DNA of 62,230 bases, the filler included, from Nemertoderma westbladi (lineage: Eukaryota > Animalia > Xenacoelomorpha), in the NCBI GenBank assembly GCA_032718475.1. It is 3 parts of 3 records of this genome, joined end to end, with 100 filler letters (N's around TTAATTAATTAA, not from the genome) between each part and the next. Parts side by side here need not be neighbours in the genome. Positions count along the whole stretch, not along the records: positions 44,405 to 62,230 come from JAUCBJ010007558.1; 2 more parts are not named here. One strand, given 5' to 3'. Of the stretch, positions 1-62,230 are shown in pieces. A program made the translations under genes and the position numbers. The notes under the pieces are model-generated. The model worked only from the letters and a program-made list of their open reading frames with translations, had not been told where the DNA came from and searched no databases. The number at the start of each line of letters is the position of its first letter. The first letter of the stretch is position 1.

Positions 1-1036
1 AGCTAGAAGCTGAACACAAGGGTGGGGGATATAATGGTGTTAGAAGGATTACTTATTATTATGCACATTACTGTTTTTGTGAGCTTTGCTCACTATGTGT
101 TTACCCCATGTTAAGTAGGGTACCTTTGGACACGTTCATGTGTTGTGGATATCCTAGATCTACAGTAGAATACGTATCCCATGGGATTCTGAGTATTTTT
201 TTAATAGGCAAGTCAATAAACAATATGTTTTTCTCAACTACATAGAACACTATGTAGTTAATTTCTTATTATATATTATATTAATGAACAAATAATAATA
301 ATATACAACATTTAACTTACACTAAAGGGGCCTTCCGCAGCACGAAGTATAGATTTACTGTAGTAGCAGTAAAATACAAGAAATATATTTGTTGGAGCAC
401 TGTAGCTTTAATATAAATTTATAATATTTCTTATTAGTAATTAGTTTTAAATTGTCAGTTTTTTGAGCCACCATTTTATAACCAGACACATCGAATAAAC
501 TTCAGTTTCTTCTGGGAAATATTGAAGTTTATACTGTATATAGGCCTAACTTAGAGTCTCGTCAGGCACCAATACCTTTCAGTTTCATATGGTCTCTTAT
601 ACAATCTTTTACGTGGGAACGTTCCATCGGTAGGAACACAGTAATCACGCTAACGTCATCTAACGCTGCTCGCGCTTTGGTGAGCGCAAACGCTCGCGTC
701 TACTTCTGATTCGCTCTACTGAATATTGTATGTCATCCCTAGAAAATAAATGTTAGTGGTAAGATACTATGTTAATGAGGAAAGTTTTCTTACCTCGGCT
801 AACGTTATGATTGATTGTACTTTATTTGTTAAGCAGACAATAAAGAGAAACATTACTCACAAATGTATCCTAGTATCATGCGGCCTCGTTTAACGGCCAA
901 ATTGAGAGGGGATAAGGAACTGAATTTATACATACCAAGCGCGAAATCGCGCAAAGGTACGCGTCTACAAACGCATAAATGAATGAATTTGATTTGCCTT
1001 GAATGGCTTACTACCAATCTTACTATTAAAAAAATT

Positions 1037-1108
1037 CACTGGAAGTTGGATTGAACTCGGTACCTAAAGATTCCAAGTCCAATGCTCTACCAACTTCGCC
1101 ACTGCGCC
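1037..1108 (-). pseudogene. tRNA-derived Pol III cassette / SINE head (tRNA-Pro(UGG)-like)
   Basis: Minus strand reads GGCGCAG TGGCGAAGTTGGT AGAGCA TTGGA CTTGGAA TCTTT AGGTA CCGAGTTCAATCC. It has an A box, a B box, an anticodon-like loop CTTGGAA and a T-run just downstream. The acceptor and T stems do not pair, so it is not a functional tRNA. Confidence 0.7.
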
Positions 1109-1210
1109 ATATGAAGGTATACAAATAAAACCCAACTGGAAATTATCAACAAGGGAGTGAATACTAGAGGTCTCACTACGCGGACCTCAAAAATGTATGT
1201 TGATTGGCAA

Positions 1211-1880
1211 TTAATTATATTTAATATCATGGTCTAACCTTACGACCGGAAAGGCCCGACCCATTCTAGATCCATTCTCTCTCCCCCTCCACGCTGACTC
1301 AACTGTTTCCCTCCTGACATCCCCCACCGCTTCCATCACCCTTGATCTCTCCCACGCCATCCTATCCTCCCTCATCCTTCTTTCTAGCGCCATCCTCACC
1401 CTCCTCTGTTTAATCTCCAACCACTCCCTCTCTTATCTCCTCCTGCTCCAACCTCCCTCTCTCCAGGCCTAATCTCCTCGGACTCCCCATCCTCCCTATG
1501 ACCCCTCTCCGCCTCTATCACCATTTCTTTGTCACGTTCGCACCCCATCAGCTACAGATGTTCCACGTCTATCTGTTCCCCCGCACCGATCATCTGCAGC
1601 TGGTGGTGGTGCAACACCTCTTGCTCTTCCACCCCCCCCCCCCCCCCCCCATAGACACCGACTCCTCCCTCCCTCCAGCAGTCTCGACTCCCCCCATCAC
1701 TCCTCCCTCCTTCTCGCCGTGTCTTCTCATCTAAACGCAACCGCCGCCTCCCTATCTCTTTCCAACGCCATCTCCTCCTCCAATCTTCTCTCCTCACCAT
1801 CCCAAACTCTTCACTACAATCTTGCCAATCCTCCTCACTTTCTTCTTTTCCTTTCCCTCAAATTTGCACCTTTCCCATTA
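1211..1880 (-). mobile_element. Decayed purine-rich Glu/Arg-rich reading frame, probably the internal region of a retroelement
   Basis: Strong strand asymmetry and broken E/R-rich ORFs (1211-1420, 1552-1800). Composition resembles 42900-43630. No recognisable domain. Confidence 0.3.
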
Positions 1881-2519
1881 TTTTATTATAGTTAACCGTA
1901 TAAAATAAAATAATAAATATATTAACTACAGTATCAGCAATCAACATACAAATAATACAGGCCTAAATATATAATACAGTATAAATATAATATTATGGGT
2001 AATATTTATAGGATCGGCCTATATATCATTAACATTAATAAACTACTAAACTATCTGACTAGCACTTTTATCAATGTACTAAATTCGAACTTAAACAATG
2101 TTTGTCTATTGCATAAGAATGGCGATTCTGTAATAAGGACGTCGTCTTCTAATAAATCCTCTTAGACCTTCTACTACTGTATAATTATTTACATTAATTA
2201 GATAGGCCTACTAGTGCCGTACCTTAACTATTAGGCCTACTGTAGGGCCTATTAATTATGGGCAGTGATTTTTTAGCACATTATAGACAGTAGTCATGAT
2301 CCATTATAAAACTGATAAATTATGTGAAAGGTATATCTATATTTTCCACAATCCAGTTTGGCCTATCAATTATTTAAAATTTATTAGCACAACCGGTCAG
2401 CCGGTAGGCCTACCATCTGACCATTACCGTATTTAAATGGTAGGCTACACAGTAGGCCTACAGCACTACCGGGGCCGGTACCGGTACCTACTAAAATACC
2501 TAAAATACTGAAATACCTG

Positions 2520-2632
2520 CTTTATACCGGGTATAACTTTTGCGTAGAGGTATAGCCTACATAGAGGCTACATGTAGGTATGTGTAGCCTACATGTAGAT
2601 GCACGTGTAGGGTGAATGTAGGTAGGTGTAGG
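2520..2632. repeat. Dispersed repeat with an inverted copy at about 8588-8700
   Basis: TTTTGCGTAGAGGTATAGCCTACATAGAGGCT...GTAGGGTGAATGTAGGTAGGTGTAG is the near-exact reverse complement of 8588-8700. Confidence 0.8.
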
Positions 2633-4632
2633 TAGGTCTTTAAAAACAACAATGATGAATGAATAGGCCTACACGGGGTACCCGGACCCGAACTTCCTCG
2701 ATGACATGCGAATGCGGCGAACGGGGGTGGTACCCGGAACAACCACGAAGAGATGCGCATATGGCGGGCGGTGGTACCCGAAACAACCAGGAGGAGATGC
2801 GAATACGTCGAATGGGCGTCCCCTGAATACCCACGAGACGGAGCCTATCAATACTACAGTACTGACAAAGGAAAAAACGACTGAACGATATACCGATACA
2901 TACTGTAGATCTTATGATCCTGCGGGTTCAGGCATGGAGGCTAATGACTTTGTACTGTATGGGCCGAACGGCCCGAACCTGATGTTTCCAGTCAAGGAGG
3001 AATCGACTAACGGTTAGGGTTAGAGCTCGTCGTCGGTGTCCATGAGGGTCTGAGGATGAGTGGGTAATTCAACAAAACGCTAACAATGATACCAGACTGA
3101 CTGATTGAACCAGAGTGGCGATGGTAGTCGCTGATGTATATATATTATATATATCATGTATTGATTGTTAGTAGATATTTTTTTATAGTATTTGTTTATT
3201 AAATTGTCTTCAATGTCTATATTGATAATATTGTGTGCTGTGCTGATTTTTCATTTTATAAATCTTGCTGTGGCCGTTTTAATATACTAAACTGCCATAT
3301 CAATTTCATGATATTTTACTGTTTTAATGGATATGCAATTTAACTTTTTTTTTCTATTAACTTTCAATGCAATCAAATATAACTGTAAAGCTATTGACTT
3401 TCGTGTTATTGTTTTGCTGTTACTTCGAGATGGGATTTGAATCCCATCGGATTACTGATTAATTTCCATCATCGAGATGGGAAACTTTATAATGAAACAG
3501 TGTGGTGGTCCGCGGGATAGTGGGAAGGGATGGGACTGTTGCTGGTTGGTGGAATGTCAGTAGGGAACATACCCTTAAATAAGCTCCAAAAGTGGGTTCT
3601 TATTTAAGGAAAATGGCTCTTATTTAGGGGTTTTTGGGCCTTTTTTGGATATTTTTTCGATATAATATGAAATAACTTGTTTCAGGAAAAAATACCGCAT
3701 AATTTTATTTCACAATGTAAAAGTTGGGTCTTTCTTGAACATAAAGCAAAAAACCAGAAAACATTTCACCGTCCTGTTTTTTTTCTACAAGCGTTTTAAA
3801 ATTGCATCAAAAATACGACTAGGTGTTACTGGTAGCTTGGCCGAGGCCGTTGGAGAAAATCGTTCAGAGTTTTGATGTTGTTTCTTGGTCTTGCAATATA
3901 GTCCCTAAATAAGGGGGATTTTTTAAATTTACCTTATTTAAGATATCGAAATTGTACACATAAATACTAAAAGTCCCTAAATAAGAACTTTTTGACCTGG
4001 GTTTCTTATTTAGGAATACAATTGTATTCCAAAATCTGCACATTCCTTAAATAAAATAAATATTCCTTATTCCTTACAGTGTGTGTTACACTTCTTTCAT
4101 AATTCTTTGATTTATGTCAGTCTGTATATTGCTAATTGTTGGGTTAAGGATAAGGACAATGGTTGTACTGCACTCTATAAATCCTCTATAGAATATCGTA
4201 TCATAATGAAGTCGCTAGCACTGGCATTCTTACCTCACACGGTAGCATAGAATAGCCCATTGATATTGAAAAGAATAGCCCATCGCCCATCTGAGCGCAG
4301 ATACATTGTCACGTATTTCGATATGACTCACATATGACAGTATGACTCAAGTAACTGGACATCGCCGCACAGTTTCGAAAAACTAACTTGTGTCCTGCAT
4401 TTCCTCTTCTGCTCCGCGTTACGCCCCTCTTAGATGGATTGTCCACAATGTTGTACTTGAAAGGTGTGAAAAAAGTGAAAAACCAATGTCAATGTCATGT
4501 CAATACTCAATAGGCACAAAGATGGTTCGGTTGGGCAGCTGATAGACGTTATGAAGGTTGAAGATGATGACGTTTTGGCTCAACTGGCTCAGGCAGGAGT
4601 GGGACACGTTCGTGGGACCTTTGCGCAGCATG

Positions 4633-4935
4633 AAGTGAGCAAAGCCTTAGCTAGCCCTAGCTGACCCCATTAACATGTTGTCTTTCGTTAGTCAGAGGTC
4701 GTTCAACACAATACTCGTCTCCTTAATTTGCCTCATTGCGTTCGTTTGTTTTTTACCAAACTTCAGATTATTTCAATCTTTTGACAGACTACATACATAC
4801 TAAGTTTCGTTTAATTTCATCAAGGAATGACCGAGTTATTAGCGATAAAAAAATTTACAACGACGACAGACAACTCGTTAATAGCACCCATATCATATGC
4901 TAAGCTTCGCTCACTTGAACGTGGCTCTCCCCCAC
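4633..4935. mobile_element. Short non-autonomous repeat with (sub)terminal inverted repeats, possibly Helentron/DINE-like; related copy at about 12010-12255
   Basis: AAGTGAGCAAAGCCTTAGC ... GCTAAGCTTCGCTCACTT form an inverted pair. The internal TTTCATCAA(G/A)GA(A/T)TGACCGA.TTATTAG and the tail CGTGGCTC.CCCC are shared with 12132-12252. Confidence 0.45.
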
Positions 4936-4954
4936 ATTCAATCCGGTTCGACGC

Positions 4955-7215
4955 AGTTGCTCGTTGTTACGCATTGCTGCTCATTGTGCTTTATTATTTC
5001 TCATTGTTGCTTGTTGGTGCTCATTGTTGCTCGTTAGTTGTACTTCATTATTGCTCGCTGTTGCTCGCTGTTGCTCGTTGTACTCTATTATTGCTCGTTG
5101 TAGCTCATTATTGCTCATTGTTACTCATTGTTTCTCGTTGTTGTACTTTATTATTGCTCATTGTTGCTCAATATTACTCGTTGTTGCTCGTTCAGTCGTT
5201 GTTGCGTTGTACTTTATTATTGCTCATTGTTGCTCAATATTACTCGTTGTTGCTCGTTCAGTTGTTGTTGCTCATTGTTGCTCGTTCAGTCATTGTACTT
5301 TATTATTGCTCATTGTTGCTCAATATATCTCGTTGTTGCTCAATATAACTCGTTGTTGCTCGTTCAGTCGTTGTTGCTCATTATTGCTCATTGTTTCTCG
5401 TTGTTGCTCGTTGTTGCTCGTTGTTGTTCTTTATTATTGCTCATTGTTGCTCAGTGTTTCTCATTGTTGCTCGTTGTTGCTCAATGTTACTCGTTGTTAT
5501 ACTTTTTTATTGCTCAATGTTACTCGTTGTTACTCATTGTCATTGTTGCTCATTGTTACTCATTCAGTCATTGTTCCTCATGTCCTAATTATTGGTCGTT
5601 GTTTCTCGTGGTTGTACTTTATTATTGTTCATTGTCTGATTGTTGCTCGTTGTTTCTCAATGTTGCTCGTTGTTGTACTTTATTATTGCTCGTTCAGTCG
5701 TTGTTCCTCATTGTTGCTCGCTGTTTCTCGTTGTTGTACTTTATTATTACTCATTGTTGCTCGGTGTTTCTAAATGTTACACGTTGTTGCTCATTGTTGC
5801 TCGTTGTTGCTCATTATTACTCATTGTTACTCGTTGTTGCTCGTTGTTGTACTTTATTATTGCTCGTTAGATAGATAGATAGATAGATTTATTTATACAT
5901 TATGTAAAAACAATAACAAATACACCAAACAATGTACCGGTATAAAGGTATTGTCCAACATAACATATAGGATTACCCCTAAAGCTTTGCAGCTTATTTC
6001 CAAGGGGGTCCTTTATGTTACTTGGTTACAAATACAATATTACACTACGCTAACCTAAAACCAATATAAAACGTAATTACACTATGTACATGTACAACTT
6101 TACCGAGAGCGTGACAATGCCCGACTCAACGATAAAGATGTAATGTACAGAACAATTTATTATAAAACGTATTTACAGCATAAATAGTAAATAATTAATA
6201 AGCTAATAACTTACTGTAGGACTATTGTACCTATTTTTACATTGCACACGGAGATGAGATTTAACTGCAGATTTAAAAGAATGTTGATTATTTAGGTTTT
6301 TAATTTCATTAGGCAGAGCGTTCCAATTTTTTATGCCGTTAAAAAAGAAAGTATCAGATTCAAAGGATTTACAATTCGGGAGGTAGAAGTTTGAAGCACT
6401 AGCTCTGGTACTGTAAGAGTGTGTATCGCGTACTCTGTTGAATTTTTGTTTTAGGTAATTGGGACATTTGCCATTATACACTTTATGCACATGGTTAAGG
6501 CGTAGCTGCTTAACTCTACTATCTAAGTTAAGTAGTCCAGATTCAGAAAAGTCATCTGGAGTTAGGTGGTGCCTAGGTTTGTAGTCTTTAATAAATCGTA
6601 CTACTTTATTCTGAGCTACTTGTAATTTACATTTAAGCTGTTTGGTTAAGCCTTCATACCAAGAAGAGCACGCATAGTCCATGTGACACTGTATTAAAGA
6701 AGAGCAAAGTAACTTGCGGGAGTCGGTGTTTAAACTATTTTTATTTCTGTATAGAAACCTAAGCCTACAGTCGTTGTTCCTCATTGTTGCTCGCTGTTTC
6801 TCGTTGTTGCTCGTTGTTGTACTTTATTATTACTCATTGTTGCTCGGTGTTTCTCAATGTTACTCGTTATTGCTCATTGTTGCTCGTTCAGTCGTTGTTC
6901 CTCATTATTGCTCATTGTTGTTCGTTGTTTCTCGCTGTTGCTCGTTGTTGTACTTTATTATTGCTCCTTTTTGCTCATTGTTGCTCAATGTGTTACTCGT
7001 AGTACTCGTAGTTGCTCTTGTTACTCGTAGTTGCTCATTGTTGCTCGTTCAGTCGTTGTTCCTCATTATTGCTCGTTGTTGTACTTTATTATTGCTCAAT
7101 GTTACTCGTTGTTGCTAATTGTTGCTCGTTGTTACTCGTTGTTGCTCGTTGTTTTGTTACTCATTGTTCATTTGTTGCTCGTTGTTGCTTATTGTTGGTC
7201 ATTGTTGCTCGTTGT
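4955..7215. repeat. Low-complexity tandem array based on TTGTTGCTC(G/A) with higher-order units, interrupted by a LINE fragment
   Basis: Visible 10-bp reiteration. The L/C/S/V-rich ORFs here are translations of the repeat. Confidence 0.95.
5869..6767 (-). mobile_element. 5'-truncated CR1/L2-group (Crack/Daphne-like) LINE: ORF2 C-terminus, 3' UTR and (TATC)n tail
   Basis: ORF 6203-6784 has DYACSSWY, LQVAQNKVVRFI, HSYSTR, WNALP and SFK..VK.HL motifs typical of CR1/L2 ORF2 ends. The minus strand ends in AATAAA plus TATC repeats. Confidence 0.85.
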
Positions 7216-9017
7216 GCATTTTTGCACCTATCCAATTAAGCTCAGAAGCTCCCTTATCTCTGCATCTTGCAATGTCCTGTCAAGGTTAGGCAGTTAGACA
7301 GGTAGGAGGTCATAACTGTCATAAGCAGATAAGGGCAGAAGGAGGACGGGGCTGGGATACGAGGTTATAAGATTTAATTTATTTAATTTAATATATGAGA
7401 AATGAGGCCAGTATTGGTTGACAAAAGGAGATACGCAATCCGTATCCCATTGTGCCTCATAATAGCCTCTCGTCAACAAGTCAACCCCATCGACTAGCGG
7501 CACTGGCTGTTTCAGCTGACGGGGCTTTGTCGAAAAACGCGTCCCTGATGCAGTAAGGGCCCTCTTTTGACTGTTTGAGGAGCAATATTATTATTGTCGC
7601 GGAACTGCTTCTACTCTCTGCTGCTCTGTGAGAAATATTTAATTTATTTAAGGAGTATGCAGATTTTGGAATGAAATTCTATACCTAAATAAGAAACCCA
7701 TGTCAAAAAGTTCTTATTTAAGGACTTTAAGTATTTGTGTATAATTTCGATGTCTTAAATAAGGTAAATTTAAAAAATCCCTCTTATTTAGGAACTGGTC
7801 GTATTTTTGATGCAATTTTAAAACGCTTGTAGAAAAAAAACCGGACGGTGAAATGTTTTCTGGTTTTTTGCATTATGTTCAAGAAAGAACCAACTTTTAT
7901 ATTGTGAAATAAAATTATGCGGTATTTTTTACTGAAACAAGTTCTTGCATATTATGTCGAAAAAATATCCAAAAAAGGCCCAAAAACCCCTAAATAAGAG
8001 CCATTTTCCTTAAATAAGAACCCACTTTTGGAGCTTATTTAAGGGTATGTTCCCTACTGAATGTGACTGCCTGAAAAATTAAAACAAACAAAACTTCCAG
8101 ACTTCTATATTTTTACTTTCAAAACAAAACGTCCAAAACATTTCAATGCTGAAGTACTGTTCAAGTCCCATGAATGTATGGTTGATAAACAGATAAAGAG
8201 GGGCAGAGGGGGGTCAGGGTTTCTGGTAGACTATAGTCCCCGCGATGATGGCTGTTCTTGTTTAGGTTACTCTTACTCAATAAACATATAAATCAGAACG
8301 AGTTAATCTAATGGAACGATGCCTTTCGTGGCGTTAGCATACTCAAATTTATTAGGGCATAATATTTATGACGAGTAAGGGACTTTAGTATAATCAGAAC
8401 GCGATGTTTGATATTTATACAGTACTGCAGTATGCAGTAAAACCTGTTGTCTGACAGCAGACAGGTCTGCAGGTTGATGTACCGTATTGTACCGTGGAGA
8501 TCAGAGATTATTGCCATACATCCTGATTGACGACCGTGTATCACGTTACTGCAAGTTGACACATAAATTACATTAATATCTATGGGACTACACCTACCTA
8601 CATTCACCCTACACATGCATCTACTTGTAGGCTACACATACGGTACCTACATGAAGCCTCTATGTAGGCTATACCTCTACGCAAAAGATATACCCCTTTA
8701 TACCTAGACATCTGTACATATAATACAGCAATACTGCAAAATAGTGATCTATATACCAATACCGGTACTTATCTGCTGATAGCCTGAGAGAACAGCAGTA
8801 GAGAAACCGGTAGCATGGAACCTAACGCTAACGGTAAATTTCTGGAGGACATAAAAAGTCAAGAAAGAGGACATCATGAGTGATTTAAACGGACAATAAA
8901 AATTATTGCGTTAATTATGAACTATTTCAAGTTCAACTAACCGGTACCGGTACCGGTACCGGATTTCAAAAAAAAAATGTAGATAATAAAAATAATATTT
9001 AATAAGGAACAGGCAGA

Positions 9018-9345
9018 TAACTTGACGCCACCGTAGTAAGGCAGGTGGTAGGCCTACCTACCGTGAACAACAGCTATTGGCTGATTGGCTAAATTGAAAC
9101 TATGAAATTAACTAATCCTTAATGTTCGTACTTGTTCGATACGGTACAGGTAACGCAACATCGCTATTGCGTTATTGATTTTTACGACGGCGGCTTTTTA
9201 CTGGCTGACAACTTGACGCCACCAGAGTGCGGTAGGTACCTACCGTGAACAACAGCTATTGGCTAAATTGAAACTGAAAGTAACTAAGCTTCAGACTTGA
9301 TCGGTACGGTACCGGTAACGCAACTTCGCTATTGCGTTATTGACC
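9018..9345. repeat. Local tandem duplication (two ~135-165-bp units)
   Basis: AACTTGACGCCACC...CTACCGTGAACAACAGCTATTGGCT...GGTAACGCAAC.TCGCTATTGCGTTATTGA occurs at ~9018-9180 and ~9209-9345. Confidence 0.8.
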
Positions 9346-9842
9346 ACTAGGTGGCGTATTACTAATAACAGCAATTCCAGAAAATAAATTGCGTTCCATG
9401 GCAACGAATGCAAACACATTGCAAGGTTCATCCATCTTGCATAGTATTGTCTTGATAATTACTTTACTACAGTATATTGAAAGTTAGTATCGGTACTGTT
9501 TATTTTACATAATATTTATTAATTATAAATAATAAAAAAAAATGTAATATAAAAAGGAGTAATTTGTAAACATAATTATTATACCGGTACACAATACCTC
9601 GTTCGATATCAACATATTTTATAAAACGAAGTAGTTTTCTATAGAAAACTACTTTTTCACGGTTTTAAATATAAAATCACACTACAGCACTAGGCAATAT
9701 TTTGGAATTATTTTAAACATTATAAAGAATGGCTCTCATTTAGAAATATATTGTTTCGTACTGAAATTTTCGTAAAATATCCTGCCCGAAATTTCCCGTT
9801 TATTCCCGAATACACATACTCCCATGTTATAATGATAATAGT

Positions 9843-10125
9843 GGCCCATGTGAAGAATACCAGACATTCTGCCGTTATATTTCACTTTGCAGTTACCCCC
9901 ATGTGAAGAATACCAGGTTTTCACCAAAAGCACAGGTTACAGAAGGGCTGAATCTAACCAAAACAATAATTCAAACGAATTCGTATATCTACAGGTTATA
10001 AGACAGAAACAACCGCTATAAAACAGCTAATAAAGATAAATTTATAAAAATAAAAAATCTTCATATATAAAATACCAATAAAAAGTCGACCGAAAAGTGA
10101 AATCCTGGTATTCTTCACATGGGCG
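9843..10125. mobile_element. MITE with 20-bp TIRs and an 8-9-bp TSD (Merlin-like)
   Basis: GCCCATGTGAAGAATACCAG ... CTGGTATTCTTCACATGGGC, with an extra internal TIR copy at ~9898. (G)ATAATAGT is duplicated on both flanks. A GG terminus with an 8-9-bp TSD fits Merlin. Confidence 0.75.
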
Positions 10126-11023
10126 ATAATAGTAACATCTCAGTCAGATCCAACCCCCTACTGAGCGTTACGTAATATGTGAACAACCCCTTTTTTCATT
10201 GTTTTAGAATATTTGATCTATCAGGCTAGGCCTATCTACAGTATTATCATTTTACTATAATATTGATCAAAACATTAAATAAATTAATATGGGGCGAATA
10301 GGCCTCGACTTGGAAGGTGAGGCGAATCTGTCAACTTACAACGTCATATGCCCCAAAAATCTGGGCGAAAATGATTGGGGCAAAATAGGTCGAGGGGCGA
10401 ATCAACTCGCACCCATATTCTGTAGGGGCTGTAACGTCCAACCATAGAGAAGCACACCGGGAGAAGTGCGACGCTGATTGGCTAGAGAGCAGTGTGACAG
10501 CTGATTGGCTGACAGTACAGAAGTTACGTTTACGAATTCATAAGCCAGGGTTTGGGCCTATGTTGTAGTACTGTAGTACTGACACTGTTGTAGCTACCGC
10601 TGTACCGGTACTGGTATTTTTGCAAGAATTTAATGGTTCGGCTGTTTTTTTGACACATCGGGTTCGCCGATGTGTCGCTGGCTGCAGTACTACTGTACTA
10701 ACCTCCAACGAAGCCGACGTAAACCTTGACGAGTCACGGTTGTTGGCGCAGCTGGTTCATATTACAGTATTACCGGTACCGGAAAGAAGTTTCCAACAAC
10801 CGCCACGTCCGACGCACACCATTCGATACATCCACCGCGGGTCATAAAAGGACCACACAGTATGCAGTACAGCCGGATTGTATACCTCCGGTACAGGTAC
10901 TATAAAACATCTGGCAGTCTGGTACTGTGGTATACCGGTACCGGTATTATTATCGAATATTATTACTGTATTACAGTATTATATCATCTGATCATCACAA
11001 TCTGACAATGAGTATCATAGCCC

Positions 11024-11690
11024 TTGACGTCTCGCAGAATAAAGTTGATCGGTGGACCTATCGAATTAACCATGGGTTCGCCGATATGTCGCTGGCCGCG
11101 CCGCGGTTTTATCTTCGAACGAAGGGGATCTCGATATGGAGGAAAAGCGCCTTCTGGCGCAGATCGTTCACGTAAAGAAGGCGCCGTCGACCTCCGGTAC
11201 GACGACCGGGGTGAACGTCGTGCGACGAACGCCTTACGATACCTCCTCCGCCGGCTGGCCGGCCGGCCATAGGAGGAATGTACAATACTCCCGGGTTGTA
11301 TCTCTTTGGTATTAATTGTTCTGAGATGTTTGTTATAGTTACTAAGAAGGCAACAGAGGGGGTGGCGCTCTTCCTTGATCATAAACTGTCGGTCGGGGGT
11401 TACTGCTACGTGGTTGCCCCCGGGTTTAACTATGGAGAGTCCCCTTTGTAGAGTCGCCCCAACTACGTTCCCCTTCCTGTCGGGCTCCTTGTGGTTCGGA
11501 CGAAGGCGCCATTTGTCATCGTGGTGGCTCATCCGCGAGGAACGGCTGTTTCCTTTGCGGATGCGGCTGCGGTTTCTGCGACGGCAGTTTTAAATTCGCT
11601 TGCCCGGCAGTCGACAAAGACAGCACAAAGGCAGTCGACAGCCCAAAGAAAGACTTTAATTTATTTATTTTATAATAAATAATTATAATA
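11024..11690 (+). mobile_element. Possible LTR-retrotransposon 3' remnant (pol tail, purine tract, TGT start)
   Basis: A GC-rich ORF ending RYLLRRLAGRP* is followed immediately by AGGAGGAA-TGTAC at ~11279. No partner LTR was found. Confidence 0.3.
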
Positions 11691-12575
11691 ATTGTGCTCC
11701 TTATCTAATCTAATTCAGTGCTATACTGTGTATTTCTCATTAGTTATATTATAATTTGCCTCGCCTGAGGCGTATCTTCTTCTCTAAAATTAGTTTTTAA
11801 TTGAAGTTTGTGTAGTGTTTGATTTTAAGACCGAATCGTTTTATATTTTTTTTTACTTAATCGTTATCTTGTTTTTATTTCAATTCTCTGATAATTATGT
11901 TCTTTAGTCACACCCATTAGTGTTCCCGGAAGTGACCCTGGGTGATTTTTCTCCCTATTAATTTTTTATATTAATTGTGTAATAAATAAATAAATAAAAT
12001 AAATAAATAGAATGAGCCTTAGCATAGGGATACAATTAGGGGACCGTCGCCGAGGAACTACATAACATAAGTGTGTCAGTGTTGATGTGTTGGCGTTTGA
12101 AAGACAACGTTGTGTACAGAAGTTTGGTTCCATTTCATCAAAGATTGACCGACTTATTAGAGCTCAAACATTTCCAACGACGAAGAAAGACGGTCTACTA
12201 GTTACACCGACATTCTAAAGACTCACCTAGACTAGAGTTCGTGGCTCGCCCCATGCACGCCCACACCATATCACCTTTCAGTTTTTCTATTCTACTCATG
12301 GGTTATTCGTATCTGTTACCACCAAGCAAGAACAAACAGTAGCTCTCTCAACATATTATATTATATTTAATATATTGTGAAGGAGCATTGCGATCCGGGA
12401 TCTTCCGGCGAATTTAGATACAAGGTGAAGGTGCACATACAGTTATCCTAGACAAAAAAAACTTAAGGCAAATTTAGATATAAGGCGAACTTATATTCTA
12501 CAGTAGGTGAACTTCTGGTAAATGTAGACGTTGGTGAACATAGATCCTGGGATAAACATAGATCCAAAGCGAACA

Positions 12576-13737
12576 CATGTGAGTGGTGTCTATGTGTGTG
12601 ACAGCTTACATGTGAGTAGTTGTCTATTTGAGTGGCAGCTTACATGTGAGTGGTTGTCTATTTGAGTGGCAGCTTACATGTGAGTGGTTGTCTATGGGAG
12701 TGGCATCTTACATGTGAGTAGTTGTCTATGGGAGTGGCATCTTACATGTGAGGGTTGTCTTTGTGTGGAAGCTTACATGTGAGTGGTTGTCTATGTGTGT
12801 GACAGCTTACGTGGACTGAGTGAGTGGTTGTCTATGTGAGTGGCAGCTTACATGTGAGTGGTTGTCTATGTGAGTGGCAGCTTACATGTGAGTGGTTGTC
12901 TTTGTGTGTGGCAGCTTACATGTGAGTAGTTGTCTATGTGAGTGGCAGCTTACATATGAGTGGTTGTCTTTGTGTATGGCAGCTTACATGTGAGTGGTTG
13001 TCTTTGTGTGTGGCAGCTTACATGTGAGTGGTGTGTATATGAGTGGCAGCTTACATGTGATTGATTGTCTTCGTGTGTGGCAGCTTACATGTGATTGATT
13101 GTCTTCGTGTGTGGCAGCTTACATGTGAGTGGTTGTCTATGTGAGTGGCAGCTTAGCCTACATGTGAGTTGTTTTCTTTGTGTATGGCAGGTTACATGTG
13201 AGTGGTTGTCTTTGTGTGTGACAGCTTACATGTTAGTGGTTGTCTTTGTGTGTGGTAGGTTACATGTGAGGGGTTGTCTTTTTGTGTTGTAGCTTACATG
13301 TGAGTGGTTGTCTTTGTGTGTGGTAGCATTTCATGTGAGTGGTTGTCTTTGTGTTTGGTAGCTTACATGTGATGTTGTTGTCTTTGTGTGTGGTAGCTTA
13401 CATGTGAGTTGTTGTCTTTGTGTGTGGTAGCTTACATGTGACTGGTTGTCTTTGTGTGTGGTAGCTTACATGTGAGTGATTTTCGGTGTGTGTGGTAGCT
13501 TATATGTAAGTTGTTGTATTTGTGTGTGGTAGCTTACATGTGAGTGGTTGTCTTTGTGTGTGGTACTGTAGCTTACATGTGAGTGGTTGTCTTTGTGTGT
13601 GGTAGCTTACATGTGAGTGGTTGTCTTTGTGTGTGGTAGCTTACATATGAGTGGTTGTCTTTGTGTATGGCAGCTTACATGTGAGTGGTTGTCTTTGTGT
13701 GTGGCAGCTTACATGTGAGTGGTTGTCTTTGTGTGTT
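12576..13737. repeat. 34-bp minisatellite, about 34 copies
   Basis: Unit TGG(C/T)AGCTTACATGTGAGTGGTTGTCT(A/T)TGTG(A/T)G. Period of 34 read at 12841, 12875 and 12909. Confidence 0.95.
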
Positions 13738-13844
13738 CAGTTCAGTTATGTGAAAGTATGCTATAGATAGGCTATGTTAGTGAACTACATTGTTCTTACC
13801 GGTTTTGTCAGCTAGTTTCTTTTAATCAAAGTGCATTGAATCTT

Positions 13845-14040
13845 CGGGGGCCACGCCACCTCTACGTGCGGAAATCCCACAGAGACTCACCGCCCACGGC
13901 CAGTCTACATTCTCGTACTACGGGCCTTCGTTGTGGAATGATCTACCGGGATCCATAACTCGAGCGCTGTCTCTTGTCGTATTCCAACACAACCTGAAGA
14001 AACACTTGTTAGCTCTTCTCACTTCTCACATCCACGGATA
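13845..14040 (+). mobile_element. CR1/L2-group LINE ORF2 C-terminal fragment
   Basis: Manual translation gives HGQSTFSYYGPSLWNDLPGSITRALSLVVFQHNLKKHL, followed by an AT-rich 3' UTR. Confidence 0.7.
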
Positions 14041-15069
14041 ACTCGGTGTTCACAATAACATAGCGATTTTATTACGTTTCATTTACATATAAACTTTATA
14101 TTTTATCTACCTTTTATACCTTAGCGCCTACATTTTTTTGTAAATTTATATTTTTATAACACTACACACACATATGGGCGTCAAGCTTGGATCATGCTTT
14201 TTATCTTGTAATTATTTTAGTTTTCAATATTTTCTTAGTGTAAATATGTTAATTTGGTGAGAAATGTGGTGTCAGTATCGGCGTGTTTTTTTTTTTACTT
14301 TTTTAGGATATTTTAAACAAGATCGAATTCATATTTTATGATTATTTAAATATAATTCCTACATCCACAGACAATCAAGATAGTTTTGGAAAAACTAGTC
14401 CCATCTCTCTAGTATTTTTTTCATTTGGAACTTTAAATCTATTTCTTGTTGCAACAAACTTGTTAATGGCAGTATTTATGTGCTTATTTATCAAATATCA
14501 AGAACGTTCCTTATTTTTATTTGTTAAATGCACCTGGCTTATTCATATTAATTTTGTTGTAGATTTTTTAAATAATTTTTGTGTATTTTTATTTAACTTG
14601 AGTATTATCATGCTTGTACTGTATATTATATTAAATTATGCTCTAGTTTCTGTATCAATTACGTTCTATATTCATTTTATTTCAACTGCGAATCTTACAT
14701 TGTTGTAAATATGCAATATTTAACACTTAAACTGAATTGCGTATATTACAGTAGCAATTGCATTGTGATCGCATTACTGTACTGCTGCAGTTATACAAGC
14801 CCTAACTAACTGTAGTGATATGTATTTGCAGTATTTTACTTTGGAAACCGCTAATAAACAAGTTCAAGTTCAACCACCGACCTAAGCATTCGGACTTTAT
14901 GACTTAGAATGTGTCTGTACTGTTTCAACATACCCCCGCTCCCGCTGTATGGTACAGTGAACTTGTTTCCAGTCACAGTTACCAATGGTAAGTCATTTGA
15001 TAAGGTGGTCGCCCGAACTCGAGTACCGATTCCAGAACAATGGGACAAACGTGCTATGTGCCTTGGGTG

Positions 15070-15776
15070 ACATTGTTGGATCCTTGGATCGGTAAATCCT
15101 TCGAGCAACAGTTTCGAAATTGTTTCCAACTATTACACCTTGGATAAAGACTTGCTGGTAGCGGAAAAAAGATGTTCCAGCAATTCCACACCTCAGACCA
15201 AACTTTAAATTCAGCAGAGATTTTTAAATTAATGTTCGACAATGACCTGGTCTCTATGTTGCCTGAGTTCAGCAAGGTAGTACTTATCTTAGCTGTCATT
15301 CCAGCCAAATCATGCACTCCAGAGAGGACGTTCAGTGTTCAGTCTTCTTCGGAGACTCAAAACTTATATCCGGTCCACAATGGGACAGACAAGACTCACA
15401 TACTTAGCTCTTATAAATATAGAGAGAGAATATGCCAATTCGGTCATTCGAAACTCTATGGAACGAATAATAAACATTTTTGGTAGGAGAAAGGGACGAG
15501 ACTCTTACTTCTATTAATTAGTAGGATTAATAATATTTAGACTTATTACTGTATTATATTCATTATTAATTTAGTATTATTATAATTAATGTTTACTTTA
15601 TTAATAATTTTGATTCAATTTATTCACTAATTAATTTCCTAGTTTTCGGACACCCATATTATTTTTGAAGGGGGTTGTCCGGGAAAATTTTTGTGGGGGT
15701 TCGAATTTGAGAAAGGAGGGGGGGCGAAAATTTTCACTTTGCCCCCCCCAGTCAAAATAGCTCCCGTACGCCTATG
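15070..15776 (+). mobile_element. hAT transposon 3' end: frameshifted C-terminal dimerisation domain (ZMYM1-like) and right TIR
   Basis: LPEFSKVVLILAVIPAKSCTPERTFS / LRRLKTYIRSTMGQTRLTYLALINIE. Ends in ...CCCGTACGCCTATG, a CATAGGCG-type hAT terminus. Confidence 0.8.
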
Positions 15777-16179
15777 TTTACCATGACAACCGTTGCTAGA
15801 TAGATAATAGATATTCATTGACAGTACATTTGATTTAGGTAATGTTAGCATCACAAGGTTAATATATTATAATTTTGTGTCTAATGTGTTTGCTTTTATT
15901 AAGTACAATAAGTGATATTGTTTCAGTTATGAATGAAACAATCAAAATTTGATTTACACCCTAACAATATGTATACAATACCACCATATTATAATATTAT
16001 AAAGTAATATACTATACTAATATATTGAACTTGAAGAAACATTTAATATGAATTATTAATTCTATTATTTATCAAGCAAGTTAAGTAAAAAACCTTACCG
16101 GTAGCGGTAGGTATGCAAGGACCAAAATATGTAAAAAAACAAAAAGCAACTGGACCTAGACGGTTGCATGCAATCAGTG

Positions 16180-16830
16180 ATTAGCTGACTGACTCAGCTC
16201 ACCGGTATGTTTCGCCTCGCGAGTCACGAGGGAAGGCTTTCTCAGGAAGCCAAGCCAAAAAATAACATTTAGAGTGTGAAGTCCCAAAGGGAGAAGGAAT
16301 GGGCAATGAATAAAAGAGATACCAGTAACTATCCTCTTGGGAAGCAGCACCACCACAAACTTGCACCAATCACGTTTCTGCTTGTTGATAATGGGCCGGC
16401 GCGTGCGAATATAATACATTTCAAGCTTTTGCACAATAGGCAACAAGGGGTGCCGTGCTACTTTGAAATGTTTAATAGTACACGCTAGTTAGTCAGCCAA
16501 CGTCGCAACGTGTATTGGTCGCCACGGTGTGTCTTGTCGTGATGTGGTTGTGTCCAGTTTTGCCTTGTTCTCTCCTGCCATATTTAGCAGTCCCATCCTG
16601 GTGCTGTCTAACGCGTCAAAAAGGTGCTGGATGGTGTGTCCAACATATTCCCCCCTTAACAAGAGGGACACGAGAACGAATACACGATGTTAGAAGCAAG
16701 AATATTTGGGACAGGGTCTTTCAGAGATTTGAGCAACTGGAGTAGTTTGGATGTTTTGAATACAAACCGAACTGGCCGTGTGTACGACGTTGGTATGAAA
16801 CCACGCAACATTTGCACAAACAGATCGGTT
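16180..16830 (-). mobile_element. Penelope-like element remnant: GIY-YIG endonuclease and 3' region
   Basis: KDPVPNILASNIVYSFSCPSC*GEYVGHT followed by LEMYYIRTRRPIINKQ, matching the PLE GIY-YIG pattern. Contains stops and frameshifts. Confidence 0.8.
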
Positions 16831-17049
16831 GCGAGAACTCGGTACTCATACACTTATTACAAATAATCAGTTGCAGTCAGTAGTGGCAGGATTCACAGGG
16901 TCAATGACCTCGGTGGGAACAACCGCTGGTACCCCGTCCTCACTCAAGACTATTGCTCGCACGCCCCCTGGCGGCTTGAACATCAGTGAACTCGCGTTGG
17001 ATCGTAGCATCATTATATTCTTGTAAATTTGCCATCCAGATATTTGGTA

Positions 17050-17225
17050 CTGTATCCTATGCAGAAAGAGCCCAGCATTAACTCCCATATAAGAGTACTA
17101 GTACTACTGCTGCCCCAAATAATCGAAAATTGAGATTCCGATTTATTCTATGGGACTTCCAAATCCTGGACAGACTATTAATTGCTGCCCTGCCTCCTCT
17201 TACGTATCCGAAGGTCTTTGCCCTC
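17050..17225 (-). mobile_element. RTE-clade LINE ORF2 fragment
   Basis: Manual translation SLSRIWKSHRINRNLNFRLFGAAV..VLLYGS.CW matches the RTE post-RT region. Confidence 0.55.
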
Positions 17226-17619
17226 ATAACGTATTGCATTATAACTACCGGTATAATAGTGTATTAACGTGTTTTAACAGCGCTTGCTTGGGTCTGGGGT
17301 CTTGTCGTTGTTGACATGGAATCATGTTTTATTCAAATTGCTCAAGGCTGAGAGGAGCGACACCATCCCTAATGTCGATTAGTAGGTCATGAAACTGATG
17401 AGACATTTTATGGGTATAAAATTGCACGGTTCATCACTCTGCTGCTGGACTAGTACAGGTACTGTAGAAGATCAAGATTCAAGATACAAAAAAAATACAC
17501 CGGGGTGGGAGTGAGAATACACAGGTAATTTTAACAGAGGAGTGATTTTCATGGGGATTTGTGAAAATTCTCTGATAGTTAGTAGTAGTCGAACGGTTAT
17601 GCGGCCCGTCCAGCCTATA

Positions 17620-18030
17620 ACAAACACAATTCAATAAAACAAAACAATAATAATTAATTAATAATAATACCTAATAGAAAAACCATAAGCACAAAAGTCC
17701 AAAATAATTACTTTAAGGGAGGAAAAAATAATAATATGTTATTATAATTTGTTACTCATTCAAAAAATATTCTAAAACATCATCTATTAAATTGCACAAT
17801 ACTTTTAAGTCACCATTTAGGAAAAGATCAGATAAATTTAGATAGTTAATCACAGAATATTTGTCACGAAAACTTTGAGTTAAGGGGCAAAACAAAATAG
17901 CATGGGTTTCATCTTGAACTAATTGGCCGTCGAAGGAGCAAACACGCTGTTCTCTTGGAATACGACTCCAACGACCAGTTTCAATTCTTAAAACCCGTTT
18001 GTAGTCGGGGATGAAAGGTTTTATTTGCAT
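17620..18030 (-). mobile_element. LINE 3' fragment with C-terminal Zn-binding region (RTE-X-like)
   Basis: LRIETGRWSRIPREQRVC...DETHAILFC, the same motif class as the C-terminus of the LINE at 30844-31698. Confidence 0.75.
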
Positions 18031-18166
18031 TAAAGTATTAAAGTGTTACACTAGAATGTTGTTATATAGTTAGGCCTATCAGCTTATACTGCTATACTTA
18101 CATATATCAGTATATCAGTATTATTCTTCAGTCTTATAATCCAAAATCTGACAATACAAGTACTGA

Positions 18167-18781
<615 letters not shown>

Positions 18782-19523
18782 TAGGCTATATTATTATTTT
18801 ATTGACAAATATCAGAATATATCATTTCCCGTACCGGTATCATTCATTGCACCATCACCATACGGTTACAAAATGAAACTTCAGTACATTTTAGTAGAGC
18901 ACAAATTTGTCCAACGATTACCTAACTGGGCCTAAATAATTCTAAAATAAATCTACTAACAGACTAACAGACTCTTTTTGAGTATTTCATAAAACCAAAC
19001 TCACAACGTAATTCCCTAGTACGAGGGCAGACTCTGATACCCTCCCTCGCTCTGCACAGATCGCAGATCGCATGGACAAACACGATTGGCTGGTGGGGTG
19101 CGACTCAATCTGCCCTTTTCACTGCGTAGTTCGTGCGAAAACATCCGAAAGCGAGTAAATGCTTTTCGCTGGTAGGCCTACCCGGTAGTTTGGTACATAT
19201 AGTTTACAGTGTCACGATAAACGTTGTGTGCAGTTAATCCCGGGTTAATCATGTTGCAATAAGACCAAAACTTAAAACAAAAACATTTAATTGACTCTAG
19301 GTTGTGATTAGAGATATCTTCATTACACGTACCAGTTATATACTGTACATGTATTCTTACAACATTTGCACATACAGTACCGACATAGATTAAATGTTTG
19401 AGTTATAGTTAGAGATCTGTCATCTAATTTTGAGTACTTCATGAAAAAAATTATTTTGAGCTTCAACAATAATGGCTCGTAATGATTTAATTCCAAGTTC
19501 AACCAAACAGATATTCGATCTCG

Positions 19524-19623
19524 NNNNNNNNNNNNNNNNNNNNNNNNNNNNNNNNNNNNNNNNNNNNTTAATTAATTAANNNNNNNNNNNNNNNNNNNNN
19601 NNNNNNNNNNNNNNNNNNNNNNN
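19524..19623. other. Assembly gap / artificial contig linker
   Basis: N44-TTAATTAATTAA-N44, a six-frame stop linker. Confidence 0.98.
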
Positions 19624-22297
19624 TTGATTTTCGTTGGAAACAATTTTTACTTGAGGGAAGTTGAACTTTTGAAGGAGTTGAGCTTGAGCCATCTTGAAGA
19701 AAATATAATATTATGAATAACAATAAATGTATTATAACTTTAAATAAAAAGTAAAATGGTCAATAATATTTTTGTAAGTAAAGTTCAAAGCATTGGATGG
19801 GGGTTTATAAGGGAAAGGATAACCAATGAAAATAAAAGTGAAGCTTGTGGGAACCAATAGAAATAAAAAGAGAGAGAGAGAGATGCGCTATTGGATTGAG
19901 GGAATAATAAACACATTTCATTGGGTTAATTAAATGTAAAACATTAGTTAGGTTGGGAAATGGGATGAATTGAGAAGCGGGGGAGTGCGTCAGCGAAAAG
20001 TGTGTGTAATGAATGAATGGGTATGTTAATTAATGTTATGCTAGAGCTTCCGAACAAATATTTTAGGCCTGGTATGCGTGAGGGGTTAGGCATATTTTCA
20101 AACAATAAAACTGCAGTATCTACTGTAGTAAAGAGATGGTTGGGAATTAGTTTGACACATGGCGTTTGGGCGATGGCTTTGTTGTTGAGCTAATATGCGC
20201 GTGGGCTGCTTCGCAATACAATGCGAAAGAATGCAAACTATTGCAAGAGCAGATGTTTATTCTAATTTCTCGGACGAATTGATGTAATAACGAAGCTGAA
20301 GGTTTGAATAATTTAAGCTCTGAGGCATGCCCCATTCACGCAGGCCCCATTCACGCATTGATGTTTGGGTTAGTCATGCTACGGTTAATAAGAGCCCGAG
20401 CAGCCACAGATTATTGAGGGATGACTCGGGGCCAAACTGGGGCCACTTTATTTTTGTGTGAGGGTAATTTATGTTTTGGGTTTCGATTGTGTCTTTTTAT
20501 TTAATTATACCTTTACCTACTGTATGGCAAAAATAATACAAATGTATTGTATATTGTATTGTATATTTCGTTTGCTGTAGTACAATTTATTCATCGCGCG
20601 TCCCTATCTGATTGATTTGTATCAAATTAAATTGCCTTTGGCAACATTATTTGATACAAATCGATTGATTAAACAATTAATTAATTGTTTAATCGACCAA
20701 TTAATTAATTGATTAATTAATTAATGACCTACTTAACACCCAAGGTGTGAAGTTGGTCTAACTGTCGCCAAGGATGGCAAACCATTACTACTCTAGCCGA
20801 TGAGAGAGCGAGAGGGGATGCCAGCGAACTGTTCGAGCTATGGGAATGTAGGGGTATGGAGCCTAGTGTAGTGTACATAGGGCCATACTTAGTTGATGCC
20901 AGGGGAGTTAAGTTAGTGGGTTGGGCGGGACCGCACGAGGGCGAATCCGAGGTTAACTCCGAGGATTCGGTCTCGTCGGTCGGAGGAAACCCCGGAGAGC
21001 GGGGGAAAGTTAGTAGGACAGAGGGGCGACGGGAGTCCGTCGCAACCGATAAGTCTGCTACATCCTCCGCAAAAGAAAGAAGGGTGCGGGAGATAAATCT
21101 GGCGTGTCAGCGTGAAGAGCGCGAGGCAAGAAGGGCGAGTGAGCGAAGAGAGCGCGAGGCGAGACGACTTGAGAGGGTTGCGAGAGAGACAGAGTTGGCC
21201 GAGCAAGGTTTGCGAGTGGATGGAGAGAGAGGAACGTTTGTTAATACCCCACTTTCAGGGACTGGACGACAGACCCAAGACTGATGTGACCGTACAGGCG
21301 GGGGGGGGGGGGGGGGGGGTAATAACAATAGGCTAGGAAATGTTAATATTAATAGTACTGTAGTAGATAACCCTAATCCCTTTATTACAGGAAATATTTT
21401 ACCCGGTAATTTAAATTTAAATTCAAATAATAATATAAATTCAAATATTCAGAATAATCAAAATAATTCGAATAATAATTTAAATTTAGAAAATAATAAT
21501 AATTCTAATTTAAATAACCTAAATAATAATATTGATAACGGCACTATTAATACTAATGTAGACACAGGTAGTCCGGCCAACGAGGGCCTGCAAGGCCACG
21601 TAGTCAGTAGGCAGGGAGCAACGGGGGTGGGAAACCCCAATGAGAGCCTGGTAGGCCACGCAGTTAGTGCGCAGAGAGTGGCGGGGTTGAGCCAACCCAA
21701 AGGGGGCCTGGTAGGCCACGTAGGTAGTAGGCAGGAGGTGGCGGGGTTGAGTCAACCCAACAAGGGCCTGGTAGGCCACGCAGTGGTAGAGGGAGAGGTG
21801 GGGGTGAATAGACCCAACCGCAGTAGAGACAGTGCGTCGACTAGAGAGGGGTGTAGAAGTGGAGTAAGGGATAGTGAAGTAAGATGTGGCCAGTGGGGGG
21901 GGGGGGGGGCTACGGGCGCCCCACCACAGAAGATTAGTGGCGAGGGAGGGGGGCAGAGAATTCCCCACAAGAGGGGTGTGGAAGTGTAGTAAGAGTTAGT
22001 GAAGTTAGAAGTGGCGAATGGGGGGGGGGGGGGGGGGGCTACGGGCGCCTCACCACGGAAGATTAGTGACGAGAAAAGGGGGGTAGAGAATGTCCGGCAA
22101 GAGGGGCGCAGAAGTGTAGTAAGAGATAGTGAAGTTAGAAGTAGCGGGTTGGGGGGGGGGGGGGCTACGGGCGCCCCACCACGAGAGATTGGTAGCGAGA
22201 GGGGGGGGGGGCAGAGAGTACCCCACAGGCGTCGACGGATAATGCGCGGGCCGAATTAGGTAAACCGCAACACCCGACGACAGAGAATAGTAGGGGG

Positions 22298-23113
22298 ATG
22301 GCGAGTATCCCCAGAAGTGTCCAGCCGGACAGAGTAGAGTCAGATGTTAGCGCCGAGAGTGGGCGAACAACAAAACGTCGAGCCCAGTCAGAGGAGAGAG
22401 GAAGATTAGTAGAGTTTAACCGAGAGGTCGAAGAGAGAAGAAGTGAAGATAATGGAAGAGCCATTGCTAGGAGCAACCGAAGTGCGAGGACGGATAGCGA
22501 GCCGTCGATAGTAGAGATGGAGTTAGGGAGTCAGTGGGGTCGAACTTCGGGAGCTTGCCGTCGCCCCGGAGAAACGCACCGCACGCCAAGAGAGGGGTAC
22601 GGGACGTACCGATACAAAGTCGTGAACAGGAGTGGGGATCGAAGAGAAGCTTCCCGATGGGATATAGCTGTCGATCGAGAGTACGGTAGTCGCGGGGAGA
22701 TTCGAGATTTGCGAAGATTAAACTTCGGTTCGGAAGGGCACATGCAGACTGCAGCACATACTGTAGGCCTTACTGCACATACTATTATAGGCCATGCTGG
22801 GAGAGATAGAGTAGGCGATAGGGCAGCATGGACGACGGGATTAAACCCGGAAGTTGCGGAGTACATACCGGTAGGTAGGCGAGAAGTAGATAGGCCTATA
22901 TCGGTACCGGTACAGCAGCATGATTATAATATCCAGGGGCACAACAAAGACCCGGTTGAGGGGGATATTGCAGATAGATGGATGGGCCCCAATATATTAA
23001 CATCAACCCCAGTACCAAACATAACACTGGTGGGGGGGGGACAGGGTGACATTCCCCCATTACAAAATATCCGCAGTATAAACAACCAAGAACAAGCTAG
23101 AGGAAACAAGTAG
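22298..23113 (+). CDS. Orphan R/E/G-rich ORF of the LTR element (segment of a probable gag-like ORF broken at poly-G runs)
   Basis: Homologous to ORF 43685-44212 (-) with only frame-preserving indels. The frame is also open upstream (ASTDNARAELGKPQHPTTENSRG). Confidence 0.45.
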   Translation: MASIPRSVQPDRVESDVSAESGRTTKRRAQSEERGRLVEFNREVEERRSEDNGRAIARSNRSARTDSEPSIVEMELGSQWGRTSGACRRPGETHRTPREGYGTYRYKVVNRSGDRREASRWDIAVDREYGSRGEIRDLRRLNFGSEGHMQTAAHTVGLTAHTIIGHAGRDRVGDRAAWTTGLNPEVAEYIPVGRREVDRPISVPVQQHDYNIQGHNKDPVEGDIADRWMGPNILTSTPVPNITLVGGGQGDIPPLQNIRSINNQEQARGNK

Positions 23114-23260
23114 GGTGAGCTAGAGGAGAAAGATGGGAGAGATGAGAAGGGTACAGGGGGTGCGTTGAACAAAGTAGGGCACGGGCGTGATGACGTGCTT
23201 GATGTAAGAGCAGGGTATGTTAATTAGGGTTAGTATTAGCAGTGTAGAGGTAGTAGTAGA

Positions 23261-23655
23261 GTGGTTGTGGGCACCGCAAGCGCCACGTAGATAGAGGTAG
23301 AGTTAGTAAGAGGGTACGTAGTACCGGTTGTGGTTGTGGGCACCGCAAGCGCCACGTAGATAGAGGTAGAGTTAGTAAGAGGGTACGTAGTACCGGTTGT
23401 GGTTGTGGTCACTGCAAGTGCCACATAGATAGAGGTAGAGTTAGTAAGAGGGTACGTAGTACCGGTTGTGGTTGTGGGCACCGCAAGCGCCACGTAGATG
23501 GAGGTAGAGTTAGTAAGAGGGTACGTAGTACCGGTTGTGGTTGTGGGCACTGCAAGCGCCACATAGATGGAGGTAGAGTTAGTAAGAGGGTACATAGTAC
23601 CGGTTGTGGTTGTGGGCACCGCAAGCGCCACGTAGATGGAGGTAGAGTTAGTAAT
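23261..23655. repeat. 69-bp tandem repeat, about 6 copies, inside the LTR element
   Basis: Period of 69 (CACCGCAAGC at 23272, 23341 and onward). Confidence 0.95.
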
Positions 23656-23769
23656 AGTCCACACAATTAACATACCCACTTTGCCGGCACTCAGAGCGTC
23701 GCGTGCAGGTAGAGGAGTTAGTGAGAGTAGTGAGAGGGTAGGTAGTACCATTAGCTAGAGAAGTTAGTA

Positions 23770-24015
23770 GAAGTAGTAAGAGGGTACGTAGTACCATTAG
23801 TAAGAGAGTTAGAAGTAGTGAGAGGGTACATAGTACCGTTAGTAAGAGAGTTAGAAGTAGTAAGAGGGTACGTAGTCCCGTTAGTAAGAGAGTTAGAAGT
23901 AGTGAGAGGGTACGTAGTACCGTTAGTAAGAGAGTTAGAAGTAGTAAGAGGGTACGTAGTACCGTTAGTAAGAGAGTTAGAAGTAGTAAGAGGGTACGTA
24001 GTACCGTTAGTTGAG
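23770..24015. repeat. 42-bp tandem repeat, about 6 copies
   Basis: AGAGGGTACGTAGTACCGTTAGTAAGAGAGTTAGAAGTAGTA with period 42. Shares the AGAGGGTACGTAGTACCG core with the 69-bp unit. Confidence 0.95.
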
Positions 24016-25447
24016 AGAGTTAGAGAGTCAGTAGAGTTAGTGGAGGTAGAGAGCCAGTAGAGTTAGAGAGACAGTAGAGTTAGAGAGTCAGTAGAGCCAG
24101 GGAGTTAGTAGAGCTAGTGGAGTTAGCAGAGTTAGTAGAGCTAGTGGAGTTAGCAGAGTTAGTAGAGCTAGTGGAGTAGAGTTAGTAGGGAGTAAATGGA
24201 GTTAGCAGAGCTAGTTGACTAGACTTAGTAGAGAGTTAGTAGCGGAGTTAGAGGTAGTAGTAGAATTAGAGTTAGCAGAGTTAGTTAGATAAGAAGTTAG
24301 TAAGTAGATAGTATGATAGCACAGGGGCAAACATGGGTGAAACAAAATAAGAATGAAAGTTAAGAATATCAGGATCACCTCCGAACTACAGAAGGGCCTT
24401 CTAGGTGGCCTTCGGAGGTCTGGTAGACCACCCGGGGCTGGAGGGCGAGTCGGTGTAATACAACAGCCGGCATCTAGTAGACAGGGAGGTGGATACACAA
24501 GAGAGCTGGGAGAAGTTGGAAGCGGATAGACTGGAGGGGAAGCGACTGGAAGAAGTCGCCAGGCGAGAAAGGCAGAGAGAGAGTAGTGGGTAGTAGGAAT
24601 GAAGCGTTATGTAGACGACCATATAATATAATACATATAATAATAATAATTATAATATTATAAAAAAAAATTATATAATAATTCGTATACATATTATACA
24701 GTATGTACCGTAGTCAAGCACAACCTTTTCCAATTAGCTACTGGGACTGGGGACTAATTGACTAGGGCGACAGGACGGGACTTAGGCGGCTCCCACTAAC
24801 ATGATGTACACATGTGTGGGACCCGATAAGTGTGTGGTCATTGAACAACAGGGCGGAGTTCAGGATTTACTGTGAAAGCTCGTATAATGCGGGATAAGAA
24901 TCGTGCAGATGGGCACTACCGGGATACGAGTAGGACGGGCACTTGGTGGGACCACAGGCGTGGAGAGTGAGGAGTATGAGAGGAGTATGAGGGGAGTATG
25001 AGAGGAATGTGAGAAGAGTATGGAAGGAGAACGCAAGAGAGATAGCGAGAAGTGGTGTGGAGATAGCGCAGGGAGAGTGTGGGTGCAATTCAAGTGTGGG
25101 GGGGGGGGGGAGAAGCAAGAGGCAGAGTGAGGGACGAGGAGGTCCGAGAGTATGTAAGAGTTAGGGTGAAAGTGGAGGAGAGTTAGGGCGAAAGTGTTGG
25201 GAAAACAAATATTGTGTGAGTGAAGCGCACGATCGGCCCAACACGGGACGCCAGATGTCTTGGTGCAAGATAGGTAGAGTTGTACCAAGACGGGGTAGTA
25301 ATATCATACCCATAGGGAGCGGCCTGGAAAGCCAGCTCCGGAAAAATAGTTCCACCCCACACCCGATACTAGATCGGGATCCAGCGGAGTTGTAGCGCAC
25401 TAGAGGTGGATGCTATCTTCTCACCGGGAAGATAGCATGGGGGGGAG

Positions 25448-25992
25448 TGTTAGCGAATCAATTCCGCTAGCCACCCACAAGAGTTAGCTTTAAGCAATAT
25501 TGGGAACACGAGGTTGATTGCCAATCAACCTCGTACCACCCCAACTAAATGGGAAGGAGAAACCCCAGAGAACACACACACAATAGGGGTCAGGGGTTAC
25601 ACCTCTGAGAGAGAGGGAACAACAGCAGCGGGGGGGGGGGGACACACCCCCTCCGAGCAGAAGGCGAGAAGTGGGAAATCAGCCAATGGGGGATAGGAGA
25701 GGCATCAGCCAAGTAATAGGGCCAACCCAGTATATTACCGGTTGGTGCTTTCTCATTTATCCAGTTATCTCAGTACAGTCACGGCAGTACGGTGACGTTT
25801 AAGACCGTCACCGCCGTCACCATATTACCGGTTTATTCAGTCATTACGTGCTATCTGCTATTATCTTATCTATACTGTATTTTATATATTCTATTATCAT
25901 CGGAACAATAACGAACCAACAAACTCTTTCACTCACGGCGGGGACGCGTACATAAACCACCAGATAAATCTGGATCCCTGGATCCCGTCACA
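25448..25992 (+). repeat. 3' LTR of copy A (about 545 bp)
   Basis: Starts TGTTAGCG directly after the PPT and ends GATCCCGTCACA. Recognisably similar to the LTR at 36411-37046 at both ends. Confidence 0.7.
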
Positions 25993-26786
25993 CTCGATAT
26001 TTTTCAAGTCTCGATATTTTTCACCATTACCCCACAAACGACTCAATAAGCACCGGGAGAATATCCAAGAATATTGGAAGTCCCTATCTGCCCCTCCTAA
26101 CCCTAACAAACCGAACGTGGTGACCAGCAACCCAGAAGTCATCCTTCTGGAACACTTCGCCCAGTGTCGGAAATATACTGTTACGTGCGTATTAACGTGT
26201 AGTTACGCGGCGTATTCATACCGAAGCCATCCTTATTAATTTACACTGCCACCCCTCAACAAAGTTATTCCAGCATTATACTAAACCATTTTGCTTTGTA
26301 ACTTTATTTACTTTGTAAAATATTAGCGTACCATCAATGGGGATGTTATTTAATTTTATTATTTTATGCGGCCTATTTCAACAACTGCTCACGTAGGGGG
26401 GGGGGGGTGTGGGTGGGGGGGGGATCGAATCCCAAAATTCATGAATTTCAGTTTGGACCCCTTAGACCTCTTCTAATAAGTGAAAAGAACTTTTGGTGCA
26501 AATATCTTTAAAAAATATTAAGAATTAGTAACTCCTTGCTATTTTTGTCAAAATTTGACATTTGCGGGAAATATTGCTACTGTATATTACCAATTTGCGA
26601 TAGAATTACAGAGGTGACTAAAATATATAGATCGTTCAAACATACTTTATAATAACCCTTACATTGATAATTTTGAGTCACATAAGGGCAGCTCAAGTTT
26701 CAATTCATTCTGAGATAAGAGGGTAAGATCTGTTACCGGTACTTAAATTAAGAGTTAAACTTCCCCAGTATAAGTTAGTAAGTTAG

Positions 26787-29635
26787 TATATTAATTATAC
26801 ATTATAAGTTAGTAAGTTCAAGATAAGGCGATACATTGTTGAGAACCCTGATGCCAGCTCAAGAACAGGATATATCGATGGTAGAATGTTATCAAGATCT
26901 GTCATATATATATCATCTATGGTTGGCCATTTCCACAAATCATCCTGACCTTCTTGATTTCGTTGCATATAACGAATCTTAAAGGTATCATTATTATTTA
27001 TCTTTAATATTTCACCAATTGACCAAATATCATGCCAAACTGCCACTATGACTTGACCTTCACTGTATCTAGATCTAGTACATGGTACATCAGTAGTTGA
27101 TAATAACAATTAAGGTTCATGGACTTCCTGTTGACCTTCATAAATGATGGCCATTTCTGCAAGTTCAAGGACATTTCTTAAGTCCTCAACTGCAGCGAAC
27201 AGTCTGCCATGATGGTGATCTCCATAAAGAATGTGTAGATTAGAAACTTTAACTTCAGCAGGAATACCACGTTGTTTAAATAAAGAATGGTCTGTTTTAC
27301 GCTTTTACAGTCATTTTTGGCATTACTTATCAACATTGTCATTATATTGTTAAGTTTTCGTGGATCAGTAGAATTTGCAATGGTATATTTGCTGATGTTG
27401 GAACTAATCCACCAGTTAGAGATTTTATTCTTTCTCGCAGTGCTAAAGTTTTCCATCCAAGGAGAATCTGTTCAGTTTCAAGATCATTACATATTGATTC
27501 TTGCTTTATATTCCTTTTGCATTGCTCTCCACTTAATTTCAAGTTCATTGATCTTTCTTCTATATGCTTTCATTTCTTTGGTCTTCCAATCATGTTTAAA
27601 AGCAAGGTCCAATGACTTAGCAATTACTAACTTAGCTGCTTGATGATCCACCACCCATTTTAATTCTCTGATCGATTTCACCGAACAGATGTTCACATGC
27701 CAGATTATGGATGGGCATTTTATTCAATTTATCGATGGATGGGACTTGAGATCTTACAGGATATGGATTAGCTGCCTGATTGTCACCAAATTCACATAAC
27801 CCACCTCTCTGGCGAGAAAGCACTACTGCACATTCATGAATAACCATATTTAGAATTTCAATGCACAAATCATTCTTACCTGGAGATGCAAGTTCCTTCT
27901 CTATGGCATCAAGACATTTTTCTGGATATGTTGGTTTCAAATGATTGAACACAGTGAATATTTGTTCTTTAACATTTACATTAACTGTGTTAATGAATTT
28001 CATTTCCTGATATAACTGTGGCAGAAGTTCTAGAAGTGACGAATAAGTTGTCTTTTTGGACATTATTGTCAAAATATTTGGTTCATGAAGGAAAACACCA
28101 AGAATCGCGATGGGTAGAAGAAGCAATTATTGTATGACATCATTATTTAAGTACCACAAACTACACAGACTAACTGGTTTCTTACATCATTTACCTCATT
28201 AATATATTTCAAGTAGTCAGGAAAGTGATACATAATAACACTTGCACATGCCGGAAGCTTTCCAAACCACATATGATTTAGAGAAAATGTCATGTTAGTC
28301 TTTCCTTGCCCTTCCAACCAACTGGTGAACTTAAAATATCTTGACCAAGATTTGTGGGAGTATTCAGGACTAAATAGGCGTAAAATAGCCTCAATTGCTT
28401 GAACTACTGCAGGTAAGCTACCTTCATGGCTATCAATTGTGGATATGTCAGCTGGGAGCTTATCCTGACCTATTTTTATTTCAATAAGACGCATTACTTT
28501 CTTAATTCCTTCATCAAACCCAAGTACAGTATGTATAGTACAAAACAGAACTCCTGGTGAATATTCTATACCTAGCTCTCTAGAAACTTCTGCAGCAACC
28601 TGATGATTTGGTGAAGCTAAATCTATCATAGTAGCATCAGCATTGGTCCAGAGCTCAGTTGGGGATGGACTATCATCAGCTAGGCAGCAAAGTCGCTCAA
28701 GTTGTTATAGTAACAGTTTGCAAATATTTTGAGTAGACTAGAGTTTTGAGAAGCTATAGATATATATGGTAACACCCTCAGTTTCTCATCTATTGTTAAA
28801 GGAGCAATTATTATCTTTCTTAATCGTTTCCATGATGTTGATGTTCCATCTATATGCTGGACAACAACATCACCTTTTTCGAGAGCTCTTCCAATTTCCT
28901 TCTCTGTTTGTAAGGCAATAAGTGATCGAGCTTCACGAAGGTAGTGCGTTGATGGCAGACTATCCGAATCCTATACTCTCTTCCGCCTAGTGACAATAAT
29001 CTCCTCCCTTTCATCATGCTCAAGTTCAGTTGGTAACTTAAATGTTTGATCAAATAAGTCATTAGCAATAATTTACAATGCCTGAAGGGCTTGCTTTGGG
29101 CTAAGATCTGCAACAGCCATTAATTTCACTAAGACATTACTAATGTTAGTATTTAAATCCAGCATCATCTTCAGCATCATAGCTAACAGATTGACTGGAG
29201 GGCTATGTAGGTTTTTCTTTTTTTGGAAATTTTTTCAGCAGATTCCAAAACTGCAATATACTGAGGATTAATACTTGTTTCCCTTCTAAGAGATCTTACT
29301 GTACTTTGGTCATTATAAAATTCGTTATCGAATTCTTTTCGATACCTGGGTGGAGTTACAACATCAAAAAGGTCTTTCTCAAGCTTTCTAACTTCTGACT
29401 TTTTGTGGTCACCCAAGAGCCGTTCTTTTTATCTAATTATGTGACTCAACATTTGCTTTATAAGTTTAAGATCTTTAGGACAACAATTACAGGCCACCCA
29501 TATTTTATGTACCTGTGTTGCAGTTTTTGATATAGCATCCTGCTTTGGTACACCAGATTTTGTATAGGAACTATATGACCCAAGGCAGTCGCCAATAGTT
29601 GGAAGCACATGAATATCCAAAGTGTATGTTGTCAT
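26787..29635 (-). pseudogene. Decayed DDE transposase (hAT-related, hATm-like N-terminus) with a C-terminal Tudor-like domain
   Basis: Ordered fragments: VHKIWVACNCCP and KDLFDV..EFYNDQSTVR (hATm-like N-terminus), HIDGT (D1), MIDLAS (D2), FCTIH (CxxH), HNLACEHLFG (E), then EGQVIVAVW..WSIGEILKI..FKIRYM..WKWP..DD. Many frameshifts and stops. Confidence 0.75.
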
Positions 29636-29779
29636 TTTATTGTATATATATGTTATCTAAAACTTCGACAGTTAGTAAAGTTCTCAGCAGAATAAAAACT
29701 TCCAACAGTTGGTTCAAGTTTGAATTATTAGCATTTAGCAGTCACTATAGCATTTGCCTATATAATATATGCTGTAAAA

Positions 29780-31730
29780 ATGTTAGTCCTGAAAAGGACT
29801 GTTTGGGTTTTTGGGACAGTTGTTATCGATAATAACATGCTTGTTTAATGCTATTCTATACACAGGATATTTCCCAGAAGGATGGGCACTCGGGCTTATT
29901 GTTCCACTGTACAATAATAAAGGTTGCAGATTGGATCCGGGAAATTTCAGAGGTATAACATTGTTAAGTATTCTTGGGAAGTTGCTAACTTCGCTAATAA
30001 ACAGCCGACTCACTTGGTGGGCTGGGTGTTTCAGGACTATTATAGAGTCCCAGGCATGATACCGCCCAGGTTATTCCACAATAGATCAGATCTTTATATT
30101 AAATTCGCTTATCGAACACTACGTTTTGAATGATGGGAAGAAATCTCGGCTTTATTGTAGTTTCATAGACTTTAAAAAAGCATTTGATTCGGTGGACATA
30201 AATGCCCTGTGGATTAAATTGATCTCGCTGGGATTTGGTGGTCGCTTGTTCCAGTTAATTAAAAGCATATACTCAAATGTGAAGTGTTGTGTTCGGAAGG
30301 ATGGGATATCAAATGAGTTTACATGCTTGCTGGGCGTGATTCAAGGTGAATGCCTGTCGCCTTTACTGTTTTCACTTTTTCTCAATGATCTCGAGAGTGA
30401 ATTAGAGAGTGGTCAGGTGGCGGGTGTTGTCATGGGATACGTGAAACTCTATTTACTTTTATATGCCGATGACATTGTTCTCTTGGCCAACACACCTCGG
30501 GATCTGCAGTGCACTTTGACATGTCTAGAACATTATTGTGATTATTGGTCCCTCAGAGTAAATCTTTCTAAGTCGAAGGTAATCGTTTTTAGGAAGGGTG
30601 GTTTGGTCTCCAGTCAAGACAGGTGGTTATACAAAGGGGAGGAGCTTGAGGTTGTAAATCACTATACATATCTGGGAATTGAGTTGTCTTCTACTGTCAA
30701 ATTCGCATTAGCGCAGTCTGCGTTGGGTGATCGTGCGAGGAAAGCGCTATTCATGCTGATGCGTTATATTGCATTTTTCCCTAACATAAGTTTTGGAATG
30801 GCAAGAAATCTTTTTAACACTCTTGTAAAACCCATAATGATGTATGGGTGTGAGGTGTGGGGTGTGGGGTTTTCACCAAGCCACGGATATTGAACGAGTA
30901 AGTCTACGATTCATTAAATATTTTCTAGGTGTCAAAATATCAGCCCCTAATTTCGCAGTATATGGTGAAACTGGCATTTTTCCTCAAGACATTGAACGCA
31001 AGATTAGGATAATCAAATATTGGCTGAAAATTTTGAAACTTCCACGATATCGTCTAACCAAGGCATCCTATTTATTTCTTCTGGACGATGTCCTAGTAAG
31101 GAGAGCAACAAATTGGGTTTCTAGAGTGAGGGACCTGTTGAATGCAACAGGATTTTCTGGAGTGTGGAATGCCCAGTTAGTGGAATCTGAAACCTCCTTC
31201 GTCAACAAGTTCAGGTCGAGGTTGCAGGATATTTTCATACAAGAATGGTGGACAGATGTTGAGACATCCCCAAAAGGTACTCTTTATTGTAAAGACTCCT
31301 TTGCCTGTGAGCCCTATTTGGACTGTCTGAAGGGTCATGACTTATTGCGAAGATCAATTTCGCAACTACATTGTTCATCGCATCATCTTGCCATTGAGTC
31401 TGGGAGATGGTACGAGATTCCGAGGAATGACAGAGTATGCCGTTTATGTGGAAACCGTGACATGGTTGAGTCGGAATATCATTTTCTTCTAGTCTGTACG
31501 GCGTATTCAGAAATCCGTGAGAAATACCTTGGTCATCATTTCGCTCTTCATCCATCTCTTTTAAAATTCCAGGACTTATTCCGCAGGACTCGCAGCAGCA
31601 ATGCAACCTGGTCCATCAAACTCGGAATGTACATCATTATGGCATCCAGAACTCGGGAGGCTCGATTGGGAAGTTTTGGGCAGCTGGGGTTGGTATAAGG
31701 TATAAGTGAGAAAAATTAACATTTAATAAA
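29780..31730 (+). mobile_element. 5'-truncated LINE (RTE-X-like): reverse transcriptase and C-terminal Zn-binding region, frameshifted
   Basis: PGNFRGITLLS, FIDFKKAFDSV, GVIQGECLSPLLF, LLLYADD, YLG, then SSHHLAIESGRW..RVCRLC..ESEYHFLLVC. Confidence 0.92.
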
Positions 31731-32024
31731 TACAAATTTAACCGTATAAAACGTGAATTGGATTTGGACTACCTATACTATTAATGGGCTTCCCGAACTG
31801 CAATTAGTAAGTTGAAATATACAGTAGATATATTTTGTTTTAATATGAAGTGTAATATATTAGGTACCGCTAGAAATATGTATCATTTACCCCGCTGCTG
31901 CTATTATGCTATTACGCTGAAATTATTCGCTATTATTCGTTTGTGATATAACTAGAACATTAATTTTTTAAAGTTGTGGTAAATTCTAATAATAATAATA
32001 AAATTAAAAACAAATAATCTAAAT

Positions 32025-33551
32025 GTGGCGGTGAAAGCGAAAAGGTACCTTAAGGTGAAAATGTCGTTTTGATAAAATCGCACTTAAAGAAAAATTAAAT
32101 TTTCAAGTCAAAATTTTCAATTTTTTTATTTTCAATGTGATATATGCAGTTTTTAATGAGGAATCCAAATCTGTTAACGGTATGTTAACAGCTAGCTTAG
32201 TTTTGGAGATAATCAGCTTTGATTGAGAGTAGTCAGAAGTTTTGAAATTTAAATCTCATTCCCGATAGATATTATGTTATTCTATGTAGATTTACTCTTA
32301 TAAATTAATTTATATGCCTTATTATTCCAATAGAAAACTATCTTCCAGTTATTTTCAATATGTTTGCTTGTCAATCGGTCTGTCTGTCCGTCTGTTTGTC
32401 TGTTAATCTGTCAAGTGTTGTCAGTAATTTTATAAATTTTTAGATTTTGGCTCAAAAATTATAATTTTGATGGTATAAGGGTTTTCGAGGTCGTTAAACA
32501 CGATAAAACATCTTAAAAATATTTTTGGCAATACAACCATCATTTTTGGTGCTATTTTTGACCCCAGGACGAAAAGTACAAGTAAAAAATGTCAAATAAA
32601 AAATTGTTGTGTTTCGATTGATAATTCTGAACGTATACGGGTTTTTGAGGTTTGTTGTTCACGTGCTGCTCGAAGTCCCAGACCAGATAACTAGCTACCT
32701 TTATTGTTCACGTGCTGCTCGAAGTCTCAAACTAGATAACTAGCTAGCTTTTTTGTTCACGTGCTGCTCGAAGTCCCAAACTAGATAACTAGCTACCTTA
32801 GTTGTTTACGTGCTGCTCGAAGTCCCAAATTAGACAACCATAGTTACCTTAGTTGTTCATGTGCTGCTCGAAGTCTCAAACTAGATAACTAGCTAGCTTA
32901 CTTGTTCCCGCGCTGCTTGAAGTCCCAGACTAAGCTACCTTAGTTGTTCGCATGCTGCTCGAAGTCTTAAACTAGATAATTATTTAGCTTTGTTGTTCAC
33001 GTGCTGCTCGAAGTCCCATACTAGATAACTAGCTACCCTAGTTGTTCATGTGCTGCTCGGAGTCCCAGACTAGATAAAAACCCAGCATAGTTGTTCACGT
33101 GCTGCTCGAAGTCCCTGCCTTAGATAACCATCCAGCTTAGTTGATCACGTGCTGCTCGAAGTCCCAGGCTAGAAAAAAAAGGCAGCATAGTTGTTCATTA
33201 GTTTGCTAATGTACATTCCTATTACACATTTTGCCCCTCAAGCCTCAACATCACAACACAACAACAGACCCACTCCGATTTAGCAAACTCACTTTCAAGA
33301 TATTTTGTAAGTATTAACTACTACTATTAAAATTAAAATACAACAAAAACTTTAAACGCGATTTACTCATAATAGTATATTTTCCATCTGGTTGTCTTGC
33401 CAATACTTAATTTCTAATAACTCTTTATGTACTCATCCAATCAGGATGATTTATAGCTCATTAGAGAGCTGAGATGTTGTCCAATCACATGCAATATCTA
33501 ACTCAAAAACCTCATTTTCACCTTAAGGTACCTTTTCGCTTTCACTGCCAC
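32025..33551. mobile_element. 1.5-kb non-autonomous DNA transposon with 39-bp TIRs and a 4-bp AAAT TSD (Sola1-like)
   Basis: GTGGCGGTGAAAGCGAAAAGGTACCTTAAGGTGAAAATG ... CATTTTCACCTTAAGGTACCTTTTCGCTTTCACTGCCAC. AAAT lies at 32021-32024 and 33552-33555; an AWWT TSD is characteristic of Sola1. Confidence 0.8.
32652..33197. repeat. 49-bp tandem repeat, about 11 copies, inside the Sola-like element
   Basis: GTTGTTCACGTGCTGCTCGAAGTCCCAAACTAGATAACTAGCTACCTTA, period 49 (32660, 32709, 32758). Confidence 0.95.
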
Positions 33552-34363
33552 AAATACATCACCTGATGAAAATAATGTATATAGAAAACTTTATACATAT
33601 CGATTAGGTTGGGTATCAATAAAATGAGCTACAATCACTGCTCTACAGTATATAGTATGAGAAATGCGTTTTTCATTGGTTACAACATTAACCAATCATT
33701 TTACAAACAATATAGGTGCTGGTGCAAGGACAGAAACTAACATTCATTCTTGTATAGTTCACAGTAGTAGGCATTGTTAGCAAAACAAAATGAATTAAAG
33801 AAAGTTAAGTAGTAGTCCTAGGTATTACTATATACTAATAATAGTAATAGGCCTAATTAAATTTATAATTTAAATTTATAGGCATATTTAAACTAATTAA
33901 TTAACAAATGCGAAATCCAAAAGAAGATCTTTGTCAGAGGTGACAGCACATTTTTCAGTTAATTACTTGATCTTTTTCATCTAATTTTATAAAAAATTAA
34001 CGGAACTATATGAGGCTTAATTAATTATATCCACCTAGCCTTAGTCACAAATCGCATTTTAGTGATTGTTCATCCGAAAAGTACCACATTATTTTATTTT
34101 TTAACTTTATTTTACTTACCTATTTTAATATAATTTGTCCTCCATGTCAGGCTAATCTCTCTTTTTACCACTTCTCATATTTTTATTTATTTTTATTATT
34201 TAACAGCATCTTCGTAACCAGGCATATACTGTACGATAGCCTCGTATAAATTAGTATCTTTTACAGTATTATTCAATTCAATTTAACGGCGTACGTACTA
34301 ATTTTAATATGTAAATTATGTAAACATTTTAAATATTCAATTTTTAAATATTTTAAATATTAT

Positions 34364-34405
34364 ATCACTGACGACGTGTGTTAATACACGAAATGGCCAT
34401 ATGAT
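34364..34405 (+). ncRNA. Minimal type I hammerhead ribozyme motif (Penelope pLTR-type)
   Basis: AUCA-CUGACGA-C-GUGUG UUAA UACAC-GAA-AUGGCCAU-A-UGAU. It has a 4-bp stem I, the conserved core with one extra C after A9, a 5-bp stem II, a palindromic stem III and an AUA cleavage triplet. Confidence 0.65.
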
Positions 34406-35072
34406 CAAATGAAATTGTTTTAATTAGAATCGTGGCTTAGATAGACCCTTATTTCAACACCAATATAACTCAATTGTTTGTTGTGTCGGTTTCTACTGTT
34501 TGTTTGTACGGGTGGAGACGAATTCTAGTTGCTAAGTTTGTACGGGTGGTGACGGATTCTAGTTGCTAAGAGTTTAATGTTGCATTTGAACGTATAAAAT
34601 GTTAATTATAAAATATTGTCAGAGGTCCCAAACTATTTGTTTGTAATTAAATATTTATCACCACTAAATTGGATAAAAAAAAGTATCCATAGCAACCACA
34701 TCCAATACAGTATTGTTTACATTGAAATAACTTTATTCTTTGACTTTAATTTTATATATTTGCGATCACTACAATATTTAAAAAAACAAATATTCTTGTA
34801 TTGTGTCACAATTTTCAGTCTTACTTGGCGGTATAAACTGTCATGTAACCTAAAAAAATAATCTTAAAATCATAATCTAAAAAAATTCGTTAACGTTAAT
34901 TACATTAACAGACAGATTATAATATATATTAGACAATGTAATCATAGTAATACATGTATGACACACCAGTAAGTTTACTCTATATATAGTAAACAACAAT
35001 AATAATAATATACTATACCAGTAATCTAACTAACCAACTTAGTTATATAATTAATATTTTACGTTTGTAGAT

Positions 35073-35861
35073 TCAATGAAGTCTAATCTTCATTTCTATT
35101 GTATCCATCTGAACAAAACCATTGAATGTGTACCAAGTAGGTCCATCCCATCCCACCTCTCCATAGACACCGTTTAGGTTGGACACGGAGCAGCTCCGAT
35201 ACCACCAACTTGCTTTATAGTATTCAGTGCAGGATTTGTCGGACAAATCGTCGTTGTCGCGATCGTATGTGGAGAATTGGGATCCATTGAGGTCCATACG
35301 CCCACCGTAACCCTCAAAAAGTATTGAATCACCAGCAGTACTGCTGTTTTTGTACTGAGATATATATAGAGTGTAATTATTGATTGAACCTCCAATACTA
35401 AAATCCTGGTACTCGGCGTACTTGTGTGTTCCATTACTCCACAGATCCACCCTTAGTATGACACCGCCTTCACTCAATTGGTGAATATTTTCCAGCCCGA
35501 GCCAGAAGTTATTCTCAAGATCTCCGAATCCTGCCACATATTCATCCCAACCTAGGTAGAAATCCTGGGATCCATCTACCCGCCTCTGTATAACTATCCA
35601 CGGCCCACCAGGTACTTTGTTGTCATATCTAATAAAACCATTTAATCCGTTTTTATGCCTGACTATAGGATAAGGAGTGAGTTGTTTCAATATCACTTCA
35701 TCAATCTTTTTGGTTAATTTGTCTTCCAATTCTTTATTGTAGCGGTTTAAATTTTCTTCCAGTTTGACAATCCTACCTATTACTATTTCGTGCAACTCAA
35801 TAATCTTCTGCATCCATTTATTATTGAATTCTTCAATTCCTCCGATATGTTGATCCTCTTC
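35073..35861 (-). CDS. Fibrinogen-related domain protein (ficolin/angiopoietin-like FReD), terminal exon: coiled coil and FBG domain
   Basis: WIVIQRRVDGSQDFYLGWDEYVAGFGDLENNFWLGLENIH, FSTYDRDND, WWYRSCSVSNLNG, EMKIR. Acceptor TTTCAG| before GAA GAG GAT at 35861, phase 0. Confidence 0.93.
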   Translation of the reverse strand, partial: EEDQHIGGIEEFNNKWMQKIIELHEIVIGRIVKLEENLNRYNKELEDKLTKKIDEVILKQLTPYPIVRHKNGLNGFIRYDNKVPGGPWIVIQRRVDGSQDFYLGWDEYVAGFGDLENNFWLGLENIHQLSEGGVILRVDLWSNGTHKYAEYQDFSIGGSINNYTLYISQYKNSSTAGDSILFEGYGGRMDLNGSQFSTYDRDNDDLSDKSCTEYYKASWWYRSCSVSNLNGVYGEVGWDGPTWYTFNGFVQMDTIEMKIRLH

Positions 35862-35929
35862 CTGAAATATAATTATAATGTTGTAGAATAATAATGGTAT
35901 AATACTGAGATAATTAAACACAAGCTTGC

Positions 35930-35996
35930 CAGCCGAGAGCTGGCAATATGGACGGATCCATTGCTATCAATATTGTTGTAATGGGCAAAGTACTGT
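35930..35996 (-). CDS. Predicted internal exon of the FReD gene (67 nt)
   Basis: Acceptor TTGTACAG|, open frame QYFAHYNNIDSNGSVHIASSRL, and GC-type donor CTG|GCAAGC. Phases match both neighbouring exons. Confidence 0.5.
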
Positions 35997-36137
35997 CTGT
36001 ACAACACAATTATTATTTTATTGTTTGTTGTAATGAATTAGGAGCATAAGCAGGGCAGCCTAATACGTAATAACGAATGAGAGCCCGATAGTAGTCAATG
36101 TGGACCAGGCAGCTCTCTCAATTACACTGCTACTTAC

Positions 36138-36240
36138 TGACCTCCACACTGAACCTCCAATAGGATGTTGTCTTGGCAACGATATTCGGGATTGGCTAGC
36201 CAGTATGCTAATAGTATAATGTAGTATAATATTGTAGGGC
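36138..36240 (-). CDS. Predicted upstream exon of the FReD gene encoding a signal-peptide-like segment
   Basis: PTILYYIILLAYWLANPEYRCQDNILLEVQCGG, with a strong donor CA|GTAAGT and acceptor AAAATAG|. No in-frame ATG in this exon. Confidence 0.5.
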
Positions 36241-36410
36241 CTATTTTAAAAAGCACTGTTTGTTAGAAATGTATCTTCTCCTACAATTCTAAACAAAATA
36301 AAACAAAATTTTTCATAAAGCATGTCCAATAGGTGCTCTCTAGGGGGTGTCGACAGAATTTTGATTGGGTGAATTCTACGATTATGATCGGTGATTCTAG
36401 AATTAGTCCG

Positions 36411-37046
36411 TGTACCGGGATCACGGGATCCCGACCGGATTTATATACTACGCGTCACCGTGTTTTACCTTAGAGATTGTTGCTGGTGATATCTAGGCCG
36501 AGGCCGTTGCAGTGAAAACAATAAGGGTTGATTGATGTTTCTTGATATTTGGATAATAGTATCAGTAATAACACAGTAAGAATTGCAGTTAAGCAGCATT
36601 GATATGAGATGGATACAGGTAGATGTATGTGTGTTGGTGACGGTGACGATGACGATGTAAAATATCACCGGTCTGCACTAGACTGATGACTGAGTAACTG
36701 AACCAGTATGGTAATATGCATTGACAATATATGTAATTACTCCTACGCTACTGTGGCCTTTCATCCAGTGGATGCTCTCCCCCGCCCCTATTGGCTGATA
36801 ATCTACTTCACGCCTCTCCCCTCTCTGGGAGTGCTTCTCCCCTGTTGTTGGCCCCTGCTGGTTGTTTCCCCTTTCGAGGTGGATTGACCTCTAACCTCCC
36901 TTTGTGTGGCTTTGGGGTTGTGTTGTCCCCGGTGTTGGATTGTGATACGAGATTGGTTATTGCCAATCTCGTATCTCCAATATTGCTGAAAAGGTGCCAC
37001 TTCCCAACTTTGTGAGGGTAATGCGGCGGAATTGAATCCGCTCACA
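36411..37046 (-). repeat. 3' LTR of copy B (about 636 bp)
   Basis: Minus strand: poly-G PPT, then TGTGAGCGGATTCAATTCCGC ... GATCCCGGTACA. Preceded by the same TGCTATCTTCTCACCGGGAAGATAGCA hairpin as copy A. Confidence 0.7.
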
Positions 37047-38019
37047 CCCCCCCCCCCCCCCCATGCTATCTTCCCGGTGAGAAGATAGCATCACCTCTAA
37101 GTGCGCTTCAATTCCGCTGGAACCCGATCTACTATCGGGTGTGGGGTGGAGTTCTTTTCTTGGAGTCGGCTTTCCAGGCCGCTCCCTCTGGGTATGATAT
37201 TACTACCCCTTCTTAGTGCAACCGAAACCTATGTTGCACCAAGACATCTGACGTCTCTGTTTGAGACAATTGTGGAATCCTCACACAATTTTAAAAACTC
37301 TCTCACTCTGAACTCTAACTTCTCACTCTAACTCCACTCTAACTCCACTCTAACTCCACTCTAACTCCACTCTAACTCCACTCTAACTCCATCTAACTCC
37401 ACTCCACTCTATCTAACTTCACTCTGCTCGCTTTTACTCCACTCTGATTCGCACTCCTCTGACTCTCTCTCATCCTGTCAACACCTCCTCTCCATACTTC
37501 CCTGTGCTCCTCTCATACTCCCAAAGTGTCAACTTTTCTTATGCTACCATACTGTGCTATTATTCTATCTACCTTATCTAAATCTTACTTCTTGCTTACT
37601 ACTTACTCTACTAACTCTCTTACTACTAACTCTATTCTACTAACTCTAATTCTACTAACTCTAACTCTACTAACTCTAATTATATTAACTCTCTAACTCT
37701 TTACTAACTCTAACTCTACTAACTCTAATTCTACTAACTCTCTACTAACTCTAACTCTCTTTCTACGTGGCGCTTTCGGTGCCCACAACCCCTCTACTAC
37801 AACTTTCTTCTAACTTCTAACTACTAACTTCTAACTCTACTCTTACTAACTTCTACTAACTTCAACTAACTTTCTAACTACTTACTGACTTTCTAACTTT
37901 CTACTTACTATCTTCTACTAACTTTCTCACTTCTACTTACTATCCAACTTCTACTAACTTTCTTACTTACTTACTAGTTAACTTCTACTTACTATTACTT
38001 TCTAACTTTCTACTTACTT

Positions 38020-41000
38020 TATTATTTTATTATTTTAATTATTTTTATTATTTATATTTCTTATTCTTTTTTAAAGACAATCAACACCCCCATACCGGGG
38101 TAAATATATTTATCGGATTCCATCTTATTGCTCTGGTTATAAACGCAACTGTTAAACAATGATATTGAAAGACGATAGGCTACTCTATAAAACATATTTC
38201 ATAATATTTATAATAATTTACATATGTACAGTAAACTTTGGTTCAATGTGTGAATAAAACAATTTATTATTATTAAATTAAATATAATCAACTCGTTGAT
38301 AAAAATAATTCAAAAATATCGTGCAAAACGGATTCATATATATAACTCAAGCAGCCAACGAATTTAGGCTAGGACAGGCAGGACATCGAAGGGCGTGATA
38401 TCTGTTTTCACAGTTCCCACCACAGAAACTACAGATACAGTCTTTTTTTGGGGAGTGGAATGAGTTCATAGTGCAGCAGATCAGATGGTGAAACCCGTGA
38501 GATGTTGCCCTACAGACAGCATGACGATTTCGTTGTCCAGGTCGTTTCCAGTTGAAGTTTTGAAAGGCAGGTCCCTCTAGGTAGCCCTCCCTTATAAAAT
38601 TATTCATCCGTTCAGCTCTATAGTTCCTATATTTTAGCGCAGTAGTCTCGTTAAAAATATTTGGGTTCCTATCTAAAATATATTCTATCAAAGTTGGTTC
38701 ACCAAGTAAGTTATGCACAAATGTTGACGATGAAGATATGTGTAGACCTAGCATACGTTTAATAAAAGTAGATTTCGTTTTATCGATTTCTTTAAGGTTT
38801 GACAATTTAAGATAGATACCATACGCAGGTAGGCCATAAGTAATCATCGGAAGCACTTTACCATTAAAAATCGTTAAACCAGTATCCGTAGATAGTAATT
38901 GCAACTTAGTAAAAGAACCTATTAACTTATAAGCTTCAACATTTTTACTATTGATATGGTTTGTAAAGCACAACGACGACTGTACTGTTACGCCTAAGTA
39001 TTGGTATTGTTTTTCTACATTAACTAGATTACCATTGTATGTAAATGTATCATTTGTACTTAAACGACCACCTTTTCGAAATTTAACTATTTTAGTTTTC
39101 ACCAAGTTCACGTCCATTCCTTTTTTCCTGCACCATTCGAATAACGCGTTCAATGCTGACTGAATATCGTCTCTTCTCTTTGAAAAGAATACTAAATCAT
39201 CCGCATAAAAAATAGATAATATTGTAGCAACAACTGCACGTAAAGCACTGACTAAATCTGCTATAAAAAGTAAAAAACATGTTGGCGATAAACAATCGCC
39301 CTGTAAAATACCCCGAAGTTGTTGTATGATATTTGAGAATCGTAAACCATCAAAAATTTGAAAACTGTTATTTAATATTGACTTAATAAGATCAAAAGGT
39401 TTCCCCTTGACACCTAATGTATACAATTTGTATAGAAGTAGGGCTCTGGGCACAGAATCAAAAGCCTTTCTAAAATCTACAAAACAGGCATATACAATGC
39501 GTTCATTTCTAGAACTCGAATTAAAAGCCTCACTAATATATCTAAGTAACTGTGTAATAGCTTCAACTGCACTCTTTCCAGGCAAAAAACCAAATTGTTC
39601 AATAGGGATCTGGTCTCTTAGATTAGAAATTATACGTTTATTCATTATCGCGGTTAATAGTTTCAACATTATATATGTTAGAGCTATTCCACGATAATTA
39701 TCTGGGTTATTTAAGGGGGGGGTATACCCCCCCATGAACCTTTTTTTAAAATGGCTGTCAATTAGTGTTAAATGATAATATTGCTATTTTGTCATGGTCA
39801 ACCACTGTATGGAAGGCCAAATAGCATTTATAGTAAAATTTAAAAATTTGTAGCCTCCCCCTAGCGGCTGGCGGCGGAATTAAAGATTTCACTAAAATTG
39901 CTACTAGTCCCTCAATTTTGGTCCAAATTTCTTGAAACCAACTTTTTTGGACTCAGCGTGATTGACTCTACAAAAGTTATCTTATAGAATTTTTAATTAG
40001 CCAATTTTATTTTAATTAATTAATTTAATTAATTAATTATCATATATTTTAGAAAAAATGGTAATATTTATCAAAATTCCATAAGATAACTTTTAAAGAG
40101 CTTCCAAAGCTCGTTCGAATGAGCCAAAAACGAAGAAAATTGGTTGAAAAATGACGTAGGAGTAGTAATTTGAAAATGAAAAATGACATTCCGAGAAAAT
40201 GCCCTTCAAAGTTTAAACCGTCCCGCCAAAATTGGCTGTCTGTGTTCTGGTTGGTTAATTATTTCTGGCACGAATGATGCACACCAACGAGCTAAAATGT
40301 TCATTTCTGGGGTTTTCGGGGTCACTGATTTCATTTCCGATGTCAGTTTTAATTTTTAGTGGAATCTAGTCTATCTGTCTGTCTGTCGGTCTTCTGTCTT
40401 TCTTACAATTTGACGGACAGACCGTCGTACGGAAAAACAGTAATAACTCGAGAACTGAAAGAGGTCTCACTAAGCGGTTTTCAGATTTGTAATCCTCATT
40501 AAATTCTGCTCTAGATGAGATAAAGAAACAATAATTTGAAAATTTTACCTGAGGGGGGGTATACCCCCCCCTTAACGCACCCTTTCCTTTATATAAGATT
40601 TTGATAAAACTGTAAGACCACGATAGATCCCACGTTTAAACAAAAATTAAATAACATCATAATAAAAACCGCGAGAAAAGGAAGTGATTGCTTAATGTGT
40701 TCATAAAATAAACCGTCGGGGCCACTGGCATTCTTGTTGGATGCATTTCGAGCTGCTAGATAGATCTCCTCCTCAGTAACTGGTTCATTATACCACTCAG
40801 GCGCTTCGCGCTCCTCTGGCTATGTGCTCGGTACGACTGGGCATTCGTGTGGATTGTTTTCAGTTCCCAATAGAGCCTGGAAATGTTCGCCTAGACGGTC
40901 GACTCCAAATCGGTGCCACGGTTGGCGGCTTCCGGTCCTTAAAAAGAGACCAAGGGTTGATCTCAGCATCAGCTACCCGCTTGAGTACGATCTCCTCCTC

Positions 41001-42880
41001 ATACGATTCATTCTTCGCTTTCTGTAACTTCTTATACTCTTTCCTAATAGCCCAGTAATGAAGGCGTGTTGTATCGGTTGTTCTCAATCTCAGAGCATCC
41101 ATAACTTGCAACTTTGCGGATCTACACTCGTCATCAAACCACGGTTTTCCCCGAAACCGTTTGATTGGTTTAGGAATTGTAGATTCCTTTATAATTGTTG
41201 TCAGCAAGGTCTCCGCAACGTTAATATCAGTCTTGTTCTGAAATACGTTTAATAGATCAGTGGATGCGATTGTAATGTGTCAATGTTTATTTGGCGAGAT
41301 AATGGGGTTGGTCTTGTCATATATTCTGGTGTCACACTGTTTATCTTGAGTATGGTAGACAAACGTTGCGGTGTGGGCATTATCGTAACTCTTGGCAGAG
41401 CTCTTGATATTATACCATAGTATTTCGCGAAAATCAAGTCAATGACGCTTTCGCCCTGGGGTGATATATACGTAGGGATTCCAGGTGACTCAAATTCAAT
41501 GAGGTTGAAACAAAGGCTGTTTAAACTTTCTATAAGTTCTGATCCACGATTTCTGGAGTCTAAACGGCAGTTGAAATCACCAGCTAATAGTATATTGTCG
41601 TCATCCTGAGCAAATGTAAGTGACACCGAGATGTTTAAAACAATTTCGCTAATAGGTGTGTCAGCTTCGAAATAGAATAAAATAAAGCAGCAAGTTGTCG
41701 TTCTGCAGACCATGTAACTTTCACACTTAGTTAATACACCCGGCTGTAGACTTGGTTTTACCAAAATGGCAAGACCACCCTGGGGCCGGCCACGTGGGGG
41801 TTTCTTTGCGGGCTGAACAAAGGAATAATAGCCCTGCACATCAATCTGGTCCTCCGTAAATAGAGTTTCATTAAATAGTAATACATCGTGATCTTGACAG
41901 ATTTCCGCATCGGTTAGGTTATCACGAATAAAGCTCAGTCCTTCCATATTCCATAGAGACAGCGATATATTTAGTCAGTCAGTTTCACTCGCATTTTCAA
42001 CTCTCTGGTTTTCTTCTCTGCGAGCGACTCCCGTCTGTCCACCCCAATCGCGACGGCGTGGTCGTAGTCCGTATTTCTCCCATTCAGCATCAGACAGTTT
42101 GTACCATTTGATGACTATGCCATCCTCCCAGAGGCCAGGATTCATGAGAGCATGTCTCATATCCCAGTCTGCAATAATGTGAAAACTTCTTGAGATAGAC
42201 CCTTCATAGACGTCCTTTGGTATAACTTCGTCAACATCAATTCCATCCTCTCTTAGATTCGTAACGATTTCCGACGACGTCGTCAGTTAAGTCGATTCGG
42301 CTAACTAGATTGACATTTTCGAGGGCGACTGCTTGGTTGGGTGGTAGACCTCCTCGGGGCAGCCCGGATGGAACTCCCGGTGTCTGTTCGCATTCCTCGT
42401 ATCGGTTGCGATCGAGCTCGACTGTTATCGGGCACAGGCCGGCGAACCATCCCTGTGTCGGAAGGTGTTTCGGTTTGCCGCTGCGGTTCCTCGCACCTGG
42501 TCGGTTCAGCCGGAACCTAAGTGCTAACGGTGGCCACGTCATAAGTACGTCTCGGTAAGAAGTTGTATTCGTATTTGTAGAACGGGATTCCCCTTGAGTT
42601 TGCTGTGATCTTGTTTCGGTCTTTTGCTCGCTTATCTTTATTATTTCATTCTTTGCCGTTAATGATTCCTGGAGTGCTTCACCTAGCTTTCCTAATGATA
42701 TAGTATACATTGCAGTCATCGACATCAATCTATCTGTTACTATTCGCTCTTCCTCCAGGGTAACAGATTTCTTTGACTTTATTGCCCGGATGGTTGATAG
42801 GACTTCATCCCGAAAACCGATGAACTCCTCCGCCATCGGTATAGCCTAGACTTTCTGTGTCCTTCAGCTTGATTAATAGC
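38020..42880 (-). mobile_element. Nearly full-length APE-type LINE (ORF1, then ORF2 with EN, RT and a Cys/His C-terminus), decayed and split by a MITE
   Basis: ORF1 pieces at 42237-42836 and 41975-42160 (SFHII..LMNPGLWEDG). EN 41249-41964 (WNMEGL, LFNET, AGDFN, SVIDLIF). Linker KPWFDDEC and SGPDG. RT 38347-39710 (NYRGIAL, FVDFRKAFDSV, GILQGDCLSP, FYADD, YLG). A/T-rich tail near 38020-38070. Confidence 0.92.
39715..40571. mobile_element. 857-bp MITE with TTAA TSD and GG...CC termini (Kolobok-type)
   Basis: TTAA|GGGGGGGGTATACCCCCCC ... GGGGGGGTATACCCCCCCC|TTAA (39711-39714, 40572-40575). Excision restores the LINE frame LYKGKGALNNPDNYRGI. Confidence 0.88.
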
Positions 42881-44304
42881 ATAAAATTATAATTTAATTA
42901 TATTATACCGGTATATATATAAGAGTCCTGTAATCGTCAGAAAACAAATACCAATAAATTCCCTTATAAAAATCACCCTTATTCGAATGTTGGAAGGGCG
43001 TCTCGCCCTCATTCCCACCCCCCTCAGTCCAACATTTGGACGACTAAACTCTAAGGGGCCCCTTCTTCCAGTAGGCACTCTCCCACTGTCCCCCTATACA
43101 TCCTCTTATCCTTCGCCACACTCTCTTTGCCAATTCCATCCCTCTAGGAATTGATTCTCCCTCTTCTGCCACCCTAAAATCGGGTCTCTCCGCCGCCTTC
43201 TTATTTTCCTTATTTCCTGGCAGCAAAATGCCACCCCCACCTTGTCGTTCCCGGCGGCAGAATGAAAAGAAACGGAAAGAACAGACAAAACAGAACGAAC
43301 AATAGTAATCCTATCCCTTTCCATCCTGTCTTCTTACTCGACCTCCCCCTTTTCGGTATGCCTCTCAACCGGACCGGCATCTCCTCCGGACACTCCTCTG
43401 AACACTCCTCCGGACACTCCTCCGGACACTCCTCCGGACATTCCTCCGGACACTCCTCCAGACTGGTGTCCTCTGGACATCTTGCCGTCCACTCCTCTCC
43501 ATCCCCATACCGATACTTGCTGGGAACATCCTTGTTCCATCCTATTATCTCTAAGTCTTCCGCGTCAAATCCATTCTCCTCCGCCCATTCTCTTGCTGCT
43601 ACTTCTCCTTCTAGCTTATCTACCGTCTATGGTTTCTGACTATGACTATGGTTTCTGTACTGTCTATGGATCTGATCCCGTCGTTCACGCTACCCTATTG
43701 CCTACACTATCTCTCCCAGCATGGCCTATAGTATGTGCAGTAAGGCCTACAGTATGTCCTGCAGTCTGCATGTGCCCTTCCGTACCGAAGTTCAATCTTC
43801 TCGAATAATCCAAGAAGTCCTCCCCGCGACTACCGTACTCTCGATCGGCAGCTATATCCCGTCGGGAAGTTTCTCTTCGATCCCCTCTCCTGTTCTCTTC
43901 CTCGTATCGGTACGTCCTGTACCCTTCTCCTAGTGTGCAGTGCGTCTCTCCGGGGCGACGGCAATCTCCCGGAGTTCGACCCCACTGACTCCCTAACTCC
44001 ATCTCTACTACCGACGGCTCGCTATCCGTCCTTGCTCTCTGGTTGCCCGTAGCAACGATTCTTCTATTCTCTTCACTTCTTCTCTCTTCGACCTCCCGGT
44101 TAAACTCTACTATTCTTCTTCTCTCTTCCGACTGATGTCTTCTCGCTCGCCCACTCTCGGCGCTAACATCTTTCTCTCTGTCCGCCTGGACCCTCCTGGG
44201 GATACTCATCATCCCCCTACTATTCTCCGTTGTCGGGTGCCGCAGTTCACCTAACTTGCCCCGTGCATTATCTGCCGACGCTTGTGGGAAATTCTCTGCC
44301 CCCC

Positions 44305-44404
44305 NNNNNNNNNNNNNNNNNNNNNNNNNNNNNNNNNNNNNNNNNNNNTTAATTAATTAANNNNNNNNNNNNNNNNNNNNNNNNNNNNNNNNNNNNNNNN
44401 NNNN
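44305..44404. other. Assembly gap / artificial contig linker
   Basis: N44-TTAATTAATTAA-N44. Confidence 0.98.
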
Positions 44405-44934
44405 GGTGTGTATTGAATCCAATGTTATTTAGCAGACCCTACGTGAGTCAATTACTGCTCTCTTTATGTGTGATCAAATGTACTGACTGTCGGCAGAATA
44501 GTGTGTATGATTGTGATTGGTAACAAAGTATTTCCTAAAGAATACGTTTTATACTTTAATCATAAGCAGTATCGTTGCGTTTAGTATAAGTCTTAGTTCT
44601 GTTTAAATAGATAAAGCGCCACGTCCTAAAGGAACTGTTAATATTTCCCGAAAGCCAATAATATCTGTCAGAGATTAATTATTAACGATCTATCGAATAA
44701 TACATTAGGTATACACTGCAACCTTACACTGTAATAATACAATTCAAGCATCCGAATTCAGTCTCCCGGGTGTAGATCCATCGGGTGAATGATCGCGCAT
44801 GGGCTGACTTCGGCTAATGTTTTGCGTATTAGCATAAATTATTGTCGTATGCTAAAGTGGTTTTAATTAACGAAAAGACATATAAATTTTGGCAGGTTAA
44901 ACTGCTAAAGGTCTTCGAAAGCGCGAACAATAGT

Positions 44935-45319
44935 TTTCAACACTCGATATTTTTCAACACTCGATATTTTACTCTCGACATTTTTCAACACTCGTTATTT
45001 TCGATATTTTTACTCTCGATATTTTTCAACACTCGATATTTTTCAACACTCGATATTTTTCAACACTCGATATTTTTAATCTCGATATTTTTCAACACTC
45101 GATATTTTTCAACACTCGATATTTTTCAACACTCGTTATTTTCGATATTTTTCATCTCGCGTTATTTTTACTCTCGATATTTTTCAATACTATATTTTTA
45201 CTCTCGATATTTTTTAATCACGTTAATTTTCAACACTCGTTATTTTTACTCTCGATATTTTTACTCTCGTTATTTTTACTCTCGATATTTTTCAAGTCTC
45301 GATATTTTTCACCATTACC
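44935..45319. repeat. 15-18-bp tandem repeat (CTCGATATTTTTCAACA), probably a transposon subterminal array
   Basis: Visible reiteration ending CTCGATATTTTTCAAGTCTCGATATTTTTCACCATTACC, identical to 25993-26031. Confidence 0.9.
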
Positions 45320-45950
45320 GATCAAGGGACATTTAATGAAAATGACAGAGGAAAAGATGAAAGAGGAAATGCTGCATTTATAACAGTGCGAAACATCGTG
45401 TTAAAAGGAAGTTTGTGATAGTATTAGGCAGTGAATTAATGCACAAACATCACGTAGTCGGTACGTAGTGCTATATATTATGTAAGTAATATATACTATG
45501 CTCCACATGTGTACTATAAACGTTGAAAATGTTGACTATCAAGGCCTGTTCCGTGGTACAGACAAACAACTGCTTGTAGGAAGGTAACGAAGTCGTTTTG
45601 ATCCATCCATGACTGACTTGTAACACAAAACCTCCTGCGAGCCCTTTTAGATTTCCCCTGCAGCATTTCAACGGTGCTGTAGTAATGATGACATTAGTTC
45701 AATGAAACAATGATAAAGAACTATGTAGGTAAAGGAGTAGATACGATGCTACCGCAGATCGAAAATTTAAATGTTAATTGTACTAGTTTGCGTTTTTCTA
45801 TTATGAAAAACTGGTGGGGATGTTCAGGGGTGTTATAAATTCGATAAGTTTCGCACAAAGTAGCAGCAGTTTTAAGCATTACGACGCGGGCATTATTTTC
45901 AAGGGTTTTTAAAGCTAAAGGTGTAATATTATGGTTTTGTTCAGAAATTG

Positions 45951-46053
45951 AAAAAATGAGAAAGCGCGTCACCGGGGGTTGAACCAGCGCTATACGTACG
46001 TTTCAGCCTATAAGGCCTCATCAGTAGCGCTAACCAGTTCAGCCACTTGCCCC
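45951..46053 (-). ncRNA. tRNA-like Pol III cassette (A box, B box, T6 terminator) containing a type I hammerhead ribozyme at 45986-46031
   Basis: Minus strand: GGGGCAAG TGGCTGAACTGG TT AGCGCTA CTGATGA GGCC TTATA GGCT GAA ACGTACGT A TAGCGCT GGTTCAACCC CCGGTGACGCGCTTTCTCA TTTTTT. Confidence 0.8.
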
Positions 46054-46860
46054 TGACAATCACTCTCCCACAATCACCATCCCAGTTATTTATTTATGCA
46101 GGGTTGGTGCGCGAAAAAATTGTTGGTCTAGAAACAAACAATTGAATAAGGGGTGCCGGATTGTGTTTTTTGTAAAAACACGAGGAACGGTCGAAATGGC
46201 GCGTTTAAGTAAGAGCGGGAAGCCAATTTTGAAAATCGACTGTGATTGGCTGCTAAATATTTGACGTCATAACGCTGATCTGATAATTTCTTATCTTGGT
46301 TTCTATGGATAGTGATTTTCGATCCATTCAAATACACAATAAATCTTAATCATTTCACACGTGGCATTTATTAATTTAAAGCGGAGATTCTTGCGCGTCT
46401 TTTGACACTACAATTAATTAAATTCATGTTGAGGAACATGGATAAAATTGGCTAGTTGATATTACCAAAATCTTGTGAAATAGATTTCGGTGTGTGAATC
46501 TGATGACGATCCATTTATGGGGTTTGACGGATTGTTATGACTGACATTGTTGAGAGTTATCTGATTGTTAAGAATGAAGGAAAATATACTGTAGGCCTAG
46601 TGTGTTGAACCGTAACGCGGTAATAGGCTGTATGTATAATAAAGATAACTGAAAATCGAGAACATAAGAACAGTATCAAATTTTGGCTTTATAACAGACC
46701 GATTTTGGTAAATTATTGACCTGTCAAGTTTTGCAAACGAATAATCGAATGTATCATGGCATTCTTAACCTTCTGTTTCATCTGAACGTTGAAACATTAT
46801 TTCTGGAATGTTTAGTTATATGAAAGTACAGAATTGCTAGCTAATTGGAACAGTACAAAC

Positions 46861-46946
46861 TATGCTGCTCGCAATTACTGATTCGATTCCTTTACTCGCG
46901 AGGAAAGAATACAAAAATATTAGAACGCTGTAGATTCCTTTAACGT
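46861..46946 (-). pseudogene. Short diverged duplicate of the MINDY3 coding sequence
   Basis: Matches 48768-48836. Encodes KGIYSVLIFLYSFLASKGI versus KGVYGVLLLLYSFLASKGI in the gene. Confidence 0.8.
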
Positions 46947-48005
46947 TCTAGAATATCTATAAACAGTAATAAATTATTGGCATGCTTTACAAGAACAAAA
47001 ATATACATTAAAAATGAATTGAAATTTTCACGAAATGTTTGATTTTTTAATTTACTTAAATTTTCATTGTGTTTTGTCATGAAATTTATACCCCCTCGTT
47101 AGCTAGTAAATTCAGGCTGCATGGGCTATAGTTTGACGCCTTGGTTCACTATAGCTGATAAAGGTGGTATTATACCATAAAGCTCGGCGGTTGCCATGTG
47201 TTGTCTCCCAGCTTATGTTTAGTGCTTGCTGAAGTTGTCTTTTCTGGTGCTCTCTATCTATGACCAAATGTACTGGAAGTCGTCAACTTTCCGTCAAAAT
47301 TAAAAATAAATATATATAGAATCAGGACATTTAGCCCAAAATTAAGCCCTTTTTGCTATAGTGATAAATACAGGAAAACCCCAAAGTCAGCAATGTTGGT
47401 TAATTACGTTTAATGTATGAGTGTATAGAGCTTCACCCTTTGTGGCCGTCCTCATTGCTCAATCCAGTACAATTACGAATAGTAATGGCGTCAATGGTCG
47501 AATGCTTTCTTGAAGTCCACAAAAGTCAGGACTGCGAGGAGATGCTTTCACTTAATCCCTTCAACCAGCCTCCTTAGAGCTAGCACCTGAGCTATTAATT
47601 GTTGATCTATTTGGTCGAAATCCATTAATGTAATAAAATAATATTCAATTTAAGTGCCCAAAAAATCTGCAGTTTATGTGGTATATAATGATTAAGTTTG
47701 ACGTACAATTTAGAAATTTTGAACCAGCAATATAATGTTGTGAAATTTTCCGTGGACCAAAAGCACTTTTTAGGTAGGTTTCGCGTGTGTTGCCTTTTGA
47801 AAATAAGACACCCCAGAACTAAAAAAAACAGGAAGAAGTAAATTACTTCGGCTAAAAAATATTGCCGATATAATTAATTACTTTGTTACACTAATAGTTA
47901 GTAAAGGACGAGATATTACAAATAATTAGTTAGATAAGTATATATATACACTATACAGTATACAGATACACTACACTATATGTAGGCTAACTAATAATAA
48001 AATAG

Positions 48006-49379
48006 CTAGTTAATGGAAGGGTCGCAACCATCCACCCATCCCACTTCTATTCCATCCCATTTAGTAAGCAGACACTTACTAATGTCCGAGTCCCTGACCA
48101 GCTGATCAACCCCCAGTCTTTCGTACACAGTCGCTCTACCGACACTGTAAGCAACCAAGCGAACCCCGCCCGCCAATCCGTTGTAGTGATAGACCGTGTG
48201 GGAGGGGGAAACCTCCCGGAGGAATTCATCATGAATCGGGAAGAACTCCTGGAGGAAGTTATTTCGAACGATAACCCCAGTGTCATCGGGGTCAAGGCGA
48301 CTAGCTAACGTCGTTACTAACTCGGCGGGTTCGCTAACCAGTTCACATTTAATTAAAAGTTCTCGAAGATTATCAGTTAGAATAAACCCAGAGGATTCCT
48401 CAGTCTGCATCGAAGAGAAGTTCCTCGCAGCTAAAGCACGTGGGGTTTCTTCGCCTAGAAACTTAATATCATCGGAGAAAAATAAAGTTAAATGAGTTTC
48501 GCTTCCAATAATCCAAATAGGAAAGTTTGGTTCCTTCAAAAAGGATCCGACTTCCAAGTATTTCTTGGACTCGAGGAGGGAGAGGAAACCTATGTGTGAA
48601 CGGTTCGGGATCCCGGGTAAACTGAGTCCGCCGATGGTGCGACTCGGTCCGTTAAAGAGGTTCGTAACAGTCGACCCTGTCAGTAACAGGTTCACGATGC
48701 ATTGCGATGCGTGCCCGTAACGAGCGTCTATAAGCTGTTCGCAATCACCGGCGATGTCTGCGGTCACATTACTGATTCCTTTACTCGCGAGGAAAGAATA
48801 CAATAATAATAGAACGCCGTAGACCCCCTTAAAGTTAGGTAAAATGCAATGGAGCGTTTCGTCTAATTCCTCAACAGTGACTGGAGATTCTACAAGACGA
48901 CTATGGAAATCAGAATAATTCGGGATTATTTCATCTACCGGTGATTCTGTGGCACTACCTGTACCGGTTTCGTTTGATTCTGAATGAGTACCTGTATTAT
49001 TGTTAGGGTTGATAATAACCCTTTCTAGCTCAACATTGCTTCGGTTTAATTGTTTTTCTAACGGTTTTATAGTGAATATATGGAAATTAGGGGAGGAAAC
49101 GTCTTTAACTAAATGTAGAAGTTCCTTCAGCGTAAATAGTAGTATTTTATCCAGCTGTTCCTCTGAAGCGGAACGCCAGTTCTCCAACGGGCTCGTAAAT
49201 ATTAGGTTTTTTATTAGATAGGCCTGTATGGGAACGATTACGGAACAAGGTCCACCCTGTAGTTGCAGCACAGCAGTGGGTTCGCTATGACTGAATGTAA
49301 TGCCTTGGCACCATCGTTGGAATATTTCTTCGCTAGGATTGGGTCCCCAAACTAGTTTAGATAATGGATTATGTGCCAT
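48006..49379 (-). CDS. MINDY3: Ubiquitin carboxyl-terminal hydrolase MINDY-3 (FAM188A), single-exon ORF of 457 aa
   Basis: LVWG..IFQRWCQG..FS.SEPTA..Q.QGGPC (catalytic Cys), YGHASQ, IGFLSLLE..YLEVGSFLK.P.FPIWIIGSETHLT (catalytic His), EF-hand-like LDPDDTGVI, VYHYNGL, CLLTKW and the terminal PSIN. Confidence 0.95.
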   Translation of the reverse strand: MAHNPLSKLVWGPNPSEEIFQRWCQGITFSHSEPTAVLQLQGGPCSVIVPIQAYLIKNLIFTSPLENWRSASEEQLDKILLFTLKELLHLVKDVSSPNFHIFTIKPLEKQLNRSNVELERVIINPNNNTGTHSESNETGTGSATESPVDEIIPNYSDFHSRLVESPVTVEELDETLHCILPNFKGVYGVLLLLYSFLASKGISNVTADIAGDCEQLIDARYGHASQCIVNLLLTGSTVTNLFNGPSRTIGGLSLPGIPNRSHIGFLSLLESKKYLEVGSFLKEPNFPIWIIGSETHLTLFFSDDIKFLGEETPRALAARNFSSMQTEESSGFILTDNLRELLIKCELVSEPAELVTTLASRLDPDDTGVIVRNNFLQEFFPIHDEFLREVSPSHTVYHYNGLAGGVRLVAYSVGRATVYERLGVDQLVRDSDISKCLLTKWDGIEVGWVDGCDPSIN

Positions 49380-50166
49380 TACTCTGTTGGGTTTCTTACA
49401 GTAGGTACTATAGCAGTATAGTACAGATAGTACCGGTACTGGTACTGTGGTACGTCAGTACGTAGTAGCAGTATGCCTACTACAGTACTACAATCTGACA
49501 AAGTTAGACCTGTGCTGTACTAAAAGGAGATTATAGGATTACAGGATTATGCTCCTAGGAGAATATGCCCCCTGCCAGCTCTTAGGAGATTCTGCACCCA
49601 CCCCCACCTCCCACCTCCACCCCCATCTGTTCTGTGAAAATATCTTTGGTTTTTGATATTTATAGGCCTATATTGCAAAGATGCCTAGCGCCTAGGTCTG
49701 TAGGTCCCTATATAAAATCTAAAATTATTCCAAAGTTTACAGTCCCTATCTCATTCTGAATATAATTTCTCCAACTGGGTATCATTTCTCAAACCTTTTT
49801 CTATTGATAGTCAACGGAGAATTTCGGTAGGTAAGATATGGTAAGAAAAGTGAGGTAAGGTTTCGTCATGCCGACTTTAGGACGTTTTTTTTTTTTTTTT
49901 TATTATTCGGAGTCCGGAGACATCACGGTCATAGCAGCGAAAGTACACATTAAAATATAACATAAACAGGTAACACATTAAAATAAACAGTAATACAGCT
50001 GGTCGACTTATGCTATGGCACGAAAGTAAAGTAAGTAAGTACTGTATGTAAATAATATTTAGTACATAAAATAACAGAATAAAATAAGATCTGAACGCAC
50101 GTTCATTATTATAATCTTAAACGTTTGTGTTACTTGGAGTTTAGCCCCGTTATTAAATAAACAGTT

Positions 50167-50253
50167 TATCTATTCAATCAATATATTTCAGCCACCAGGG
50201 CTATCATCAGCCCTGATAGGCCTGGTGGCTGGAATCTATTGATTGAATAGATA
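50167..50253. repeat. 87-nt near-perfect hairpin (40-bp arms, 7-nt loop)
   Basis: TATCTATTCAATCAATATATTTCAGCCACCAGGGCTATCA-TCAGCCC-TGATAGGCCTGGTGGCTGGAATCTATTGATTGAATAGATA. Confidence 0.85.
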
Positions 50254-50281
50254 TATCTATATCTTATATATACTGTATATA

Positions 50282-52613
50282 CCCAGTAAACACGGCGAAT
50301 GCGTGGCGCATTCGGGATCCGAATATCTTCAGCATGCTACCAGCATTCGTAAATGAAACATAGTGGCGAATGCTAGAAGAATGCTGATTTCCGAATGCCA
50401 GGCGCACAATTCATTCGAATCCCGAACTTTTCACGAATGTCTGGTGTACAATTCATTCTCTCCCCTGTATCTCTCGCGAACGTCTGTAACACAATTTTAT
50501 TCCTTTCAGAAACGTCTGGCTTTTATTGTGAGACAGAACGTTTGGCGAACCATTGGCGAATCATTTCAACCTCCTTATTTACAGTAGCCCAAATGCAATG
50601 AGTTACACTAATAATGTCTCTAGAGCTCATTGATTGTCGATAACCAGAGTCGCTAATATTGTGTGGTCTACCTAAACACTACACACACAATTCTGCCAGC
50701 AGACTTATCATTTATACTGCCAAATATACCGAAATATAATGATTTAGTTTCAATGTAATACTTTCTTCTTAACGTTTATTTCAATAATAATGTATGATAA
50801 ACCGTTATAATAGGTACATAAATAATTAATATTCAGAATACTAACAGTGATTGATGACAATATTTTGTTAAAATTAAAATAACGGGGAGCCGCCTGTAAC
50901 ATATTGTACATATTGAGACAGGGGGGGAAACTGGACGCAAAACCCGCCTTGGCGAATTAATCTCCCGCCTCAATGTGAAATTCTCAATTTAGGGAAAGGA
51001 GCAGGTTACAGTGGCACGTTATTTTAACCAAAACAATAAACTAAACACAATTGAACAGCTTACAGTTTTATTTTTAAGAGTAATCAGCTGTTATTTGCGT
51101 CGAATTTCCCCTGGAGAGGGATGAAATTTTATTGCGTCCAGTTCCCCCCCCCCCCCCCCCCCCCCCCCCCCCTATCTGTAGGCCTACATATTAACTACAT
51201 CTACAGTACGTAATAATGTTAATACACATAGTCAAATATATAAATAATCATTGTAGATTCGACGAGATGGTATTTGCGTTCCACCCCCCTGTCTTCTTTC
51301 TGTCATCTTCTGTGTTGTCAGGTGCTAAATGCTAAAGCTGTAAAGGAAAATAATAAATGGAATTAAAATAAATGAAATACAATACATCGTGAATTAACAG
51401 CCTTATTTGATTAGCTTAGATTACATTCTGTATAAGATTTTTACTCAATCCGCTCAGTAACTAGTATTCTTAAAATCAATTTGCCTTTTTGTGCATTACG
51501 CACTCCAAAAGGAAACATGAAGTTACAAAAATGAACTCACAATACTTTCGGCAGATGCCACATTGACATTGGACAAGAATGTATCTAATAATGAAATATA
51601 TTATAAACAGCAATAAAGCATAACACAATCTGATGATGATATTGAAACAATAAGTATACCGGTGATGCAACTCCCCCCCCCCCCCCCCCCCCGGATACTT
51701 GCGGTGCCGTGTCCTGTAGTTTACACAGGTATAGTTTTGTATAGGGCCTACAGTGCAATTCGTACTATCTATACGGATAAGTAATTAACTTACTTGCATG
51801 ATGGCCATGGTGATCACCAATTTTTTTTCGTTTTTTTTTTGCCAGCAATTCAAGTTCACACGCATTGTAGTCGGTTCTCATATACTTGACGATTAAATCC
51901 ACTATACGATACGATACTTGGTGATACCTTTATTGCACTTTCCCTTTCCAGTATGACAATAAGTTACAGTTACTTGAAATATGAAAATAATGTAGAAAAT
52001 AATATTTGAAACAAAAACACCTCGACACAAGCACTGTAAAGTACTGTATAATGTATACAGTATTGTACCCCCTACATTGATAAATTAAAATTATTAATTT
52101 AAACTGCAGCATCAGTTGTACCACAAATAATAAGGCTGCAATAATTAATAAATTATCAAAACTACAGAAATGACGAGAAACAATGTTACCATCTCATAAA
52201 ATGGAGTACATTGATTTTTAAAAAATTGCGCCCAAATTTAAATATATCTAAGTTTAGTCCTGTGTATAACAGCGTGAATGATGAGTGGCCAGACTGTTAA
52301 CCCAACTTAACAGTTCCAGTCATGCAGTACAGTCTATCTATGAAATCCGCGAAAATGATCCTGACCAATATTATTCGCAGACAAGCATTTCCAGCCCATT
52401 CGCCACTCATGCTTGGAATTCGATAGATAAATCATTCCTGTTAATAATGAAATTCTTACTGTAGTATGCGCCACGCACTCCTGGCGCTTACGAAAACTAT
52501 TCCCAGACAAGAATCATTGGCGAATCTATCCCGCACCTCATGAAATATACCAGAACGTCTGGCGAACATGTCGTTCGCCACACATGCGCCTAGCACGCTT
52601 GTTGTTTACTGGG
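50282..52613. mobile_element. 2.3-kb non-autonomous DNA transposon with CCCAG termini and a TA TSD (animal EnSpm/CMC-like)
   Basis: TA|CCCAGTAAACA ... TGTTTACTGGG|TA, with subterminal GGCGAA/TTCGCC motifs at both ends. Confidence 0.75.
50914..51180. mobile_element. Small MITE; partial second copy at about 57842-57968
   Basis: GACAGGGGGGGAAACTGGACGCAA ... TTGCGTCCAGTTCCCCC form inverted ends. The first ~125 bp recur at 57842. Confidence 0.7.
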
Positions 52614-54577
52614 TAGATATATCTTACTAAGACATATAAAGATCTTATGCTAATATCTGTGCAGATTGGTGATGTTACAAGAACACGAACAGTTTCAAAA
52701 ACACGATGTGGTTATGTGTGTATGTATATATAACCATCCAATATCTCAAAAATTCAAGCAGGCACGCAACAATTTTAAGAACAAACTCTACATAAATTTG
52801 GGTTGCGCACTAGACTGTATATTCATTGTGTATATTACTGAAAAACAGCGGTTTTGAAAATTTAAAGTCGAATTTCACCGATTTCAACTCGTCGAGTATG
52901 CACCAACTTTTTTATTTGGGCTATTCAGTCATTTGAGCAGCATACAGTATTTGAGCCTCAGAATCTGTTCAAATATCGCCAATCTCGCATAGAACGTCGC
53001 CAAAATTTGTTAGTCCGTCAAAAAAACGCACAAATTCGTCTAAATATGATTCAACTACTGTAGAAAAGCCAGCAAGCGGCTATAAGGAGACCGTCCATAG
53101 ACAAACGAAGTGTAGTTAGGGTCCCTCTTCGTTCATTATCATCAACCTATAAATCAATTGAACGGCCCAGTGCTTAAAATTCAATCAGCTGGCCTCCCCT
53201 AACATAACAGTGAGTAACCTTATAGATATTCCCATAGGATTCACTGGGAAGAGTTATTCAGATGGCGGGGTAATACATTATACAAACTAACAGTTGATAG
53301 GTTTGATTACTGTCTGGGATAGAGTGAGAGAGTAATAAATTTAGCAAGTAATATACTCTGTGCAGTTTGGGCCTATCCATTCAATCAATAGTAGTACCTT
53401 TAGTAGGCCCTCATGAGTACCAGCAGCTGGTGTTTCTATCGATTTACTTTATAAGTCGTGTTGGAAGGGCAGGCGGAGAGTCCACTTGTGCTACAACCCC
53501 CCCCCCCCCCCCCACCCTTTATATTACAGTATTATACATAACATATGTATTTTAGTTAAATTAACCATCTGAATGAACACTTCAAATACTGCGTACTGCA
53601 GGTTTACTGTATGTTTTGAATTACTACAGTACAATTAGAGCAGTAAACACCTTAAAAATATATTACATAAAATATCATGAATATACTGTACTGTATAATA
53701 AAAAAAATTGGACCGGGATTTTGGGACCGGGTTTTAGACATTTTCACTTTAAGACCGAGACTGGGTTTTAGTCATTTCATTTTTGGGACCGCGAGTTTAT
53801 GGACCGGGTTTTAGGAATTATTGGGACCGGGTTCTAGTAATTTTCACGTGGACCGGGAAAAAATTGGACCGACCGGGTTTTGGGTTCAGTGGACCGAGAC
53901 CGGGACCGGCCCGGGTTTTAGACATTCCCTTATGCATTCCCCGGAAAAATATGGTCGGAGTTTTGCCGGCGGAATATAGCCGTCTTTTCGCCTGGCGAAA
54001 AGGCCGCTAATATAGCCAGCTTTATCGCTGCGTTTTTGGTACCGAAACGCCGGCAAATACGCCACTACCCATTGCCCACCATTAGAAAATTAGAAAGTAA
54101 TTCTACCAAAACCGACTTCCTTTAGCAATATTTTCCGGCGATTATCCGGCTAGATATAGCCCTCTATTTGCCAGCTCAATTAAGCCGCACAGTGTCGACT
54201 ATATATAGCTGGATATATATATATATAGCTACTGTATATAGCTATATATATACTATATATAGCTGGATTATAGCCGGCTAATTGTAGTTAGCTGGATTAC
54301 AGGCGGCTAATTGTAGCGGGATTATAACTGGGTTACACACTTTATGAAATCACACAATACAAGCGCTAATTGCTTTTTTCAGCGTGTCGATATTACATAT
54401 TCTGTTAAATGCTTTTGAAATTAAACCACAGTACACAGTCTGTTGAAAATCTGAAATATAATTTCCGGGATAGAAATTAGTTTTGTATATTTAATGTAAC
54501 AGAACAACTGTATTATATTATTAAGAATGAGTGTCAAATATTAAAAATATTTTTATTACAGAAAATAATTATAAGAG

Positions 54578-54785
54578 ATTACAAGTTAGTAAACAGATAC
54601 AAGTCAGTAAACAGATACAAGTCAGTAAACAGATACAAGTTAGTAAACAGATACAAGTCAGTAAACAGATACAAGTTAGTAAACAGATACAAGTTAGTAA
54701 ACAGATACAAGTCAGTAAACAGATACAAGTCAGTAAACAGATACAAGTCAGTAAACAGATACAACTCAGTAAACAGATACAAGCT
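54578..54785. repeat. 18-bp tandem repeat, about 11 copies
   Basis: Unit ATACAAGT(C/T)AGTAAACAG. Confidence 0.95.
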
Positions 54786-54852
54786 GTAAGTGTGAATAAA
54801 TTAAATGGCTTGTGCGCAATTGTGCTCAATTAAAATTAGATGTGATAGTAAT

Positions 54853-55058
54853 AATATAATAATAATAATATTGGTTATTTATATAGCGCTTTTCTACGCT
54901 CAGCATACTCAAAGCGCTTTAGTATCATTACCCCCAGCAAAGCCAGGTTCCCATTATACCGCTAGGTTGACGTAGGCACTAATGTCTAAAGTGTCTTGCC
55001 TAGGGACACAACAGTGCGAAATTTCTACAGCCTTTAGTCGGATTCGAACCTGCGCCAC
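54853..55058 (-). mobile_element. 5'-truncated tRNA-derived SINE with a conserved central domain and an L2-type 3' tail
   Basis: Minus strand: B box GGTTCGAATCC, central TGTGTCCCTAGGCAAGACACTT, tail AAAGCGCTTTGAG...AAAGCGCTATATAAAT plus (ATT)n. Confidence 0.8.
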
Positions 55059-55523
55059 CAAACACTATTACCAGTAGTATCAGTAATAACAGTAGTACCT
55101 TGTAAAACTTGTTACTGACAACCTGTATCATAATCCAAACGATGCGATGTCCCGAAGCAAAACAAAAATTATCGAATTAATGAGTAAATAGCGAAATTAC
55201 AGCAAATGGCACTTTTGTGGCTATTAACTATCTATGTATTATTGCAAATATAAAACTGTAAGACAATATTTTAAATTTGGGGTTCAACCTTGAAATACAA
55301 TTAATTACTACCTACAGTAGGCCTACAGTAAATTGCTTTTGCTACGGATAAGTGAATAATAAGTGAAATAATTAAGAAGAGTATTGAAAATCAAGATAAT
55401 TAAAAATTAATAATAATTATATAATTAATAGAATTTGATACGATACGCCTAAAGTTTACATCCTACCCAACCCATCCGTCTCTCTCTACCTTTTCCACAC
55501 CATTTACAGCCTACAGTAATAAT

Positions 55524-58500
55524 CTCAGCCTGGCTACGTATTTTACGACCATTACATCCTGGTACGACTTGGCTTCCTTAAATTACGACTGTTTCAAACC
55601 ATTTAAGAGCGTTTACAACCCACCCCAAAGCCAAATATAAACTAAATATAAGCAGCATGTTTGTGGATTAGCAGTTTGAAGCTTCATTAAAATCCCCCCA
55701 ACTGCGCTATTGGTACAGTAATAGCTATTGGCGATGCAACTATTTCTATTAATTGTGGAGTGTCTTTCCTGTTTGGCAAACAATGAATAGACTGGCACGA
55801 TGGTTGCCAGTCTGGCTCCGGGCTATCACTGTTCCCAATCTCTTTAAACAGACCCAGCGGCATTTAAACCCCATCTGCTACTGTATAACAGCTAATTTAT
55901 AATATGATTCAGTGAATCCAAGTCTATGGCTTATGCTTTTGAGTAATTAGTAAATAAAATATAAAAGGAAATTAATGAAATATAATTCCTTAAAACAGAA
56001 ATTAATCAAATATAATTCAACCACAAACAGAATTTAATCAAATATAATTCAATCCAAAACAGGAATTAATCAAATATAATTCAACCCAAAACAGGAATTA
56101 ATCAAATATAATTCAACCCGAAACAGGAATTAATCAAATATAATTCAACCCAAAACAGGAATTAATCAAATATAATTCAACCCGAAACAGGAATTAATCA
56201 AATATAATTCAACCCAAAACAGGAATTAATCAAATATAATTCAACCCAAAACAGGAATTAATCAAATATAATTCACCCCAAAACAGGAATTAATCAAATA
56301 TAATTCAACCCAAAACAGGAATTAATCAAATATAATTCAACCCAAAACAGGAATTAATCAAATATAATTCAACCCAAAACAGGAATTAATCAAATATAAT
56401 TCAACCCAAAACAGGAATTAATCAAATATAATTCAACCCAAAACAGGAATTAATCAAATATAATTCAACCCAAAACAGGAATTAATCAAATATAATTCAA
56501 CCCAAAACAGGAATTAATCAAATATAATTCAACCCAAAACAGGAATTAATCAAATATAATTCAACCCAAAACAGGAATTAATCAAATATAATTCAACCCA
56601 AAACAGGAATTAATCAAATATAATTCAACCCAAAACAGGAATTAATCAAATATAATTCAACCCAAAACAGGAATTAATCAAATATAATTCAACCCAAAAC
56701 AGGAATTAATCAAATATAATTCAAACATTTTGGAGGGAAATTTAAAATACTGTCTCAGTGCAGTGCAGCAAATTGTCGTTTCCTTTTCAGTCTATCAGTG
56801 CAGTACTGCAGTAACGGTTGCCCGTAGCTCTGTGAGCTTAGTTCTGTGGTTAGTTGTTAATCTTTTAATCACTACAGCACTACTGACTACCGATCTACGT
56901 AATGATATGGTAGTACGTAATGATGGTAGTACAAAATGTCATGATGTCATGGGTGATAGGGAGTTGTGGCGGCGCAATTTTGTCGACAAGCCGGCACAGC
57001 ATTCTTAAAAATGCAGCTGCAATGCAGCATGCAGATACTAGTAGTACACCTGCAGTACTGTTCTACTGTATATACAACTACTGAACTAACTAATCCTACG
57101 GAATTACCGGTCTTTCTGAAGATTGGTAAGGTAAAGCTGCCGGATTGCCCCGTAGTCAGGTCGTATCGGTCTGTTGGTAGTCAGTAGTGATTAAAAGATT
57201 AACAACTAACCACAGAACTAAGCTTACAGAGGTACGGGCAACCGTTACTGCAGTACTGCACTGATAGACTGAAAAGGAAACGACAATTTGCTGCACTGCA
57301 CTGAGACAGTATTTTAAATTTCCCTCCAAAATGTTTGAATTATATTTGATTAATTCCTGTTTTGGATTGAATTATATTTGATTAAATTCTGTTTGTGGTT
57401 GAATTATATTTGATTAATTTCTATTTTAAGGAATTATATTTCATTAATTTCCTTTTATATTTCCCATTTTAAAATTAATTAAATTGGCCACATTCAGCCA
57501 CCGTAAGAAGGCCTACTCAAGGCTTACTATTTATTATTAAAGTCATACAAAATAGGGAGGCGGTGAATCGAATATGGTATCCCACAGTGGATGCATGCTG
57601 GGTGATTTTAGTGGTTGGGAATGAGTGTTCATGTTATTCCTAATTGTGTTACATAAGACCTGCATTTTTTTCCTAATTGTGTTACAAAAGACCTTGTATT
57701 ATTTATCCCATTAAAAACTACCGGCTTTTGGCTGTGCTGCATGTGCGAAAGGGGAAGGGAAATTTTCTATTTTGCAGAGACTATAAACTAAGGCATGTTC
57801 TTCAGGCTATAAGAAAAAATCCCTCTCCTCAACATTGGAGTTTGAGACAGGGGGGGAAACTGGACGCAAAACCCGCCTTGGCGAATTAATAGCCCGCCTC
57901 AATATTAAATTCTCAATTTAGGGAAATGAACACGTTACAGTGGCACGTCATTTTAACCAAAACAATAAAGTAACAGTAAACTGGTGTAAGTTCGTTATCT
58001 TTAAGATGCGACCAGTCAACACTGGAGAGGATATGAGAAAATTATGGTGTCGAATTCATAATAATATAAACACAGCCCTATCGAAACGTTATAACAAAAA
58101 TAATAACTAGTAACCCCTGTACGCCTACTATATACCTACTGTTAAACTGTGAATGCATGTTTTGTTTATTTTTTACTATATTTACAGTACCTGTTTACCA
58201 TTTATTGTTGCATGCAATAATTTATGAACCCTTTACCACGCCCTTTTGCACGTCCTGTTTTGTGTCCAATTATAATTTAATTATTATATTATTATAAATT
58301 AAACTAGTTCAAACATCCGGGGGGGGGGGGGGGGGGGGGGTAGTATTTCTGAATAACGTGAGATACGATATTACTTATGTAATAATTAAAACACGCGAGT
58401 GAGCGGTTTAACGATTTTTTGAATAACATTAAATTAAAGGTGTGACAATGAATTTCTATTTCAATTAAACATTAATTCATTAAACACAACAAATGGAGTG

Positions 58501-58859
58501 ACAGAGAGAAAGATTAAATGGCGGGACGGGGGGGGGGGGGGGGGGGGGGGGCATTACTGCAAGCATCACCAGTCTGAAGATTTCGTTGCTGCTTGGAGGG
58601 GTTTCTCAAATAATGGTTTCCACACACCAAGGCCATCTAAACAACAGAAAAACAGACAGGTGGATTACGACCGTTTACACCTGGCTTCCAACCACCCATT
58701 TACAACTCATTACGACTATGATTACAACCTTTGCAACTAGACAATTTGGTTGTAAAATATAATTACAACCTTTACAACCACCATTGGCAAGCAATGTGTC
58801 AGTTATAATCTGGTCGTTTTCAGTCGTATTCTAGTCGTAAAAAGCGTTGGCAGGCTGAG
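55524..58859. mobile_element. 3.3-kb non-autonomous TIR element (CTCAG termini, possible 2-bp AT TSD) enclosing nested repeats
   Basis: Left CTCAGCCTGGCTACGTATTTTACGAC versus the reverse complement of the right end, CTCAGCCTGCCAACGCTTTTTACGAC. TTAC(G/A)ACC subterminal motifs occur at both ends. Confidence 0.55.
55957..57462. repeat. Large inverted repeat (foldback): left arm 55957-56875 with a 32-bp array of about 24 units; right arm 57184-57462 with about 4 units
   Basis: The right arm is the near-perfect reverse complement of the left arm apart from copy number of AACCCAAAACAGGAATTAATCAAATATAATTC. Confidence 0.9.
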
Positions 58860-59899
58860 ATTAGTACTGTATTGTTCAATATCAAATCGATCATATCATA
58901 TCAATCTCTTTCGTCGTATTCGATCCGACTCCCCCTTGAACGCCATCTCGTTATTCTTCTTTATCTACAGTAACTTGCAACACCTAAGATATTAATACTT
59001 TCGTTCGAACAATAATAAATTATTATATTTTAACGAATATATCTACAGTACAGTATCTACTGTAAACTTATTTAAAGTCATTCGAAGACATTTAATTCAT
59101 TCGAAATGTCTGAAATGACAATCTTCAGCCATTTCGTTTTGTTTATAATCCTTTCTTCTTGATTGATACCTACCACATTCTAAACCTCGGTGTCTTTTGT
59201 GTCTTAAAACTCTTCCATATAAAAAATAATAATAAAATTAATAAAAATATAAATATATTTGGAAAGTTTTTATTTTGGACTACACCGGTACTTACTACTG
59301 ATTAATTTCACGAATTGTCGTTTACTTATCAGTTTGATGCAATCATCTGCGCTCGTCCAGTTGACTTTAGTAAATGAATGGCTTCCCCTTGAAATACGAT
59401 TGGCCTACAGAGTTGAAATAACCCAATACGACGATATTCTTAACTATCTCCGTCACGGAATGATAGGTGGTTCTCGGTTGTAAAGTAGTTGAGCTAAGAA
59501 CTACTAAGAGCTACGCCGAGGTCCTAAATATTTACCCCTCAAATGAGTGACTGAGACGGACCTACAGTAGCTGAGCCTACAGTATAATAATAAACAATAG
59601 ACTGTCTGATACAGATACAGTACTTACTGTACTATGCGACAACGGATGAAATCATCTAGCAATCAATCAGGCTAAAAGCCGTCTGAAAACTGTCTTAAAT
59701 TAGCAAACAATTTTATTATTAGACAATGAATGACATATCGACTTCATAGGCAAAACTTTTCCAGCAAGAAAATAATGCCGGCATTTTGCTAGCTAAATAA
59801 AGCGACAAATAATCCGCTATATGTCGTCGAGTTTGAGTTACTGGCGTTTTTGCGGCTATAATCTGCCAGCGAAATGGCAGTCAACTTTCAGCATCATAT

Positions 59900-60999
59900 C
59901 AGGGTAAATCTTTTCGACCTACGCGTAGGCCTACGCGTAGCTACGCGTAGCTACGCGTAGTTCGCAACATTGGGTCATATATCACCAGTTTCAGAGTTTT
60001 AACATTAACTACGCGTAGGTCCTACGCGACCTACGCGTAGGTGCTACGTATAACTACGCGTAGGTCCTACCCATAACTATGTCTATACGTCGTTTATCAT
60101 TAGTAGGCCTACGTATTCCAAGCGGTTCAGTACTAAAATAAGACCATACGGTATGTTCAATAAACAACCCACAACCATCAAATGCTTTCAACAGTAATGC
60201 ATCCTATACCTGTATACTCTATATACTGATATAGAGGAATACGCTAAGACTACATATTCTTAACTTCATGCGTTGCGGGTGCTAAAATGTGTTACCGGTA
60301 ATAATGTTTAGAGTTCAAAAATAGTTTACAAAGGAAATAGGCCGATGGTTCTTATCGATTCTCTATGCTTTTTATTGCCTGTGTTCACGATAGGGCAAGG
60401 ATATATTTAATATGTTAACCCCTTGACAAGGGAAGGGTGAGACTAAATTGTCTACCATGATTGGTTGCACTTGTTATTTGACCAAACAATTGAATTTTAT
60501 GCAGTATTTCTCAGCTTTCGCTTAACCACTTCACTGGTAGATTGGTAGCTTACTACTGTAGAATATTTCAATAATCCAATGGAAACAAAGATGCTTGAAT
60601 CATGAGACGTGAATTTTAAGTCTACTTTTTATTCATCCTGTGTTTGTACTGTATGTGAAAGAGCCGAATATTTTTTATTACCAGTGATGTATGTAGAGAT
60701 ATGAGTTTCCGATTCTGTTATTCCTTGTCTGATAATCAGATACCTGACATATACCAGTATACCGATACTTGCCTAACAACTCAACCCTACCGGACCTGAA
60801 ATGAAAAATCATTGTTATCAGGACTGCTACGCGTAGCACCTACGCGTAGTTTCAAAATACCTACGCGTAGTTCCAAAATAACTACGCGTAGTTTTAAAAC
60901 ACCTACGCGTAGTTGTTAAAAAGGCAGTAAGTCTGGCCCTACCGGTAAATGACAGGAATGGAAGTTACAAACTACGCGTAGGTCGAAAAGATTTACCCC
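59900..60999. mobile_element. 1.1-kb hAT-like MITE with 27-bp TIRs and many subterminal CTACGCGTAG palindromes
   Basis: (CA)GGGTAAATCTTTTCGACCTACGCGTAG ... CTACGCGTAGGTCGAAAAGATTTACCC. No clear TSD. Confidence 0.75.
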
Positions 61000-61716
61000 A
61001 GAGTAGCAACAAACAGACGAAATGTAGCCGGACCGGAATATACTGATATAGGGGTAGGATATTCATCTACTGCCTTACTGCTGTACTGATCTAGGCCTAT
61101 ATCGGTACAGCAATACACTGCTGCACTGATACAGCTATTGGCTGATAGACCTAATCAAATACTGAAATAGCAGAGTTGCGAGTAGGTTCAAATTTCAAAT
61201 CGTAAGTTCTGAAGTTACAGTACCGTATACTGCTGTACTGGTATATACAGATATACCTAGCTGCCTAGGCGCTAGGCAGTCGGGGAGAAGTTCTATTTCA
61301 ACTGAGTTGAAATTTCAACTTTATTTTTTAAAATTCAACTTTTTATTAAATTCAACGCGGAGGCGGCTTTGTTCTAGTGTCAAGCTTGGGGGAACTATGA
61401 GACACCTCCAACTCCAATGTTATAGTATCTGCTGTCTGGTTGGAGATGTGTGCATTGTACTTGACACAGTGAACCTAATCAAAACAATTAGTCAATAAAC
61501 ATTAACTCAGTAACATAATAGGTTACAGTTAGCAGTAGTCTTAATTTTGCCATACGAAATACCACAGGTATGGGCCCTAGGTATGGGTATGGGTATGAAT
61601 GAACTATACAGCTACGGTATACCGGTAGTTATAATTAATTATATAATATATTAATATTATATTAATATATAATTAATAGAATTTGATACGATACGACTAA
61701 AGTTTACGCCAGTACA

Positions 61717-61935
61717 TAATCTTGTGCTTTGGCAGCCTCATGGAGTGAATAAGCATGGTGGACAGCCCATGACTTTCTTGAGACGCATCTTAAAGGACAA
61801 GTGGCCTTGAAGATGCGGATGATCTAGCAAATGTCATGGGTGATAGGGAGTTGTGGCGGCGCAATTTTGTCGACAAGCCGGCACAGCATTCTTAAAAATG
61901 CGACTGCAATGCAGCATGTCGATCCTAGTAGTAGT
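61717..61935 (+). mobile_element. RTE-clade LINE extreme 3' end with (TAG)n tail; last ~100 bp also present at about 56943-57045
   Basis: NLVLWQPHG..GQPMTFLRRILKD..DDLANVMGDRELWRRNFV. ATGTCATGGGTGATAGGGAGTTGTGGCGGCGC is identical in both places. Confidence 0.7.
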
Positions 61936-62230
61936 TACAGATAGTAAATAATTCAGAGTCTCATATTTTTAACACAGCTTTTCATCAGTCATTGTTAGGC
62001 TATAAAAGGACAACAAGCACAATTTCGACGATCGAAAGTCATGTTCTGATGTTCTACCACAGGGCCCAACGTCCAAGTGACGGTACTGGAATTCGGAATA
62101 CAACTATCTACTAAACTATCATTTCAGAACGTAACTATTCAGAACAGTTTTATGGTAGTGCTAAACTGAATTTAATTTATTAACAATTCTGAATCTCAAT
62201 ATACTCTAACACTTATCGTAGTACACGTCC

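Follow-up and report, generated by a model that had tools for sequence, protein, structure and literature searches.

A type I hammerhead motif nested between the A and B boxes of a tRNA-type promoter in a high-copy repeat family of Nemertoderma westbladi

A complete type I hammerhead motif lies between the A and B boxes of a tRNA-type RNA polymerase III (Pol III) promoter in Nemertoderma westbladi (assembly GCA_032718475.1), within a 62,230-nucleotide stretch of DNA that is referred to here as the window. The motifs belong to a dispersed, high-copy repeat family. The element is likely a retrozyme or a retroelement resembling the Sm-alpha repeats of Schistosoma, a reading to which we assign a probability of about 0.5, and its RNA is predicted to self-cleave once two hammerheads have paired. 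In the schistosome ribozyme repeats a Pol III promoter and a hammerhead stand side by side, whereas here one is set within the other: 12 bases are predicted to act both as promoter in the DNA and as ribozyme helix in the RNA, and cleavage would take place within the promoter. The element thereby offers a compact natural case in which two constraints act on one sequence, and it belongs to a young family whose subfamilies differ in predicted activity. It bears on how animal retrozymes are transcribed, and on whether dimer-dependent cleavage is required for their spread. The RNA, of about 120 nt, is assayable in a day; should cleavage fail, the element would be merely an odd SINE-like repeat.

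Results

The element reads on the minus strand (Table 1). The original prediction of an A box, a complete type I hammerhead, a B box and a T6 run was borne out in place and order by the sequence and by our descriptors, and the palindromic stem III and the GUA triplet with its predicted cut were likewise located correctly. The hammerhead follows the type I rule, with CUGANGA, GAAA and UH arranged around three helices and its ends lying in helix I. Helix I of 6–7 bp, helix II of 4 bp and helix III of 2 bp with a palindromic 4-nt loop correspond to the canonical dimensions in PMC4209133. T6 follows the B box at a distance of 20 nt, and a Pol III start likely lies within the 5' leader.

Table 1 Features of the element and of its surroundings in the window.
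Feature	Position	Strand	Basis and remarks
AT-rich box	46097–46087	minus	sequence; outside the repeat
14-nt tandem duplicate (86%) of 46056–46069	46070–46083	minus	at the 5' junction of the copy; family sequence is left here
Family-matching stretch of the window copy	45922–46071	minus	depth profile and loose ends
5' leader	46071–46046	minus	predicted pairing with the T6 region closes a long rod
G run	46053–46050	minus	sequence
A box, tRNA-type	46045–46034	minus	sequence; 46041–46036 predicted to pair with the B box (0.61–0.82)
Hammerhead helix I, 5' strand	46031–46025	minus	sequence; occupies the place of the tRNA D-stem 3' strand
Catalytic core CUGAUGA	46024–46018	minus	sequence; no variant of at least 1% in run X1
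Helix II	46017–46014 with 46008–46005 (4 bp), 5-nt loop 46013–46009	minus	sequence
Catalytic core GAAA	46004–46001	minus	sequence; no variant of at least 1% in run X1
Palindromic helix III	46001–45994	minus	monomer: 2 bp and 4-nt loop; two molecules: 8-bp duplex
Cleavage triplet GUA	45995–45993	minus	sequence; predicted cut 45993/45992
Hammerhead helix I, 3' strand	45992–45986	minus	sequence; position 1.7 (45986) is U
B box, tRNA-type	45985–45975	minus	45985–45980 predicted to pair with the A box, extending helix I
Segment complementary to GAAA and helix III	45970–45960	minus	constrained folding; predicted 'off' fold
T6, Pol III terminator-like	45956–45951	minus	kept in the family; no variant of at least 1% in run X1
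3' tail beyond the terminator, shared by the family	45950–45922	minus	depth; loose ends at 45937, 45931, 45922 and 45916
MINDY-3 deubiquitinase, single open frame of 457 aa	48006–49379	minus	frame scan
LINE-type element, APE endonuclease and reverse transcriptase	38347–42845	minus	frame scan
LINE-type element, reverse transcriptase fragment	30060–31698	plus	frame scan

With descriptors written after the sequence had been seen, and a general box consensus with which the B box agrees in 11 of 11 letters, the window contains a single type I hammerhead match, at the element (46031–45986), and one A-box/B-box pair, nested at the same place. Searched on both strands with the same descriptors, 200 dinucleotide shuffles of the window gave 1 hammerhead match and 0 A-box/B-box pairs. 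The motifs of a hammerhead between A and B boxes are a confirmed feature of this DNA. The hammerhead models of Rfam, proposed earlier as a check, do not call the ribozyme: the element has 0 matches at the gathering thresholds, and below them only Hammerhead_3 appears, at E=1.9 and 16.3 bits against 48.5, with no row for Hammerhead_1. Likewise, the element had no match to the tRNA model up to E=10, and ARAGORN reported 0 genes. As neither program called a cloverleaf with an anticodon arm, a functional tRNA gene was discarded as a candidate. The sequence CUGAUGA, which begins 2 bases after the D-arm remnant, resembles a tRNA anticodon loop, and the core may derive from the parent tRNA rather than from an insertion.

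Folding of the 103-nt piece was no better than that of its shuffles (z 0.04). For two pieces whose ends we chose ourselves, the 127-nt piece (46071–45945) formed one rod with z −2.26 (3 of 200 shuffles as good) and the 150-nt piece gave z −1.63 (10 of 200 as good). The stretch from 46071 to T6 is predicted to form a single closed rod. Helix I is dominant in the ensemble, with pair probabilities of 0.61–0.92, and pairing of A-box with B-box bases is predicted at 0.61–0.82. The two boxes are thus predicted to form the outer part of helix I, with a GGUU(A) bulge as loop 1. The GGUU bulge would lie 6–7 bp from the core, matching the site of loop 1 in canonical type I hammerheads. In hammerheads, a U at position 1.7 and a terminal A in loop II play a role in the contacts between loops 1 and 2. 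Both bases are present in the element, but U1.7 is predicted to be paired (0.86–0.87).

In the monomer, helix III has a predicted probability of 0.01–0.02, while the self-duplex of the palindrome amounts to −9.8 kcal/mol. The active fold of the monomer lies 2.8 to 3.6 kcal/mol above the ensemble, whereas the dimer is at about −5.3 kcal/mol per pair for the window copy and for the majority form, the dimer energies being nearest-neighbour sums that include neither tertiary contacts nor a concentration term. Helix III is therefore predicted to be too weak in the monomer and to form an 8-bp duplex in the dimer, and the calculated energies agree with the earlier proposal that this helix needs a dimer. 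According to the RNA ends and the base at 46038, the corresponding dimer value for the subfamily with G at 45997 ranges from −2.7 to +3.5 kcal/mol, so that dimerization is predicted to gain little or to lose.

Mutually exclusive tRNA and ribozyme folds, as originally proposed, did not emerge, since no cloverleaf is called and helix I dominates; a tRNA/ribozyme switch was accordingly rejected for the window copy. The alternative fold that we obtained is of another kind, pairing the 3' segment at 45970–45960 with GAAA and helix III. Its calculated height above the ensemble is 2.2–8.3 kcal/mol in the window copy and the A forms of 45997, against 0–2.2 kcal/mol, depending on the RNA ends, in the G forms. 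The A/G alternative at 45997 may constitute a natural on/off variant pair, in which the G form is predicted to gain a core-blocking fold.

The repeat family was studied in the contigs of four public runs (X1–X4) of organism A, which represent at most 3 samples from 3 studies and one of which is possibly the source of the window; family contigs were limited to at least 80% likeness, and variant figures are depth-weighted. In X1, 2,265 contigs fall on 210 bases of the element region, and depth rises from 31–72 in the unique flank to about 90,000–500,000 over 45928–46039 (X1–X3), in line with the original claim of a repeat family. Summed depth divided by that of the unique flank gives 8,006, 4,052 and 2,450 in three runs, values that are upper bounds owing to overlapping contigs and not copy numbers; we put the family at between some hundreds and a few thousand copies. 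The family had 0 contigs in runs X6 and X7 (organisms B and C) and X8, which is no proof of absence.

At 45922, 45–51 contigs in each of X1–X3 have loose ends with long flanks that agree at 0.46–0.49, and such disagreeing flanks indicate many dispersed copies with a common 3' end. This end is sharp, lies about 10 nt past the match of the window copy, and closes a tail of short repeats with an AT-rich end, in which the length of the short repeats varies (loose ends at 45937, 45931 and 45922). The 5' side of the family continues beyond the window copy: 33 contigs run on at 46071 with shared letters (agreement 0.82) and 13 at 46058 (agreement 0.67), extending the family sequence by at least 30 nt. 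Shared sequence therefore covers at least 56 nt upstream of the A box and 30–40 nt behind T6, and the shared extensions at both ends imply a unit of at least about 190 nt, which extends past the predicted Pol III unit at either end. The family is hence longer at both ends than the 103-nt cassette, and the notion of a Pol III unit of about 100 nt as the repeat was given up.

Within the window the element is single. None of 11 joints in X1 contigs is a unit-length step back, although a spacer absent from the window would hide such a step, and two 19-letter motifs from the flanking consensus of the family had 0 matches in the window. The window copy shows no target-site duplication (the longest words shared between its flanks are 6 nt and lie off the junctions), and neither a 4-bp duplication nor a terminal inverted repeat. 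The AT-rich box noted earlier is present upstream, but it lies outside the repeat, is covered by no high depth and is not part of the family; as a family promoter it was rejected on the same grounds. Further upstream, 46100–46137 and 46186–46250 and beyond belong to another high-copy repeat, with a depth of 25,000–95,000 in X1–X3 and its own dispersed end at 46100; judging by loose ends, the window copy of that repeat seems to lack an internal piece.

Variants of at least 1% were listed at 13 places in X1. Two of these, at which the window copy is the outlier (46012, G in 98–99% of the family, and 45949, C in 90%), were set aside. The remaining 11 polymorphic places comprise 0 of 13 core bases, 1 of 24 helix bases, 1 of 23 box bases and 9 of 46 free bases (core and helices against free bases, Fisher p=0.037 on small counts), and the only polymorphic helix base is a wobble. 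The core and stems are thus conserved across the family. The B box, the 5' strand of helix I and T6 carry no X1 variant of at least 1%. Changed CpG bases number 0 of 8 within the hammerhead, compared with 4 of 6 on the 3' side of the B box (p=0.015); counting the family CpG at 46005, the former becomes 1 of 10 (p=0.036). The pattern suggests selection on the copies that spread. Covariation in stems I and II, proposed earlier as a check, was not seen: no pair is altered in both of its bases among the 13 listed variants.

The ribozyme and A box together hold four polymorphisms. Position 46011 is a base of loop II; 46038 is A or G in the A box, with box and helix pairing both kept; 45997 introduces a U-G wobble into the dimer palindrome at 2.5–14.3%; and 46005 gives either G-C or G-U at the base of helix II. 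The G-C pair, proposed as ancestral, is the majority form, with C in 58–79% of depth in the four runs. The G-U pair accounts for 21–42% of family depth, and its interpretation as decay of the window copy had to be dropped; nearly private to this copy are instead the loop II change at 46012 and the change at 45949. Because G12, the partner base of the CpG at 46005, is invariant, G-U looks like a subfamily and not like random decay. The family is young.

Run X4 differs in some details. Among the variant rows listed (40 of 112), 7.8% A-to-G is found at core position 46018. One 145-nt contig (record 28, on 45923–46052) reaches a depth of 1,108, compared with 20–40 for single-looking contigs there; it combines a 4-nt insertion beside the core with a change at 45991, which together keep two core-adjacent pairs. 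The same insertion occurs in one contig at a depth of 16–20 in X1–X3. The contig may represent a subfamily amplified or enriched in one sample, X4 being a run that we guess to be DNA and that has no unique-flank cover.

The window consists of animal DNA rich in repeats, and a scan of 34 of its 65 frames of at least 100 aa showed an EML exon, a fibrinogen domain, MINDY-3 and two reverse transcriptase frames. The intronless MINDY-3 gene stands 1.9 kb upstream of the element on the same strand and is at most 40% identical over its full length to the best animal proteins listed; it is an intronless gene or a retrogene. The EML6 exon is at most 72% identical to the animal matches listed. A small fragment of the MINDY-3 gene is duplicated downstream: 63 nt at 46885–46947 are 89% identical to 48774–48836 inside its frame. 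Both reverse transcriptase frames go with APE-type endonucleases, and one of them is preceded by a frame for such an endonuclease. A strand-skewed region occurs twice in opposite orientation (20611–26239 and 36785–44356), with inverted matches of 22206–22841 to 44304–43675 and of 25208–25692 to 37292–36785; it adjoins the 5' side of the LINE and could be either a long 5' part of that LINE or a further large element.

Discussion

The retrozyme cycle, as described, comprises a multimeric transcript, cleavage as a dimer, joining by tRNA ligase and Penelope-type reverse transcription (PMC7229834; bioRxiv 10.64898/2026.07.22.740005). Carried over to the present family, source copies would stand head to tail, and a longer-than-unit transcript would be cut at each hammerhead to yield unit-length RNA. 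This RNA would be circularised by the host tRNA ligase, and a Penelope-type reverse transcriptase would then copy the circle into the genome as monomers that share their 3' end but differ at the 5' end. Copying a re-ligated circle would be expected to leave dispersed monomers with an intact hammerhead in their middle, and many monomer copies have been reported for retrozymes (bioRxiv 10.64898/2026.07.22.740005). Since the predicted cut separates the A box from the B box, a single circularisation step would restore the ribozyme and the promoter together. The boxes and T6 would also yield a Pol III RNA of 100–120 nt, which may serve as a dimer partner in trans or be a by-product; as T6 should stop Pol III, this short RNA could not template the whole unit, and with T6 only 20 nt behind the B box multimers would require read-through or another polymerase. 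T6 is accordingly the weak point of the retrozyme reading. Also against it stand the lack of a tandem copy among those seen, the share of depth with G-U, the lack of a target-site duplication at the window copy and of a Penelope element among the frames scanned, the listed variants without two-sided pair changes, the poor dimer predicted for the 45997 G subfamily and the silence of Rfam.

Other explanations were weighed against the retrozyme or Sm-alpha-like reading. A protein-coding Penelope-like element that acquired a tRNA-type promoter and left mostly 5'-truncated copies could have the present repeat as its 3' end repeat (pseudo-LTR). The open 5' side and the sharp 3' end of the family would suit this, and Penelope end repeats do contain type I hammerheads, mostly single motifs of truncated elements (PMC4209133). 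We nevertheless consider it unlikely, given that no Penelope ORF was present among the 34 frames scanned of the 65 in the window, and that the minimal form usual in metazoan Penelopes has a helix II of 7–8 bp with a bulged base, a helix I of 4–5 bp and an absent or tiny helix III (PMC4209133). The hammerhead here, with helix I of 6–7 bp, an unbulged helix II of 4–5 bp and a palindromic helix III, is instead of the canonical animal type I, and the original designation as a minimal, Penelope-type hammerhead does not hold. A canonical animal type I hammerhead of this anatomy cleaves as a dimer (PMC4209133).

Quite unlikely, in our view, is a small self-cleaving Pol III gene that spread as DNA or via an LTR, as a Helenus-like TRIM solo LTR or the passenger of a DNA transposon, with the RNA of 100–120 nt as its product, matured or destroyed by cleavage. 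Such a route would explain why the unit reaches beyond both the Pol III start and T6, as in Helenus LTRs; the Helenus boxes carry the same conserved letters (PMC10886601), hammerheads sit in the LTRs of plant retrozymes (bioRxiv 10.64898/2026.07.22.740005), and the stretch from 46071 to T6 is predicted as one closed rod. It is at odds with the varying short-repeat length of the 3' tail, with the 3' loose ends listed, none of which begins like a primer-binding site, with a window copy free of 4-bp duplications and terminal inverted repeats, and with the type III hammerheads of LTR retrozymes (bioRxiv 10.64898/2026.07.22.740005). The probability drops a little further for an ordinary tRNA-derived SINE mobilised by a LINE, whose hammerhead would be a captured relic, seldom or never cut, and whose full-length RNA would act as the template. 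The A and B boxes, the dispersed high copy number and the short-repeat, AT-rich tail are those of a SINE, and APE-type LINEs are present in the window. Cleavage would, moreover, destroy a monomeric template, and both the predicted core-blocking fold and the large family share with a weaker helix II would be understandable in a relic. Yet the element does not start at the Pol III start and T6 lies 30–40 nt before its 3' end, and the sequence of at least 56 nt upstream of the A box and behind T6 cannot derive from a Pol III transcript; with these overhangs a plain 100-nt SINE made from its own Pol III transcript is a misfit. The core and helix I are, in addition, free of X1 variants of at least 1%, while CpGs 3' of the B box vary. 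The 3' end of the family matched neither of the two LINE ends in the window, and as neither LINE shares a tail with the element, a partner LINE there was rejected. A chance assembly of motifs in unique DNA, finally, would agree with the silence of Rfam and ARAGORN and with a 103-nt fold like that of shuffles, but its probability is negligible in the face of the shuffled windows and of a high-copy family that keeps the core.

Beyond the retrozyme or Sm-alpha-like reading itself, a more far-reaching arrangement is conceivable, although we regard it as doubtful. A tRNA body would have been rebuilt into a hammerhead, with the boxes doubling as promoter in the DNA and as outer helix I and loop 1 in the RNA; the cut would split the promoter and the circle restore it, and monomers would be Pol III ribozyme genes whose RNA activates other copies in trans. 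Single Sm-alpha copies lose the ability to propagate (PMC6765202). A fusion of promoter and ribozyme, if true, would remove this limit, and the genome would be seeded with many dimer-activated cut sites.

Relation to known elements

The papers listed by searches of the open-access literature include no natural hammerhead placed between an A and a B box, and the excerpts of PMC6155905 and PMC5680766 contain nothing on this layout. The nested layout is likely new, the pairing of a hammerhead with a Pol III promoter being known from Sm-alpha; the family may already have a name in a repeat library such as Repbase or Dfam. In metagenome contigs, a core-plus-B-box pattern gave 120 loci from 16 of 64 parts, of which 0 matched the strict descriptor, none had a BLAST match to the element and 5 matched the relaxed descriptor, none convincingly. 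The same kind of pattern in viral contigs gave 50 loci, with 2 relaxed matches, again none convincing, and patterns specific to the family occurred 0 times in genome contigs and 0 times in viral contigs. One phage locus (L126, 301–351) has a similar 7-mer in a tRNA-like context, where ARAGORN found 0 genes.

The closest known elements are Sm-alpha and Sj-alpha of Schistosoma, likewise high-copy animal repeats, in which a type I hammerhead is joined to a Pol III promoter of tRNA origin (PMC6765202, PMC2770079, PMC8490949). The earlier comparison with Sm-alpha was apt, even though its hammerhead follows the promoter (PMC6765202, legend to Fig. 6G) and its copies often lie in tandem, whereas that of N. 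westbladi lies between the boxes. The described layout sets Sm-alpha further apart from the present element, whose boxes are predicted to contribute to helix I, whose cut would split the promoter and whose B box is closely followed by T6.

The hammerhead of animal non-LTR retrozymes is also of the canonical type I, its helix III short and palindromic as in HHR_Amex1 of the axolotl, and these elements too are non-coding with many monomers (PMC7229834; bioRxiv 10.64898/2026.07.22.740005). Their units range from 150 to 450 bp, into which an element of at least about 190 nt fits if its 5' end follows soon. Retrozymes are known as head-to-tail tandems and circular RNA, features that the retrozyme reading would predict for the N. 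westbladi element; neither 'pol III' nor 'SINE' appears in the main text of PMC7229834. The hammerheads of Penelope pseudo-LTRs are also of type I, dimer-dependent and massively present as single motifs, but they are mostly minimal with a long helix II (PMC4209133), and no Penelope ORF is linked to the present element among the 34 frames scanned in the window. Helenus TRIMs likewise contain a degenerate tRNA-like region with conserved A and B boxes within a longer repeat, and in PMC10886601 the hammerhead is named once, in the title of a reference. The LTR ends, primer-binding site and 4-bp duplications of Helenus are found neither at the window copy nor among the loose ends listed.

A counterpart in layout comes from engineering. 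In tRNA-embedded hammerhead cassettes built for Pol III expression, the hammerhead occupies the anticodon region, flanked by the A and B boxes; these constructs are man-made and act in trans. The element of N. westbladi differs from them in being natural, in bearing its own cut site and in forming a mobile repeat.
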